Source of the DNA: Escherichia coli | Lineage (GTDB): Bacteria; Pseudomonadota; Gammaproteobacteria; Enterobacterales; Enterobacteriaceae | Direction: 5' to 3' (one strand) | NCBI RefSeq assembly: GCF_003334785.1 | Contig: NZ_QOWV01000011.1 | Length of the DNA stretch: 64,000 bases | Shown here: one piece after another, positions 1 to 64,000 of the stretch | How positions within the stretch are numbered: the stretch's first letter is position 1 | Layout of the letters: each line of letters starts with the position of its first letter | Notes under the pieces: generated by a model | Databases searched by the model: none | What the model was told of the DNA's origin: nothing | What the model saw: only the letters and a program-made list of their open reading frames with translations | Program-made: the position numbers and the translations under genes

Positions 1-1371
1 GGCGAGCGTGAAGTGCGCGATATGTACGGTTTGATTCCGGTTGGTCTGCCGGATGAACGTCGTCTGGTGCTGCCGGATGACTGGCCGGATGAACTTTATC
101 CGCTGCGTAAAGACAGCATGGATTATCGTCAGCGTCCGGCACCGACCACCGATGCTGAAACCTACGAGTTCATCAACGAACTGGGCGACAAGAAAAACAA
201 CGTCGTGCCGATTGGTCCGCTGCACGTCACTTCTGATGAACCGGGCCACTTCCGTCTGTTCGTCGATGGCGAAAACATTATCGACGCCGACTACCGTCTG
301 TTCTACGTCCATCGCGGCATGGAAAAACTGGCGGAAACCCGTATGGGTTATAACGAAGTGACCTTCCTCTCTGACCGTGTGTGCGGGATCTGCGGCTTTG
401 CCCACAGCAACGCCTACACCACGTCGGTGGAAAACGCGATGGGTATTCAGGTGCCAGAACGTGCGCAGATGATCCGCGCCATTCTGCTGGAGGTAGAACG
501 CTTGCACTCGCATCTGCTCAACCTTGGCCTGGCCTGTCACTTTACCGGCTTCGACTCCGGCTTTATGCAGTTCTTCCGCGTGCGTGAAACCTCCATGAAA
601 ATGGCAGAGATCCTTACCGGTGCGCGTAAAACCTACGGCCTGAACTTGATCGGCGGGATTCGTCGCGATCTGCTGAAAGACGACATGATCCAGACCCGCC
701 AGCTGGCACAACAGATGCGTCGTGAAGTGCAGGAGCTGGTGGATGTGCTGCTGAGCACTCCGAACATGGAACAGCGCACTGTCGGCATTGGTCGTCTGGA
801 CCCGGAAATCGCTCGCGACTTCAGTAACGTCGGCCCGATGGTCCGTGCCAGCGGTCACGCCCGTGATACCCGCGCCGATCACCCGTTTGTCGGCTATGGC
901 CTGCTGCCAATGGAAGTCCACAGCGAGCAGGGCTGCGACGTTATTTCCCGTCTGAAAGTGCGTATCAACGAAGTCTATACCGCGCTGAACATGATCGACT
1001 ACGGTCTGGATAACCTGCCGGGTGGCCCACTGATGGTGGAAGGCTTTACCTACATTCCGCACCGCTTTGCGCTGGGCTTTGCCGAAGCGCCGCGCGGCGA
1101 TGATATCCACTGGAGCATGACCGGCGACAACCAGAAGCTGTACCGCTGGCGCTGCCGTGCCGCGACCTACGCGAACTGGCCGACCCTGCGCTACATGCTG
1201 CGCGGCAACACCGTTTCCGATGCGCCGCTGATTATCGGTAGCCTCGACCCTTGCTACTCCTGTACCGACCGCATGACCGTGGTCGATGTGCGTAAGAAGA
1301 AGAGCAAAGTGGTGCCGTACAAAGAACTCGAGCGTTACAGCATTGAGCGTAAAAACTCGCCGCTGAAATAA
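1..1371 (+). CDS. hycE: Hydrogenase-3 large subunit HycE, C-terminal part (5' end lies outside the window)
   Basis: Frame open from position 1; NiFe large-subunit motifs (RVCGICGFAHS, C-terminal DPCYSCTDR) plus C-terminal tail; followed by hycFGHI. Confidence 0.95.
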   Translation, partial: GEREVRDMYGLIPVGLPDERRLVLPDDWPDELYPLRKDSMDYRQRPAPTTDAETYEFINELGDKKNNVVPIGPLHVTSDEPGHFRLFVDGENIIDADYRLFYVHRGMEKLAETRMGYNEVTFLSDRVCGICGFAHSNAYTTSVENAMGIQVPERAQMIRAILLEVERLHSHLLNLGLACHFTGFDSGFMQFFRVRETSMKMAEILTGARKTYGLNLIGGIRRDLLKDDMIQTRQLAQQMRREVQELVDVLLSTPNMEQRTVGIGRLDPEIARDFSNVGPMVRASGHARDTRADHPFVGYGLLPMEVHSEQGCDVISRLKVRINEVYTALNMIDYGLDNLPGGPLMVEGFTYIPHRFALGFAEAPRGDDIHWSMTGDNQKLYRWRCRAATYANWPTLRYMLRGNTVSDAPLIIGSLDPCYSCTDRMTVVDVRKKKSKVVPYKELERYSIERKNSPLK

Positions 1372-1380
1372 GGAATCGCC

Positions 1381-1923
1381 ATGTTTACCTTTATCAAAAA
1401 AGTCATCAAAACCGGCACGGCGACCTCGTCTTATCCGCTGGAGCCGATTGCGGTTGATAAAAACTTCCGTGGTAAGCCAGAGCAGAACCCGCAGCAGTGC
1501 ATCGGCTGCGCGGCCTGCGTCAATGCCTGCCCGTCAAACGCCTTAACGGTTGAAACTGACCTCGCCACAGGAGAGCTTGCCTGGGAGTTTAATCTTGGGC
1601 ACTGCATCTTCTGTGGACGCTGCGAAGAAGTCTGCCCGACGGCGGCGATCAAACTGTCGCAAGAGTACGAACTGGCGGTGTGGAAGAAAGAAGACTTCCT
1701 GCAACAGTCCCGCTTCGCGCTGTGCAACTGCCGCGTCTGCAATCGTCCTTTCGCCGTCCAGAAAGAGATCGACTACGCCATTGCGCTGCTTAAGCACAAC
1801 GGCGACAGCCGCGCGGAAAACCACCGCGAAAGCTTTGAGACTTGCCCGGAATGTAAGCGCCAGAAATGCCTGGTGCCGTCCGACCGTATTGAACTGACTC
1901 GCCATATGAAAGAGGCCATCTGA
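1381..1923 (+). CDS. hycF: Formate hydrogenlyase iron-sulfur subunit HycF
   Basis: 180 aa ORF with two CxxCxxCxxxCP ferredoxin motifs; operon position. Confidence 0.95.
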
Positions 1924-2690
1924 TGAGCAATTTATTAGGCCCCCGTGACGCCAACGGCATTCCGGTCCCCATGACGGTGGATGAATCCATCGCCAGCATG
2001 AAGGCGTCGTTACTGAAAAAAATCAAACGTTCTGCCTATGTTTACCGCGTGGACTGCGGCGGCTGCAACGGTTGCGAAATCGAAATTTTCGCCACGCTTT
2101 CGCCGCTGTTTGATGCAGAACGCTTCGGCATTAAAGTCGTTCCTTCACCGCGTCATGCGGATATTTTACTGTTTACCGGCGCGGTCACCCGTGCAATGCG
2201 ATCCCCTGCGCTGCGTGCGTGGCAGTCCGCGCCGGACCCGAAAATTTGTATCTCCTACGGTGCCTGCGGTAACAGTGGCGGGATCTTCCACGATCTCTAC
2301 TGCGTGTGGGGCGGTACGGATAAAATTGTCCCTGTGGATGTTTATATCCCTGGCTGCCCGCCAACGCCTGCCGCCACGCTGTACGGCTTTGCAATGGCGC
2401 TCGGCCTGCTGGAGCAGAAAATTCACGCCCGTGGGCCGGGTGAACTGGATGAACAACCGGCGGAGATCCTGCATGGTGATATGGTGCAGCCGCTGCGCGT
2501 GAAAGTGGATCGCGAAGCACGTCGCCTGGCGGGTTATCGTTACGGTCGTCAGATTGCCGATGATTACCTTACACAGTTAGGGCAGGGCGAAGAACAGGTT
2601 GCACGCTGGCTGGAAGCGGAAAACGATCCGCGTCTGAACGAGATTGTCAGCCATCTGAATCATGTTGTTGAAGAGGCGCGTATCCGATGA
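1923..2690 (+). CDS. hycG: Hydrogenase-3 small subunit HycG
   Basis: 255 aa ORF; start overlaps hycF stop (ATGA); NuoB-like small subunit. Confidence 0.95.
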
Positions 2691-3097
2691 GTGAAAAGGT
2701 GGTGTTCAGTCAACTGAGCCGTAAATTTATTGATGAGAACGATGCCACGCCCGCCGAGGCGCAGCAGGTGGTCTATTACAGCCTGGCGATTGGTCACCAC
2801 CTTGGGGTTATCGATTGCCTGGAAGCGGCGCTCACCTGCCCGTGGGATGAATATCTGGCATGGATTGCCACTCTGGAGGCAGGCAGTGAAGCCCGCCGCA
2901 AAATGGAAGGCGTGCCGAAATATGGTGAGATCGTCATCGACATTAACCATGTGCCGATGCTGGCCAACGCATTCGATAAAGCCCGGGCAGCGCAAACTTC
3001 GCAGCAGCAGGAATGGAGTACAATGCTGTTAAGTATGCTGCATGATATTCATCAGGAAAACGCCATCTATTTGATGGTGAGGAGACTGCGTGACTGA
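2687..3097 (+). CDS. hycH: Formate hydrogenlyase maturation protein HycH
   Basis: 136 aa ORF, ATGA overlap with hycG. Confidence 0.9.
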
Positions 3098-3560
3098 CGT
3101 TTTACTCTGTGTTGGCAATAGCATGATGGGCGATGATGGCGCAGGTCCGCTGCTGGCGGAAAAGTGCGCCGCCGCGCCGAAAGGTAACTGGGTGGTGATT
3201 GACGGCGGTAGCGCACCGGAAAACGACATCGTCGCTATCCGTGAACTGCGCCCGACACGACTGCTGATTGTCGACGCCACGGATATGGGGCTAAACCCCG
3301 GCGAGATCCGCATCATCGACCCGGATGATATCGCCGAGATGTTTATGATGACTACCCATAACATGCCGTTGAATTACCTTATCGACCAGTTGAAAGAAGA
3401 TATTGGCGAAGTGATTTTCCTCGGCATTCAGCCGGATATCGTCGGCTTTTACTACCCGATGACCCAGCCGATTAAAGATGCGGTAGAAACCGTTTATCAA
3501 CGACTGGAAGGCTGGGAAGGAAATGGCGGCTTCGCGCAGTTAGCGGTGGAAGAAGAGTAG
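3090..3560 (+). CDS. hycI: Hydrogenase-3 maturation endopeptidase HycI
   Basis: 156 aa ORF beginning [19 protein letters not shown]; apparent GTG start at 3090. Confidence 0.9.
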   Translation: MTDVLLCVGNSMMGDDGAGPLLAEKCAAAPKGNWVVIDGGSAPENDIVAIRELRPTRLLIVDATDMGLNPGEIRIIDPDDIAEMFMMTTHNMPLNYLIDQLKEDIGEVIFLGIQPDIVGFYYPMTQPIKDAVETVYQRLEGWEGNGGFAQLAVEEE

Positions 3561-3627
3561 TTTTTCATTAAGGAATCAGGACAGGGATGTTCTTGATGGG
3601 GTGAACCAGCTCTGATGCCAAATGCTA

Positions 3628-3712
3628 AATTGCCCGATGCGCTGCGCTTATCGGGCCTTCATGGTTCGTGCGACATGTAGGCCGGATAAGGCGTTCACGC
3701 CGCATCCGGCAC
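3628..3712. repeat. REP (repetitive extragenic palindromic) cluster, two units
   Basis: tgcccgatgcgctgcgcttatcgggcc and gtaggccggataaggcgttcacgccgcatccggca between hycI and ascB. Confidence 0.85.
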
Positions 3713-3718
3713 TGTTAC

Positions 3719-6609
<2,891 letters not shown>

Positions 6610-6868
6610 CGGATTTTATCCTGTTATCAGTAGGGTAGATGTAGTTGTTATCAGTCGACGTGACGGAAAAATGCCGATGCTGAAACGGAATTAAGAAACC
6701 GGTTTCACAAAATCATGAATAGTTGTCACTAAATAAGCAAGAGAGTGAATTGTTCATTTTTTATATTTGTGAAACCGGTCACCTGAATATTTTTCCCGCC
6801 GATTGTGCAAGGACAATCGGCAAACGGTGCAGTACACTGCGTTGATTGCGTGTAAAGGGATGAAAATG

Positions 6869-7879
6869 ATGACGACGATGCTGGAAGTGGCGAAGCGCGC
6901 CGGGGTTTCAAAAGCGACCGTTTCCCGCGTGCTTTCAGGTAATGGCTACGTCAGCCAGGAGACTAAAGATCGCGTGTTTCAGGCGGTAGAAGAGAGCGGT
7001 TACCGTCCAAACTTGCTGGCGCGCAATCTGTCGGCGAAGAGTACTCAGACGCTGGGGCTGGTAGTGACCAACACGCTTTACCACGGCATTTATTTTAGTG
7101 AATTACTCTTTCATGCCGCGCGAATGGCGGAAGAGAAAGGGCGGCAGTTGCTATTGGCAGATGGTAAACACAGCGCAGAAGAAGAGCGCCAGGCGATTCA
7201 GTATCTGCTGGATCTGCGCTGCGACGCGATCATGATTTACCCGCGTTTTTTAAGCGTGGATGAGATCGATGACATCATTGACGCGCACAGTCAGCCGATA
7301 ATGGTGCTTAATCGCCGCCTGCGCAAAAACAGCAGCCATAGCGTCTGGTGCGATCATAAACAGACCAGTTTTAACGCCGTGGCAGAGTTGATAAACGCCG
7401 GGCATCAGGAGATTGCTTTCCTTACCGGCTCGATGGATTCCCCCACCAGCATTGAACGTCTTGCCGGGTATAAAGACGCGCTGGCGCAGCATGGTATTGC
7501 GCTCAATGAAAAACTTATCGCTAACGGTAAATGGACGCCTGCCAGCGGGGCCGAAGGGGTAGAAATGTTGCTCGAACGTGGGGCTAAATTTAGCGCGTTA
7601 GTTGCCAGTAACGACGATATGGCGATAGGTGCGATGAAAGCGTTACACGAGCGCGGCGTAGCGGTGCCAGAGCAGGTGTCAGTTATCGGATTCGATGATA
7701 TCGCTATTGCCCCCTACACCGTTCCGGCGCTCTCCAGCGTAAAAATTCCGGTGACTGAGATGATTCAGGAAATTATTGGACGGCTGATTTTTATGCTCGA
7801 TGGCGGGGATTTCTCACCGCCGAAAACCTTCAGCGGAAAACTGATCCGCCGCGACTCACTCATTGCTCCTTCGCGATAA
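6869..7879 (+). CDS. ascG: LacI-family repressor AscG
   Basis: HTH MLEVAKRAGVSKATVSRVLSG; divergent from ascFB; start chosen as MTTMLEVAK (336 aa), could be one codon upstream. Confidence 0.88.
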   Translation: MTTMLEVAKRAGVSKATVSRVLSGNGYVSQETKDRVFQAVEESGYRPNLLARNLSAKSTQTLGLVVTNTLYHGIYFSELLFHAARMAEEKGRQLLLADGKHSAEEERQAIQYLLDLRCDAIMIYPRFLSVDEIDDIIDAHSQPIMVLNRRLRKNSSHSVWCDHKQTSFNAVAELINAGHQEIAFLTGSMDSPTSIERLAGYKDALAQHGIALNEKLIANGKWTPASGAEGVEMLLERGAKFSALVASNDDMAIGAMKALHERGVAVPEQVSVIGFDDIAIAPYTVPALSSVKIPVTEMIQEIIGRLIFMLDGGDFSPPKTFSGKLIRRDSLIAPSR

Positions 7880-7893
7880 ACATTGTCATCACA

Positions 7894-7928
7894 TGTCATC
7901 GTCACTAGTGTCGATGACATCGTTTTTC
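7894..7928 (+). terminator. Rho-independent terminator after ascG
   Basis: Perfect 8-bp inverted repeat tgtcatcg/cgatgaca followed by tcgttttt. Confidence 0.6.
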
Positions 7929-8027
7929 CTGCATTACAGAAATTAATTTCCTTAAATAACAGTAAATTAAAAACTGGCATGATTTGTGAATGTATCGGCG
8001 CATTAACTGTCATTGCTGGAGAATTTG

Positions 8028-8555
8028 ATGAACCGTTTCATCATTGCTGACGCGAGTAAATGTATTGGTTGCCGTACCTGTGAAGTAGCGTGCGTGGTTT
8101 CTCATCAGGAAAATCAGGACTGTGCATCGCTGACCCCGGAAACTTTTTTACCGCGTATCCATGTCATTAAAGGTGTGAACATTTCCACGGCGACAGTTTG
8201 CCGTCAGTGTGAAGATGCACCGTGCGCTAACGTCTGCCCGAATGGTGCTATCAGCCGTGATAAAGGGTTTGTTCATGTGATGCAGGAACGTTGCATTGGT
8301 TGCAAAACCTGCGTTGTGGCTTGCCCGTATGGTGCGATGGAAGTGGTGGTACGTCCGGTGATCCGCAACAGCGGCGCGGGTCTGAATGTACGGGCTGACA
8401 AAGCCGAAGCCAATAAATGCGACCTGTGCAACCATCGTGAAGACGGCCCGGCGTGTATGGCGGCTTGCCCGACTCATGCGCTGATTTGTGTCGATCGTAA
8501 TAAACTTGAACAACTGAGCGCAGAAAAACGCCGCCGTACGGCGCTGATGTTCTAA
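8028..8555 (+). CDS. hydN: Electron-transport ferredoxin-like protein HydN
   Basis: 175 aa from [22 protein letters not shown]; four Cys clusters. Confidence 0.92.
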
Positions 8556-8707
8556 AAATCTTACAGAACTGTTCTGGCATCAAAGGAATTCCCGGAAATA
8601 TTCGTAGAATACGGAGCGGGCGGTATCGCCGACCTGTGACTGCCGGATGCGACGCTGTCGTGTCCGGCAGGGCGGGTTACGCAATTCATGATGGCGGGAA
8701 TAACTCA

Positions 8708-10960
8708 ATGGCAAAAAACACATCTTGCGGTGTCCAACTGCGTATTCGTGGCAAAGTGCAGGGCGTCGGTTTTCGTCCGTTTGTCTGGCAGCTGGCACAG
8801 CAATTAAATCTTCACGGCGATGTCTGTAATGACGGCGATGGCGTAGAAGTCCGGCTGCGGGAAGACCCGGAAACGTTTCTTGTTCAATTGTATCAGCACT
8901 GCCCGCCGCTGGCGCGTATTGATAGCGTCGAGCGTGAGCCGTTTATCTGGTCACAACTGCCCACCGAGTTCACTATACGCCAGAGCACAGGCGGCACCAT
9001 GAATACGCAAATTGTTCCCGATGCCGCTACTTGCCCTGCTTGCCTTGCCGAAATGAATACCCCAGGCGAACGGCGTTATCGTTATCCGTTTATCAACTGT
9101 ACCCACTGCGGCCCGCGTTTCACCATTATTCGCGCCATGCCTTACGACCGCCCGTTTACCGTGATGGCGGCGTTTCCGCTATGTCCGGCCTGTGACAAAG
9201 AGTACCGTGACCCGCTCGATCGTCGCTTCCACGCCCAGCCGGTGGCCTGCCCGGAGTGTGGCCCGCATCTTGAATGGGTAAGTCATGGTGAACATGCGGA
9301 ACAAGAGGCGGCATTACAGGCAGCTATCGCACAGTTAAAAATGGGCAAAATTGTCGCCATCAAAGGGATTGGCGGATTTCATCTTGCCTGCGATGCACGT
9401 AACAGTAACGCGGTGGCGACACTTCGGGCGCGCAAACATCGCCCGGCGAAACCGCTGGCGGTCATGTTGCCAGTGGCTGACGGTTTACCAGACGCTGCGC
9501 GCCAGTTGCTTACCACGCCCGCCGCGCCGATTGTGCTGGTGGATAAAAAATACGTTCCTGAGCTTTGTGATGATATCGCCCCTGACCTTAACGAAGTCGG
9601 GGTAATGTTGCCTGCGAACCCGCTCCAGCATTTGCTGTTACAGGAACTGCAATGCCCGCTGGTGATGACCTCCGGCAACCTGAGCGGTAAACCACCAGCT
9701 ATCAGCAACGAACAGGCGCTGGCGGATTTGCAGGGCATTGCCGACGGATTCTTGATACATAACCGCGACATCGTGCAGCGGATGGATGATTCGGTGGTGC
9801 GCGAAAGCGGCGAAATGCTGCGCCGTTCGCGGGGGTATGTGCCGGATGCGCTGGCTTTGCCTCCGGGCTTTAAAAATGTTCCGCCTGTGCTGTGTCTCGG
9901 CGCGGATCTGAAAAATACCTTCTGCCTGGTGCGCGGTGAACAAGCGGTGTTGAGTCAGCATCTGGGCGATTTAAGTGACGATGGCATCCAGATGCAGTGG
10001 CGCGAAGCGTTACGCCTGATGCAAAACATCTACGATTTTACCCCGCAATACGTTGTGCATGACGCGCATCCGGGCTATGTCTCCAGCCAGTGGGCGCGTG
10101 AAATGAATCTGCCGACGCAAACGGTACTGCATCATCATGCCCATGCAGCGGCGTGTCTGGCAGAGCATCAGTGGCCGCTGGATGGCGGTGATGTCATTGC
10201 TTTGACGCTCGACGGTATCGGTATGGGGGAGAACGGCGCTTTGTGGGGCGGCGAGTGCCTGCGGGTGAACTATCGCGAATGTGAGCACCTGGGCGGCTTG
10301 CCTGCAGTGGCGCTTCCGGGTGGCGATTTGGCAGCGAAGCAGCCGTGGCGAAACCTGCTGGCGCAGTGCCTGCGCTTTGTGCCGGAGTGGCAGAATTACT
10401 CTGAAACAGCAAGTGTGCAACAGCAAAACTGGAGCGTGCTGGCGCGGGCCATTGAGCGTGGAATTAACGCGCCGCTGGCGTCATCGTGTGGGCGTTTTTT
10501 CGATGCAGTGGCGGCGGCACTGGGCTGTGCGCCAGCCACGTTAAGTTATGAAGGTGAAGCGGCTTGTGCTCTGGAGGCGCTCGCAGCCTCATGCCACGGA
10601 GTGACGCATCCGGTGACAATGCCGCGGGTGGACAATCAACTGGATCTCGCCACTTTCTGGCAGCAGTGGCTGAACTGGCAGGCACCGGTTAATCAACGCG
10701 CGTGGGCGTTTCATGATGCGCTGGCGCAGGGTTTTGCCGCGTTGATGCGTGAGCAGGCCACGATGCGTGGTATCACTACGCTGGTATTTAGCGGCGGGGT
10801 TATTCATAACCGTTTGCTGCGTGCACGTCTGGCGCATTATCTCGCTGATTTCACATTGCTCTTTCCACAGAGTTTACCGGCGGGTGATGGCGGTTTGTCT
10901 CTGGGGCAGGGGGTTATTGCTGCGGCGCGTTGGTTAGCGGGTGAAGTCCAGAACGGATAA
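8708..10960 (+). CDS. hypF: Carbamoyltransferase HypF ([NiFe] hydrogenase maturation)
   Basis: 750 aa from [26 protein letters not shown] (acylphosphatase domain), Zn-finger CxxC pairs, YrdC and Kae1-like domains. Confidence 0.95.
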
Positions 10961-10983
10961 AACGTGTTGCATTTGGACACCAT

Positions 10984-11067
<84 letters not shown>

Positions 11068-11087
11068 TTTTAGGCACAGTAGCCCAC

Positions 11088-12221
11088 CTACATCGGCAAT
11101 GTTTTCAACAATCCAAATGCCTCTTTCATCCGATCCTCACTGACCACAAAGGCGCGAAGCTGGTCAGCATCGTCAACGCCGCGCGCCACCATTCCCTGGC
11201 GTTCGGTATTAATTTGCCAGCGTAAATCCTGACGCTGGGTTTCGCCTGCCAGATGCAGCGGTAATTCCGGCGTTTTGATTTTCACCAGCATCGCCGGGAG
11301 TTTCAGCGGCGTGTTATTGCCGAGAAGATTTTTTGCCAGCACCATCGCGCTAAGTTGAATCGGCTGGAGGAACGGCAATACCTGACCGTTAATTTCCGCG
11401 CAATCGCCCAGCGCGTAAATATCGGTATTACTGGTTTGCAGATAACTATCGACGCAAACGCCGCGATTAATCGTCAGCCCGGCGCGTCGTGCCAGGGCGG
11501 TTTCCGGGCGCAGTCCGGTGGCGGCAATTACCGCATCCACTTCGATGCTACGCTGGCGGTCCAGCGTTGCCAGAATGCCAGAATCCGTTTTTTCCAGCCC
11601 CTGCAACTGAGATTTCAACAGCAGATGAACACCCATCTCCGTCAACCGATGCTGCAAGCGGCTGCTTACTTCCGGTGGCATTAACGACGCCAGAATACTG
11701 GCAGCGTTGTCGATTAGCGTGACCGCTTTGCCTGCACGACAAAAATCCATCGCCAGTTCGCTACCAATCAAACCACCGCCAACAATCAACACGCGTCGGG
11801 CATCCCGCAGTTGCGTTTCACAGGCGCGATACTCTTGCTGACTATTTAACGTCAGCATTAACTCACGCCCAGGCACAGGCGGGACAAAGGCGCTGGCACC
11901 GGTTGCCAGCACTAACTTGTCGTATTGCCACTGATTATTCTGGCTTTTCACCACATGGGCTTCGGCATCGATATCCGTCACCCAGGTGTGCGGAAACAGG
12001 CGCAGATTAAACTGCTCGGCAAATTCACCCGCCGTCTGGCGGGTAAGGTCGTCGGCACGTTGCCCCTGACTGATAACATGGCTGAGGTCAGGTTTGTTGT
12101 ACTCATCTATGCTGTCGGCGGCAATCAAGGTTAATGGAATAGTGGCGTCCTGTTTGCGAATATTTTTCACCAGTTGTCGGGCGGCGAAGCCCGAACCAAT
12201 GATCACAATGCCGTTGCTCAT
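11088..12221 (-). CDS. norW: NADH:flavorubredoxin reductase NorW
   Basis: 377 aa FAD/NAD-binding ORF (GSGFAARQ); start overlaps norV stop. Confidence 0.95.
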
Positions 12222-13657
12222 TTTGCCTCCGATGCCAGTTCGTCAAAGACGTCTTTGCCGAGGGAGCATTCCGGGCACAGGAAGTTATCCGGGACTTCAC
12301 TCCACGGCGTTCCTGGTGCAACGTCCTGCATTGGCTCGCCTTTTGCCGGATCGTAAATCCACCGGCAGACGCTGCACTGCATCCGTGGGCCGAGGTCAGC
12401 CGTCGTGGCGGCAGAGGTTTCTTCTTTAACTACCGTATTCACCGTGCTCTGCGGCAGCGGCGCGAGCGCCCACTGACGGGCGATTTCGCGACCGTGTTCA
12501 CGGCATAACTCCAGAGCGTCCTGGTCTGGTCGCCATTTGGCTTTCAGGCTGAGCGACATTTCGAAACCCGCATCCTGCAGGCGCGTGGAAAGACGATCCA
12601 CCGCACCGCCGCTCCAGCCGTGAGAGCCGAAAGCACTGGCGCGTTTGTTACGGAAGCGTAAACCAGTCATCTCCTCCACCAGCCCGGCGATTTTCGGCAT
12701 CATCACGTTATTCATCGTCGAAGTGCCGACCAGCACGCCTTTTGAGCGGAAGACATTGGTCAGGATTTCGTTTTTATCGCTTCGGGCGACGTTGAAAATT
12801 TTCACCGCCACGCGTGGGTCGGTTTCCGCAATCCCCTGGGCGATAGCGTCAGCCATCATGCGGGTGTTATTCGACATGGTGTCGTAGAAAATGGTGATTC
12901 TGTCTTCCTGATAATCAGCCGCCCATTTCAGGTACAGCTCGACAATTTGCGTCGGGTTATCGCGCCAGACCACGCCGTGGGAGGTCGCTATCATATCGAC
13001 TGGTAAGTTAAAGCCCAGGATCTCGGTAATTTTCGGCGTTACCAGGCGGCTGAACGGCGTCAGGATATTGGCGTAGTAACGCTGGCACTGCTCGAAAAGC
13101 TCCGTCTGATCCACTTCATCGTTGAACAGATGCTCGTCACAGTAGTGCTGACCGAAAGCATCGTTACTGAACAGCACCGCGTCGCCTGTCAGGTAAGTCA
13201 TCATGCTGTCCGGCCAGTGCAGCATTGGTGTTTCGACAAAAATGAGCTGTTTGCCGTTGCCGATATCCAGCGTGTCGCCAGTTTTCACCACATTAAAATT
13301 CCACTCCGGATGATGGTGATGACCATTTATCGAGTCGATAGCGTTGGCAGTACAGTAGATCGGCGTATCGGGAATTTGTGCCATCAGTTCGGTCAGCGCC
13401 CCAGCGTGGTCCTCTTCTGCATGGTTAATCACGATGTAATCGATATCCGCCAGATCGATTTCATTACGCAGGTTCTGCACAAATTCGCGGCTGAATTTAT
13501 GGTCGACGGTGTCGATCAGCACGTTTTTTTCTTCGCGGATGAGGTAGCTATTGTAGCTGCTGCCGCGCAGCGTTTTATATTCCGTGCCGTGAAAATCACG
13601 CACTTCCCAGTCACGTTGACCAACCCAATGAATGTTATTTTTCACCACAATAGACAT
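12218..13657 (-). CDS. norV: Anaerobic nitric oxide reductase flavorubredoxin NorV
   Basis: 479 aa; metallo-beta-lactamase/flavodoxin domains and C-terminal rubredoxin CxxC...CPxC. Confidence 0.95.
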
Positions 13658-13700
13658 AGCAACCTCAATTTATTCAGCGTGTTCTAAAAAGATGTCTTGC

Positions 13701-13721
13701 TAATTGCAGATTGCGTGCCAG
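13701..13721 (-). promoter_or_regulatory. Sigma-54 (-24/-12) promoter of norVW
   Basis: Minus strand reads cTGGCACgcaatcTGCAatta, about 45 nt upstream of norV ATG. Confidence 0.8.
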
Positions 13722-13775
13722 TTTTTTATCTGATTGTTTTTACTCTATAAATAAAATTATGCCCATTAATGAGTA

Positions 13776-13831
13776 GTCAAAATGACTATCAATCAAATGG
13801 TCGATATGACAATATCTATAGTCAAATTGAC
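13776..13831. promoter_or_regulatory. Three NorR enhancer sites (GT-N7-AC)
   Basis: gtcaaaatgac (13776-13786), gtcgatatgac (13800-13810), gtcaaattgac (13821-13831) in the norR-norV divergent region. Confidence 0.8.
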
Positions 13832-13843
13832 AGTGAGGCAAAG

Positions 13844-15358
13844 ATGAGTTTTTCCGTTGATGTGCTGGCGAATATCGCCATCGAATTGCAGCGTGGGATT
13901 GGTCACCAGGATCGTTTTCAGCGCCTGATCACCACGCTACGTCAGGTGCTGGAGTGCGATGCGTCTGCGTTGCTACGTTACGATTCGCGGCAGTTTATTC
14001 CGCTTGCCATCGACGGTCTGGCAAAGGATGTACTCGGTAGACGCTTTGCGCTGGAAGGGCATCCACGGCTGGAAGCGATTGCCCGCGCCGGGGATGTGGT
14101 GCGCTTTCCCGCAGACAGCGAATTGCCCGATCCCTATGACGGTTTGATTCCTGGGCAGGAGAGTCTGAAGGTTCACGCCTGCGTTGGTCTGCCATTGTTT
14201 GCCGGGCAAAACCTGATCGGCGCACTGACGCTCGACGGGATGCAGCCCGATCAGTTCGATGTTTTCAGCGACGAAGAGCTACGGCTGATTGCTGCGCTGG
14301 CGGCGGGAGCGTTAAGCAATGCGTTGCTGATTGAACAACTGGAAAGCCAGAATATGCTGCCAGGCGATGCCACGCCGTTTGAAGCGGTGAAACAGACGCA
14401 GATGATTGGCTTGTCCCCTGGCATGACGCAACTGAAAAAAGAGATTGAGATTGTGGCGGCGTCCGATCTCAACGTCCTGATCAGCGGTGAGACTGGAACC
14501 GGTAAGGAGCTGGTGGCGAAAGCGATTCATGAAGCCTCGCCACGGGCGGTGAATCCGCTGGTCTATCTCAACTGTGCTGCACTGCCGGAAAGTGTGGCGG
14601 AAAGTGAGTTGTTCGGGCATGTGAAAGGAGCGTTTACTGGCGCTATCAGTAATCGCAGCGGGAAGTTTGAAATGGCGGATAACGGCACGCTGTTTCTGGA
14701 TGAGATCGGCGAGTTGTCGTTGGCATTGCAGGCCAAGCTGCTGAGGGTGTTGCAGTATGGCGATATTCAGCGCGTTGGCGATGACCGTTGTTTGCGGGTC
14801 GATGTGCGCGTGCTGGCGGCGACTAACCGCGATTTACGCGAAGAGGTGCTGGCAGGGCGATTCCGCGCCGATTTGTTTCATCGCCTGAGCGTGTTTCCAC
14901 TTTCGGTGCCGCCGCTGCGTGAGCGGGGCGATGATGTCATTCTGCTGGCGGGGTATTTCTGCGAGCAGTGTCGTTTGCGGCAGGGGCTCTCCCGCGTGGT
15001 ATTAAGTGCCGGAGCGCGAAATTTACTGCAACACTACAGTTTTCCGGGAAACGTGCGCGAACTGGAACATGCTATTCATCGGGCGGTAGTTCTGGCGAGA
15101 GCCACCCGCAGCGGCGATGAAGTGATTCTTGAGGCGCAACATTTTGCTTTTCCTGAGGTGACGTTGCCGACGCCAGAAGTGGCGGCGGTGCCCGTTGTTA
15201 AGCAAAACCTGCGTGAAGCGACAGAAGCGTTCCAGCGTGAAACTATTCGTCAGGCACTGGCACAAAATCATCACAACTGGGCTGCCTGCGCGCGGATGCT
15301 GGAAACCGACGTCGCCAACCTGCATCGGCTGGCGAAACGTCTGGGATTGAAGGATTAA
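13844..15358 (+). CDS. norR: Sigma-54-dependent NO-responsive activator NorR
   Basis: 504 aa from [21 protein letters not shown] domain, AAA+ GAFTGA motif, C-terminal HTH; ORF-track N-terminal extension covers the NorR sites and is rejected. Confidence 0.93.
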
Positions 15359-16320
15359 ATAATCCCGGCCTGATAGAAATCCTGCAGGTTTATTGCGCCG
15401 GTGAGTTTGCCGTTTTCATCCACCACCGGTGCGGCAGTGATTTTGCGCTTCATCAGGATCTCTTTGGCGTCGATGGCGCGACTTTGCGATTGCAACGTGG
15501 TGCCGCCGACCGTCATCGCTTCATTGACTGGCGTGGTGAGTGCGCCGCCGCCAACCAGCCAGCGACGTAAATCGCCGTCGGTAAAGACGCCTTGTACCTG
15601 TTGTTGAGCGTCACATACCGCCACCAGCCCCAGACCGGTGCGGCTGAGTTCCAGCATCGCATCCATCACGCTGGCGGTTAACGCCACCTGTGGGATGGCA
15701 TCGTCACGGCGCATCAGATGATGCACTTTATTCAGCAAGCGAGCGCCCAGTGCCCCGGCTGGGTGGGAGCGGGCAAAATCTTCTTCATTAAATCCGCGCG
15801 CCTGCATGACCGCCATCGCCAGCGCGTCACCCATCATCAGGGTATTGACGGTGCTGGAGGTCGGCGCAAGGTGCATCGGGCAGGCTTCGCGTTCTACGGA
15901 GATATCCAGCACCGCTTTTGCCGCCAGGCCCAGCGGTGACGTCGGTTTGCCGGTCATCGCCAGCAGCGCGATAGATTTATCTTCCAGACGCGGAATAATC
16001 AGATCCAGTTCCTTCGCGCCACCGGAGTAAGAGATAAACAGCATCACATCGCGGCTTTCGATCATCCCCAGATCGCCGTGCAGCGCTTCTGCCGGATGGA
16101 CAAAAAAAGCCGGAGTGCCGGTACTGGCAAGCGTTGCGGCGATTTTCTTACCAATGTGGCCCGATTTGCCAATTCCCGAAACCACCACTTTGCCTTCACA
16201 GTGCAGGATGATATTGGCGGCGCGAACAAAATCATCGCCCAGACGTTCCGGTAAACGGCTTGCTTCCTGCAACTCCAGCATTAACGTCTGACGTCCCGCG
16301 TTCAGTAGTGCTTCACTCAT
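15355..16320 (-). CDS. gutQ: D-arabinose 5-phosphate isomerase GutQ (SIS + CBS domains)
   Basis: 321 aa, last gene of srl/gut operon, convergent overlap with norR stop. Confidence 0.93.
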
Positions 16321-17086
16321 TGCTCTCTCCGGTTATGATCACATCGATCCCTTTCTCTTCCAGCGCCTGACGAAACGCCGGATCGATACCTGCGTCGGTA
16401 ATCAGCTTATCGACGCTTTCAAGACTGCAAACTACGTTGGGGCTTTTACGGCCAAACTTTGATGAGTCCGCCATCAAAATCACTTCGCGCGCGGCATTGC
16501 ACATTGCCTTACTGACGGTATAAACCTCGTTAAAGGTGGTTACGCCCGCATTGAGATCGATGCCGTCGGTGCCCATAAACAATTTATCGAAGGTGAAATG
16601 CTCGAAGGCATTCTCTGCCAGTTGCCCGTGAAATGAGGCCGATTTTTTGCGAAACGTTCCGCCTGGCATCAGGATAGTTTGTTCGTTATCCAGTTCGGAT
16701 AGCGCATTGACGATATGCAGGCTGTTGGTCATCACCGTGATGTTATTAAAGCGCGAGAGCAGGGGAACCATCTGCAAAACGGTACTGCCAGCATCAAGAA
16801 TGATCGAATCGCCATCATGGATAAAACTAACGGCAGCTTCTGCAATCAGCTCTTTCTTGTGGGTGTTGATGAGTGTTTTATGATCGATAGGCGGATCGGA
16901 TTCCTCTTTATTCAACACCACTCCGCCATAAGTACGAATGACGGTTCCGGCATGTTCCAGAATGACCAGATCTTTGCGAATGGTTGTGCCTGTGGTGTCA
17001 AAGTATTGCGCCAATTCTTCAACCGAGCATTTACCCTGCTTTTGCAGATACTCCAGAATGGCGGCCTGACGCTGACGAGGTTTCAT
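16313..17086 (-). CDS. srlR: DeoR-family glucitol operon repressor SrlR
   Basis: 257 aa DeoR HTH plus sugar-binding domain. Confidence 0.93.
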
Positions 17087-17152
17087 GGGCGTGATTACCT
17101 GATTTAGGTTTCAAAATGATAACTTCGCAAGCAAGTAACATTCACAACGAAA

Positions 17153-17512
17153 TTATCCACGTTTCAGTTTAAGCGCCAATGATAGAGCATTCTGTGATAG
17201 TGGATCATGGGGAAAGATCACATCGGGCTGTAAATCACCCGCATGCATACCGGTAATTGCGGGAATTTTTTGCGGTCGGGCGAAGACGGTCAGTCCTTTC
17301 ATAAACAAGGTGTCGACGATGCGCTGCTGATCGTCCAGCGCGATGGCGACCACGACCCGCGGTTTAAAGCGCCCGCTGGAACGGCCCACGCCAACCCGCC
17401 CTTGCTGGCATAGTGTGTCGAAGGCACGGTTAAAACGAGAAATTTGCCAGCCGCCTAAGGCCAGTTGCGCACACCAGGCGATAACGGCGACGGTGATGAG
17501 TGCGGATACCAT
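17153..17512 (-). CDS. gutM: Glucitol operon activator GutM
   Basis: 119 aa ORF between srlD and srlR. Confidence 0.9.
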   Translation of the reverse strand: MVSALITVAVIAWCAQLALGGWQISRFNRAFDTLCQQGRVGVGRSSGRFKPRVVVAIALDDQQRIVDTLFMKGLTVFARPQKIPAITGMHAGDLQPDVIFPHDPLSQNALSLALKLKRG

Positions 17513-17616
17513 AACTTTTCCTTAATGTAGTGGCGGAAGTCCTGTATGCCTGATGAGCGTAGCGCATCAGGCATTCTATAGTCTCACGGAGATCCTTAAT
17601 GGATCTCCGCTGTTGA

Positions 17617-18771
<1,155 letters not shown>

Positions 18772-18781
18772 GTTTCAGCCT

Positions 18782-20319
<1,538 letters not shown>

Positions 20320-20556
20320 TTATTGTTTTATTACCAAACGGCAACCTAATCTAATCAGATTGAAAGATTTAAAAGTGTTATTTTGATCGCAAAATGAAAG
20401 ATAAATATTTTAATTTGAAAGTTTGAATAAAAGGATAGCGAGGGGAATGAGTTGAGTTATGTAAAGTCCGTATCGGGCAGTGACTACCGCTTCCTTGTGC
20501 GGGGCGTGATGCTTTACCATACTTGCCCCTGGTTGAATCTGTTAAATGGACCCCTC

Positions 20557-21642
20557 ATGTTCAAGCGTCGTTATGTAACATTGCTTCCCCTTTTTGTGTT
20601 GCTTGCCGCCTGTAGCAGCAAGCCAAAACCTACTGAGACTGATACGACCACCGGAACGCCGTCTGGCGGCTTCCTGCTTGAGCCGCAGCACAATGTGATG
20701 CAGATGGGCGGCGATTTCGCTAATAACCCGAATGCCCAGCAGTTCATCGACAAAATGGTGAACAAACACGGTTTCGATCGTCAGCAGTTGCAGGAAATTC
20801 TCTCCCAGGCGAAGCGTCTGGATTCGGTACTGCGGCTGATGGATAACCAGGCACCAACCACATCGGTGAAACCGCCATCAGGTCCGAACGGCGCATGGCT
20901 CCGTTATCGCAAAAAATTTATTACGCCGGACAACGTGCAGAACGGTGTGGTTTTCTGGAATCAGTATGAAGATGCGTTGAATCGCGCGTGGCAGGTGTAT
21001 GGAGTACCGCCGGAAATTATCGTCGGGATTATCGGCGTTGAAACCCGCTGGGGGCGCGTGATGGGGAAAACTCGCATCCTCGATGCGCTGGCAACGCTGT
21101 CATTTAACTACCCACGCCGCGCGGAGTATTTCTCTGGCGAGCTGGAAACCTTCCTGTTGATGGCGCGCGACGAGCAGGACGATCCGCTCAATCTGAAAGG
21201 TTCCTTTGCCGGGGCGATGGGCTACGGACAGTTTATGCCGTCGTCTTACAAACAATATGCGGTAGATTTCAGCGGCGACGGGCATATCAACCTGTGGGAT
21301 CCGGTTGATGCGATCGGTAGCGTGGCGAACTATTTCAAAGCGCACGGCTGGGTGAAAGGCGATCAGGTCGCGGTAATGGCAAACGGTCAGGCTCCAGGCT
21401 TGCCAAATGGCTTCAAAACTAAGTACAGCATTTCGCAGCTTGCCGCCGCAGGTTTAACGCCACAGCAGCCGCTGGGCAACCATCAACAAGCCAGCCTGCT
21501 GCGTCTGGATGTTGGCACCGGCTACCAGTACTGGTACGGTCTGCCGAACTTCTACACCATCACCCGTTACAACCACAGCACCCATTACGCAATGGCGGTC
21601 TGGCAGTTAGGACAAGCCGTGGCGCTGGCGCGAGTACAGTAG
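20557..21642 (+). CDS. mltB: Membrane-bound lytic murein transglycosylase B
   Basis: 361 aa from MFKRRYVTLLPLFVLLAACSS (lipobox LAAC); track ORF N-terminus trimmed. Confidence 0.93.
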   Translation: MFKRRYVTLLPLFVLLAACSSKPKPTETDTTTGTPSGGFLLEPQHNVMQMGGDFANNPNAQQFIDKMVNKHGFDRQQLQEILSQAKRLDSVLRLMDNQAPTTSVKPPSGPNGAWLRYRKKFITPDNVQNGVVFWNQYEDALNRAWQVYGVPPEIIVGIIGVETRWGRVMGKTRILDALATLSFNYPRRAEYFSGELETFLLMARDEQDDPLNLKGSFAGAMGYGQFMPSSYKQYAVDFSGDGHINLWDPVDAIGSVANYFKAHGWVKGDQVAVMANGQAPGLPNGFKTKYSISQLAAAGLTPQQPLGNHQQASLLRLDVGTGYQYWYGLPNFYTITRYNHSTHYAMAVWQLGQAVALARVQ

Positions 21643-21786
21643 CTATTTACAAGAGGGGGGCGTGAGCTTCCCTCTGGCTAATCAGCTTTTTTCTGAATCC
21701 TCCTCGTAAAATTGCAACGCCAACACCATCTTCCTGACGAAAGTGCTATCTTGTCCGGCATAAATTTTTGACTGACAGAGGTTGTG

Positions 21787-22280
21787 ATGACTGACAGTGA
21801 ACTGATGCAGTTAAGTGAACAGGTTGGGCAGGCGCTGAAAGCCCGTGGCGCAACCGTAACAACTGCCGAGTCTTGTACCGGTGGTTGGGTAGCGAAAGTG
21901 ATTACCGATATTGCCGGTAGCTCCGCCTGGTTTGAACGCGGATTTGTCACCTACAGTAACGAAGCCAAAGCGCAGATGATCGGCGTACGCGAAGAGACGC
22001 TGGCGCAGCATGGCGCGGTGAGTGAACCCGTCGTGGTGGAAATGGCGATAGGCGCACTGAAAGCGGCTCGTGCTGATTATGCCGTGTCTATTAGTGGTAT
22101 CGCCGGGCCGGATGGCGGCAGTGAAGAGAAGCCTGTCGGCACCGTCTGGTTTGCTTTTGCCACTGCCCGCGGTGAAGGCATTACCCGGCGGGAATGCTTC
22201 AGCGGCGACCGTGATGCGGTGCGTCGTCAGGCTACTGCGTATGCATTGCAGACCTTGTGGCAACAATTTCTACAAAACAC

Positions 22281-22284
<4 letters not shown>
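21787..22284 (+). CDS. pncC: NMN amidohydrolase PncC (CinA-like C-terminal domain)
   Basis: 165 aa, ATG at 21787 right after in-frame GTG. Confidence 0.9.
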
Positions 22285-23425
<1,141 letters not shown>

Positions 23426-23445
23426 TCGTCTTGTTTGATACACAA

Positions 23446-23475
23446 GGGTCGCATCTGCGGCCCTTTTGCTTTTTT
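23446..23475 (+). terminator. Partial rho-independent terminator between recA and recX
   Basis: Imperfect hairpin gggtcgcatctgcggccc followed by ttttgctttttt. Confidence 0.6.
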
Positions 23476-23493
23476 AAGTTGTAAGGATATGCC

Positions 23494-23994
23494 ATGACAG
23501 AATCAACATCCCGTCGCCCGGCATATGCTCGCCTGTTGGATCGTGCGGTACGCATTCTGGCGGTGCGCGATCACAGTGAGCAAGAACTGCGACGTAAACT
23601 CGCGGCACCGATTATGGGCAAAAATGGCCCAGAAGAGATTGATGCTACGGCAGAAGATTACGAGCGCGTTATTGCCTGGTGCCATGAACATGGCTATCTC
23701 GATGACAGCCGATTTGTTGCGCGCTTTATCGCCAGCCGTAGCCGCAAAGGTTATGGACCTGCGCGTATTCGCCAGGAACTGAATCAGAAAGGTATTTCCC
23801 GCGAAGCGACAGAAAAAGCGATGCGTGAATGTGACATCGACTGGTGCGCACTGGCGCGCGATCAGGCGACGCGAAAATATGGCGAACCTTTGCCAACTGT
23901 CTTTTCAGAAAAAGTTAAGATCCAGCGTTTTCTGCTCTATCGTGGCTATCTGATGGAAGATATCCAGGAGATTTGGCGAAATTTTGCCGACTGA
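23494..23994 (+). CDS. recX: RecA regulator RecX
   Basis: 166 aa, immediately downstream of recA. Confidence 0.95.
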
Positions 23995-24121
23995 ACGCAT
24001 ACGGTATTTTACTTCCCAGTCAAGAAAACTTATCTTATTCCCACTTTTCAGTTACCAGCCCGGCGGTTAAGACACGCTGGAGCTGGTGGCGATATTTCGT
24101 TAGCTTGATTTCAGGATAATT

Positions 24122-26752
24122 ATGAGCAAGAGCACCGCTGAGATCCGTCAGGCGTTTCTCGACTTTTTCCATAGTAAGGGACATCAGGTAGTTGCCAGCA
24201 GCTCCCTGGTACCCCATAACGACCCAACTTTGTTGTTTACCAACGCCGGGATGAACCAGTTCAAGGATGTGTTCCTTGGGCTCGACAAGCGTAATTATTC
24301 CCGCGCTACCACTTCCCAACGCTGCGTGCGTGCGGGTGGTAAACACAACGACCTGGAAAACGTCGGTTACACCGCGCGTCACCATACCTTCTTCGAAATG
24401 CTGGGCAACTTCAGCTTCGGCGACTATTTCAAACACGATGCCATTCAGTTTGCATGGGAACTGCTGACCAGCGAAAAATGGTTTGCCCTGCCGAAAGAGC
24501 GTCTGTGGGTTACCGTCTATGAAAGCGACGACGAAGCCTACGAAATCTGGGAAAAAGAAGTAGGGATCCCGCGCGAACGTATTATTCGCATCGGCGATAA
24601 CAAAGGTGCGCCATACGCATCTGACAACTTCTGGCAGATGGGTGACACTGGTCCGTGCGGCCCGTGCACCGAAATCTTCTACGATCACGGCGACCACATT
24701 TGGGGGGGCCCTCCGGGAAGCCCGGAAGAAGACGGCGACCGCTACATTGAGATCTGGAACATCGTCTTCATGCAGTTCAACCGCCAGGCCGATGGCACGA
24801 TGGAACCGCTGCCGAAGCCGTCTGTAGATACCGGTATGGGTCTGGAGCGTATTGCTGCGGTGCTGCAACACGTTAACTCTAACTATGACATCGACCTGTT
24901 CCGCACGCTGATCCAGGCGGTAGCGAAAGTCACTGGCGCAACCGATCTGAGCAATAAATCGCTGCGCGTAATCGCTGACCACATTCGTTCTTGTGCGTTC
25001 CTGATCGCGGATGGCGTAATGCCGTCCAATGAAAACCGTGGTTATGTACTGCGTCGTATCATTCGTCGCGCAGTGCGTCACGGTAATATGCTCGGCGCGA
25101 AAGAAACCTTCTTCTACAAACTGGTTGGTCCGCTGATCGACGTTATGGGCTCTGCGGGTGAAGACCTGAAACGCCAGCAGGCGCAGGTTGAGCAGGTGCT
25201 GAAGACTGAAGAAGAGCAGTTTGCTCGTACTCTGGAGCGCGGTCTGGCGTTGCTGGATGAAGAGCTGGCAAAACTTTCTGGTGATACGCTGGATGGTGAA
25301 ACTGCTTTCCGTCTGTACGACACCTATGGCTTCCCGGTTGACCTGACGGCTGATGTTTGTCGTGAGCGCAACATCAAAGTTGACGAAGCTGGTTTTGAAG
25401 CTGCAATGGAAGAGCAGCGTCGTCGCGCGCGCGAAGCCAGCGGCTTTGGTGCCGATTACAACGCAATGATCCGTGTTGACAGTGCATCTGAATTTAAAGG
25501 CTATGACCATCTGGAACTGAACGGCAAAGTGACTGCGCTGTTTGTTGATGGTAAAGCGGTTGATGCCATCAATGCAGGCCAGGAAGCTGTGGTCGTGCTG
25601 GATCAAACGCCATTCTATGCGGAATCCGGCGGTCAGGTTGGCGATAAAGGCGAACTGAAAGGCGCTAACTTCTCCTTTGCGGTGGAAGATACGCAGAAAT
25701 ACGGCCAGGCGATTGGTCACATCGGTAAACTTGCTGCGGGTTCTCTGAAAGTGGGCGACGCGGTGCAGGCTGATGTTGATGAGGCTCGTCGCGCCCGTAT
25801 TCGTCTGAATCACTCCGCAACGCACCTGATGCACGCTGCGCTGCGCCAGGTTCTGGGTACTCATGTATCGCAGAAAGGTTCACTGGTTAACGACAAGGTG
25901 CTGCGCTTCGACTTCTCACACAACGAAGCGATGAAACCAGAAGAGATTCGTGCGGTCGAAGACCTGGTGAACACACAGATTCGTCGCAATTTGCCGATCG
26001 AAACCAACATCATGGATCTCGAAGCGGCGAAAGCGAAAGGTGCGATGGCGCTGTTCGGCGAGAAGTATGATGAGCGCGTACGCGTGCTGAGCATGGGCGA
26101 TTTCTCTACCGAGTTGTGTGGCGGTACTCACGCCAGCCGCACTGGTGATATTGGTCTGTTCCGCATCATCTCTGAATCGGGTACTGCTGCAGGCGTTCGT
26201 CGTATCGAAGCGGTAACCGGAGAAGGTGCTATCGCCACCGTTCATGCAGACAGCGATCGCTTAAGCGAAGTCGCGCATCTGCTGAAAGGCGATAGCAATA
26301 ATCTGGCTGATAAAGTGCGCTCAGTACTGGAACGTACGCGTCAGCTGGAAAAAGAGTTACAACAGCTTAAAGAACAAGCTGCCGCACAGGAGAGCGCAAA
26401 TCTTTCCAGTAAGGCAATTGATGTTAATGGTGTTAAGCTGTTGGTTAGCGAGCTTAGCGGTGTTGAGCCGAAAATGTTGCGTACCATGGTTGACGATTTA
26501 AAAAATCAGCTGGGGTCGACAATTATCGTGCTGGCAACGGTAGTCGAAGGTAAGGTTTCTCTGATTGCAGGCGTATCTAAGGACGTCACAGATCGTGTGA
26601 AAGCAGGGGAACTGATTGGTATGGTCGCTCAGCAGGTGGGCGGCAAGGGTGGTGGACGTCCTGACATGGCGCAAGCCGGTGGTACGGATGCTGCGGCCTT
26701 ACCTGCAGCGTTAGCCAGTGTGAAAGGCTGGGTCAGCGCGAAATTGCAATAA
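24122..26752 (+). CDS. alaS: Alanine--tRNA ligase
   Basis: 876 aa; class II aaRS core, editing domain, C-terminal region. Confidence 0.98.
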
Positions 26753-26986
26753 TATAAGCGTCAGGCAATGCCGTGGACTCGCTTCACGGCATTCGCATTA
26801 ACGCTATCGACAACGATAAAGTCAGGTTGAAGTTGTGTATATCGGCTAAACTTAGGTTTAACAGAATGTAATGCCATGACTGCTTAGATGTAATGTGTTT
26901 GTCATTGCTTACTTTTTGGCGTTATATGATGGATAATGCCGGGATACAGAGAGACCCGACTCTTTTAATCTTTCAAGGAGCAAAGA

Positions 26987-27172
26987 ATGCTGATTCTGAC
27001 TCGTCGAGTTGGTGAGACCCTCATGATTGGGGATGAGGTCACCGTGACAGTTTTAGGGGTAAAGGGCAACCAGGTACGTATTGGCGTAAATGCCCCGAAG
27101 GAAGTTTCTGTTCACCGTGAAGAGATCTACCAGCGTATCCAGGCTGAAAAATCCCAGCAGTCCAGTTACTAA
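26987..27172 (+). CDS. csrA: Carbon storage regulator CsrA
   Basis: 61 aa [48 protein letters not shown]. Confidence 0.98.
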
Positions 27173-27487
27173 TCTTTCCGCGTCTCATCTTTATCGGTGA
27201 GACGCACCCTCAAAATTTCTCCTTCACTCTATAGTCTTTTCGCTTTACTCCCGTTCATTCAACTTAAGTCTCCATTTTTTTGCATTACTACTATCTGTCA
27301 GACCTCCATTCTTCTGTTGATAAAACACTCTTTTTGACGTTTTTACAGACTAATTGAACGTGAAGTGTGCAAACGATAAAAGTGTAGGAAAAATTGTTTG
27401 ACTTATAAGTCTCAGAAAGTAATATGTGCGCCACGCAGCGACGATGAGCGATAAACAAGTTCTTCGAAGCACTCGTAAGAGGCGTGT

Positions 27488-27580
27488 GGTGAGGTGGCCG
27501 AGAGGCTGAAGGCGCTCCCCTGCTAAGGGAGTATGCGGTCAAAAGCTGCATCCGGGGTTCGAATCCCCGCCTCACCGCCA
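27488..27580 (+). tRNA. serV: tRNA-Ser (anticodon GCU), long variable arm
   Basis: 93 nt ggtgaggtggccgagaggctgaagg...gaatccccgcctcaccgcca; anticodon loop ctGCTaa. Confidence 0.95.
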
Positions 27581-27583
27581 TTT

Positions 27584-27660
27584 GCATCCGTAGCTCAGCT
27601 GGATAGAGTACTCGGCTACGAACCGAGCGGTCGGAGGTTCGAATCCTCCCGGATGCACCA
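27584..27660 (+). tRNA. argV: tRNA-Arg (anticodon ACG), copy 1
   Basis: 77 nt gcatccgtagctcagctggatagag...ctACGaa...cctcccggatgcacca, 3 nt after serV. Confidence 0.95.
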
Positions 27661-27776
27661 TATTCTCCGAAATCTTCAGCAATGAAGGTATCGAAGAGGT
27701 AGCGGAATTAACCGCAGGCACTAGGGATGATAACGTTGCTTTAGCAACGGCCCGAAGGGCGAGCCGCAAGGCGAGT

Positions 27777-27795
27777 AATCCTCCCGGATGCACCA
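27777..27795 (+). repeat. tRNA-Arg 3'-end fragment in array spacer
   Basis: aatcctcccggatgcacca identical to last 19 nt of tRNA-Arg, no 5' half. Confidence 0.8.
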
Positions 27796-27858
27796 TCTCT
27801 TAATTGATATGGCTTTAGTAGCGGTATCAATATCAGCAGTAGAATAAGTTTTCCCGAT

Positions 27859-27935
27859 GCATCCGTAGCTCAGCTGGATAGAGTACTCGGCTACGAACCG
27901 AGCGGTCGGAGGTTCGAATCCTCCCGGATGCACCA
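27859..27935 (+). tRNA. tRNA-Arg (anticodon ACG), copy 2
   Basis: Identical 77-nt sequence 275 nt downstream of copy 1. Confidence 0.95.
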
Positions 27936-28050
27936 TATTCTCCGTAACCTTCAGCAATGAAGGTATCGAAGAGATAGCGGTATTAACCGCAGGCACCAGG
28001 AAGGATAACGTTGCGCCAGCAACGGCCCGAAGGGCGAACGTCAGTGAGTC

Positions 28051-28068
28051 ATCCTCCCGGATGCACCA
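28051..28068 (+). repeat. tRNA-Arg 3'-end fragment downstream of copy 2
   Basis: atcctcccggatgcacca within a spacer that repeats the copy-1 spacer with substitutions. Confidence 0.8.
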
Positions 28069-28215
28069 TCTTCTCCAAAAAATTTCCTTCAAAAATATCT
28101 CATTTCTAAATAAGTCCTTTATCCATTTCCTGAATTTTCTTCTCCTTCGCCATCAGCGACAAAATCAAGCAATTACGCTAAAGTAGCGTCATATTTTTCG
28201 ACTTGCGAGAAGACC

Positions 28216-28782
28216 ATGTACGAGCGTTATGCAGGTTTAATTTTTGATATGGATGGCACAATCCTGGATACGGAGCCTACGCACCGTAAAGCGTGGCGCG
28301 AAGTATTAGGGCACTACGGTCTTCAGTACGATATTCAGGCGATGATTGCGCTTAATGGATCGCCCACCTGGCGTATTGCTCAGGCAATTATTGAGCTGAA
28401 TCAGGCCGATCTCGACCCGCATGCGTTAGCGCGTGAAAAAACAGAAGCAGTAAGAAGTATGCTGCTGGATAGCGTCGAACCGCTTCCTCTTGTTGATGTG
28501 GTGAAAAGTTGGCATGGTCGTCGCCCAATGGCTGTAGGAACGGGGAGTGAAAGCGCCATCGCTGAGGCATTGCTGGCGCACCTGGGATTACGCCATTATT
28601 TTGACGCCGTCGTCGCTGCCGATCACGTCAAACACCATAAACCCGCGCCAGACACATTTTTGTTGTGCGCGCAGCGTATGGGCGTGCAACCGACGCAGTG
28701 TGTGGTCTTTGAAGATGCCGATTTCGGTATTCAGGCGGCCCGTGCAGCAGGCATGGACGCCGTGGATGTTCGCTTGCTGTGA
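28216..28782 (+). CDS. yqaB: HAD-family sugar phosphatase YqaB
   Basis: 188 aa, HAD motif I FDMDGTILDT. Confidence 0.9.
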   Translation: MYERYAGLIFDMDGTILDTEPTHRKAWREVLGHYGLQYDIQAMIALNGSPTWRIAQAIIELNQADLDPHALAREKTEAVRSMLLDSVEPLPLVDVVKSWHGRRPMAVGTGSESAIAEALLAHLGLRHYFDAVVAADHVKHHKPAPDTFLLCAQRMGVQPTQCVVFEDADFGIQAARAAGMDAVDVRLL

Positions 28783-29207
28783 GTGAAGCGTTATCGCTTT
28801 TCTCGTTGTTTGCCAGTAGTTTTCTCAGCGCTACACTATTACCCGGCAACTCCGAAGTCGTGCTGGTGGCAATGTTGCTTTCCGGGATCAGTCATCCCTG
28901 GGTTTTAGTTTTAACAGCAACAATGGGTAATAGCCTTGGAGGGTTAACTAACGTTATCCTTGGGCGTTTCTTTCCATTGCGTAAAACATCGCGCTGGCAA
29001 GAGAAAGCTACCGGCTGGCTGAAACGCTATGGTGCAGTCACGCTATTATTAAGCTGGATGCCCGTGGTTGGCGATTTACTGTGTCTGTTAGCGGGATGGA
29101 TGCGCATCTCGTGGGGACCGGTAATCTTTTTTTTGTGCCTTGGTAAAGCGTTACGCTATGTTGCAGTTGCAGCAGCGACCGTTCAGGGCATGATGTGGTG
29201 GCACTAA
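28779..29207 (+). CDS. yqaA: DedA/SNARE-associated family inner membrane protein YqaA
   Basis: 142 aa membrane ORF overlapping yqaB stop. Confidence 0.88.
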   Translation: MSEALSLFSLFASSFLSATLLPGNSEVVLVAMLLSGISHPWVLVLTATMGNSLGGLTNVILGRFFPLRKTSRWQEKATGWLKRYGAVTLLLSWMPVVGDLLCLLAGWMRISWGPVIFFLCLGKALRYVAVAAATVQGMMWWH

Positions 29208-29252
29208 TTGTAGGCCTGCACATATGGTCACCATTACAGTTATGCTAATTAA

Positions 29253-30836
<1,584 letters not shown>

Positions 30837-30845
30837 CAGAAAAGA

Positions 30846-30917
30846 AAAAGGCCACTCGTGAGTGGCCAAAATTTCATCTCTGAATTCAGGGATGATGATA
30901 ACAAATGCGCGTCTTTC
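30846..30917 (-). ncRNA. micA: MicA (SraD) small regulatory RNA
   Basis: Minus strand reads GAAAGACGCGCATTTGTTATCATCATCCCTGAATTCAGAGATGAAATTTTGGCCACTCACGAGTGGCCTTTTT, with terminal hairpin and U-tract, in the gshA-luxS spacer. Confidence 0.9.
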
Positions 30918-30985
30918 ATATACTCAGACTCGCCTGGGAAGAAAGAGTTCAGAAAATTTTTAAAAAAATTACCGGAGGTGGCTAA

Positions 30986-31501
30986 ATGCCGTTGTTAGAT
31001 AGCTTCACAGTCGATCATACCCGGATGGAAGCGCCTGCAGTTCGGGTGGCGAAAACAATGAACACCCCGCATGGCGACGCAATCACCGTGTTCGATCTGC
31101 GCTTCTGCGTGCCGAACAAAGAAGTGATGCCAGAAAGAGGGATCCATACCCTGGAGCACCTGTTTGCTGGTTTTATGCGTAACCATCTTAACGGTAATGG
31201 TGTAGAGATTATCGATATCTCGCCAATGGGCTGCCGCACCGGTTTTTATATGAGTCTGATTGGTACGCCAGATGAGCAGCGTGTTGCTGATGCCTGGAAA
31301 GCGGCAATGGAAGACGTGCTGAAAGTGCAGGATCAGAATCAGATCCCGGAACTGAACGTCTACCAGTGTGGCACTTACCAGATGCACTCGTTGCAGGAAG
31401 CGCAGGATATTGCGCGTAGCATTCTGGAACGTGACGTACGCATCAACAGCAACGAAGAACTGGCACTGCCGAAAGAGAAGTTGCAGGAACTGCACATCTA
31501 G
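30986..31501 (+). CDS. luxS: S-ribosylhomocysteine lyase LuxS
   Basis: 171 aa [14 protein letters not shown]..., HTLEH metal motif. Confidence 0.97.
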
Positions 31502-31533
31502 TCAGTAAACTATCTTCACAATTAATTGAAAAA

Positions 31534-31556
31534 AGCCAGTTCAAATGAACTGGCTT
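31534..31556. terminator. Bidirectional hairpin between convergent luxS and emrB
   Basis: agccagttca-aat-gaactggct perfect stem with A/T runs on both sides. Confidence 0.6.
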
Positions 31557-31564
31557 AGTTGTAC

Positions 31565-33103
31565 TTAGTGCGCACCGCCTCCGCCGCCACCTGCGCCAAA
31601 TGGCGGTTTAGCAAACCACACCAGCCCCAGCAGGACGAGGAATATCCCGGCTGACATCCAGAAGATCTCATTGGCGGAAATAATCAGCCCCTGATTGGTG
31701 ATCTGCTGGGCAATCCAGCCTGATGCCTGCTGTTGCGTCATCCCAAGCCCTTCCAGTTGACTGTACATCGCCTGGGCATTCGGGTTGAACGGGTTTACCG
31801 ACTCAGTCAACTGCGCATGGTGCATCGACTCGCGGTTGGTCCACATGGTCGTGGTTATCGACGTGCCGATAGACCCCGCCAGCGTTCGCGTAAAGTTAGA
31901 GAGGCTCGATGCCGCCGCCAGTCGTTCCGGTGGCAAACCAGACAGCGTAATGGTGGTCAGCGGCATAAAGAAGCAGGCCACCGCAAACCCCTGGATAAAC
32001 TGCGGCCAGGCCGACGCGCCAAAATCCATACCTGGTTCAAAGGTATAGGCACGCCAGTAGAAGCAGACGGCATACATAATAAAGCTGAAGGTTACCAGCC
32101 GCCGCATATCCAGTTTATGCGCGAAGCGGCCGATAATCGGCGACAGGATCACCGGAATAATCCCTACCGGCGCAGAGGCCAAACCTGCCCAGGTCGCCGT
32201 GTAACCGTAGACCTCCTGCAACAACTGCGGCAGCAGAACAATAGCGCCGAAGTAGAGCATATACGCGAGGCTGATACACAAGCAGCCGATGGTGAAGTTG
32301 CGCGACTTAAACAACGACAGATCGACTATCGGGTTATCGTCGGTCAGCTCCCAGACAATCAGGAAGCAGATAGCCACCACCGCCACCACGGTAAGGATGA
32401 TAATTTCCTGTGATGAAAACCAGTCCAGCTCTTTACCGCGGTCGAGCATAATCTGCAGGCTGCCGATACCAATAACCAGCAGTGCCAGCCCCACGGCATC
32501 AATCCGCCGCCGTTCGGTGCGGGTTTCACGTCCGCGCAGAGTTTGCAGTGTCATCAACACCACCGCCACGCCAATCGGCACGTTGATGAAGAATATCCAG
32601 CCCCAGTGGTAATTATCGCTGATATAACCGCCGAGGATCGGGCCGCAAATTGGCGCGACAATCACCGTCATCGACCACAACGCCAGCGCGATCGAGCGTT
32701 TGGCTGGCGGGTAGTTATTCAGCAATAGACTTTGCGAAAGCGGGATCAACGGCCCGGCGACAATCCCCTGAATCACGCGGAAGAAGATCAGCATATTCAG
32801 GCTGCTGGAGACACCACACGCCCACGACGCAATAGCAAAGGCGATGGTGGACCAAAGGAACAGTTTCACTTCCCCGACGCGCTTTGCCAGCCAGCCGGTA
32901 AGCGGGATCGAGATGGCATTCGCCACCCCGAAAGAAGTGATTACCCACGTTCCCTGGCTGAGCGATGAGCCCAGATTCCCGGCGATAGTGGGGATCGCCA
33001 CGTTAGCAATGGTGGAGTCCAGCACCTGCATGAATGTCGCCAGTGACAGCGCAATCGTCATAATGACCAGTTGCGCGCCTTCCAGCGGTTTTTGCTGTTG
33101 CAT
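31565..33103 (-). CDS. emrB: Multidrug efflux MFS transporter EmrB
   Basis: 512 aa from MQQQKPLEGAQLVIMTIALSLATFMQVLD; 14-TMS MFS. Confidence 0.95.
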   Translation of the reverse strand: MQQQKPLEGAQLVIMTIALSLATFMQVLDSTIANVAIPTIAGNLGSSLSQGTWVITSFGVANAISIPLTGWLAKRVGEVKLFLWSTIAFAIASWACGVSSSLNMLIFFRVIQGIVAGPLIPLSQSLLLNNYPPAKRSIALALWSMTVIVAPICGPILGGYISDNYHWGWIFFINVPIGVAVVLMTLQTLRGRETRTERRRIDAVGLALLVIGIGSLQIMLDRGKELDWFSSQEIIILTVVAVVAICFLIVWELTDDNPIVDLSLFKSRNFTIGCLCISLAYMLYFGAIVLLPQLLQEVYGYTATWAGLASAPVGIIPVILSPIIGRFAHKLDMRRLVTFSFIMYAVCFYWRAYTFEPGMDFGASAWPQFIQGFAVACFFMPLTTITLSGLPPERLAAASSLSNFTRTLAGSIGTSITTTMWTNRESMHHAQLTESVNPFNPNAQAMYSQLEGLGMTQQQASGWIAQQITNQGLIISANEIFWMSAGIFLVLLGLVWFAKPPFGAGGGGGGAH

Positions 33104-33119
33104 CACACGCACCTCTGGA

Positions 33120-34292
33120 TTAGCCAGCGTTAGCTTTTACGATATCGTCGATCAGTTTATTGACAGGTGCCAGGCTGATTTCACGCGCGGTGCTTACCGC
33201 TACCGGAGTGGAACGTACTTTATTTGCCAGTACCTGACCGTCACGGTTAGTGGTATTGACGCTCACCAGCGTGGACAAACCGATACGCAGCGGATATTGC
33301 TCCAGCTGTTTCTGGTCCAGTTCGATACGCACAGGCAGACGCTGAACGACTTTGATCCAGTTACCGGTCGCATTTTGCGCTGGAAGCAGTGAGAACGCGC
33401 TACCTGTGCCCATATCCAGACCAACCACTTTACCGGTGTATTTCACATCATCGCCGTAAATATCCGTGGTGATAGTGACCGGCTGACCGATACGCATATT
33501 GGCAATCTGCGTCTCTTTAAAGTTGGCATCCACCCACATATTGGTGGCTGGAACGACCGCCATCAGCGGCGTCGTTGGGCTAATTTGCGCCCCAGGCTGT
33601 ACCGCGCGGCGGGAGACATAACCGGTCATCGGACTGATAATACGAGTACGCTCCAGCGCCAGCCAGGCGTTACGTACTTCGGTGGCAGCCTGTTGCACGG
33701 CTGGCTGATCTTCCAGTTTAGTCCCCAGAATCATCGCCTGATTGGCATTGTATTGTTGAATCGCGACGTCCAGTTGCGCCTGGGCACTGGTGACGGCGTC
33801 GCGGGCGTGTTGCAGCTCTTCGCGACCAATCAGGTTGGCATTGCCCAGCGGCACACGGCGGTTGTAGTCGCTTTGTGCTTTCGCGAGGGCGATTTTCTGC
33901 ACCTCAATATTCGCCTGCAACTGCTTGCTGTTAATCATCAGCTGGTGGGTTTGGCGAACGCTGGAAGCCAGTGCAGTTTTGGCTTTTTCAAACGCCTGGC
34001 GAGCATCTGTCGGGTCGAGAGTGACCAGCACGTCGCCTTCTTTTACAAAATCGGTGTTATCGGCCCAGACTTTCGTCACGCTGCCAGACACCTGAGACAT
34101 AATTTGAATTTGATTCCCTGCCACGTATGCGTCATCGGTTTCTTCGAAGTGACGCAGTACCAAAAACCAATAAATCCCTATCGCTACGGCAATAATTATA
34201 AAGAGCAAGGTGAGAAGGAGGAGCAGACGCTTACGTTTGCCGCTCTTCTTTACCGGTTGCTGCGGGGTTTGAGTCTCCGCATTTGCGCTCAT
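33120..34292 (-). CDS. emrA: Multidrug efflux periplasmic adaptor EmrA
   Basis: 390 aa from MSANAETQTPQQPVKKSGKRKR; HlyD-family. Confidence 0.95.
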   Translation of the reverse strand: MSANAETQTPQQPVKKSGKRKRLLLLLTLLFIIIAVAIGIYWFLVLRHFEETDDAYVAGNQIQIMSQVSGSVTKVWADNTDFVKEGDVLVTLDPTDARQAFEKAKTALASSVRQTHQLMINSKQLQANIEVQKIALAKAQSDYNRRVPLGNANLIGREELQHARDAVTSAQAQLDVAIQQYNANQAMILGTKLEDQPAVQQAATEVRNAWLALERTRIISPMTGYVSRRAVQPGAQISPTTPLMAVVPATNMWVDANFKETQIANMRIGQPVTITTDIYGDDVKYTGKVVGLDMGTGSAFSLLPAQNATGNWIKVVQRLPVRIELDQKQLEQYPLRIGLSTLVSVNTTNRDGQVLANKVRSTPVAVSTAREISLAPVNKLIDDIVKANAG

Positions 34293-34340
34293 ATTGTTCT
34301 CCACGATCTTCTTAACTCATCGGCTGAGCCGACCTGCTTG

Positions 34341-34371
34341 CCAAAAAGGCCAGCATGTTGCGATGCTGGCC
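34341..34371 (-). terminator. Intra-operon hairpin (attenuator or terminator) between emrR and emrA
   Basis: ggccagcat-gttgcg-atgctggcc perfect 9-bp stem followed on the minus strand by TTTTT. Confidence 0.55.
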
Positions 34372-34418
34372 AGTCATTTTTTCTTTTATAAATCTGGATT
34401 TTTGAGCGAGATGACGCG

Positions 34419-34949
34419 TTAGCTCATCGCTTCGAGAACCACACCGTCTTGTTCCATCTGGTCGAGACGGGAGAGCAATTTGCGGGTGATTTGCTCGAGC
34501 TGATCTTTTTCTGTTGTGCTGAGCGCGGACCAGAGTTGATGCAGGCAGTTATGCTGCGGTGGTAAAACCTCGCGCAAAAACTCGTGACCTTTTTCCGTTA
34601 ATTGCAGATGCAGGCAGCGGCGATCGTTATCGCTTTCACGACGTTCGATCCAACCGCGTTTTTCCAGTTCATCGGCAATACGCGTCGCGTTGGTACGGGA
34701 TGATCCAAGAGCACAACTTAATTCAGAAGGCTGAATACTGTGGTTTTCCTGAGACTCCAGCGTAATCAACGCCATAAACAACGTCTCGTTAATCCCCTGA
34801 GCCTTCAGCATTTTATTGCGGTTCTCCAGCAGCTTGCTTTGCATGTGCATGCAAAGACGAGTCAGAAGGATCTCCTGATAAGGAAAATCTTCGTGGCGGC
34901 TGGCGCGAAATTTTAGCATTTGTTCAATGGGCGTAAACGAACTATCCAT
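34419..34949 (-). CDS. emrR: MarR-family repressor EmrR (MprA)
   Basis: 176 aa MarR winged helix, upstream of emrAB. Confidence 0.95.
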
Positions 34950-35039
34950 TTGGGTATGACCTCATTAATTTCAGCCGATATAGTAACGACAGTGACAAAT
35001 AAAGTAAATGTATTGTTTTAGAAAAATGATTCTTGTGGG

Positions 35040-35375
35040 TTATATAATCGCCATCACTTTCCAGGCGAGCCCATAGGCCAGCGCACTAAGCAGTGTTGGG
35101 ATGATAATGCTGCGTGTTTTATAGAAACTGGCACCCAGTACCGCGAAGCCGACCAGCGTGGGCACGAAACGGCGTGTATCGTGCATCACTTCTGGTGCGG
35201 TAGAGACAACCAGCAGAGCGCATATCGAGGCGATGCCAATGGTGTCGAGCAAAATACCTACCGCGCCACGTTTGGTTGGGCGGGCATTACCCACACGCAG
35301 GCGCAGCGGCAAATAGCGGAAGCAATAATTCGCCACGCCAACTAGTAACCCAAGCAGCAGAACCTCATAGCTCAT
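35040..35375 (-). CDS. ygaH: AzlD-like branched-chain amino acid exporter subunit YgaH
   Basis: 111 aa small membrane protein overlapping ygaZ stop. Confidence 0.88.
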
Positions 35376-36102
35376 CGGGCGCTCCTTGCCAGAATGCCTG
35401 GATTAACGCAGTGAGGCAGCCACAGACAATGCCTGCCAGAATGGCGACGGGAATAGAAAATAGCGTTACGCCTGCAAGGGCACCAACTAACGCTGCGGTA
35501 ACGCAAAGAGATTGTTTGCGCTGGAAAGAGGCGAGCAGGAAACTCATAAAGAGTGCCGGAAGCATAAAACCTAATGCAGCTTCAACGGCGGGATAACCTT
35601 GCAGCAAGCCGCTGCCGGAGAATGCCCCTATTACCGTACCAAATACCCACGATGACCATGAACTGAAGGCAATGCCGATCATCCAGTTCTCGCTCCAGCG
35701 GCGATTATTGCGTACCAGTTTTGCGGTTGCGGCGGCAAAAACCTCATCCGTCAGGCCAAACGCCCACAGGGCGGTTTTCGATTTTTGCAGACGCTGAATA
35801 ATACGGCTACGCAGTGACGGGCCATACAACACATGGCGAACATCCATTGCCATGACGGTCAGTGCAGCAATCCACAAACTACTCCCGGCTGCCAGCATCG
35901 CGGTAATGACGAACTGGCTCGCGCCTGCATAAATGATGCAGGAGAAAAAAACGCTTTCGAGAGGAGAGAATCCCAGACGGGTCGCATTCAGACCGAACGC
36001 AAAGGCCACCGGAATATAACTAATAACAATCGGTAAACTGTCTTTGCATCCTTCCATGAAGGTCGCCGAACCAGGAGCAGGCTGTGGAGTAGGGCTTTCC
36101 AT
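35365..36102 (-). CDS. ygaZ: AzlC-like branched-chain amino acid exporter subunit YgaZ
   Basis: 245 aa membrane ORF. Confidence 0.88.
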
Positions 36103-36225
36103 AGAGTGTACGCTTAACGATTGTTAATATTATAAATAGACTGAATGAATATCTTAACCTTATCAGACTGATGGGCTTCTTAACACCCTTATAAGTGTAA
36201 AGCCACGAAAACGGTTGCTGATTGC

Positions 36226-37410
36226 TTAATTTGCGGCTTCCTGACGATGAAAACCTCGCCACCAGACCAGTAAGTTAACCAGGGCAATCGTCGCGCCAGC
36301 CAGACAAACGCCAGCCCAACCGCCATGTTGCCAGGCTGAGGCTGAAATTAGCGAACCGGCGGCACCGCCAATAAAGTAGCTAGTCATGTAACCTGCGGTC
36401 AGGCGATTGCGCGCATCAGGATGTATCCGATAAATTACCGTCTGGTTAGTGATATGCACGCCCTGCACGGTGAGATCCAGCACCAGGATTCCGATAATCA
36501 ACGCCAGTACGGAAGTGTGACCAAACCAGATCGCCAGCCATGAAAGTAATAGCAGCAGCAGACCGAAAGTTGTGGTGTGGTGCGATTTGCCCTTATCGGC
36601 AAAACCGCCCGCCGGACGAGCGCCCAACGCTCCGGCAGCTCCCGCAAGTCCAAACAGACCAATGACACCATCGCTGTAGTTAAAAGGTGGAGCGGCAAGC
36701 AAAAAGGCCATTGAGGTCCAGAGAATGCTGAAATTGGCAAAGGTCAGGCAGCCCAGCAACGCGCGGGTACGCAGAATTTTATCGCTGATAAACATACTGA
36801 AAACGGAACCCAACAACTGTGGGTAGTTGAGGTGGGTTTCTGATTTCATTTGTGGCAGACCACGCCATAATGCCAGCGCCATCAGTGCCATTAACACCGA
36901 AGCAACCCAAAAGACGGTGCGCCAGCCGCCGAGATTCGCCAGCAATCCGGCAACTGTCCGTGCCAGCAAGATCCCCAACAGCAGACCGCTCATAATAGTG
37001 CCAACCACTTTGCCGCGTTTATCCGGTGAAGCCAGCGTCGCTGCCAGCGGAACCAGAATTTGTGCCACGACTGAGAATAAACCGGTTAATGCCGTACCGA
37101 GGATCATCATCGCCAGCGACTGACTGCTGGCGGTAATCAACATGCCGCATGCCGCCAGTAAGGTCATCGAGACAATCAGGCGGCGGCGTTCAAACATATC
37201 ACCGAGGGGAACAAGAAACAGTAGACCTGCGGCATAGCCCAACTGCGCGGCGGTAACAATAAAGCCTGCCGAACTGGCGGAAAGGGAAAAGTTACGCGCG
37301 ATGGTGTCGAGCAATGGCTGGGCGTAATAGTTACTGGCTACCGCCAGACCGGTGGCGATAGACATCAGCACGATCAGCGCCGGGCTAAGCTCATGATTAG
37401 GTTTAGTCAT
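36226..37410 (-). CDS. ygaY: MFS transporter YgaY, uninterrupted here
   Basis: Single 394 aa ORF with MFS hydropathy pattern; position between ygaZ and proX. Confidence 0.85.
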   Translation of the reverse strand: MTKPNHELSPALIVLMSIATGLAVASNYYAQPLLDTIARNFSLSASSAGFIVTAAQLGYAAGLLFLVPLGDMFERRRLIVSMTLLAACGMLITASSQSLAMMILGTALTGLFSVVAQILVPLAATLASPDKRGKVVGTIMSGLLLGILLARTVAGLLANLGGWRTVFWVASVLMALMALALWRGLPQMKSETHLNYPQLLGSVFSMFISDKILRTRALLGCLTFANFSILWTSMAFLLAAPPFNYSDGVIGLFGLAGAAGALGARPAGGFADKGKSHHTTTFGLLLLLLSWLAIWFGHTSVLALIIGILVLDLTVQGVHITNQTVIYRIHPDARNRLTAGYMTSYFIGGAAGSLISASAWQHGGWAGVCLAGATIALVNLLVWWRGFHRQEAAN

Positions 37411-37511
37411 TATTTTTGTTCATCAGGTGATGATTAAGCTGGAAATCAATAATAGCGGATGTTGATGAATATGGGATGAAAGATAGATTGTTGAAATGTG
37501 CGATGTGGTTT

Positions 37512-37593
37512 GTAGGCATGATAAGACGCGCCAGCGTCGCATCAGGCATTGTGCACAGAACGGCGGATGCGGCAAAAACGCCTTATCCGCCCG
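37512..37593. repeat. REP cluster, two units
   Basis: gtaggcatgataagacgcgccagcgtcgcatcaggca and cggcggatgcggcaaaaacgccttatccgcccg. Confidence 0.85.
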
Positions 37594-37601
37594 AATAAAA
37601 A

Positions 37602-38594
37602 TTACTTCTGCGCTGCCAGCGCCTCATTCACCCAGCCATCGAACTGCTGCTGGTGGGCTTTGATCCAACCATCAACGTGTCCCTGAATATCGCCTTCTGA
37701 GGCTTTGCCGTCATGCATAATGGCGTTCTGGGCGTTAATATCTGCCACTGGCAACTGCATAATGGCAAACAGTTTCGCTGCTGCCGGGTTTTTCTCAGCC
37801 CAGGCTTTGTTGGCAACGATATGCATGGTGCTGACCGGGAAGCCATAATTCGCACCATTCGGCAGTTTGGTATCGGCGTTTTTATCGCCCGGCAGTGCGG
37901 AGAACGGCACCTGCAACCAGACGACATCTTTGCCCGGCTTCAGTTCGTTACTCACCCAGTACGGCGTCCAGGTGTAATAAAACACCGGTTTGCCCTCTTT
38001 GTAGCGACTGATGGTGTCGGCCATCATCGCTGCGTAGTTCCCCTGATTATGCGTCACGGTGTTGGTCAGTTCATACGCGGCAAGCTGGTGGTTGATCGCA
38101 CCTTCGCAGCCCCAGCCAGGGTTACAACCGGTTAAATCCGCTTTTCCGTCGCCGTTGGTATCGAACAGTTTGGCGATCTTCGGATCTTTCAGTTGTGCGA
38201 TGTTGGTGATTTTGTACTGGTCGGCGGTTTTCTTATCGATCAGGTAACCCTGTGCCGCGCCGTTAACAAATACCCCTTCACGATAAAATTTCTTATCGCC
38301 ACCGGCAGCTTCGTACATGTTGTCATGCAGTGGCGTCCAGTTCACGGCGGTGAAGGTTGCATCGCCGGAAGCAAGCGAGGTGTAGCCAACGTTGTAATCT
38401 ACTTCGCTGGGTTTGTTGACGGTATAACCTAATTTCTCCAGCGCACGACTGACCAGCAGCGTCTGGAAGGTTTCTTCAGTGATGGTGCTCTGAACTGGAT
38501 TAACAGTAATGCCTTTGCCCGGCAGATCGGCAGCAAAAGTTTGTGTAGAGATAAGCGTGGCAAACGCTGTCGCAAAAAGTACGCTATGTCGCAT
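37602..38594 (-). CDS. proX: Glycine betaine/proline ABC transporter periplasmic binding protein ProX
   Basis: 330 aa from [21 protein letters not shown] (signal peptide). Confidence 0.95.
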
Positions 38595-38651
38595 TGTTAT
38601 TCCTTTTTTTGGCAGGGTGATAATGCCCGGCGTCACCGGGCAAGTGCAGAG

Positions 38652-39716
38652 TTACTTAATGAATGGGCGGGTCAGCAGACCAACAGGGCCAGTGGTGTAC
38701 CAGCGACGGTTGCCGCGACTGCGTGAGTCGCGCCCAACGGCCTGCGTCAGACGATCGAGGATAATGGCGAGGATCACAATCCCGACGCCGCCAACGGTGG
38801 CAAGCCCCATATCCAGACGACCGATACCGCGAAGTACCATCTGACCCAACCCGCCGACGGCAATCATCGAGGCGATGACCACCATAGAAAGGGCCAGCAT
38901 CAGCGTCTGGTTAACGCCCGCCATAATGGTCGGCATCGCCAGCGGTAACTGAACTTTGAACAGCATCTGGCGCGGGCTGGCACCGAATGAGCGCGAGGCT
39001 TCAATCAGATCCGCCGGAACCTGGTTAATCCCCAGAATGGTCAGACGGATAATCGGCGGCAGAGCAAAGATGATCGTCACCACCACGCCCGGCACGTTAC
39101 CGATACCAAATAGCATGACGATTGGCACCAGATAAACAAACGCTGGCGTGGTCTGCATGGCATCAAGCAGTGGACGAATAATTTTCGCCGCTCGCGGACT
39201 TCTCGCCAGCCATATCCCCAACGGCAAACCGATGACGATACAGAACAGCAGGGCGGTTAACACCAGCGCCAGAGTCACCATTGCCTGCGACCAGGCACCG
39301 ATTGCGCCGATGGCAATCAGCGAAACCAGCGTCGCCACACCCATTCCGACCCCGGAAATCTGCCAGGCGATGAGAGCGAAAACGATAATCGCCACCGGTG
39401 CGGGCATACCCAGCAGCAATTGCTGGAAACCGTTGAGGATATAATCAACCGGAACGCGCACGCCCTGGAAGACGGGACGGAAATGGGTAACGACCCAGTC
39501 GATCCCTTCAGTGACCCAACTGTCGAGCGGGATCAGCGTTTTATGGAACGGATCGAGAATATTAAAATGCTCGACGTTTGGCGCAGGCGTACTGGTCAGC
39601 CAGTCAGCACCACCGCCGTCAGTCGGTGCAGTCGTCGGTGTACCCCAGGCGTCTGCGGATTGCGCGGCACTGTCCGCCGCTGGCGTGGTATCCCACGGAT
39701 TATTTTGATCAGCCAT
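38652..39716 (-). CDS. proW: Glycine betaine/proline ABC transporter permease ProW
   Basis: 354 aa membrane ORF overlapping proV stop. Confidence 0.95.
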
Positions 39717-40911
39717 TATTTACCCCCTCACGATCTAAAGCGCGCAGCAGCATTCCTTTCGAAATGATGCCGACATACTGTTGGTCCTCGTCGACCACGG
39801 GCACCGCACAGGGTGCCTGTCCGACATGAGAGAGCAACTCGCTAAGAGGCGTTTGTGCATCGACTGCTAACGGCGCATCAATCAGCGCCGCATCAAGACC
39901 TTGCTGCTGCGTTAACGCGGTTTTAAGCGAATCGATGGAGACTGCGCCGACAAACTTATTACCGCGTTCGATAACGTAGCCATATTCGCGATCTTCATCC
40001 TGCAATAATTTCAGTGCCGAACGTGGGCCGAAGCCAGGGGTTTTACGAATTAAGCCATTCGGTGTCCGGCGGGCAATATCTTTCGCACTGAATACCTGAC
40101 TAATATCAACGCCACGGAAGAAGGTACGGACATAATCATTCGCCGGATTATTGAGAATTTCATCCGGTGTGCCGACCTGTACCACTTCACCATTTTGCAT
40201 AATGGCAATTCGGTCGCCAATACGCATGGCTTCATCAAGATCGTGGGAAATAAAGACAATGGTGCGCTGATGTTTCGCCTGTAATTTTACCAGCTCATCC
40301 TGCATCTCGGTGCGAATTAATGGATCGAGCGCCGAGAAGGCTTCGTCCATTAATAATATATCCGGATTAATCGCTAACGCGCGGGCTAATCCCACACGTT
40401 GACGCATCCCGCCAGAGAGTTCATCCGGGTAGCTGTGGGCATAATTTTCCAGCCCGACCTGACGCAGTGCATCAAGGGCTTTTTCCCGGCGTTCTTCGGC
40501 ATTAATTCCGGCCAATTCCATACCGAACGCAGTATTGTCCAGCACGGTCATATGCGGCATTAAGGCAAAGGACTGGAAGACCATCGCAATCTTTTTTCTG
40601 CGCACCTCACGGAGTTCGGCGTCGGATATTTTGGCAATATCCACACCATCAATCAGCACTTGCCCGCGGGTGGGTTCAATCAGGCGATTGAGAAGGCGTA
40701 CCATTGTGGATTTACCCGAGCCGGATAATCCCATGATGACAAATATCTCGCCTTCTTCAATGGCCAGACTGGCGTCTTTTACGCCAAGCGATAGCCCAGT
40801 TTTTTCCAGAATTTGTTCTTTTGAAAGTCCTTGTTCGATATATTTGAACGCTCGCTGTGGATGCTCGCCAAATATTTTATAAAGATTTTTAATTTCTAAT
40901 TTAATTGCCAT
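39709..40911 (-). CDS. proV: Glycine betaine/proline ABC transporter ATPase ProV
   Basis: 400 aa from [19 protein letters not shown]; Walker [11 protein letters not shown]-terminal CBS domains; track ORF N-terminal extension rejected. Confidence 0.95.
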
Positions 40912-41264
40912 GCAATAGAAAGATTCCTTTATTTGTCTATGTCGATATATTACCCAATGGAAATAGTCACTTTTTTCTACCCTAACATACTGAGAATCTG
41001 AGGCAACCCCTGATGGCAAATGTGGCATGAATATTGATGCGAGCAAATCGCCGGAATTTCCCGTGATATAAGGGCTGAGAGCAAATCGAGAAAGTTGATA
41101 TTTTTTGTCAAAGATAGCGAAAAAACGCCTGAATATTGTGGTTTCAGGCGAATAATGCAACAGAGTATCAGTGTAGATCACCACAAATTATTTGCGTGAT
41201 AAAAAGCTATTTGGCGGGAATTATTTCCCTGCTGCGGGTAGTGATATTTTTGAAAATAACACCC

Positions 41265-42233
<969 letters not shown>

Positions 42234-44378
42234 TTAAAGTGCACAGGAGACGCAGCCTTCAATTTCAGTGCCTTCCAGCGCCATCTGACGCAGGCGGATG
42301 TAATAGAGCGTTTTGATACCCTTGCGCCAGGCGTAAATCTGCGCTTTGTTGATATCGCGAGTGGTGGCGGTATCGGGGAAAAAAAGCGTCAGCGACAGCC
42401 CCTGATCGACATGGCGAGTCGCTTCCGCGTAGGTGTCGATGATCTTTTCTGCGCCAATTTCGTAAGCGTCCTGATACAGCGCCAGATTCTCGTTAGTCAT
42501 AAACGGGGCAGGGTAGTAAACGCGTCCTGTTTTGCCCTCTTTGCGTATCTCTACTTTCGCCACAATCGGATGAATACTCGACGTAGCATGGTTGATATAA
42601 GAGATAGAACCGGTTGGCGGCACCGCCTGAAGATTCTGGTTGTATATGCCGTAGCGCATCACGTCGTCGCGCAGCTGCGCCCACATCTCACGGGTAGGTA
42701 ACGTAATACCGCTACGGGTAAACAGTTCGCCAACTTTCGCCGTTTTCGGCTGCCAGTTCCCTTGCAGATATTGGCTAAAATATTCACCACTGGCATAGCG
42801 TGACTGTTTGAACCCGGCGAAGGTTTCACCGCGTTCGCGTGCCAGCAACATCGAGGTACGCAGTGCATGCCAGGTGATGGCATAGAAATAGAGATTGGTG
42901 AAATCCAGTGCTTCCGGCGAACCATAAGCGATGCCTTCTCGCGCCAGATAGCCGTGTAAATTCATCTGCCCCAGTCCGATGGCGTGCGAGGCGGCATTTC
43001 CGGCTTCGATGGACGGCACGCTGCGGATATGACTCATATCTGATACTGCCGTTAAACCGCGCACGGCAGTCTCTACCGTGCGGGCAAAATCGGGGGAATC
43101 CATGGTGTGCGCAATATTCAACGAACCTAAATTGCAGGAAATATCATGGCCTGTGCGGGTATAGTCGAGATTCTCGTCATACTCTGAGGCGCTGTTAACC
43201 TGCAAAATTTCTGAGCAGAGATTACTCATATTTATGCGCCCGGCGATAGGGTTAGCACGGTTTACCGTGTCTTCATACATGATGTAGGGATAGCCGGACT
43301 CAAACTGGATTTCTGCCAGTCGCTGGAAGAAATCACGGGCGTTGAGGTATTTTTTGCGAATGCGTTCATCGGCAACCAGTTCGTCATAGTGTTGGCTGAT
43401 GGCCACATCGGCAAACGGCTTGCCATAAACTCGCTCTACGTCATAAGGCGAAAACAGCGCCATCTGCGCATTCTCTTTTGCCAGATGGAAAGTGATATCC
43501 GGGATCACCACGCCAAGCGACAGTGTTTTAATGCGGATTTTTTCGTCGGCATTTTCCCGTTTCGTGTCGAGAAAACGCAGAATATCGGGATGATGAGCAT
43601 GTAAATAGACTGCACCAGCCCCCTGACGAGCGCCGAGTTGGTTGGCATAGGAAAATGCGTCTTCCAGCATTTTCATCACCGGAATTACGCCAGAAGATTG
43701 ATTTTCAATACGTTTAATTGGCGCGCCCGCTTCTCGCAGATTCGACAGCAAAAATGCTACGCCGCCGCCGCGTTTCGACAGCTGCAGTGCGGAATTTACC
43801 GCCCGACCAATCGACTCCATATTGTCTTCAATACGCAGCAAAAAACAGGAAACCAGTTCGCCGCGCTGCTGCTTACCGCAGTTGAGGAATGTTGGCGTGG
43901 CTGGCTGAAAGCGTCCTGACAGCATTTCATCGGTCAGTTGCAACGCCAGCGTCTCATCGCCTTGTGCCAGCGTCAGCGCCACCATCGTTACTCGATCGGC
44001 AAAATCTTCCAGATAACGTTTACCGTCGAATGTCTTCAACGTATAGCTGGTGTAAAACTTCCATGCCCCGAGGAATGTCTGGAAACGAAAACCGCTGGTG
44101 TGTGCGTGGGCAAACAGCGTAATGACAAAGTCGCGAGAGTAGCGATTAAGAACGCTTTCATCATAGTAACCTTCGTTGACCAGCCAGTTCAGGCGCTGCT
44201 GCTGGCTACTGAAGGTCACACTGTTCGGACGCACATGCGTCGCAATAAAGGCGTCAACGGCCTGGCGGTCTTTATCGAACTGAATGCGACCTGCGCTATC
44301 GTAGAGGTTAAGCATCGCATTCAGCGCGTGGTAATCCATCGTTTCCTGCGTCAGGCATTCTGCGGTTGTCGTTGCCAA
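42234..44378 (-). CDS. nrdE: Class Ib ribonucleotide reductase alpha subunit NrdE
   Basis: 714 aa. Confidence 0.95.
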
Positions 44379-44761
44379 AATTCGGTTACTCCTTTACGAA
44401 CGTTTTCGATATCGCTTTGCGTACCCATGAGTTCAAAACGGTACAGCCACGGCACGCCGCATTTCCGGGCAATCACATCTCCGGCGCGGCCATACGCCTC
44501 ACCAAAGTTGCGATTACCAGAAGCAATAACGCCGCGAAGCAACGCCCGGTTGTGCTCGTCGTTTAAAAAGCGAATTACCTGTCGTGGCACCGCGCCAGCC
44601 GTACCGCCGCCGCCGTAAGAGGGCACGATCAGGATGTAAGGCTCGTCTACCTGAATCCGTTCCCGCTCATTGAGCGGGATGCGCACCGCGGGCAGACCTA
44701 AACGTTCGATAAAACGCTGCGTGTTTTCGGAGCTGCTGGAGAAGTAGACGAGCTGGCTCAT
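44351..44761 (-). CDS. nrdI: Flavodoxin-like NrdI
   Basis: 136 aa overlapping nrdE start. Confidence 0.93.
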
Positions 44762-45003
44762 GCACTGGCCGCGTGTGGCGCTGGATGCAGACGGTTAATC
44801 ATGTCCGGACGGAAACCAGACCAGCTAAGATCGCCAGCAATCACTACCGGCAACTGACGAAAGCCCTGAGCACGCAACGCTTCTGCCGCTTCAGGAACGC
44901 GATCGACATTAATCATTTCAAAATCAAAGCCCCGGTTTTCCATCGCCCGTTTGGTGGCGTGGCACTGAACGCAATCGTTACGAGTGTAAATAGTAATGCG
45001 CAT
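44758..45003 (-). CDS. nrdH: Glutaredoxin-like NrdH
   Basis: 81 aa, CVQC redox motif. Confidence 0.93.
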
Positions 45004-45186
45004 GATTCGTATTTCCGTTTAAAATGAAGATACGGCGCGATGATACGCGTCGGGTTGTCTCTCTGTTGATACAGAGATACTAGATGTAGTTGAAAAAAGA
45101 TTCAACCACACAATATATAGCAAATAGTGGTCGAAATTACCCTGGATATGAGCGTGACGGGGTAGGGGGATTTTTGTGATTCACCA

Positions 45187-45219
45187 GGCAAAAAGAAACC
45201 CCGAAGACAGGCTTCGGGG
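45187..45219 (-). terminator. Rho-independent terminator downstream of ygaM
   Basis: ccccgaag-acagg-cttcgggg stem, T-rich tail on minus strand. Confidence 0.7.
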
Positions 45220-45250
45220 TCAAAGACGCGTATTTATTATCATTTTTGCA

Positions 45251-45580
45251 CTACGATTTGCGCATGCTTAACAGTGCGCCGATAAAAATACCTACCGCAG
45301 CTGCTGTACCCACGCTACACCAGGGTCTTTCACGAACAAAAGAATCCGCGCAGCCAACGGCATCGCGCGCGGCTTGCTGGACGCGAGTACGACCATGCAT
45401 TCGCGCCCTGGTTTCTTTCAGCAATGCCTGAGCTTTACTGCGTGCGGCTTCAGCTTCCCCTTTGGCGTCGCTGCCCCAGGACTTCAATACAGATTCGAGG
45501 CTGTCAGCTAATTGATTGACATCATTCTGGATATCCTGCACGCCATCATCAACGTCGTTGCGGTTCGGTCGGTTAAACAT
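45251..45580 (-). CDS. ygaM: ElaB/YqjD-family (DUF883) membrane-anchored protein YgaM
   Basis: 109 aa from MFNRPNRNDVDDGVQ; C-terminal TM anchor. Confidence 0.88.
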   Translation of the reverse strand: MFNRPNRNDVDDGVQDIQNDVNQLADSLESVLKSWGSDAKGEAEAARSKAQALLKETRARMHGRTRVQQAARDAVGCADSFVRERPWCSVGTAAAVGIFIGALLSMRKS

Positions 45581-45731
45581 ATGATCCCCCATTAGAATTC
45601 GATGTAATTTTCAGTGTAGACCATAATTTTCTTAACTGAGGTTCATCGCGGCTTTATGGACTTTTCTGAAAGCGTTGTGAATGCGCAATCAGGTAAGGTA
45701 GGCCCGCGGTTGATAATAACGAGGATCAAAT

Positions 45732-46076
45732 ATGTATTTACGACCAGACGAGGTGGCGCGCGTACTTGAAAAAGTCGGTTTTACTGTCGATGTGGTAACC
45801 CAGAAAGCGTATGGTTACCGCCGTGGGGAAAATTATGTCTATGTTAATCGCGAAGCGCGAATGGGACGTACCGCTCTGGTAATTCATCCAACATTAAAAG
45901 AACGCAGTTCGACACTGGCTGAACCCGCTTCTGATATTAAAACTTGCGATCATTACCAGCAATTTCCGCTCTATTTAGCAGGCGAGCGACACGAGCATTA
46001 CGGTATCCCGCATGGCTTTAGTTCGCGTGTTGCGCTTGAACGTTATTTGAATGGTTTATTTGGCGAAGCCAGTTAA
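45732..46076 (+). CDS. ygaC: Uncharacterized protein YgaC (DUF2002)
   Basis: 114 aa ORF. Confidence 0.85.
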
Positions 46077-46112
46077 AGACGCGACTGGCGATGCCAGTCG
46101 CGAAAAGAAGAG

Positions 46113-46562
46113 TCAGGCTTTTACCTGCTGGTAACGGCTGACTTTAAACAGTCGGCGGCAATAATCGAGGAAGTAGCCATAAACCGCCCCCATCAACATC
46201 GAAACAACGATGTTTGAACTGACCGCCGCCATAATCTGATGCCAGTCTGCGCCCACCACTAACAAGATCGCCACATACACCGGTGACTGGAACGTCACAT
46301 AAGCCAGGATATCCGCCAGATTTTTTATCCAGCCCGACGGGCTAACTTTGCGTGCCGCGCGCATAAACAGATCACGGTACATACCGTATGGCCATGCAAT
46401 TAAGATGTTCACCGGAATCGCTACCAATCTGGAATAAAAAGACTGTTCGAAGCTCATTCCGGAGAGGAAAACTTCAATACACATGTTCACGACAGAACAG
46501 TAAACAACCATCGCGAACGTATCTGCAACTGCATGACGCAAGCGTGACTGCGGTGAGAACAT
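46113..46562 (-). CDS. alaE: L-alanine exporter AlaE
   Basis: 149 aa membrane ORF. Confidence 0.88.
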
Positions 46563-47230
46563 GCTAATGCTCCTTAATAAAAGCGTAATGGGATGTTAAT
46601 GGAGATGAAAGCAGTGGATCTCATTGCCATCTGCATTTTCGCATAGCGTATATCGCTGGCTATGACTAATCAATTAGTGAAAAATTTTTATTTAGTCAGT
46701 TTTTGTAGATAAAATATTCCGTAACGGCTCGTTTTTTGTACATTGTGGATTTTTACATGCCGATATGATTTATTTTTAATTAAATCAATTAGATATGGCC
46801 TTACCTTTAATATCACTAATGAAAGTTTGGGGGTGAGGTAACGCTATAAGCGTAGAGAATTCGGTGTATGTAGTAGCTGGGTCATTTTCAGCATTTTTTA
46901 TGCCAGACAATGTACATTAACAGCAGAAAGCACCAGTGATGGATGTTTTCTTTTATTCTGTTATATTGCATTTTTATTCACTTTGATTTTGTCAGGCTTG
47001 CGGAATTAGCGAGCAGAGAGCGCCGCTCTGTTCACCAATAATCTAAATTACTCATCAAAATGGCTAATATATAATCTTGAAATTATTCTGAGAGTTTCAG
47101 AAAATAACAGCTGAAATAATCTCGCGCAGGACTGTAAATAGATTAAATTTTGTGGAAATATAATAAGTGATCGCTTACACTACGCGACGAAATACTTTTT
47201 TTGTTTTGGCGTTAAAAGGTTTTCTTTATT

Positions 47231-47635
47231 ATGTCCGTAATGTTACAAAGTTTAAATAACATTCGCACCCTCCGTGCGATGGCTCGCGAATTCTCCATTG
47301 ACGTTCTTGAAGAAATGCTCGAAAAATTCAGGGTTGTCACTAAAGAAAGACGTGAAGAAGAAGAACAGCAGCAGCGTGAACTGGCAGAGCGCCAGGAAAA
47401 AATTAGCACCTGGCTGGAGCTGATGAAAGCTGACGGAATTAACCCGGAAGAGTTATTGGGTAATAGCTCTGCTGCTGCACCACGCGCTGGTAAAAAACGC
47501 CAGCCGCGTCCGGCGAAATATAAATTCACCGATGTTAACGGTGAAACTAAAACCTGGACCGGTCAGGGCCGTACACCGAAGCCAATTGCTCAGGCGCTGG
47601 CAGAAGGTAAATCTCTCGACGATTTCCTGATCTAA
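47231..47635 (+). CDS. stpA: H-NS paralogue StpA
   Basis: 134 aa, H-NS family C-terminal motif TWTGQGRTP. Confidence 0.96.
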
Positions 47636-47681
47636 TTACTGAGGCCGGATGTCGCTGCTAGGGCGCGTCCGGCGTCGCTTC

Positions 47682-48206
47682 TCAAGCTCGTTGGTTCCAC
47701 GGCATCTTATCTAACAACCTTGCCATTCCACAAAAACCGCTGATTCCTGCAAACAGTAACCCGGCACCAACAAAGCCACTTAATAAGAAGAAACCGCTAT
47801 TTACGGTATAACCCAGTACAACGCCGATTAATATTAAACCACCCGCAGCGATCTGCACCTGGCGCATTAACGGCAAGGGTTGAGATTTATTTACCGCTAC
47901 TGGCAATCCTGCTTTTTTCCAGCCATCAATCCCATCTTCGAGTAAAAAGATTTCTGCGGGGGCGGCAATCGCTGCTAATTTATCGGCATTATTACTGGTG
48001 CGTTTACCTGCCTGGCAGTGGAATATAATTTGCTCGTGACGTAATTTAGCCGGAAGACCTGACTGTTCCAGCACGGATAATGGAGCCAGATCTGCTTCAG
48101 GAATATGTTCACGAAGATATTCATCAGCATCACGAATATCGATTAACTTTGCGCCGCGTGCGATTAATTCTTGTGCATCATGCGGCGAAATGGTTGTCAA
48201 AGCCAT
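47682..48206 (-). CDS. ygaP: Rhodanese-domain inner membrane protein YgaP
   Basis: 174 aa, rhodanese active-site Cys in FHCQAGKR plus C-terminal TM helices. Confidence 0.9.
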
Positions 48207-48215
48207 AGTGACTCC

Positions 48216-48515
48216 TTACGGACAATAGACATTTTTCAGGGTGGCGATAATGGCATTTACCGCCTCATTTTTAATGGAATATAGAATGCGTTGGGCATCC
48301 CGTTGGCTGTCGATAAGCCCTTCGTCCCGCATACGAGCGAGATGCTGTGATGTCGCAGAGGCACTCAGTCCGGTAATGCGCGTCAGCTCTCCCGCGCTGG
48401 TGCCGGGGGAACCGCTAAGCATGCACAGAATCAGCAATCGTTTAGGGTGGCTCATTGCTTTCAATAAGGCCGCTGCCTGTTCGGCACTGGCCTGTAATTG
48501 CGCGAGTTCAGTCAT
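48216..48515 (-). CDS. ygaV: ArsR/SmtB-family transcriptional regulator YgaV
   Basis: 99 aa HTH, co-oriented with ygaP. Confidence 0.9.
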   Translation of the reverse strand: MTELAQLQASAEQAAALLKAMSHPKRLLILCMLSGSPGTSAGELTRITGLSASATSQHLARMRDEGLIDSQRDAQRILYSIKNEAVNAIIATLKNVYCP

Positions 48516-48697
48516 ATTTATTTAAGTATTTTCTAAATTAAGTAAACTCTAAACTAAAAATGCAACATATACCAGCCTCAGCAGCGTAAATGAGAGTAAA
48601 AGCGTAAGCTGAAACTGGCAGGCTCCGCTAAAATTACTACGCTTAAGAGATAAAATCTCTTTTTAAACAATGAGTAATTTTCTTATAGGGAGTACAT

Positions 48698-48856
48698 ATG
48701 GGTTTCTGGAGAATCGTCATCACCATCATTCTGCCGCCGCTCGGCGTGCTGCTCGGTAAAGGGTTCGGTTGGGCGTTCATTATTAATATTCTGTTGACAC
48801 TGCTTGGGTATATCCCCGGTTTGATTCACGCGTTCTGGGTGCAAACCCGCGATTAA
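48698..48856 (+). CDS. yqaE: Pmp3/UPF0057-family small membrane protein YqaE (52 aa)
   Basis: Hand translation: MGFWRIVITIILPPLGVLLGKGFGWAFIINILLTLLGYIPGLIHAFWVQTRD; below ORF-track size cut-off. Confidence 0.85.
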   Translation: MGFWRIVITIILPPLGVLLGKGFGWAFIINILLTLLGYIPGLIHAFWVQTRD

Positions 48857-48939
48857 ACCTGTGCTCATCCCCGCGGCGTTAACGCGCCGCGTTCCTCTGC
48901 TACACTTTCTGAGTGTTTCCGTTAACGAATGAGGTAGCT

Positions 48940-49389
48940 ATGGGTCTGTTCAATTTTGTGAAAGATGCCGGAGAAAAACTCTGGGACGCGGTTACAGGTC
49001 AGCACGATAAAGACGATCAGGCGAAGAAGGTGCAGGAGCATCTGAACAAAACCGGTATACCGGATGCCGATAAAGTGAATATTCAAATTGCCGACGGCAA
49101 AGCGACGGTCACTGGTGACGGCCTGAGTCAGGAGGCGAAGGAGAAAATCCTTGTTGCGGTGGGGAATATTTCCGGTATTGCCAGTGTCGATGATCAGGTG
49201 AAAACGGCGACACCAGCCACTGCCAGCCAGTTTTATACCGTTAAGTCTGGCGACACTCTGAGTGCCATTTCCAAACAGGTCTACGGTAACGCTAATCTGT
49301 ACAATAAAATCTTCGAAGCGAATAAACCGATGCTAAAAAGCCCGGATAAAATTTATCCGGGGCAAGTGTTGCGTATTCCGGAAGAGTAG
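48940..49389 (+). CDS. kbp: Potassium-binding protein Kbp (YgaU), BON + LysM domains
   Basis: 149 aa from [16 protein letters not shown]-terminal Lys[15 protein letters not shown]. Confidence 0.9.
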
Positions 49390-50052
49390 TTAATTGCCAG
49401 CCATCGCCTGCTGGATAATGGGAATTGGCGTCAGTAAATGCTGGCGCATTAACTCACTGGCGCGCGCGGTATCTCGCGCCAGTACCGCCGCAGTCAGGGT
49501 CTGGTGCTGATCGTGTTTATCCTCCAGCATTTCCACCGAAAGCACCGTTCGCCGCAGCCAGATAAATCGATAACGCGCCGCCAGATCAAACAACCGTTCA
49601 CGCATTTGCAGCAAATAGTGAGAACCACAGCCCGCCACAATTGCCGTATGAAACGCCTGATGACGCAGATCCCACTCATCAAGCATTTTCTCGCTGGCGT
49701 CACAGGCCTCAAGCTTACTCAGCAGATGCGCTTTTGCGAGAACGTCTGCCTCCCACTCATCGCCACCGCGGGCAATCGCCAGACTCACTAACATCGCTTC
49801 CATATTGGCGCGGGCGTCGAAAATATCGAGCAGCTCCTGCTCTGACATAGACGCCACCCGATACCCTTTTTGATTCACCACCGTGACCAGCCGTTCCGCC
49901 ACCAGTTGCGAAAGAGCTTCCCGTAACGGCCCAACGCCAAGTGCATAACGCGATGTCAGCAAACTCATTCGTAATTTTTCATCCGGTTGAAAATTACCGC
50001 GAATAATATCGTTCTTCAGCCAGCGATAGCCATCCAGAGACGTAATGGTCAT
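49390..50052 (-). CDS. csiR: GntR-family regulator CsiR (GabC)
   Basis: 220 aa from MTITSLDGYRWLKNDIIRGNF, downstream of gabP. Confidence 0.9.
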   Translation of the reverse strand: MTITSLDGYRWLKNDIIRGNFQPDEKLRMSLLTSRYALGVGPLREALSQLVAERLVTVVNQKGYRVASMSEQELLDIFDARANMEAMLVSLAIARGGDEWEADVLAKAHLLSKLEACDASEKMLDEWDLRHQAFHTAIVAGCGSHYLLQMRERLFDLAARYRFIWLRRTVLSVEMLEDKHDQHQTLTAAVLARDTARASELMRQHLLTPIPIIQQAMAGN

Positions 50053-50072
50053 GGTGTGACTCCTGATCATGA

Positions 50073-51473
50073 TCAGCGCGTATTATGAACGGGTGTTTTT
50101 TGCCACAATACCAGCTTTTTCCAGCGAGCCATAATTGGCACGGTACAGATAATCCCTATCGCTAATAAGCCGGTGGAGATCACTTCTAACTGTTGCGCCG
50201 GACGGAATAGCATCACTACCAACACAAAGGTAATAAAGCCGATGACTAGCCAGGTGAGCCACGGATAAAGCCACATTCGCAAGCGAATTTCGCTTCCTTC
50301 TGCTCGCAGAATTTTGCGCATCCGCAACTGTGAAACGGCGATGACTAAATAAACCAGCAGGGCGATAGCGCCGGAGCTGTCGATCAGAAATTTAAATACC
50401 TTCGCAGGCGCGTAATAGTTCACCACCACCGTTAAGAATGCCGCGCCGGTGGAGAGTAACACCGCCACGTACGGGGTTTTACTGCGGTTGATTTTACCCA
50501 TTACCGCGGGAGCATCACCGCGACGACTTAAGGAGTAGAGCATCCTTGACGCGGTATACAGCGCCGAGTTCAGGCAACTGGTTACGGAAAGTAATATCAC
50601 GCAGTCCATGATTAATTTCGCATGGGGAATATTGAGCAATTCCAGTACCGAGCGATAAGAACCGACGGCTTTTAGTCCGGGCATATTCCACGGAATTAAT
50701 GCCACGACGACAAAAATAGAACATAAATAGAAGATAGAAATACGCCAGATAACCGAGTTGGTGGCGCGGACAATATGTTTTTCCGGCGTGTCGGATTCCG
50801 CGGCGGCAATGGTGACAATTTCTGCGCCCATAAACGAGAACATGGTGATCAACATCGCGCTTAATACCGCACCGAAACCGTTTGGCATAAAGCCGCCGCT
50901 ATCCCACAATCTTGAGATCCCGCTCACTTCGGCATACGGGTAAAAACCGCTAATTGCGACTGCACCAAGGAAAATAAAGGCCAGGATAGCGATGACTTTG
51001 CACAGCGCCAGCCAGAACTCAAATTCGCCGTAGTTTTTAACGCTTAATAAGTTACTGCCAGTTAAGGCGAGGGTAATGACGAGGGAAAATAACCAGATGG
51101 GAATGCCTGGAACCCATGAGTGCAGGATCATGGCGGCGATGTTGGCTTCCAGCGGGATAACCAGTACCCAAAACCACCAGTACAACCAGCCGATGGTATA
51201 GCCCGCCCAGCGACCAATGGCTTTATCGGCATAGGTGGAAAACGAACCGGTATCGGGCGTGGCAACCGCCATTTCCGCCAACATCCGCATAATCATAACC
51301 ACCAGTAGCCCGGCGAACAGATAGGCCAGTAATACCGCCGGGCCCGCTTCGGCGATGGCGACGCTGGAACCGACAAACAGACTTGCGCCGATAACACCGG
51401 CAATAGACAACATGGTGACGTGGCGTGACTTCAGCCCGCCGCCTAACTCATGTGGTTGCGATGATTGCCCCAT
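50073..51473 (-). CDS. gabP: GABA permease GabP (APC family)
   Basis: 466 aa from MGQSSQPHELGGGLKSRHVTMLSIAGVIGASLFVG. Confidence 0.95.
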   Translation of the reverse strand: MGQSSQPHELGGGLKSRHVTMLSIAGVIGASLFVGSSVAIAEAGPAVLLAYLFAGLLVVMIMRMLAEMAVATPDTGSFSTYADKAIGRWAGYTIGWLYWWFWVLVIPLEANIAAMILHSWVPGIPIWLFSLVITLALTGSNLLSVKNYGEFEFWLALCKVIAILAFIFLGAVAISGFYPYAEVSGISRLWDSGGFMPNGFGAVLSAMLITMFSFMGAEIVTIAAAESDTPEKHIVRATNSVIWRISIFYLCSIFVVVALIPWNMPGLKAVGSYRSVLELLNIPHAKLIMDCVILLSVTSCLNSALYTASRMLYSLSRRGDAPAVMGKINRSKTPYVAVLLSTGAAFLTVVVNYYAPAKVFKFLIDSSGAIALLVYLVIAVSQLRMRKILRAEGSEIRLRMWLYPWLTWLVIGFITFVLVVMLFRPAQQLEVISTGLLAIGIICTVPIMARWKKLVLWQKTPVHNTR

Positions 51474-51622
51474 CCTGAATCCTCTCGAAAGTGTGTCACT
51501 TGGGAGAGCGCCCCGACATTTCCCGCGCCGGGTCACGCGTATAATTGTTATTGATTCTTTTTGCCGGAGAGCGGCTCCGCCTTACCCGGCCAACATAGAT
51601 TTCTTCCTGTTCACGTACAGAT

Positions 51623-51700
51623 TGTCGGATGCGGCGTAAACGCCTTATCCGACCTGGATCCCCGTAGGCCGGACAAGACGCGCAGCGTCGCCTCCGGCAT
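51623..51700. repeat. REP cluster, two units (gabT-gabP spacer)
   Basis: tgtcggatgcggcgtaaacgccttatccgacc and gtaggccggacaagacgcgcagcgtcgcctccggca. Confidence 0.85.
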
Positions 51701-51710
51701 AGGAGCGGCG

Positions 51711-52991
51711 CTACTGCTTCGCCTCATCAAAACACTGGCTGATGATCTCCAGACCCTGACGGATCTGAGCGTCTTCAATGGTGAGCGGTACAAGGATGCG
51801 CAGCACGTTGTAATACGGGCCGCAGGAGAGAAGAATCAGGCCTTTATCGCGGGCGCGAGCCACGATCTCGGCGGTGAGTTTGGCGTCCGGCTTGTTGTGA
51901 TCGCCGTCTTCAAACAGCTCAATGGCGATCATCGCCCCCAGCCCGCGTACGTCGCCGATCTCCGGGTGTTTTTCGGCTATCGCCAGCAATCCGTCTTTCA
52001 ACTTCTGCCCCAGATCGTTGGCTTTTTGCAGCAGATTTTCCTGCTCAAACACCTTCAACACTTCCAGCGCAGCCACGCAGGCAATCGGGTTACCCGCATA
52101 GGTGCCGCCCAGACCGCCTGGAGCGACGGCATCCATTACTTCCGCGCGCCCGGTGACGCCCGCCAGCGGGAAGCCGCCCGCGATCGATTTCGCAAAGGTG
52201 GTAAGATCCGGCGCAACGCCCATCTGCTCCATCGCAAACAGCGTGCCGGTACGCCCCGCGCCGCTCTGCACTTCATCGGCAATCAGCATGATCCCGTGCT
52301 CGTCACACAGAGCGCGTAAACGCTGCATAAAGGCTGGCGACGAGGCGTAGAAACCGCCTTCGCCCTGAACCGGCTCAATCACGATGGCGGCGATATCTTC
52401 CGGCGCGGCATCATTTTTGAAGATCCGGTGGATGCTGGCGATAGCGTCATCCTCGCTTATGCCGTGCAGCGGGCAAGGATAAAGCGCGCGATAAACATGA
52501 CCCGGCATCAGCCCCATGCCCGCAGAGTACGGATTCACCTTGCCGGTCAGCGCCAGCGTGTAATGCGTGCGCCCGTGATACGCGCCGCTAAAAGCGATGG
52601 TGCCGCTACGTTTGGTGGCGGCGCGGGCGATTTTTACCGCGTTTTCCACCGCTTCGGAACCGGTCGTAACCAGCAGCGTTTTCTTGGCGAAATCGCCCGG
52701 CACCTTCTGATTCATAATCTCGCACAGCTCCAGATACGGCTCGTAAGCCAGCACCTGGAAGCAGGTGTGCGACAGTTTTTTCAACTGCGCTTCCACCGCG
52801 GCCACCACCTTCGGATGCAGGTGCCCGGTATTGAGCACCGCAATCCCGCCCGCGAAATCAAGATACTCACGGCCTTCAACGTCCCACACCCGGCAGTTTT
52901 CCGCGCGGTCAGCGAAAATCGGGTGAATTTGCCCAACGCCACGGGGAATCGCCTGACTGCGGCGCTGCATTAACTCTTTATTGCTGTTCAT
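51711..52991 (-). CDS. gabT: 4-aminobutyrate aminotransferase GabT
   Basis: 426 aa from MNSNKELMQRRSQAIPRGV; PLP class III aminotransferase. Confidence 0.96.
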   Translation of the reverse strand: MNSNKELMQRRSQAIPRGVGQIHPIFADRAENCRVWDVEGREYLDFAGGIAVLNTGHLHPKVVAAVEAQLKKLSHTCFQVLAYEPYLELCEIMNQKVPGDFAKKTLLVTTGSEAVENAVKIARAATKRSGTIAFSGAYHGRTHYTLALTGKVNPYSAGMGLMPGHVYRALYPCPLHGISEDDAIASIHRIFKNDAAPEDIAAIVIEPVQGEGGFYASSPAFMQRLRALCDEHGIMLIADEVQSGAGRTGTLFAMEQMGVAPDLTTFAKSIAGGFPLAGVTGRAEVMDAVAPGGLGGTYAGNPIACVAALEVLKVFEQENLLQKANDLGQKLKDGLLAIAEKHPEIGDVRGLGAMIAIELFEDGDHNKPDAKLTAEIVARARDKGLILLSCGPYYNVLRILVPLTIEDAQIRQGLEIISQCFDEAKQ

Positions 52992-53004
52992 TCGCATTCT
53001 CCAG

Positions 53005-54453
53005 TTAAAGACCGATGCACATATATTTGATTTCTAAGTAATCTTCGATGCCATACTTCGAACCTTCACGACCCAGACCCGAGGCTTTGATGCCGCCGAA
53101 CGGGGCCACTTCATTGGAAATAATGCCGGTATTGATGCCGACGATGCCGTACTCCAGCGCTTCGCCCACGCGGAAGACGCGGCTTAAATCACGGGCGTAG
53201 AAATAGGCGGCAAGGCCAAACTCGGTGTCATTGGCTTGCGCAATCACATCAGCTTCATCTTTAAAGCGGAACAGCGGGGCGAGGGGGCCGAACGTCTCTT
53301 CTTTCGACACTTTGGCGTTGGCCGGAACGTCCACCAGAATGGTCGGCTGGAAGAAGTTGCCGCCGCGTTCGTGCGCTTTACCGCCGCAAACCACGCGCGC
53401 GCCTTTCTCCAGCGCATCGGCAATATGCTCTTCCACTTTTGCTACCGCTTTTTCATCGATCAGCGGCCCGATGGTGACGCCGTTATCCAGCCCGTCGCCG
53501 ATGTGCAGTTTGCTCACTGCCTGCTGCAATTTTTCGGCAAAACGGTCATACACGCCGTCCTGCACATACAGGCGGTTGGCGCAGACGCAGGTTTGCCCGG
53601 CGTTGCGGAATTTCGAGGCCAGCGCGCCTTCCACGGCTTTGTCGAGGTCGGCATCGTCAAAGACGATAAACGGCGCGTTACCGCCCAGCTCCAGCGACAC
53701 TTTCTTGATGTCTTTCGCGCACTGTTCCATTAACTGGCGGCCAATTTCGGTCGAACCGGTAAACGACAGTTTGCGCACCAGCGGGTTACTGGTCAGTTCG
53801 TTACCGACCGCGCCCGCCGAACCGGTGACCACGTTAAATACCCCAGCCGGAACGCCCGCGCGGATCGCCAGCTCCGCCAGCGCCAGCGCAGAGAACGGCG
53901 TCTGACTGGCGGGCTTCAGCACCATGGTGCAGCCTGCTGCCAGCGCCGGACCGGCTTTGCGGGTAATCATCGCCGCCGGGAAGTTCCACGGCGTGATAGC
54001 CGCGGTGACGCCAATCGGCTGCTTGATAACAATCAGGCGTTTATCGGCCTGATGACCAGGAATGGTGTCGCCATAAATGCGTTTGCCTTCTTCGGCAAAC
54101 CACTCAATAAAGGAGGCGGCGTAGCTGATTTCGCCTTTCGCTTCGGCCAGTGGTTTACCCTGTTCGAGGGTCATCAGGCGCGCTAAATCGTCCTGATGCT
54201 CCATCATCAAATTGAACCAGTTGCGCAGAATGGTGGCGCGTTCTTTGGCGGTGAGCGCGCGCCAGGCGGGCAGGGCGCGGTTGGCGGCGTCGATAGCGGC
54301 GCGGGTTTCATCCGCGCCCATTTTCGGCACGCTACCCAGCTTGTCGCCGTTCGCCGGATTGGTGACGTCGATGGCTTCACCATTGTTGGCGTCCAGCCAT
54401 TCCCCGTTAATCAACGCCTGCTGGCGGAATAAGTTACTGTCGTTAAGTTTCAT
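53005..54453 (-). CDS. gabD: Succinate-semialdehyde dehydrogenase (NADP+) GabD
   Basis: 482 aa aldehyde dehydrogenase. Confidence 0.96.
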   Translation of the reverse strand: MKLNDSNLFRQQALINGEWLDANNGEAIDVTNPANGDKLGSVPKMGADETRAAIDAANRALPAWRALTAKERATILRNWFNLMMEHQDDLARLMTLEQGKPLAEAKGEISYAASFIEWFAEEGKRIYGDTIPGHQADKRLIVIKQPIGVTAAITPWNFPAAMITRKAGPALAAGCTMVLKPASQTPFSALALAELAIRAGVPAGVFNVVTGSAGAVGNELTSNPLVRKLSFTGSTEIGRQLMEQCAKDIKKVSLELGGNAPFIVFDDADLDKAVEGALASKFRNAGQTCVCANRLYVQDGVYDRFAEKLQQAVSKLHIGDGLDNGVTIGPLIDEKAVAKVEEHIADALEKGARVVCGGKAHERGGNFFQPTILVDVPANAKVSKEETFGPLAPLFRFKDEADVIAQANDTEFGLAAYFYARDLSRVFRVGEALEYGIVGINTGIISNEVAPFGGIKASGLGREGSKYGIEDYLEIKYMCIGL

Positions 54454-54475
54454 CGCTACATCCTGTTTTCAAAGG

Positions 54476-55744
54476 TTATTGATTAAATGCGGCGTGTAAG
54501 GCATCCACACTACGTGCCGCTCGCAGCGTGCGTCCGGGGTTACTCTGGCTTGCCAACAGCGTTTGTACCTTGCTGACAATATGCGCACCAATAGGAATTG
54601 CTGATGTCGCTGCCGGGGAGGGCGCATTGCAGGTGTGGATCGTGCGCGGGGTGGTGACAAACAGAAAATCGTCAATCAGCTTGCCGTCCGGCGATACCGC
54701 CTGCGCCCGCACACCGGCGGGCCAGGGCTGGAGATCGCTTAACGAAAGCCGGGGACAATACTTTTGCACCAGCCGCAGATAGCCGCTTTTGCACAGCGAG
54801 TTTTTCATCTCGCCCAGTCCTGAGCGTAGATGGTTTTGCAGCACCCGGCGAATCCCCGACGAGCCCAAAATCTCCAGCGTGTCGCTAAATGAGAAGTCGC
54901 GCTTGCGATAGCCTTCGCGTTTGAAAGCCAGCACCGCGTTTGGCCCGACGGTCACGCTGCCGTCGATCATGCGGGTGAGATGAACGCCCAAAAACGGCAT
55001 TGCCGGGTCGGGAATGGGGTAAATCAGGTGGTTAACAATCTGGTTATGCTCCGGCGCAAGGCGGAAATACTCGCCACGGAACGGGCAGATGATAAAGCCC
55101 GGTTCGAGTCCGAGCATTTTCACCAGCCGGTCAGCCATCAGCCCGGAACAGCTAATCAGCGTTGATGCTTCATATTCGCCGCCCTGACGGGTACGTATCA
55201 CCACGCCGTTTTTATGCTCATTAAGCCCGCTGACTTCGGCGTTATAGATAATTTCACCGCCTCTGGACTGGAAGATTTTTGCCATCGCCGCCGTCACGTC
55301 GCGGTAGCTGACAATGCCGCTGGACGGCACAAAAATGCCGCCGAGCCCGGTGATATTCGGTTCGCGCTCGCGCAGTTCGTCGGCGTTAAGCCATTCGCGC
55401 TCGATACCGTTCGCCGCTGTGCGTTCCCATAAGGCGCGCATCCGTTCCATTTCGAGATCGGACGTGGCAACCAGCATCTTGCCGCAGTTGTCGTAGCGAA
55501 TGCCGTTTTGATCGCAAAAGGCTTTGGTGGCGCGGTTTCCCGCCAGGCAAAACTGCGCCTTCAGGCTGCCGGGCGTGTAATAGACCCCGGCATGGATCAC
55601 GCCGCTGTTGTGGCCCGTCTGGTGACAGGCCGGGCCGGACTCTTTTTCCAGCAACGCAATGCGGGCGTCCGGATAGACATCAATCAGTTGCATGGCGGTC
55701 GACATGCCGATGATGCCGCCGCCAATAATCACAAAATCATACAT
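54476..55744 (-). CDS. lhgO: L-2-hydroxyglutarate oxidase/dehydrogenase LhgO (YgaF)
   Basis: 422 aa from MYDFVIIGGGIIG (FAD fold). Confidence 0.93.
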   Translation of the reverse strand: MYDFVIIGGGIIGMSTAMQLIDVYPDARIALLEKESGPACHQTGHNSGVIHAGVYYTPGSLKAQFCLAGNRATKAFCDQNGIRYDNCGKMLVATSDLEMERMRALWERTAANGIEREWLNADELREREPNITGLGGIFVPSSGIVSYRDVTAAMAKIFQSRGGEIIYNAEVSGLNEHKNGVVIRTRQGGEYEASTLISCSGLMADRLVKMLGLEPGFIICPFRGEYFRLAPEHNQIVNHLIYPIPDPAMPFLGVHLTRMIDGSVTVGPNAVLAFKREGYRKRDFSFSDTLEILGSSGIRRVLQNHLRSGLGEMKNSLCKSGYLRLVQKYCPRLSLSDLQPWPAGVRAQAVSPDGKLIDDFLFVTTPRTIHTCNAPSPAATSAIPIGAHIVSKVQTLLASQSNPGRTLRAARSVDALHAAFNQ

Positions 55745-55763
55745 CCGCTCAATTCCTTTGCGC

Positions 55764-56855
<1,092 letters not shown>

Positions 56856-57076
56856 TTATTGTGATCAAAAGCAACAAATTAGTAACATTTAACGTAGGGT
56901 ATTAAGGCAAAGTGAGACAGGAAATGAATAACTAAAGCAACAGGTTAGGGGGAGTTAACATTAGAGAACAGATTATCTGGTCGATAAAAAACAGTAAATG
57001 GCTTCACTGCAAAATGACCGTTAGTAAACTAAACATATTATCTGCCCCGTTTTATCGGGGCAGATATAACATTAAA

Positions 57077-64000: not shown

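Follow-up and report, generated by a model that had tools for sequence, protein, structure and literature searches.

Organization of the norR-norVW locus

The analysed DNA, a continuous stretch of 64,000 nucleotides from Escherichia coli referred to below as the window, contains the genes norW, norV and norR, flanked in the RefSeq annotation by hypF on one side and by gutQ-srlR-gutM on the other side. The anaerobic NO reductase flavorubredoxin is encoded by norV (12218-13657, minus strand; an ORF of 479 aa), the first gene of the operon, and the NADH:flavorubredoxin reductase by norW, the second gene (11088-12221, minus strand). The gene norR (13844-15358, plus strand) encodes the NO-sensing sigma-54 enhancer-binding protein of 504 aa. 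The ORFs of norW and norV correspond to the RefSeq annotation, for norW that of the identical K-12 DNA, and norR is likewise taken from RefSeq. The three proteins were compared with the NCBIfam equivalog profiles: NorW scores 684.6 bits with NF003437 (cut-off 392), NorV 1045.5 bits with NF003954 (cut-off 711) and NorR 822.2 bits with NF003451 (cut-off 476). With this last cut-off passed, the cognate AAA+ enhancer-binding protein of the sigma-54 promoter described below is the product of the adjacent norR.

The start codons of norV (13655-13657, minus strand) and norR (13844) are separated by a spacer of 186 bp (13658-13843). Each gene is preceded by a Shine-Dalgarno motif GAGG located 5 nt ahead of the ATG, at 13663-13666 on the minus strand for norV, where the block AGCAACCTCA is kept across genera (alignment A1), and at 13835-13838 on the plus strand for norR. 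An Rfam scan of positions 13300-14200 gave no match to an RNA family at E <= 1.

The 701 bp of 13400-14100, used as a query, show 100% identity with E. coli K-12 MG1655 and with numerous further strains; the 5,426 complete E. coli genomes all contain this locus. In RefSeq, the identical sequence of K-12 is annotated in agreement with the original prediction, which had read this spacer as the divergent control region of norR and norVW. We consider it practically certain that 13658-13843 is this known region of E. coli, and no observation speaks against it. The region of E. coli K-12 was reportedly the subject of Hutchings 2002, Gardner 2003 and Tucker 2004. The window carries the same DNA as K-12, with no difference in norVp, in NorR sites 1-3 or in the IHF region, and this control region is already known in full experimental detail, in work published between 2002 and 2010.

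The sigma-54 promoter of norV

The sequence TGGCAC-GCAAT-CTGCA is the reverse complement of 13705-13720 and represents a sigma-54 promoter on the minus strand. With one further base, it forms the 17-mer CTGGCACGCAATCTGCA (13705-13721), which points at norV and lies 48 bp upstream of its ATG. The GG doublet at -25/-24 corresponds to 13719-13718 and the GC doublet at -13/-12 to 13707-13706, the two doublets being 10 bp apart. The pattern TGGCAC-N5-YTGCW, searched on both strands of the 64 kb, has this promoter as its single match (0.11 expected), and when the window is shuffled, 11 of 100 trials contain a strict match of this kind. A position weight matrix (PWM) was derived from a set of 32 further sigma-54 ChIP-seq motifs of E. 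coli, from which those of norV and hydN had been left out. With this matrix, the norV promoter scores 17.1 bits, above the training median of 15.9 bits, and ranks second among 127,968 positions.

The same 17-mer is carried by OS25, a peak obtained in ChIP-seq of sigma-54 and situated upstream of norV (Bonocora 2015, PMC4591121), and the corresponding promoter has the EcoCyc flag of an experimentally confirmed one, as quoted in the same article. The norR/norV spacer is also among the DNA picked up by the RpoN holoenzyme in genomic SELEX (PMC8743547). The unique strict match, the PWM score and the ChIP-seq peak all agree with the predicted sigma-54 promoter aimed at norV. The span of 13701-13721 first given for it does contain the motif and includes flanking bases in addition, and its -12 element, set at about 13704, was misplaced by 2-3 nt relative to the GC at 13706-13707, which is immaterial.

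According to the rule of Bonocora 2015 (PMC4591121), norV transcription is predicted to start 19 nt downstream of the motif centre, leaving 37 nt to the gene. Applied to a motif centre at 13713, this rule predicts a start at 13694 (13693-13695, minus strand) and a leader of approximately 37-38 nt; the exact nucleotide should be regarded as an estimate from the sequence. The minus strand reads A-C-A-U at 13695-13692, around the predicted start. The open-complex assays of Tucker 2010 were initiated with ATP plus CTP (PMC2831303), with which the A-C-A-U appears compatible. The genome-wide supplement of Kim 2012 (PMC3415461), where transcription start sites of norV and norR were sought, holds an orthologue table and no entry for either start.

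Three other sigma-54-like sites were noticed elsewhere in the window. The sequence CTGGCATGATTTGTGAA (7974-7990, plus strand) is exactly the sigma-54 promoter motif of hydN-hypF, listed by Bonocora 2015 (PMC4591121) as ChIP-seq peak OS26, and has the non-canonical -12 element GTGAA. The highest PWM score of the window, 17.45 bits, belongs to CTGGCATAAAAAATGCT (46890-46906, minus strand), localized in the divergent spacer between alaE and stpA and pointing toward alaE, approximately 330 nt before its ATG; this sequence is absent from the main text and tables of Bonocora 2015 (PMC4591121). Finally, GTGGCATGAATATTGAT (41022-41038, plus strand) is the intergenic antisense sigma-54 ChIP-seq site OA04 of the same study (PMC4591121). 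Relative to the U00096.2 coordinates, the distance separating OA04 from the norV promoter is changed by 407 bp, so the strain of the window may carry an insertion or deletion with respect to K-12 U00096.2.

The three NorR enhancer sites

Three inverted repeats GT-N7-AC lie upstream of the promoter: site 1, GTCAAAATGAC (13776-13786), centred at about -87; site 2, GTCGATATGAC (13800-13810), centred at about -111; and site 3, GTCAAATTGAC (13821-13831), centred at about -132. Their centres are separated by 24 bp and then by 21 bp. The loose pattern GT-N7-AC has 213 matches in the 64-kb window, among which four triples are contained within 56 bp; such a triple is present in 172 of 200 shuffles of the window and in 11 of 5000 shuffles of the AT-rich spacer. 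When the half-sites are extended to GTC-N5-GAC, the only triple within 56 bp in the window is that of the norR-norV spacer, and none was obtained in 200 shuffles of the window or in 5000 shuffles of the spacer. By itself the loose pattern is weak evidence, and the triple of the GTC-N5-GAC core is rare by chance. A NorR PWM was derived from 205 sites of orthologues outside Escherichia. In a scan of the 64 kb, sites 1, 2 and 3 occupy the top ranks with 26.7, 21.3 and 23.1 bits, and the next position reaches 11.5 bits; this position is the palindrome GTCATAATGAC at 33057-33067.

These sites are those that have been mutated experimentally. The mutagenic primers of Tucker 2010 (PMC2831303), by which GT-N7-AC was changed to GG-N7-CC in sites 1, 2 and 3, map to 13767-94, 13792-817 and 13814-43, respectively, and each displays exactly two mismatches, the designed ones, on the G-T and A-C. 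The 'NorR123' oligonucleotide of the same study (66 bp), defined from footprints as the minimum DNA with the three sites, is the exact reverse complement of 13771-13836. The three predicted repeats are thus the sites altered by the mutagenic primers, and the footprint-based oligonucleotide covers the same three sites. The loss of any single site abolishes the induction of norV-lacZ, the enhancer-dependent ATPase activity and the formation of open complexes (Tucker 2010, PMC2831303), and on these grounds the enhancer role of the sites is demonstrated. Three NorR dimers have been proposed to assemble on this DNA into a hexamer (Tucker 2010, PMC2831303), and the norR/norV spacer is the only strong target of NorR in genomic SELEX (PMC8249747).

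A fourth GTC-N5-GAC (GTCACGTTGAC, 13610-13620) is localized inside norV, in the codons G-Q-R-D, approximately 84 nt downstream of the predicted transcription start. It was rejected as a fourth NorR site: it is not among the 12 best PWM matches listed, the lowest of which has 4.9 bits, the codons that it occupies are conserved, and only about one third of the species retain the motif. Most likely it arises as a side effect of the coding sequence.

The IHF region between promoter and enhancers

Between the promoter and site 1, the segment 13721-13775 contains 78% A+T, against 49% for the whole window. The consensus of the integration host factor (IHF) is YAANNNNTTGATW on the plus strand and WATCAANNNNTTR when read toward norV. 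Scanning with this consensus, together with the comparative offset reported below, designates a putative IHF box at 13727-13739 on the minus strand, where AAACAATCAGATA departs from WATCAANNNNTTR by two mismatches. In the window this box reads TATCTGATTGTTT, with two of the nine specified positions mismatched; since 186 positions should yield approximately 1.5 matches of this quality by chance, the box is not significant by itself. Among the 75 other species, 70 have a box of this type with its beginning 5-6 nt upstream of the -24 hexamer, and in 64 of the 75 it has at most one mismatch at the same offset. In alignment A1, the residues T95, T96, G97 and T99 of the box are invariant or nearly so. 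An AT-rich tract (13740-13757) lies 5' of the putative core, and the whole AT-rich linker from the box to site 1 (13740-13775) is kept in length and varies freely in sequence.

Tucker 2010 (PMC2831303), with reference to Tucker 2004, states that the interval from the norV start to the enhancers is bound by IHF, and the figure of a review places it likewise. An IHF bend had been predicted at 13730-13775, with AT-richness as its sole ground: the stretch is indeed AT-rich and the literature puts IHF there, while the conserved box starts at 13727, slightly nearer the promoter. The exact core at 13727-13739 is a candidate designated from sequence comparison. Papers on DNA looping, CRISPRa and biosensors were searched for coordinates of IHF at norV and give none.

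The box varies within E. coli, being TATCTGATTGTTT in the window and in K-12, TATCTTGTTGTTT in the locus L002 and TATCTGATTGATT in strain AF3, this last form having one mismatch fewer than that of K-12; in most other genera the box is perfect or has one mismatch. Between NorR sites 1 and 2, positions 13787-13806 hold three overlapping matches to the IHF consensus with a single mismatch (0.16 expected per 186 positions), a cluster that is not conserved outside Escherichia in an alignment of 22 genera. This cluster could be the 'second IHF binding site' that a preprint attributes to PnorV.

The start and the promoter of norR

The mechanically defined ORF of norR extends from 13769 to 15358 (529 aa), which adds 25 codons to the annotated gene (13844-15358) and carries it across the NorR sites. 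The true start of norR is 13844, not 13769, and the upstream extension is an artefact, as had been proposed. The profile NF003451 aligns, at its position 3, from residue 2 of the 504-aa protein; a Shine-Dalgarno motif of the GAGG type is found at -12 to -4 of norR in 77 of 78 species; and the open stretch upstream of the gene differs among species, ranging from 0 to 96 codons. In an older annotation of Klebsiella pneumoniae, the norR gene KPN_03044 measures 1551 nt, versus 1515 nt in E. coli (PMC3415461, supplement), which looks like the same kind of over-extension across the enhancer sites.

The sigma-70 promoter of norR was sought with consensus scans. On the plus strand the standard scan found nothing, on the minus strand it found one match of 9/12, and a lenient scan returned only candidates of 7-8/12, none of them convincing. 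The weak candidates whose -10 hexamer lies at 13808-13834 all fall on NorR sites 2-3. The claim that the complete control region is readable from the sequence can thus be retained for the norV promoter and the NorR sites and has to be given up for the norR promoter, which the consensus does not reveal. Since only 13 bp separate the last NorR site from the norR ATG, the norR promoter must overlap these sites. Regulation of norR as well as norVW by NorR is stated in the literature (including PMC8249747); the geometry of this autoregulation at norR, as suggested by the position of the sites, is presumptive.

Conservation across enterobacteria

A scan with one genome per species gave 80 loci encoding NorR, of which 78 had enough upstream DNA and 75 could be scored for the sites. 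Counted from the norR ATG, the first positions of the three NorR sites are -68, -44 and -23 in 69 of the 75 species. The -24 hexamer, GTGCCA when read toward norR, is positioned at -129 plus or minus 2 from this ATG, and its distance to site 1 is of 55-57 bp in 71 of the 75 species. The 22-genus alignment shows that the invariant positions are the GTC and GAC half-sites, GTGCCA, the TG of the -12 element, the T-run with TTG that lies immediately upstream of the -24 element, both Shine-Dalgarno motifs and both start codons. The 35 bp from the T-run block to site 1 vary freely.

The -12 element of norV (13705-13709 in the window) occurs in two main forms. CTGCA is found in 28 species, belonging to Escherichia, Salmonella, Citrobacter, Kluyvera and their relatives, and TTGAT in 40 species, among which Enterobacter, Klebsiella, Kosakonia and Raoultella. 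In the second form, GA replaces the canonical and near-universal GC at -13/-12. No comparison of the CTGCA and TTGAT promoters or of their IHF boxes was found in the accessible literature.

A deletion in the enhancer region of E. coli AF3

E. coli AF3 (NZ_OZ547117.1; locus L082, 3001-3141) presents a precise deletion of 45 bp, equivalent to 13783-13827 of the window. The deletion fuses site 1 to site 3, so that one hybrid site, GTCAAAATGAC, is left in a spacer of 141 bp. It was seen in one of the 5,426 complete E. coli genomes. Because all three sites are needed according to Tucker 2010, this blood-culture isolate should not induce norVW. An assembly error is another possible explanation of the deletion.

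Discussion

In the mechanism that explains the control region of norR and norVW, the -24/-12 promoter (13705-13721, minus strand) holds sigma-54 RNA polymerase in the closed state, and three NorR dimers, on the inverted repeats GT-N7-AC centred at about -87, -111 and -132, are proposed to form a poised hexamer on the DNA. IHF bends the AT-rich DNA that separates promoter and enhancers, and because of this bend the NorR hexamer can touch the polymerase. Upon binding of NO to the non-haem iron in the GAF domain of NorR, the AAA+ ATPase is released, and ATP hydrolysis by NorR opens the norV promoter. The norVW operon is then transcribed, from a start predicted at about 13694, yielding the flavorubredoxin and its reductase, by which NO is reduced. 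The same three sites, 13-68 bp before the norR ATG, would overlap the promoter or the leader of norR, and for this reason NorR could also control its own gene. In this scheme the DNA binding, the need for all three sites, the binding of IHF and the sensing of NO are taken from the literature. Our own analysis shows that the sequence elements are present, statistically unique, conserved and the same as the sites of the published experiments.

The motifs could in principle be chance matches in an AT-rich intergenic spacer, devoid of any regulatory role, and the frequencies of the simpler patterns seem to invite such a view: GT-N7-AC is common (213 matches and four triples, with a triple in 172 of 200 shuffles) and even the strict sigma-54 motif arises in 11 of 100 shuffled windows. 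The triple of GTC-N5-GAC, however, never appeared in the shuffles of either kind, the positions of the sites are kept in 69 of 75 species although the flanking DNA diverges, and the elements coincide exactly with mutated and footprinted sites and with a ChIP-seq peak. A coincidence is already refuted by the conservation data and the published mutagenesis, and the probability that we leave to it is negligible. The start of norR at 13769, which would place the repeats inside a coding sequence of 529 aa, is to be dismissed with the same firmness. Its appeal comes from an in-frame ATG followed by a frame that runs uninterrupted into norR, and from the longer K. pneumoniae gene of the older annotation. 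The RefSeq start, the alignment of the NorR profile with the 504-aa protein, the Shine-Dalgarno motif before 13844 and the unequal length of the open stretch among species all contradict it, and the upstream conservation tracks the palindromic sites, not codons.

The repeats might also act mainly as operators repressing the divergent norR promoter, the activation of norV being secondary or mediated by other DNA. Their proximity to norR, where any promoter of this gene must overlap them, the weak sigma-70 candidates lying on sites 2-3 and the reports of NorR control over both norR and norVW are in line with such a role. The mutation of a single site nevertheless suffices to abolish norV-lacZ induction, together with the ATPase activity that depends on the enhancer and the open complexes (Tucker 2010, PMC2831303), and the fixed distance of 55-57 bp to the -24 element is a constraint expected of an enhancer and not of a norR operator. 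We therefore hold an exclusively operator function to be very improbable, refuted as it is by Tucker 2010; the autoregulation of NorR is an added function and not an alternative to the three sites being enhancers of norV.

As enhancers of norV, the NorR sites resemble those of other sigma-54 systems. The pairs glnAp2/NtrC, nifH/NifA, pspA/PspF and Pu/XylR also combine a -24/-12 promoter and an IHF bend with activator sites approximately 80-140 bp upstream, bound by an AAA+ activator that hydrolyses ATP. Unlike these systems, NorR needs three consecutive dimer sites, and the DNA acts as a ligand that assembles the hexamer (Tucker 2010, PMC2831303). The NorR hexamer is pre-assembled and regulated while bound, whereas NtrC is controlled via its oligomerisation (Tucker 2010, PMC2831303). 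A further analogy, drawn by Tucker 2010 (PMC2831303), is with the TyrR boxes, where three adjacent dyad sites likewise nucleate a hexamer of the enhancer-binding protein type; the TyrR hexamer represses sigma-70 promoters, in contrast to NorR, which activates a sigma-54 promoter.

The norR-norVW region is among the best-characterised sigma-54 enhancer regions, and PnorV is already in use as an NO sensor part in synthetic biology; its recognition has no discovery value. Its value is that of a positive control: from the sequence alone, the promoter was recovered correctly, as were the three enhancer sites and the spurious lengthening of the norR ORF. The split of the -12 element between lineages, the degenerate IHF box of K-12 and the 45-bp deletion of one isolate are side items that can be called mildly new. 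That the norV promoter exists in two lineage-specific forms in the Enterobacteriaceae which, together with the degenerate IHF box of K-12, make a real regulatory difference is a rather doubtful proposal, suggested by sequence comparison. If true, the variants of the -12 element and of the IHF box could alter the stability of the closed complex, the leakiness or the IHF dependence of the NO response. From the comparison of 75 species, a clean phylogenetic footprint of the region is gained, with fixed sites and a fixed promoter-enhancer distance, and this constancy of the NorR site positions and of their distance to the promoter is in keeping with the model, already published, in which the DNA assembles the hexamer.

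Follow-up and report, generated by a model that had tools for sequence, protein, structure and literature searches.

We find that the csrA-proximal serV-arg tRNA locus in a 64,000-nt stretch of Escherichia coli DNA (the whole stretch is hereafter called the window) is a copy-number variant of the serV-argVYZQ operon, holding two tRNA-Arg(ACG) genes where K-12 has four. The short copies of the tRNA 3' end that are interspersed with these genes belong to two tRNA-linked repeats (TLR, RtT-like), whose 3' ends they form, and they were made neither by the 414-bp deletion described below nor by any other recent rearrangement. Neither the copy-number variant nor the repeat family is a new kind of thing. 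We consider it fairly probable that the locus as a whole is a contracted form of the operon in a phylogroup-A-like E. coli, produced by biological deletion and retaining the TLRs that survived it.

The array runs from csrA toward yqaB, as in the serV-argVYZQ operon, with the csrA C-terminus upstream and the yqaB ATG at 28216 downstream, and it has the same neighbors in K-12, MC1061 and JKHS016. All of its features lie on the plus strand. The tRNA-Ser(GCU) gene serV (27488..27580; ARAGORN; Rfam tRNA, 56.8 bits), equal to K-12 serV, ends at 27580, and the first tRNA-Arg(ACG) gene follows 3 nt later, starting at 27584 (27584..27660; ARAGORN, Rfam), both sequences being those of K-12. This first gene occupies the argV position and runs into the sequence that follows argZ in K-12, while the second (27859..27935; ARAGORN, Rfam) is the argQ equivalent. 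The Arg genes agree at all 77 nt and start 275 nt apart, and the unit recurs as a 180-nt direct repeat of 94% identity. ARAGORN, Rfam and sequence comparison thus agree with a sequence-only reading of this DNA, which had described two identical 77-nt tRNA-Arg(ACG) genes 275 nt apart after serV. Upstream of serV, a promoter-like site (TTGACT, 16 nt, TAATAT; 27398..27425) is a consensus match only (2 found versus 1.4 expected in shuffles); its position is compatible with the start of the operon. The terminator-like hairpin (28175-28189) with a T-run (28175..28199) that separates the array from yqaB is likewise no more than a pattern match.

The window contains four copies of the 18-nt tRNA end ATCCTCCCGGATGCACCA, two within the tRNAs and two outside them, at 27778-27795 and 28051-28068, with 0 occurrences expected from 100 shuffles. 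The first of the extra copies reaches 19 nt (27777-27795). Each lies 117–118 nt 3' of its respective tRNA, which gives start-to-start spacings of 135 and 133 nt, and in the first unit 63 nt separate the fragment from the next tRNA. The sequence-only reading had placed the copies at the ends of spacers of ~200 nt; the copies are indeed there, but ~117 nt after the tRNA and not at the end of the spacer, and the second fragment, put at 28070 together with the end of the array, ends at 28068. No tRNA 5' half precedes either extra copy, just as that reading had it. Neither serV nor the other tRNA of the 64-kb window (59889-59964) is followed by a 3'-end copy of this kind. Minus-strand Rfam matches to plastid ycf2 and psbI-rps4 were tRNA look-alikes and were discarded.

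To describe these arrays we divided them into modules: A, the 77-nt tRNA gene; TLRa, TLRb and TLRc, fragment-ended elements of 133–135 nt; and s_a, s_b and s_c, plain spacers of 62–64 nt. K-12 MG1655 carries serV, argV, argY, argZ and argQ (b2695-b2691) with Arg start-to-start distances of 275/139/275 and reads A-TLRa-s_a-A-s_b-A-TLRb-s_c-A-TLRc-trailer. The window reads A-TLRb-s_c-A-TLRc-trailer, with its two genes 275 nt apart and each module 100% identical to its K-12 counterpart save for one SNP in the trailer (28114). Thus TLR1 (27661..27795; 135 nt), which begins at the first base past the CCA end of the first tRNA, is 100% identical to the K-12 argZ-argQ repeat TLRb and 92% identical to TLRa; the plain spacer behind it (27796..27858; 63 nt) is 100% identical to s_c and 94% identical to s_b, the TLR-free argY-argZ spacer; and TLR2 (27936..28068; 133 nt), which likewise begins at the first base past a CCA end, is 100% identical to the K-12 post-argQ repeat TLRc. 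The window and the K-12 operon therefore share the site, serV and tRNA-Arg(ACG), the internal spacer being that of argZ-argQ and the trailer that of argQ, and differ in that the window has two Arg genes and not four, with a 414-bp segment in the argV/TLRa/argY register gone and the SNP at 28114. The sequence-only reading had stated that argV, argY, argZ and argQ stand here in K-12, making this array two genes shorter, and had advised an alignment to the reference serV-argVYZQ region; MG1655 bears this out, and the alignment gives four genes against two with 414 bp missing.

The same difference was seen against the nearest relatives. The 24 kb downstream of the array are 100% identical to several ST10-like isolates, and three of these, JKHS016, NCTC9087 and AST198, all have four-copy arrays. 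The window aligns colinearly to JKHS016 along its whole 64 kb, the only differences being 6 SNPs and one gap of 414 bp. In the four-copy relatives, argV and argZ share an 84-bp stretch of identity that exceeds the tRNA by 1 nt on the left and by 6 nt on the right, and its two copies lie 414 bp apart. Since this distance is the size of the gap, the window is what a crossover or slipped misalignment inside the 84 bp would produce, and the corresponding interval in the window (27583..27666; 1 + 77 + 6 nt) must hold the crossover. Both RecA-dependent exchange and RecA-independent replication slippage can delete the sequence between repeats so short and so close. From an ancestral array of the form A-TLRa-s-A-s-A-TLRb-s-A-TLRc, homologous exchange or replication slippage in the 84-bp stretch identical at argV and argZ would have removed exactly 414 bp (argV, TLRa, spacer, argY and spacer, or an equivalent register) and left A-TLRb-s-A-TLRc. 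Unequal recombination or slipped duplication, proposed in the sequence-only reading, is the right class of mechanism for the shortening; as the source of the fragments, which that reading took for its footprints, it does not hold.

To place this allele within the species, we searched 5,426 complete E. coli genomes with the 77-nt tRNA and obtained 21,504 matches (1 to 9 per genome; median of 4). In an evenly spaced sample of 60 of these genomes, 53 carried four copies and 7 (about 12%) carried 2, 3, 5 or 6. The array was short enough in 74 genomes for one match to cover ≥80% of the csrA-yqaB stretch of the window. Window-type alleles were tallied with a junction query from the listed single-piece matches, as the repeats blur summary bands; by this tally, across the 5,426 genomes, A-TLRb-s_c-A-TLRc occurs otherwise only in the MC1061 lineage. 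The left junction is also common to the window, the MC1061 derivative TOP10, and Stbl4. The MC1061-lineage allele (NZ_CP195014.1) shares the architecture of the window with 99.8% identity over 1,301 bp, but it carries C11T in its second tRNA and agrees with K-12 at 28114, and the flanks of the window match natural ST10-like isolates and not MC1061. For these reasons the two deletions were probably independent events.

Decomposition of a dozen arrays revealed at least 10 different mosaic architectures in finished genomes. S17-1 and G1/2 carry A-TLRa|s_c-A-TLRc, with the crossover in the 3' part of the TLR; O104:H4, a PacBio-era genome, carries A-TLRa-s_b-A-TLRc; and AVS0973 carries A-s_b-A-TLRc. 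Two differing three-copy forms are found in Z1323CEC0007 and 510016, and 2015-01-466 and L725 have four copies with TLRb at both internal positions. In O103 RM8385 and 20KM2300 the terminal TLR is missing, exactly between the 18–19-nt repeats. Because that TLR is so precisely gone, the fragments at this locus are recombination substrates and not scars. A literature search for natural argVYZQ copy-number variants found no paper on them.

Sequence alone does not discriminate a real deletion from an assembly collapse, and the warning in the sequence-only reading that the repeat might have collapsed was justified. If it did, the strain truly has four tRNA-Arg genes, and the path of the assembler through the repeated 84-bp tRNA node skipped two loops. 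We regard this as a serious though less probable account of the two-copy state. It draws on the fact that the closest natural relatives, 100% identical in the flanks, are all four-copy, and a collapsed assembly would appear identical to a deletion; the architecture is otherwise confined to the MC1061 lineage among the listed single-piece matches, and the collection of complete genomes contains no exact match to the array (best, 99.8%), so that the window may come from a draft assembly. Repeats of the tRNA/TLR kind do trouble short-read assemblies, and among the matches listed many TLRs sit at contig ends or on tiny contigs. Yet those same matches, in which TLR-bearing draft contigs measure 246–1,229 nt or the TLR lies at the contig end, display breakage, which is the usual failure, and not a silent skip, whereas the window passes straight through the locus. 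An identity of 84 bp would also be shorter than the k-mers or reads of most current assemblies. Moreover, copy-number polymorphism is common and real in finished genomes: several kinds of contraction occur there, including that of PacBio-era O104:H4, and about 12% of the 60-genome sample is not four-copy. On balance we infer that the strain has probably undergone a rare but real deletion of two Arg genes.

Such a deletion does not account for the fragments, since the uncontracted array has them too: four-copy K-12 carries three TLRs. As related by Stenum et al., 2021 (PMC8144298), the TLR family was first seen by Egan and Landy in 1978, and Rudd in 1999 counted 22 copies at ten K-12 loci. By the rule that defines the family (Stenum et al., 2021, PMC8144298), the last 18–19 nt of a member exactly repeat the 3' end of the gene upstream, and both elements in the window end in this way, over 19 nt (27777-27795) and 18 nt (28051-28068), with 0 such ends expected by chance. 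Their core consists of GGATAACGTTGC, a loop, GCAACGGCCCGAAGGGCGAG, a small hairpin and GAGT(A/C)ATCC, followed by the locus-specific last 12–13 nt of the tRNA; Arg, Lys and Tyr elements share a core of the form GGATAACGTTGC-loop-GCAACGGCCCGAAGGGCGA...GAGT(A/C)ATCC. Sequence specific to TLRa reads TATTCTACGTACTTTCAGCGATG. The core is absent elsewhere in the 64-kb window.

At gathering thresholds, Rfam returned no annotation in the spacers when the whole window was searched. A permissive search with the RtT RNA model (RF00391; gathering score, 45 bits) matched both TLRs of the window below that score, at 27668-27795 (31.0 bits; E=0.002) and 27943-28068 (22.8 bits; E=0.21). When applied to K-12, the same model gave >130 bits on the four repeats of the tyrT locus, 46–60 bits on five elements of the lysT operon and 47 bits after lysV, with 31, 29.2 and 22.8 bits on the Arg elements. 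Because the Arg scores all fall below 45 bits, routine Rfam annotation misses Arg-type TLRs. No RtT match was obtained in the K-12 spacers of metT-glnX, alaWX and valUXY.

A scan for the core in species-representative genomes returned at least 120 loci, about half of which are chance matches in GC-rich genomes, and is to be read as a sample and not a survey. Among the matches listed, tRNA-linked copies were found in Citrobacter, Enterobacter, Klebsiella, Pantoea, Erwinia, Pluralibacter, Cedecea, Brenneria, Budvicia, Pseudescherichia and others, behind tRNAs for Lys(UUU), Tyr(GUA), Arg(ACG), Pro(CGG) and Pro(UGG). In at least 49 unique elements among these matches, the element and the tRNA upstream of it end in the same 16–19 nt (12 nt in one). 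The TLR ends track species-specific variants of the tRNA (loci L046, L072 and L073), and at one locus of Citrobacter youngae (L115) they follow two tRNA-Lys variants within the same locus. Tandem runs of TLRs with no intervening tRNA are found at tyrT and at three further loci (L033, L048 and L067). These runs are the duplication counterpart of the precise TLR losses in E. coli, and the 18–19-nt repeats therefore act as recombination substrates.

These observations bear on how the fragments originated. The sequence-only reading saw in them footprints of rearrangement; full tRNA copies would once have stood at these sites of the array and been cut short there by unequal recombination or slipped duplication, leaving local scars. 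The array has demonstrably been shaped by unequal exchange, TLRs repeated in tandem (TLR-TLR-TLR) at tyrT as well as in Klebsiella, Pantoea and Superficieibacter show that duplication via the 19-nt repeats occurs, and the ultimate origin of TLRs is not established. However, fragment-bearing elements are present in all forms of the array examined, four-copy K-12 with its three included; their body of ~117 nt is neither tRNA nor array spacer, and its conserved core stands behind Lys, Tyr and Pro tRNAs in many genera. The body also contains a strand complementary to the fragment that shows compensatory change, whereas a scar would decay and not co-vary. The fragments are thus the 3' termini of TLRs; their origin as scars of a recent event is largely refuted, and we judge it improbable. 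Still more improbable, in our view, is that fragment and tRNA 3' end form an attL/attR-type duplication left by an integrating element, or the long target-site duplication of a small mobile element specific for tRNA 3' ends. The geometry would fit, with a tRNA end, an insert of 117 nt, a repeat of the end over 18–19 nt and a spacer homologous to the TLR-free spacer. The presence or absence of the terminal TLR is bounded exactly by the repeats, and the repeat begins in the T-loop, where many integrase att cores begin. Against this, only 117 nt lie between the repeats, and neither an integrase or transposase nor any credible ORF is present in the element or close to it (an ORF scan of 27581-28216 returned only mechanical ORFs overlapping tRNA genes, with no tpr-like peptide and no recombinase). 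Terminal inverted repeats are missing, and no inverted repeats were found in 27300-28300. Each type of TLR has an internal strand complementary to its own tRNA, which would not be expected of an element landing on different tRNAs, and the fragments follow paralogue-specific tRNA variants within a single operon (L115).

Returning to the fragments as TLR termini, we examined how these elements fold. The two TLRs of the window have predicted folding energies of -50.0 kcal/mol (TLR1; z -4.0) and -49.9 kcal/mol (TLR2; z -4.1) relative to shuffled controls. In all folds the fragment is predicted to pair with an internal strand that closely precedes the AACGTTGC hairpin, leaving ACCA single-stranded. 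For TLR1, the predicted partner of the 3' fragment is GCACTAGGGATGAT (27718..27731; one G-U pair and one mismatch), with 27778-27791 paired and ACCA at 27792-27795 free; for TLR2 it is GCACCAGGAAGGAT (27993..28006; one mismatch). Both partners come from the minimum free energy and alignment folds. RNAalifold, run on 9 Arg-type TLRs from 7 species, gave two leader hairpins, a 13-bp closing helix and three inner hairpins, with 36 pairs of which 10 show compensatory changes; the strands of the closing helix correspond to columns 60-73 with 124-137. One such change in the closing helix is seen in Pseudescherichia vulneris, in which tRNA, fragment and internal strand are altered together. Covariation in this small sample of related sequences thus lends moderate support to the predicted structure. 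Covariation in RtT RNA has been noted previously (PMC7657543) and the Rfam RtT model already has an outer helix, and we do not claim the structural reading as new.

Across tRNA types and among the matches listed, the body of a TLR forms a stronger duplex with the end of its own tRNA than with foreign ends (mean of -15.7 versus -10.8 kcal/mol), the own end being the best partner for 8 of 9 Arg, 14 of 14 Tyr, 11 of 24 Lys and 0 of 2 Pro elements; Lys-type TLRs have a weak closing helix, and that of the two Pro-type TLRs shows no specificity. As a duplex, the closing helix is imperfect in both copies of the window (-11.2 and -13.6 kcal/mol) and perfect in TLRa of K-12 (-19.8 kcal/mol). The internal strand reads as the 5' strand of the acceptor fused directly to the 5' strand of the T-stem, and because of this make-up the Arg-type TLR resembles an acceptor/T-stem minihelix in which the T-loop is replaced by an insertion.

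These features suggest how the spacers might be processed. The TLRs would be co-transcribed spacer RNAs whose last 18–19 nt copy the T-stem, the 3' strand of the acceptor and the ACCA of the upstream tRNA; by pairing with the complementary strand of the body, this end would close the RNA with a long helix that leaves ACCA free as a tail, and three small hairpins would stand where a tRNA has its T-loop. By analogy to RrB, the tRNA-like end could let RNase E, cutting just downstream, and possibly RNase P, on the 5' side, excise the spacer as a discrete RNA. We tentatively raise the further idea, which we hold to be rather unlikely, that Arg-type TLRs are minihelix mimics co-evolving with their own tRNA, in which the 13-bp helix, free ACCA and three hairpins would be acted on by RNase P and the 3'-end machinery to give a stable RNA of ~78 nt, a possible decoy or regulator of tRNA-processing, CCA-adding or TadA-type enzymes. 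The contraction would have removed TLRa, the only Arg copy in E. coli with an intact helix.

All tRNA-Arg(ACG) genes of E. coli lie in this one array, and the loss of two would halve the dosage of the sole tRNA that reads CGU, CGC and CGA. When argYZQ is deleted and one copy is left, the level of tRNA-Arg2 falls 16-fold and cells grow more slowly in rich medium (PMC13170351). Since reduction to a single copy has these effects, the natural two-copy allele may, by analogy, carry a modest dosage cost. The two-copy MC1061 lineage grows well, so two copies are tolerated, and the consequences are probably modest. The locus exemplifies frequent mosaic rearrangement driven by tRNA repeats of 77–84 bp together with TLR ends of 18–19 nt, and it is a reminder that such arrays can be mis-assembled; otherwise the contraction has little significance beyond bookkeeping. 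The window is colinear with a finished genome and contains no IS element or rRNA operon informative on assembly.

The elements in the window share with the type examples of the TLR/RtT family, the 178-bp tyrT-tyrV repeats and rttR, a position directly after the tRNA within its operon, the 18–19-nt end, the hairpins of the core and the participation of the fragment in a closing helix. Unlike the tyrT repeats, Arg-type elements are without the extra GATGAGAA..GGTTCGA module and the tpr ORF, and their closing helix extends almost to the discriminator base. The tyrT rtT RNA and RrB are reported to be transcribed and released as discrete RNAs (PMC8144298), and in the same account no function is known for TLRs save that three rRNA-linked members bind Hfq and CsrA in vitro. 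Those members, the sRNAs RrA, RrB and RrF, belong to the same family by the 3'-end rule and differ in that they follow 5S rRNA in rrnA, rrnB and rrnD and bind both proteins; their repeated end is proposed to direct RNase E cleavage just downstream, and the 19 TLRs of tRNA operons scored <0.01 for CsrA-sponge features with InvenireSRNA (PMC8144298). A further point of comparison is offered by functional tRNA-spacer RNAs such as 3'ETS-leuZ (cited in PMC8144298), in that an RNA cut from a polycistronic tRNA precursor could act in trans.

Over 64 kb, contraction of the tRNA array was the sole structural difference between the window and its finished four-copy relative JKHS016, and only six base differences were found (positions 410, 16379, 17737, 18474, 45932 and 60246). 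The same colinear record bears on a plus-strand tRNA gene at 59889-59964, which ARAGORN called as tRNA-Met(CAT) and which is annotated in JKHS016 as tRNA-Ile (ileY type, lysidine-modified), followed there by pseudogenes and a recombinase fragment. The 3' end of this tRNA has no second copy anywhere in the window. Two further RNA features, the MicA sRNA adjoining luxS (30846-30917, minus strand; 83.9 bits) and a naRNA4/REP-type element (37515-37592, minus strand; 72.2 bits), are expected for this region.

Arrays in other strains differed in their tRNA-linked repeats (TLRs). Both the pig isolate 2015-01-466 and strain L725 (loci L138 and L139) have four copies and carry TLRb, accompanied by one and the same type of spacer, at both internal TLR positions, which suggests either gene conversion or a duplication that followed an earlier contraction. 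At the site corresponding to window 27936-28068, the O103 strain RM8385 (L014) and 20KM2300 (L140) are without the terminal TLR. The limits of this gap are exact, running from the tRNA 3' end to the 18-nt repeat, so that the trailer abuts the tRNA; either recombination through the short repeats deleted the TLR precisely, or the site was empty ancestrally.

Laboratory lineages also carried altered arrays. In MC1061 (L002, 2260-2336), the second tRNA-Arg(ACG) bears a C11T change in the D-stem, and thus one of the two copies left is a variant. Separately, we observed that the second tRNA-Arg of TOP10 (L141, NZ_CP080620.1, 1672-1800; approximately window 27859-27905) is a chimera, in which the first 46 nt of tRNA-Arg run directly into the 3' portion of a tRNA-Leu, with yjjZ/fhuF following. 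This fusion, together with the yjjZ/fhuF sequence beyond it, indicates that the breakpoint of a large rearrangement lies within the tRNA gene. The left junction of the TOP10 array was also present in Stbl4; Stbl4 and XL10-Gold each gave 6 tRNA-Arg matches.

Short-read assemblies are routinely broken by tRNA/TLR arrays. Among the matches listed in our scan of species-representative genomes for the TLR core, many in draft genomes either lay no more than ~250 nt from where a contig stops or fell on short contigs, 246-1,229 nt in length (loci L024, L026, L028, L034, L040, L049, L054, L102 and L131).

The scan also captured a locus in Citrobacter youngae (L115) that holds two tRNA-Lys variants (ending …GACCCACCA and …GCCCCACCA) and two TLRs ~205 nt apart, one behind each variant and each ending in the sequence of its own variant. 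The TLR end therefore tracks the neighbouring gene, even between paralogues. Outside Enterobacterales, TLR-like cores were found, among the matches listed, behind tRNA-Arg(CCG) and tRNA-Ser(UGA), in Marinobacterium lutimaris (L050), an Amphritea MAG (L127) and Photobacterium (L081). The stretch that these elements have in common with the tRNA end is only ~11 nt long, or shorter; they may be decayed or divergent TLR members that widen the range of the family.

Follow-up and report, generated by a model that had tools for sequence, protein, structure and literature searches.

The small RNA MicA, formerly known as SraD, has been under study since 2001. In E. coli, transcription of its gene has been shown to be strictly sigma-E dependent (Udekwu and Wagner 2007, PMC1851643), and an AT-rich element at the micA promoter has been noted in the same work (PMC1851643, Figure 3 legend). 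MicA functions through an Hfq-dependent block of translation initiation, which is followed by decay of the mRNA, and beyond ompA its further targets include lamB, ompX and phoPQ (PMC4618604); the A/U-rich linker between its two hairpins is the published Hfq-binding site (PMC4618604). The RNA has also been connected with the processing of transcripts of the neighbouring luxS gene. A sigma-S-type promoter of luxS, called P1, is located at -332 from the luxS ATG (Udekwu 2010, PMC2956633), and the long transcripts from P1 are converted into a shorter species in a process that needs both MicA and RNase III (PMC2956633). The luxS R3 species overlaps MicA by 14-15 nt (PMC2956633).

In this paper, we have analysed the spacer between gshA and luxS in a 64,000-nt stretch of E. 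coli chromosomal DNA (the window; coordinates are positions in it unless a K-12 position is given). A reading made earlier from the letters of this DNA, hereafter the original prediction, had placed a 72-nt RNA matching MicA on the minus strand at 30846-30917, and had named the fit to the Rfam MicA covariance model and a sigma-E type promoter just upstream of 30917 as the points to be checked. We have compared the locus with MicA of E. coli K-12 and with its counterparts in other Enterobacterales, and have weighed several alternative roles for the RNA and for the hairpin at its 3' end.

Results

The micA gene and its neighbours

When the whole window was scanned with Rfam 15, positions 30846..30917 on the minus strand gave a full-length match to the MicA family RF00078 with a score of 83.9 bits (E = 1.4e-11), against a gathering score of 41; the match covers model positions 1-75 of 75, is not truncated and lies far outside what chance would give. 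Its coordinates are identical to those of the 72-nt RNA claimed in the original prediction, and the proposed check against the covariance model thus came out in its favour over the full length of the RNA. The minus strand of this interval reads GAAAGACGCGCAUUUGUUAUCAUCAUCCCUGAAUUCAGAGAUGAAAUUUUGGCCACUCACGAGUGGCCUUUU. Over the 73 nt of the micA gene, and likewise over all 149 bp of the gshA-luxS spacer, the sequence is 100% identical to that of E. coli K-12, and the K-12 MG1655 record carries an ncRNA, micA (b4442, 73 nt), in the luxS-gshA spacer and on the strand opposite to these genes. Of 5426 complete E. coli genomes, 5424 have the spacer, and many complete genomes of the species match the 221 bases around it with 100% identity. 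Nothing in the window sequence speaks against the identity of the element, which is MicA itself rather than a relative, and as such is already known. It is almost certainly the micA gene of E. coli with the sigma-E promoter, the terminator, the omp targeting and the luxS processing that go with it in K-12. As the copy is identical to the reference MicA, it carries little weight as a discovery; it is rather a positive control, in which a 72-nt RNA gene was placed to the exact base from sequence alone.

The two neighbouring genes were assigned by NCBIfam equivalog models, and the coordinates of all features are collected in Table 1. Since both gshA and luxS are encoded on the plus strand and MicA on the minus strand, the predicted orientation of MicA, antisense to both neighbours, is correct, and so is the predicted spacer length of 149 bp (30837..30985), which follows from the end of gshA at 30836 and the start of luxS at 30986. 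The hairpin, however, begins 13 nt past the gshA stop codon (30837..30849), and not 10 nt as had been stated; the annotated 3' end of MicA is 8-9 nt from this stop codon. Further out, yqaB and yqaA are found upstream of gshA, and emrB downstream of luxS on the other strand. In a RefSeq E. coli record annotated by PGAP (NZ_CP025842.1), the identical spacer is located at 1558..1706 of the locus taken from it, and no feature is annotated between gshA and luxS, which indicates that micA can be absent from standard annotation. There is thus an annotation gap for MicA, whose gene is annotated in the K-12 record but not in the inspected PGAP record.

Table 1. Coordinates of micA, its parts and its neighbours in the window
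Feature	Position	Strand	Basis or remark
gshA (glutamate-cysteine ligase)	29280..30836	+	TIGR01434, 916.5 bits; RefSeq annotation; convergent with micA
MicA 3' end, K-12 Term-seq	2814877(+) = window 30842	-	76 nt; PMC7815308 supplementary file 1
Rho-independent terminator of MicA, 7-bp GC-rich hairpin and U-tract	30842..30867	-	terminator scan
micA, K-12 annotation	73 nt, reaching 30845	-	b4442
MicA sRNA gene (micA, formerly sraD)	30846..30917	-	72 nt by Rfam boundaries
A/U-rich linker AAAUUUU between the hairpins, MicA nt 44-50	30868..30874	-	sequence
Stem-loop 1 (CAUC-C-CUG / CAG-A-GAUG), MicA nt 24-43	30875..30894	-	Rfam consensus structure, MFE fold
Target-pairing region, MicA nt 7-25	30893..30911	-	RNAduplex with K-12 ompA leader
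Sigma-E type promoter of micA	30924..30951	-	-35 tGAACTC 30951..30945, 16-nt spacer, -10 TCTGA 30928..30924, +1 G 30917
AT-rich element upstream of the -35 box (AATTTTTTTAAAAATTTTC)	30952..30970	-	sequence; T-run conserved in alignment A1
luxS (S-ribosylhomocysteine lyase)	30986..31501	+	NF002602, 349 bits; divergent from micA

Conservation of the locus in Enterobacterales

Homologous loci were collected by one DNA-pattern scan of species-representative genomes with a MicA seed pattern, which returned 120 loci. They belong to Escherichia, Citrobacter, Enterobacter, Klebsiella, Yersinia, Serratia, Pantoea and Erwinia, and further to Dickeya, Pectobacterium, Edwardsiella, Hafnia, Rahnella, Tatumella and other genera. 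The search pattern corresponds to MicA nt 5-27, and the invariance of these nucleotides in the collected loci therefore holds by construction. With MicA taken as the plus strand, the order gshA(-)-MicA(+)-luxS(-) is kept in every one of the 120 loci that is long enough to contain both neighbours. In some species (L025, L080 and L119 in alignment A1), the MicA seed is longer by one ATC unit and reads GTTATCATCATCATC.

RNA structure and terminator

The minimum free energy (MFE) fold predicted for MicA consists of two hairpins and a largely unpaired 5' part (-20.5 kcal/mol, z = -2.7). It agrees with the Rfam consensus structure, in which model positions 1-23 are unpaired; the MFE fold differs by a weak helix of 4 bp within this segment. 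The second hairpin, GGCCACTCACGAGTGGCC at 30867..30850 (-), comprises MicA nt 51-68 and is followed by TTTTTCTTTT, so both the GC-rich hairpin and the U-tract that had been predicted to end the RNA are present. This is the one terminator-like site that the terminator scan found in 30500..31300, and it was found on the minus strand only. Furthermore, in each of the 111 sequences compared, 6-7 of the 8 nt that follow the stem on the MicA side are T.

In the alignment of 112 MicA sequences, 98.5% of the cells form standard pairs, compared with 29-52% after a shift of the 3' partners by 1-3 columns; for stem-loop 1, 95-100% of the cells are paired. The innermost pair of the terminator shows compensatory change (A-U 91, U-A 12, G-C 3), the terminator stem being otherwise invariant. 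Among the 14 stem pairs of MicA, 11 show a single standard pair type and 9 never vary, and changes on both sides occur in two, a count that was reached by 136 of 500 shuffles. With most of the stem positions invariant, covariation lends the structure thin support, and as an independent proof it is weakly informative. In the two Dickeya loci (L030 and L059, alignment A1), the terminator hairpin has a longer insert, GGCCACCCGATGACAATCGAGTGGCC.

The sigma-E promoter

A sigma-E type promoter, expected on the minus strand shortly before 30917 if the element is micA, is indeed located there in the form of tGAACTC-N16-TCTGA at -34..-7 relative to the micA +1. It is the sole motif of this kind in the window: the pattern GAACT-N17-TCTGA has 1 match on the two strands of the 64 kb, where 0.07 would be expected. 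The promoter primer used in PMC1851643 ends at the base matching 30918, which confirms the +1 at 30917. In 111 distinct Enterobacterales sequences from about 110 species, the -35 box (xGAACTx or GAAACTT) and the -10 box are kept at a fixed distance from the +1, and the -10 box is TCTGA in 81 of the 111 and TCTNA in most of the others. Judging by the identical K-12 sequence, micA is probably expressed in the present strain too, and in a sigma-E-dependent manner.

Pairing with the ompA leader

The 5' seed of MicA, GAAAGACGCGCAUUUGUUAUCAUCAUC, is identical to that of K-12 and is mostly single-stranded; its last four bases make up the 5' side of stem-loop 1. As ompA lies outside the window, its leader was taken from K-12, and in silico (RNAduplex) a duplex of -23.1 kcal/mol is formed between MicA nt 7-25 and positions -22..-5 of this leader, spanning the Shine-Dalgarno sequence. 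Shuffled seeds gave -13.9 +/- 2.4 kcal/mol with ompA, and 3 of 500 equalled MicA. The pairing matches the published mode of action (PMC4618604).

Other features of the window

A tRNA cluster at 27488..27935 (+), upstream of yqaB, consists of a tRNA-Ser(GCU) gene and two tRNA-Arg(ACG) genes. In K-12, on the other hand, four tRNA-Arg(ACG) genes (argV, argY, argZ and argQ) follow serV, and the two copies against four indicate that the window is not from K-12; the difference in copy number is probably due to recombination between the repeats. A match to Rfam naRNA4 (RF02564, nucleoid-associated ncRNA 4 / CssrE) is located at 37515..37592 (-) and scores 72.2 bits (gathering score 59.5). A tRNA with the anticodon CAU is found at 59889..59961 (+) (Rfam tRNA, 73.8 bits), which from its distance to micA would correspond to K-12 ileY.

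Discussion

Alternative roles of the hairpin and of MicA

The original prediction had also stated that the hairpin probably ends gshA transcription, in which case 30850..30867 would work as a bidirectional intrinsic terminator for micA and gshA, a reading compatible with the MicA gene itself. The hairpin follows the gshA stop at a short distance, 13 nt here and 8-27 nt in almost every one of 111 Enterobacterales sequences, and throughout these 111 it is the first strong structure met by a polymerase leaving gshA. Its plus-strand form also folds stably (-16.3 kcal/mol in a 61-nt context), the 'primary' gshA 3' end of K-12 Term-seq, 2814861(-) or window 30858, falls within it (Adams et al. 2021, PMC7815308 supplementary file 1), and Udekwu reports no evidence for a polycistronic gshA-luxS message (PMC2956633). 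However, the tail that follows the stem on the gshA strand is AAAAUUUC, which is not a U-tract; across the 111 sequences this side has 0-4 T in 8 nt, with AAA at its start in 99 of them, compared with 6-7 T on the MicA side, and no plus-strand terminator for gshA was found by the terminator scan in 30500..31300. The mapped end at 30858 is, moreover, in the loop of the hairpin and not 7-9 nt past the stem; in the same Term-seq table the luxS end lies 6 nt and the micA end 8 nt beyond the respective stem (PMC7815308). Under a different growth condition, the 3' end given for this strand is at 2814914(-) (window 30805), within the gshA ORF (PMC7815308), and luxS P1 transcripts, which start at -332 inside gshA, cross the hairpin into luxS (PMC2956633). 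The two strands therefore differ in what follows the stem (UUUUUCUU on the minus strand, AAAAUUUC on the plus strand), and 3' ends just downstream of the stem are not seen on both strands in the published K-12 Term-seq data. A search of the literature on bidirectional terminators and sRNAs in E. coli found no micA/gshA case. On balance we consider termination in both directions unlikely: the hairpin is the canonical terminator for micA only, and the statement on gshA is weakened by the plus strand without a U-tract, by the read-through from P1 and by the 3' end in the loop, though some role of the hairpin at the gshA 3' end is possible. It could be, although we think it improbable, that the gshA 3' end is made not by termination but by MicA-guided cleavage, e.g. 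by RNase III, of a duplex between MicA and transcripts leaving gshA, which would explain an end inside the loop at 30858. If this were true, sigma-E envelope stress would directly tune the 3' end formation and stability of gshA mRNA, and hence glutathione synthesis, besides its effect on luxS.

Another view is that the main role of MicA is cis-antisense control of the luxS 5' UTR, of the gshA 3' end or of both through RNase III, with the trans regulation of omp genes being secondary. Any plus-strand transcript across the spacer is complementary to MicA by construction, and the geometry of the spacer guarantees that MicA can pair in cis, with full complementarity, with the longer luxS 5' UTRs; the P1 start corresponds to G 30654 inside gshA, preceded by TCTATGAT. 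In addition, luxS R3 requires MicA and RNase III (PMC2956633), a gshA-strand 3' end within the region complementary to MicA would fit cleavage of a duplex, and the opposite-strand arrangement is kept in all the examined loci, although conserved synteny by itself is no proof of a function in cis. Against this view, conservation in MicA is highest in the 5' seed, which pairs with ompA, an observation that is not independent, as most of this segment belonged to the search pattern. The trans targets have been established by compensatory mutations (reviewed in PMC4618604), and the LuxS protein was unchanged upon MicA overexpression (Udekwu, PMC2956633). We hold a mainly cis-acting MicA to be rather implausible. 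Far less credible still, to the extent that we give it next to no weight, is the absence of any RNA gene, with the spacer holding just a gshA terminator and a luxS promoter and leader, or else a small protein. An ATG-initiated ORF of 48 codons (30773..30919, minus strand) does overlap the micA region, and the inspected PGAP-annotated RefSeq record leaves the spacer without any feature, but the covariance-model score is far over its threshold, the ORF extends antisense into the gshA coding sequence, K-12 annotates an ncRNA and Term-seq detects the MicA 3' end (PMC7815308). As a small-protein gene the 48-aa ORF can be rejected, for its ATG ends at the mapped +1 (G 30917 is its third base), which leaves the start codon outside the RNA.

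Several observations on transcription around the hairpin may be added. The Term-seq end at 30805 (+) is strong and lies 31 nt before the gshA stop; neither this end nor that at 30858 (+) resembles a canonical intrinsic termination site. A Rho termination region of K-12 at 2815245(+), window about 30474 on the minus strand, is antisense to gshA and ~370 nt past the MicA terminator (Adams et al., supplementary file 2, PMC7815308), which suggests that read-through of this terminator, or transcription from another antisense start, is ended there by Rho. On the plus strand, a sigma-70-like promoter, ATGATA-18-TATACT at 30895..30924, is located inside and antisense to micA. It was rejected as a chance match, because such matches occur as often as expected (1 found, 0.9 expected) and because it is off the published luxS 5' ends (P1 and R3).

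Proposed mode of action and comparison with known systems

Under the preferred reading, in which the element is micA as in K-12, sigma-E RNA polymerase would start at G 30917 from a promoter within the luxS leader region, and would stop at the GGCCACU-CACG-AGUGGCC hairpin and its U-tract, yielding an RNA of ~72-76 nt. Hfq would then bind the RNA at its A/U linker and its 3' U-tail; both are present in the sequence, while the binding itself, and thus Hfq dependence in the present strain, is presumed from published work on the K-12 RNA of identical sequence. The single-stranded 5' part of MicA would pair with the translation-initiation regions of the ompA, lamB, ompX and phoPQ mRNAs, and the pairing would block ribosomes and trigger mRNA decay, so that less outer-membrane protein would be synthesized under envelope stress. 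MicA, being perfectly complementary to long luxS 5' UTRs, would also guide their processing by RNase III. As with Hfq dependence, we expect target repression and luxS processing to operate here on the strength of published work on the same sequence in K-12.

Two described RNAs resemble MicA in part. SraG, encoded between rpsO and pnp, is likewise an sRNA in a short spacer opposite two co-oriented genes and antisense to the leader of the downstream gene (PMC5029454), but its sequence and targets are unrelated to those of MicA. RybB, the other sigma-E- and Hfq-dependent sRNA acting on omp mRNAs in enterobacteria, shares with MicA the sigma-E promoter, the 5' seed, the Rho-independent terminator and the repression of omp mRNAs (PMC1804206, PMC4618604); it belongs, however, to a different sequence family and a different locus, and is absent from the Rfam matches of the window. 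The closest system is MicA of K-12 (SraD, RF00078, b4442), with the same sequence, the same neighbours in the same orientation, the same sigma-E promoter, two hairpins and terminator, and the element itself shows no differences from it.

Follow-up and report, generated by a model that had tools for sequence, protein, structure and literature searches.

The spacer between emrR (mprA) and emrA of Escherichia coli very probably contains a constitutive but incomplete Rho-independent terminator, which lies at the end of emrR, inside the mprA–emrAB operon, and favours repressor over pump mRNA. The window (the whole stretch of DNA that was analysed, 64,000 nt) is base-for-base identical to E. coli K-12 MG1655 over 2810300–2811600; since mprA occupies 2810770–2811300 and emrA starts at 2811427 in MG1655 coordinates, MG1655 position 2811376 is window position 34343. 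The operon lies on the minus strand of the window and comprises (i) emrR, which encodes the MarR-family repressor of the operon (176 amino acids; 34419–34949, stop codon 34421–34419; from the open reading frame list and the RefSeq annotation of matching E. coli genomes); (ii) emrA, which encodes the membrane-fusion subunit (33120–34292, ATG 34292–34290; from the open reading frame list and the RefSeq annotation); and (iii) emrB, the last gene, which encodes the MFS pump subunit (31565–33103; from the open reading frame list, with coordinates converted from the RefSeq annotation). The emrR–emrA spacer is 126 nt long (34293–34418). A 301-nt query across it found matches in 5418 of the 5426 complete E. 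coli genomes, and in 5410 of the 5426 the genes on either side carry the annotations emrR and emrA. Around the hairpin (66-nt query, 34330–34395), 2816 of the 5418 genomes differ from K-12 by 1–3 nt.

The minus strand of the spacer reads, directly downstream of AAAAGAAAAAATGACT, as the 5' arm GGCCAGCAT (34371–34363), the loop CGCAAC (34362–34357), the 3' arm ATGCTGGCC (34356–34348), TTTTT (34347–34343) and then GGCAAG. The terminator hairpin (34348–34371, minus strand), in which the arms GGCCAGCAT and ATGCUGGCC enclose the loop, has nine perfect pairs, six of which are G–C, and a loop of 6 nt; a terminator consensus scan returned the same site. The perfect 9-bp stem, the loop of 6 and the following TTTTT that an earlier note had reported on the minus strand were thus re-read exactly; the range given there, 34305–34418, does cover most of the spacer, but the hairpin itself is confined to 34371–34348. 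The stem starts 47 nt after the emrR stop codon, and the predicted folding energy is −15.5 kcal/mol for the hairpin alone and −16.7 kcal/mol with its flanks. The stems of intrinsic terminators are about 5–14 bp long, with a short loop, and the emrR–emrA element has the expected GC-rich stem and short loop. It also has the U-rich tract immediately 3' of the stem: the T5 tract (34343–34347, minus strand) abuts the stem, UUUUU beginning at the first base past it, and ends 51 nt before the emrA ATG. Such sites are rare by chance. When a strong site is defined as a perfect stem of 9 bp or more that contains five or more G–C pairs, with a loop of 3–8 nt and at least five T in the next six bases, the two strands of the 64-kb window hold four, versus an average of 0.04 over 100 dinucleotide shuffles, i.e. 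strong sites are about 100 times commoner in the window than in the shuffles. Among the remaining three is the known emrB/luxS terminator.

The architecture of the element is conserved in the Enterobacteriaceae. We sampled one genome per species carrying EmrR, which yielded 80 loci; emrA follows emrR on the same strand in 79 of them, the remaining one (L026) ending before emrA, and the spacer measures 114–133 nt, with one exception of 189 nt. The hairpin is kept in all 80 loci, in 49 distinct versions whose energies range from −8.7 to −20.5 kcal/mol (median −15.7 kcal/mol). The loops (3–12 nt) show no sequence relationship. In the stem, the seven lower pairs hardly vary, the few departures being compensatory (G–C to A–U at pair 1, A–U to U–A at pair 5, C–G to U–A at pair 7), while pair 9 covaries (G–C 23, C–G 5, U–A 2, U–G 2). 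Applied to an alignment of 77 Enterobacteriaceae spacers (A1), RNAalifold recovered both the terminator hairpin and a second hairpin located further downstream. Altogether, the spacer shows a mean column identity of 70% in A1, with many invariant positions.

The U-rich tail is also conserved across genera, T75, T77 and T79 being invariant in A1, and its exact composition depends on the lineage. It reads TTTCTGA in 63 of the 80 sequences, that is, in most genera, and TTTTTGG in only eight, namely five Escherichia sequences (the window included) and three Kosakonia sequences (A1 columns 93–100; window 34341–34347). Judging from these tails, the Escherichia U-tract is likely an improvement on the probable ancestral tail, and more polymerases probably leak through the terminator in Salmonella, Klebsiella, Enterobacter and Citrobacter. 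Note that U5 followed by GG is itself a shorter tract than those of the strongest terminators and that most other genera have only UUUCUGA, so that termination efficiency may be moderate and species-dependent. We found no direct measurement of percentage termination at this site, in vitro or by reporters, in the literature. We also considered whether the T5 tail is tied to the presence of ygaH upstream, and rejected this idea: emrR is immediately preceded by ygaH in 34 of the 80 loci, and these are spread over many genera, among them Citrobacter, Klebsiella, Raoultella, Trabulsiella and Kosakonia (loci L001–L079, about 2075–2407; window 35040–35375), with no correlation. The ygaZH–emrR junction is therefore not confined to Escherichia, and its spread bears on the acquisition scenario proposed in PMC12704781.

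Published tables place in vivo RNA 3' ends at the U-tract. In the Term-seq data of Adams et al. 2021, eLife (PMC7815308, Supplementary file 1, LB OD 0.4), a curated 3' end, classed as orphan and supported by 861 reads on average, lies at 2811376(+); we verified the coordinate mapping, which puts it on the final U of the tract, at window 34343. The table gives the region of this site as ATTTATAAAAGAAAAAATGACTGGCCAGCATCGCAACATGCTGGCCTTTTT and then GGCAAGCAGG; the former, which is the published 3'-end sequence, agrees with the window. The 3' UTR of emrR, from the stop codon to this mapped end, is thus 76 nt long (34343–34418, minus strand). The site appears in one of the three growth conditions of the curated list (PMC7815308). 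The independent TRS study (PMC10687069) likewise reports, in several data sets, a 3' terminus at 2811373–2811384, which is labelled an alternative primary terminus within the mprA transcription unit and is associated with the same hairpin at −16.7 kcal/mol. The TRS signal of the site is 0.905, 0.936 or 0.983 depending on the data set, comparable to what the tables of this study list for the terminators of luxS and micA; this signal, R = 1 − local read-through, is a local read-start ratio and not a termination efficiency, and values below 1 (0.905–0.98) imply some downstream reads. Transcript 3' ends are thus present at about 34340, where the earlier note held that their absence would count against a terminator. 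The Rho-region table of PMC7815308 has no entry beginning with 28113, the SMRT-Cappable-seq supplements have none for the emrR–emrA spacer locus, and a TRIC-seq preprint refers to emrA solely as part of an RNA cluster.

The transcripts themselves agree with these ends. Chen et al., PNAS 2025 (PMC12704781) describe the site as a Rho-independent terminator and find by northern blot that the main mprA isoform is a ygaH'-mprA RNA of ~900 nt, not the 3.5-kb mprA–emrAB RNA; the annotated 3.5-kb transcript is cited by these authors but is not the main band. A second start site (5' end) was located by 5' RACE at ygaH codon 49, giving a predicted length of 888 nt (PMC12704781), and our own count from this codon (about 35230) to 34343 is also 888 nt. 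The mprA terminator of Chen et al. (PMC12704781), the 3' end of Adams et al. (PMC7815308) and the element described here are the same nucleotides, with no difference. The literature therefore already contains the terminator, its 3' end and the part that it plays in delimiting the main mprA transcript, with mapping in 2021 and 2023 and a description in 2025; what is added here is minor and consists of the family-wide conservation and covariation, the better U-tract of particular lineages, the failure to find an antiterminator, and some natural variants. As regards the intrinsic terminator that the earlier note had placed inside the operon on the basis of the hairpin, it is borne out by the Term-seq data, the TRS data and the northern blot.

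Because 3'-end sequencing and northern blots are blind to the difference between termination and cleavage followed by exonucleolytic trimming to a hairpin, we considered that polymerase might not stop at the site at all and that the hairpin might be only a processing or stability element. The operon RNA would then be cleaved downstream, for instance by RNase E where the sequence ahead of emrA is rich in A and U, and trimmed as far as the hairpin by 3' exonucleases; the emrR portion would persist as a stable fragment, and the emrAB portion would be degraded more quickly. The stability of the hairpin and the presence of a second conserved hairpin downstream are in line with this scheme. However, a 3' end exactly at the end of a U-tract that abuts a GC-rich stem is the signature of intrinsic termination, a block to exonucleases alone would not need the U-rich tail that is conserved across genera, and the authors of PMC12704781 read the site as a Rho-independent terminator. 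We therefore regard a pure processing or stability element as improbable and infer that the 3' end results from termination rather than trimming.

The 51 nt that separate the U-tract from the emrA ATG are filled by the second hairpin and the Shine–Dalgarno sequence. The second hairpin, GUCGGC-UCA-GCCGAU (34319–34333, minus strand; from folding and A1), would form just upstream of the emrA ribosome-binding site on the read-through RNA; at −7.8 kcal/mol it is weaker than the terminator hairpin, and it is nearly invariant across the 77 spacers, with few compensatory changes. The emrA Shine–Dalgarno sequence, GGAG (34299–34302, minus strand; A1), lies inside the almost invariant block AAGATCGTGGAGAA; columns G118–A124 of A1 are invariant across the 77 spacers, in which the block AAGAUCGUGGAGAA (34297–34310, minus strand), before the emrA ATG, is nearly invariant. 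The second hairpin and AAGAUCGUGGAGAA are conserved beyond what the Shine–Dalgarno sequence alone would need. A consensus scan, as distinct from start-site mapping, found no promoter-like site in the interval 34420–34292 of the minus strand. The terminator thus lies, like a partial terminator, between co-directional genes with no distal promoter-like match in the consensus scan, and since there is no such match between the U-tract and the emrA ATG, emrAB mRNA is expected to come from read-through.

These data lead us to propose the following scheme. RNA polymerase would transcribe the GC-rich 9-bp hairpin and then U5, whereupon most complexes would release the RNA at 34343. The product would be a monocistronic emrR mRNA, about 888 nt long when initiated at the ygaH-internal start and shorter when initiated at the proximal promoter, and its 3' hairpin would also shield it from 3' exonucleases. 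A minority of polymerases would read through, and emrAB mRNA would be produced by those alone, read-through probably being its only source. The same EmrR-controlled promoters would consequently yield far more repressor message than pump message, and the ratio between the two mRNAs presumably matters physiologically. The earlier note had suggested that the hairpin acts as an attenuator setting the ratio of regulator to pump transcript, or as a processing or stability element: the first suggestion fits the published data, at the level of a proposal, and the second is compatible with it.

Read-through could in addition be modulated, for instance through an RNA or protein acting in trans or through changes in elongation under stress, in which case the terminator would constitute a post-initiation checkpoint for EmrAB induction, the change from UUUCUGA to UUUUUGG in Escherichia would have reset this checkpoint, and the conserved spacer, the second hairpin and the invariant AAGAUCGUGGAGAA would reflect a regulatory role. 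We give this extension little credence, marginally less than the processing element discussed above. Still less probable is a dedicated regulated attenuator, with a ligand, leader peptide, small RNA or protein that would switch read-through and provide a second control of emrAB beyond EmrR derepression. A spacer unusually conserved for non-coding DNA, a curated Term-seq site restricted to a subset of the growth conditions and the shifted Escherichia tail are what such a device might produce, but it finds no support in the predicted structures. Partition-function folding with 60–250 nt of upstream RNA gave no competing fold, the pair probability of the hairpin staying at ~0.98, and no antiterminator was found by this method with 60–250 nt of upstream RNA or with downstream context. 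Similarly, an Rfam scan of 33800–35300 at E up to 10 returned no family above noise (wcaG, 20 bits; isrD, 17 bits and E = 2.7, lying over the hairpin; and a miRNA). The emrR stop codon, at its distance of 47 nt upstream of the stem, is too far for ribosome interference. The sole open reading frame over the hairpin, MTGQHRNMLAFLASRSAQPMS (21 codons; 34377–34312, minus strand), spans both hairpins in K-12 and is probably fortuitous: it starts with ATG in E. coli alone, other Escherichia and other genera having CTG or other codons at this position, and it has no Shine–Dalgarno sequence. Thus, folding and the Rfam scan revealed neither an antiterminator nor a sensor domain in the upstream RNA, and no conserved leader open reading frame covers the terminator. 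Finally, the idea that the element is a DNA palindrome bound by a dimeric regulator rather than an RNA structure, to which the near invariance of both arms across genera might point, was rejected as scarcely credible, since the arm spacing varies from 3 to 12 nt, the compensatory arm changes and G–U wobbles are sensible only in RNA, and the tail carries a mapped RNA 3' end.

Three further identities were examined. A REP/BIME element was rejected, the 301-nt and 66-nt queries matching a median of one place per E. coli genome. An Hfq-dependent small RNA derived from a 3' UTR would be indicated by a terminator with a long U tail, of about seven or more U, by a recognised family or by interactome evidence; the emrR terminator has only five U, and its Rfam scan gave no family match. 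A terminator on the plus strand (antisense), which the scan also flagged, is unlikely, as the T-run does not abut the stem but starts 5 nt (AGTCA) after it, and the curated Term-seq tables hold no opposite-strand 3' end at 28113xx.

An incomplete terminator between emrR and emrA has parallels in E. coli. Internal partial intrinsic terminators are found in other operons of this organism, such as T1 between rpsU and dnaG in rpsU–dnaG–rpoD and the rplL–rpoB attenuator. The likeness consists of a hairpin and a U-tract placed between co-directional genes, a lowered expression of the distal genes compared with the proximal gene and the lack of a sensor domain. The difference is that the proximal gene, emrR, encodes the operon's own repressor, so that the terminator biases the autoregulatory loop towards the regulator. 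A second comparison is provided by the window itself. The emrB/luxS intergenic region contains a perfect 10-bp palindrome (31533–31556) between A- and T-runs, which was flagged on both strands and looks bidirectional. Term-seq reports a 3' end for luxS at 2814159(−), about window 31560 (PMC7815308). The emrR–emrA element resembles this bidirectional terminator in being a perfect GC-rich palindrome, A-rich upstream and followed by a T-tract, with the plus strand also flagged, but emrR and emrA are co-directional whereas emrB and luxS are convergent.

The spacer has been rearranged in some natural isolates. E. coli STK78-E (NZ_CP162185.1, L081 300–479) carries a perfect 90-bp tandem duplication corresponding to window positions 34393–34310 approximately; it covers the end of the emrR 3' UTR, the hairpin, T5 and the second hairpin, and would thus put two terminators in series before emrA. 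In the urinary tract infection isolate M45 (NZ_CP080119.1, L082 2660–3427), an IS1B element is inserted directly after the U-tract (window about 34341), flanked by a 9-bp target duplication, CCTTTTTGG. This insertion, which parts the terminator from the second hairpin and the emrA ribosome-binding site, could change emrAB expression. The same strain has TAACC in place of TGACT just 5' of the stem. In genome H22 (NZ_OZ546943.1), the match is also split, inside the 3' arm.

If the emrR–emrA element works as an incomplete terminator, as proposed here, the simple picture of mprA–emrAB as one 3.5-kb message has to be corrected: most transcription from the EmrR-controlled promoters would yield repressor mRNA alone, and pump expression would rest on leakage through the terminator. 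This is relevant to models of emrAB induction, to the reading of RNA-seq data at the locus and to clinical variants of the spacer, such as those with an IS1 insertion or a duplicated terminator.

Follow-up and report, generated by a model that had tools for sequence, protein, structure and literature searches.

We find that the intergenic spacer between the divergent genes alaE and stpA of Escherichia coli is very probably a compound, bidirectional transcription-control region without a gene of its own, and that sequence conservation is limited to its two ends. The window in which it was analyzed is a 64,000-nt stretch of contig NZ_QOWV01000011.1, to which all coordinates refer unless MG1655 is named. 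alaE occupies 46113–46562 on the minus strand and stpA 47231–47635 on the plus strand; because alaE ends at 46562 and stpA begins at 47231, the spacer spans exactly 46563–47230, or 668 bp. Byte-identical DNA is found in MG1655 at 2798496–2799163 (MG1655 coordinate = 2845726 − window coordinate), and the current RefSeq record of MG1655 holds no CDS, RNA, or other feature in that interval. The spacer is real and ordinary, and it is already known, since the locus itself is a published member of the Lrp regulon with an H-NS-bound spacer. The anatomy, the conservation, the promoter hexamers, and the lack of an RNA or small-ORF signal described below come from our own comparison, and binding and regulation by Lrp and H-NS come from reports by others.

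The GC content of the spacer is 0.338 compared with 0.51 for the window, and only 2.3% of 668-bp segments are equally AT-rich. No gene-free gap of the window is longer on a crude gene map, for which open reading frames (ORFs) of 90 aa or more were taken, and the longest ORF inside the spacer has 42 aa. A/T tracts of at least four bases number 22, which is 33 per kb as opposed to 10.6 per kb across the window; shuffles matched in composition contain 11 ± 2.9 of them, and none of 1000 shuffles reached 22. In a wedge-model prediction of curvature, four peaks in the spacer exceed the window’s 95th percentile, and the highest of these, at 46717, lies at the 99.7th percentile. A preliminary description of this DNA, which had pictured a 668-bp AT-rich and ORF-poor spacer between divergent alaE and stpA, with A/T tracts and curved DNA, is borne out by these results, for curvature at the level of prediction. 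Elsewhere in the window, the only other stretches as AT-rich are found within 58750–61850, including two ORF-free gaps at 59330–59870 (GC 0.31) and 60201–60714 (GC 0.34), and the strongest predicted curvature of the whole window is at 60641.

The spacer is found in 5417 of 5426 complete E. coli genomes. Across the family, a scan for AlaE with one genome per species returned 80 loci in Enterobacteriaceae, and stpA is the divergent neighbor of alaE in 58 of these 80, with spacers of 475–789 bp and a GC content of 0.31–0.43. Rare E. coli strains carry IS1 in the equivalent spacer (L082, NZ_AP027759.1; L083, NZ_CP172108.1). In one IS1-bearing strain, IS1B sits ~160 bp upstream of alaE and splits the alaE control block from the remaining spacer, and in another, IS1X2 has deleted the 5′ end of alaE together with the alaE-proximal half of the spacer.

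The comparison of the 80 species divides the spacer into three parts: an alaE side of ~240 bp, a center of ~260 bp, and an stpA side of ~80–170 bp. Conservation was measured in an alignment of 59 sequences, and the four-fold degenerate sites of alaE, with a mean pairwise identity of 0.49, served as the neutral yardstick. Mean pairwise identity is 0.64 in the alaE-proximal zone (46641–46800), where blocks in 46675–46718 reach 0.75–0.85, and it is 0.15 in the center (46801–47060), which has many indels. Toward stpA, it is 0.23 in a distal zone with islands kept in Escherichia (47061–47150), and 0.51 in the stpA-proximal zone (47151–47230). The conservation of the alaE side, at 0.64–0.85, exceeds the synonymous-site level given by the four-fold sites.

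On the alaE side, conservation points to a core promoter on the minus strand at 46645–46673, with TTGATT (46673–46668) as the −35, a 17-bp spacer, and TACGCT (46650–46645) as the −10. The pattern TTGnnn-17 bp-TAnnCT occurs upstream of alaE in 77 of 80 species and always with a spacing of 17 bp; it sits at −115 to −98 from the alaE ATG, and is almost absent elsewhere in the upstream 260 nt. From this conserved promoter, we infer that alaE transcription starts near 46638, which would give a predicted 5′UTR of ~76 nt (46563–46638, minus strand) with the Shine-Dalgarno sequence AAGGAG at 46570–46575. The AGGAG of this ribosome-binding site is invariant in 21 genera, and the remaining 5′UTR shows little conservation and no consensus structure. 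Adjoining the −35 on its upstream side is a near-invariant A/T block (46674–46725), in which AAATAAAAAT, an UP-element-like sequence, is followed by CAGAGTATTTTATCGACAAAAAG-type sequence that is Lrp-like as well as H-NS-motif-like. The pairwise identity of the block is 0.75–0.85 vs. 0.49 at alaE four-fold sites, and the top predicted curvature peak of the spacer (46717) falls inside it. Drawing on the literature for the assignment to Lrp, we propose that this block is the Lrp activator site.

The promoter and the block travel together with alaE. An HMM of the ~82-bp segment that holds them matches all 80 alaE species loci plus the MG1655 copy (81 of 81 searched), and in full-length loci the segment ends ~60–80 nt before the alaE ATG. 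Promoter and block are also found upstream of alaE in 22 species in which stpA is not adjacent, which assigns the block to alaE. Among the genera without stpA beside alaE are Kosakonia, Silvania, and Superficieibacter (for example, loci L041, L045, and L072), and in such genera the distance of the promoter block from the ATG is unchanged. RNAalifold found 0 consensus base pairs in the 240 nt upstream of alaE across 21 genera, and so the conservation there is at the level of DNA. The distal part of the conserved control region (46726–46800) contains a conserved ATTGATTT at 46783–46790. Ihara and colleagues reportedly observed in 2017 that alaE needed 240 nt of upstream DNA and that 180 nt were insufficient, and they are said to have placed an Lrp footprint on alaE at −161 to −83. 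Such a footprint would presumably coincide with the conserved alaE-side zone.

On the stpA side, a promoter region is assigned to 47139–47181 on the plus strand, again from conservation, with TGGAAA (47153–47158) as the −35, a 17-bp spacer, and TACACT (47176–47181) as the −10. The −10 pattern TAnnnT is invariant in 21 genera, and TGGnnn-16..18-TAnnnT is found at −82 to −72 from stpA in 47 of 59 sequences. With their hexamers at 16–18 bp, the two promoters form a divergent sigma-70 pair that is conserved in position (77/80 species for alaE, 47/59 sequences for stpA). The conserved hexamers predict a start of stpA near 47188 (about −43). In Salmonella, the stpA 5′UTR is 83 nt long according to Fröhlich et al., from TSS maps made by dRNA-seq (PMC5137417), and a TSS at −83 translates to about 47150 in E. 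coli. We flag this mismatch between a TSS at ~−43, as given by the conserved promoter, and one at −83, as mapped in Salmonella: transcription of stpA from more than one start is plausible, and stpA probably has at least two starts, or else one of the promoter or TSS assignments is wrong. TAGATT at 47139–47144 is a possible upstream −10 that would fit the Salmonella TSS.

The predicted stpA 5′UTR (47188–47230, plus strand) carries GCGTTAAAAG at 47209–47218, the counterpart of the site at which the sRNA SdsR pairs, and this pairing site is kept in Escherichia, Salmonella, and Citrobacter. On Salmonella stpA, SdsR protects −22 to −13 (PMC5137417). Further upstream, islands conserved within Escherichia at 47059–47124 (plus strand) include AAATGGCTAATATATAATCT with a perfect TATAAT at 47070–47075 and GTCAGGAAATAACAG-TGAAATAAT; these islands are candidates for a distal stpA promoter or for Lrp sites, and a consensus scan gave a promoter-like match at 47077–47105. 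No consensus RNA structure was found on the conserved stpA flank (0 pairs in RNAalifold). In the tables of Adams et al., an ORF-internal 3′ end lies within stpA, ~252 nt into the gene, at window position 47483 (plus strand; MG1655 2798243), and it could reflect premature termination or an mRNA processing site.

Regulation of this locus has been studied before, and Lrp is its dominant known regulator. It has been shown that Lrp activates alaE in response to L-Ala and L-Leu (PMC6801825). In the ChIP data of Ziegler et al., Lrp forms strong peaks at the promoter of alaE, and alaE was slightly repressed in minimal medium and strongly activated with leucine, isoleucine, and valine (PMC10127797). 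The same work describes a double ChIP-seq peak of Lrp at stpA-alaE and activation of stpA by Lrp, and purified Lrp bridged the stpA-alaE fragment by AFM unless leucine was present (PMC10127797). A second Lrp peak was located beyond the spacer, inside ygaP (47682–48206, minus strand) and more than 1 kb away; it bridges to the spacer, and its removal cut Lrp-mediated stpA activation more than 5-fold (PMC10127797). Transcription of stpA is Lrp-dependent in minimal medium, is raised by osmotic and temperature upshift, and is silenced by H-NS (PMC4668568). In addition, Shimada et al. in 2014 applied Genomic SELEX, in which the stpA/alaE spacer bound RpoD holoenzyme in vitro and yielded an H-NS site (PMC3946193). 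The promoters given there are sequence predictions, which we placed in the window by eye: TTTACA-17-TTTAAT in the stpA direction (46753–46781, plus strand) and GTGATA-17-TCTAAT in the alaE direction (46818–46790, minus strand), the latter reaching 18 bp past 46800. Neither set of hexamers is conserved outside E. coli.

Consensus motifs for the two regulators are too degenerate to place sites, and scans with them are at chance level in such AT-rich DNA. The Lrp consensus YAGHAWATTWTDCTR has three matches in the spacer, each with 3 mismatches (46644, 46693, and 47076), and 99 across the window vs. 80 ± 10 in shuffles. The H-NS motif TCGATAAATT has one match in the spacer, with 2 mismatches, at 46706–46715; across the window its 88 matches are a modest excess over shuffles (68 ± 8), none of which reached 88. 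The high-affinity form of the H-NS motif is merely approximated, by TAGATAAAAT in E. coli and by TCGATAAAAT in other genera. The bases taken here as contacts of Lrp and H-NS are putative. The preliminary description had the spacer bound by both H-NS and StpA. The H-NS part agrees with the reported site (PMC3946193) and with silencing (PMC4668568), and for StpA we found no report of binding. It had also foreseen multiple promoters, in line with the conserved alaE and stpA promoters and with a plausible further start of stpA. As an H-NS-bound, curved, multi-promoter regulatory region, the spacer was therefore largely read correctly, but that reading omits Lrp, the main documented regulator, and overlooked that conservation is confined to the two ends.

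From these observations and reports, the following working of the spacer can be proposed. The alaE module (about 46563–46800) would be a sigma-70 core promoter whose weak hexamers need an activator, and Lrp would bind the near-invariant, intrinsically curved A/T block upstream of it, activating alaE when alanine or leucine is abundant. The stpA module (about 47060–47230) would contain one or more promoters and a short 5′UTR targeted by SdsR, with Lrp as the activator and H-NS as the silencer. Both promoter modules would be compact and constrained in sequence, with weak hexamers dependent on Lrp. Between them, the center (about 46801–47060) would stay long and AT-rich, with H-NS filaments and Lrp octamers or hexadecamers spreading along it at low specificity; curved, and constrained in composition and length, it would suit cooperative H-NS binding, with silencing of at least stpA. 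Lrp multimers bound at the spacer would bridge to the second Lrp site inside ygaP, over 1 kb away.

The center (46801–47060) is AT-rich (median GC 0.38 in 59 sequences) and variable, with many indels; it is unalignable between genera and divergent even within Escherichia, where it differs strongly among species though their AlaE proteins are 94–99% identical, and some E. coli strains differ from each other by 5–7%. Most likely, the center serves H-NS and Lrp as a platform or spacer that is nonspecific in sequence, with the caveat that relaxed constraint would yield the same sequence pattern. On one hand, it might be functionless, a decaying filler (such as the remnant of an old insertion) between two compact promoters, with an AT-richness that reflects mutation bias. 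An identity of only 0.15 with many indels, spacer lengths that range from 475 to 789 bp, identities of only 93–95% within E. coli, and the toleration of IS1 insertions in rare strains are all in keeping with such decay. However, a low-GC spacer of at least 475 bp is kept in 58 of 58 other species with the stpA-alaE pair, islands in the center are kept within Escherichia, Lrp and H-NS occupancy as well as long-range Lrp bridging have been reported at the locus (PMC10127797, PMC3946193), and the center is without similarity to mobile elements. We therefore regard a functionless center as unlikely; it overlaps with our main explanation, because both ends of the spacer remain functional either way. 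An origin of the center as a mobile-element relic was considered and rejected, as its only matches were a 1.7-kb “phage” resembling host DNA and chromosomes of 4.8–4.9 Mb filed as plasmids; no phage or plasmid relatives of the center were found beyond such mislabeled host DNA. As a matter of labeling, the 1.7-kb record “Escherichia phage ECO95 1-6-1” matches host spacer DNA at its end, and the three “plasmid” records with spacer matches, at 4.8–4.9 Mb, are clearly chromosomes.

The preliminary description had also seen room in the spacer for an unannotated small RNA or small protein, and our searches lent support to neither. That the spacer also encodes some lineage-restricted product, either a ~110-nt plus-strand RNA (about 46788–46900) or a near-leaderless 20-codon uORF, seems to us quite improbable. 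An unannotated sRNA of ~110 nt, specific to the E. coli lineage, would run on the plus strand from the promoter TTTACA-17-TTTAAT (46753–46781) to a hairpin and T-run at 46876–46901. These are the best hexamers in the stpA direction, in a spacer to which RNA polymerase holoenzyme binds in vitro (PMC3946193); a consensus scan gave a terminator-like site at 46876–46892, and in a sliding fold scan the plus strand of 46760–46905 folds better than shuffles (z = −2.9, 1/200), with a further plus-strand window of the center being moderately stable (z −2.2). Yet the hexamers and the hairpins of the center are unconserved even within Escherichia, and promoter-like sites are no commoner than in shuffles (3 in the spacer vs. 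3.5 expected). A permissive E-value scan of Rfam gave the spacer just two hits, each far under its gathering score (E about 1), and the current MG1655 RefSeq record lists no ncRNA there. Two partial data sets point the same way: as tabulated from Term-seq by Adams et al., the interval that separates MG1655 2798243, within stpA, from 2800533 is free of 3′ ends, and the supplements of the 2011 sRNA screen of Shinhara et al. list no candidate for stpA or ygaW. We therefore consider such an sRNA very unlikely; if it were real, it would be visible only once H-NS silencing is lifted. A small protein or leader peptide is, in our judgment, less probable still. The first candidate is the 20-codon uORF on the minus strand (46636 to 46574), and the second is a 32-aa hydrophobic ORF on the plus strand (46943–47041), both of them beginning with ATG. 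The uORF has a suggestive layout, since it begins near the predicted alaE TSS and its stop overlaps the alaE Shine-Dalgarno sequence, and it is intact with equal length in E. coli, E. albertii, and Escherichia sp. MOD1; if translated, it could make translation of alaE depend on how much charged tRNA is available. It is, however, restricted to the E. coli lineage: three of five other Escherichia lineages have it in broken form, and most genera lack it. An ATG uORF of five or more codons occurs upstream of alaE in just 23 of 59 sequences, and these uORFs agree in neither position nor sequence. Among five other Escherichia, the 32-aa ORF has stayed intact in just one. Neither these two nor the other ATG candidates of the spacer are preceded by a Shine-Dalgarno sequence. 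Every ORF of 10 codons or more is disrupted in one or more of the five other Escherichia lineages, and the MG1655 annotation has no small protein there. Least credible to us, and improbable in the extreme, is that the conserved 240 bp represent a long structured 5′ leader of alaE, such as an alanine riboswitch or attenuator, transcribed from a distal promoter near 46790–46818. Conservation of the block is well in excess of that at synonymous sites, the best alaE-direction hexamers of Shimada et al. (46818–46790) would put it in a ~220-nt leader, and alanine induces alaE (PMC6801825). Against this, the RNAalifold result of 0 consensus pairs in 21 genera is joined by the lack of an Rfam family match, the distal −35 falls where the alignment has gaps in most genera, and in 77 of 80 species a TTG-17-TAnnCT promoter sits at a fixed position within the block. 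Moreover, the conserved −35 has the conserved block on its upstream side, the predicted 76-nt 5′UTR is poorly conserved and lacks a consensus fold, and Lrp already explains the induction by alanine.

Returning to the spacer as a bidirectional control region, its closest counterparts are the feast/famine promoters of Lrp (ilvIH, dadAX, oppA, and livKHMGF). With these it shares a weak sigma-70 core beside an extended A/T-rich region bound by Lrp multimers, modulation by leucine and alanine, double ChIP peaks, and DNA bridging; stpA-alaE is itself a published example (PMC10127797, PMC6801825), and we see no difference in kind. It also resembles curved promoters that are silenced by H-NS (proU, bgl, and the autoregulated hns) in its low GC content, phased A/T tracts, predicted curvature peaks, and a reported H-NS site, with H-NS repressing stpA (PMC3946193, PMC4668568). 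Unlike these, the spacer is core-genome DNA that is conserved across Enterobacteriaceae and not horizontally acquired. With intergenic sRNA and small-protein genes of E. coli it has only the setting in common, a long ORF-poor intergenic region, whereas a conserved promoter-terminator pair, conserved structure, an Rfam match, a reported 3′ end, and a conserved ORF are all lacking.

Outside the spacer, the data of Adams et al. include a strong “orphan” 3′ end at MG1655 2800553 (minus strand), which corresponds to window position 45173 (plus strand) in the nrdH-ygaM spacer (45004–45250). Upstream of it on the plus strand are the sigma-70-like hexamers TTGAAA (45091–45096) and TATATA (about 45115–45120), and the orphan end suggests a ~45-nt unannotated RNA running toward the 3′ end of ygaM, where nothing is annotated in MG1655. 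Just outside the ygaM terminator, at 45221–45247 (plus strand), the 23-nt CAAAGACGCGTATTTATTATCAT looks like the seed at the 5′ end of the sRNA MicA. Its Rfam score is 23 bits (E = 2.1) where the gathering score is 41, and the MicA stem-loops are absent; this resemblance is probably due to chance.

As a discovery, the spacer carries little weight, given that the locus is already a textbook-style case of control by Lrp and H-NS and of Lrp-mediated DNA bridging. What the comparison adds is a clear divide between ends that are constrained in sequence and a center that is constrained in composition only. New in detail are base-level candidates for the core promoters of alaE and stpA, and a ~80-bp block of promoter plus proposed activator site that accompanies alaE in 80 species. 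The alaE mutations mentioned in a valine-evolution paper (Nat Commun 2026) are coding only. These details of promoter and block could guide promoter mutagenesis or the engineering of alanine export.
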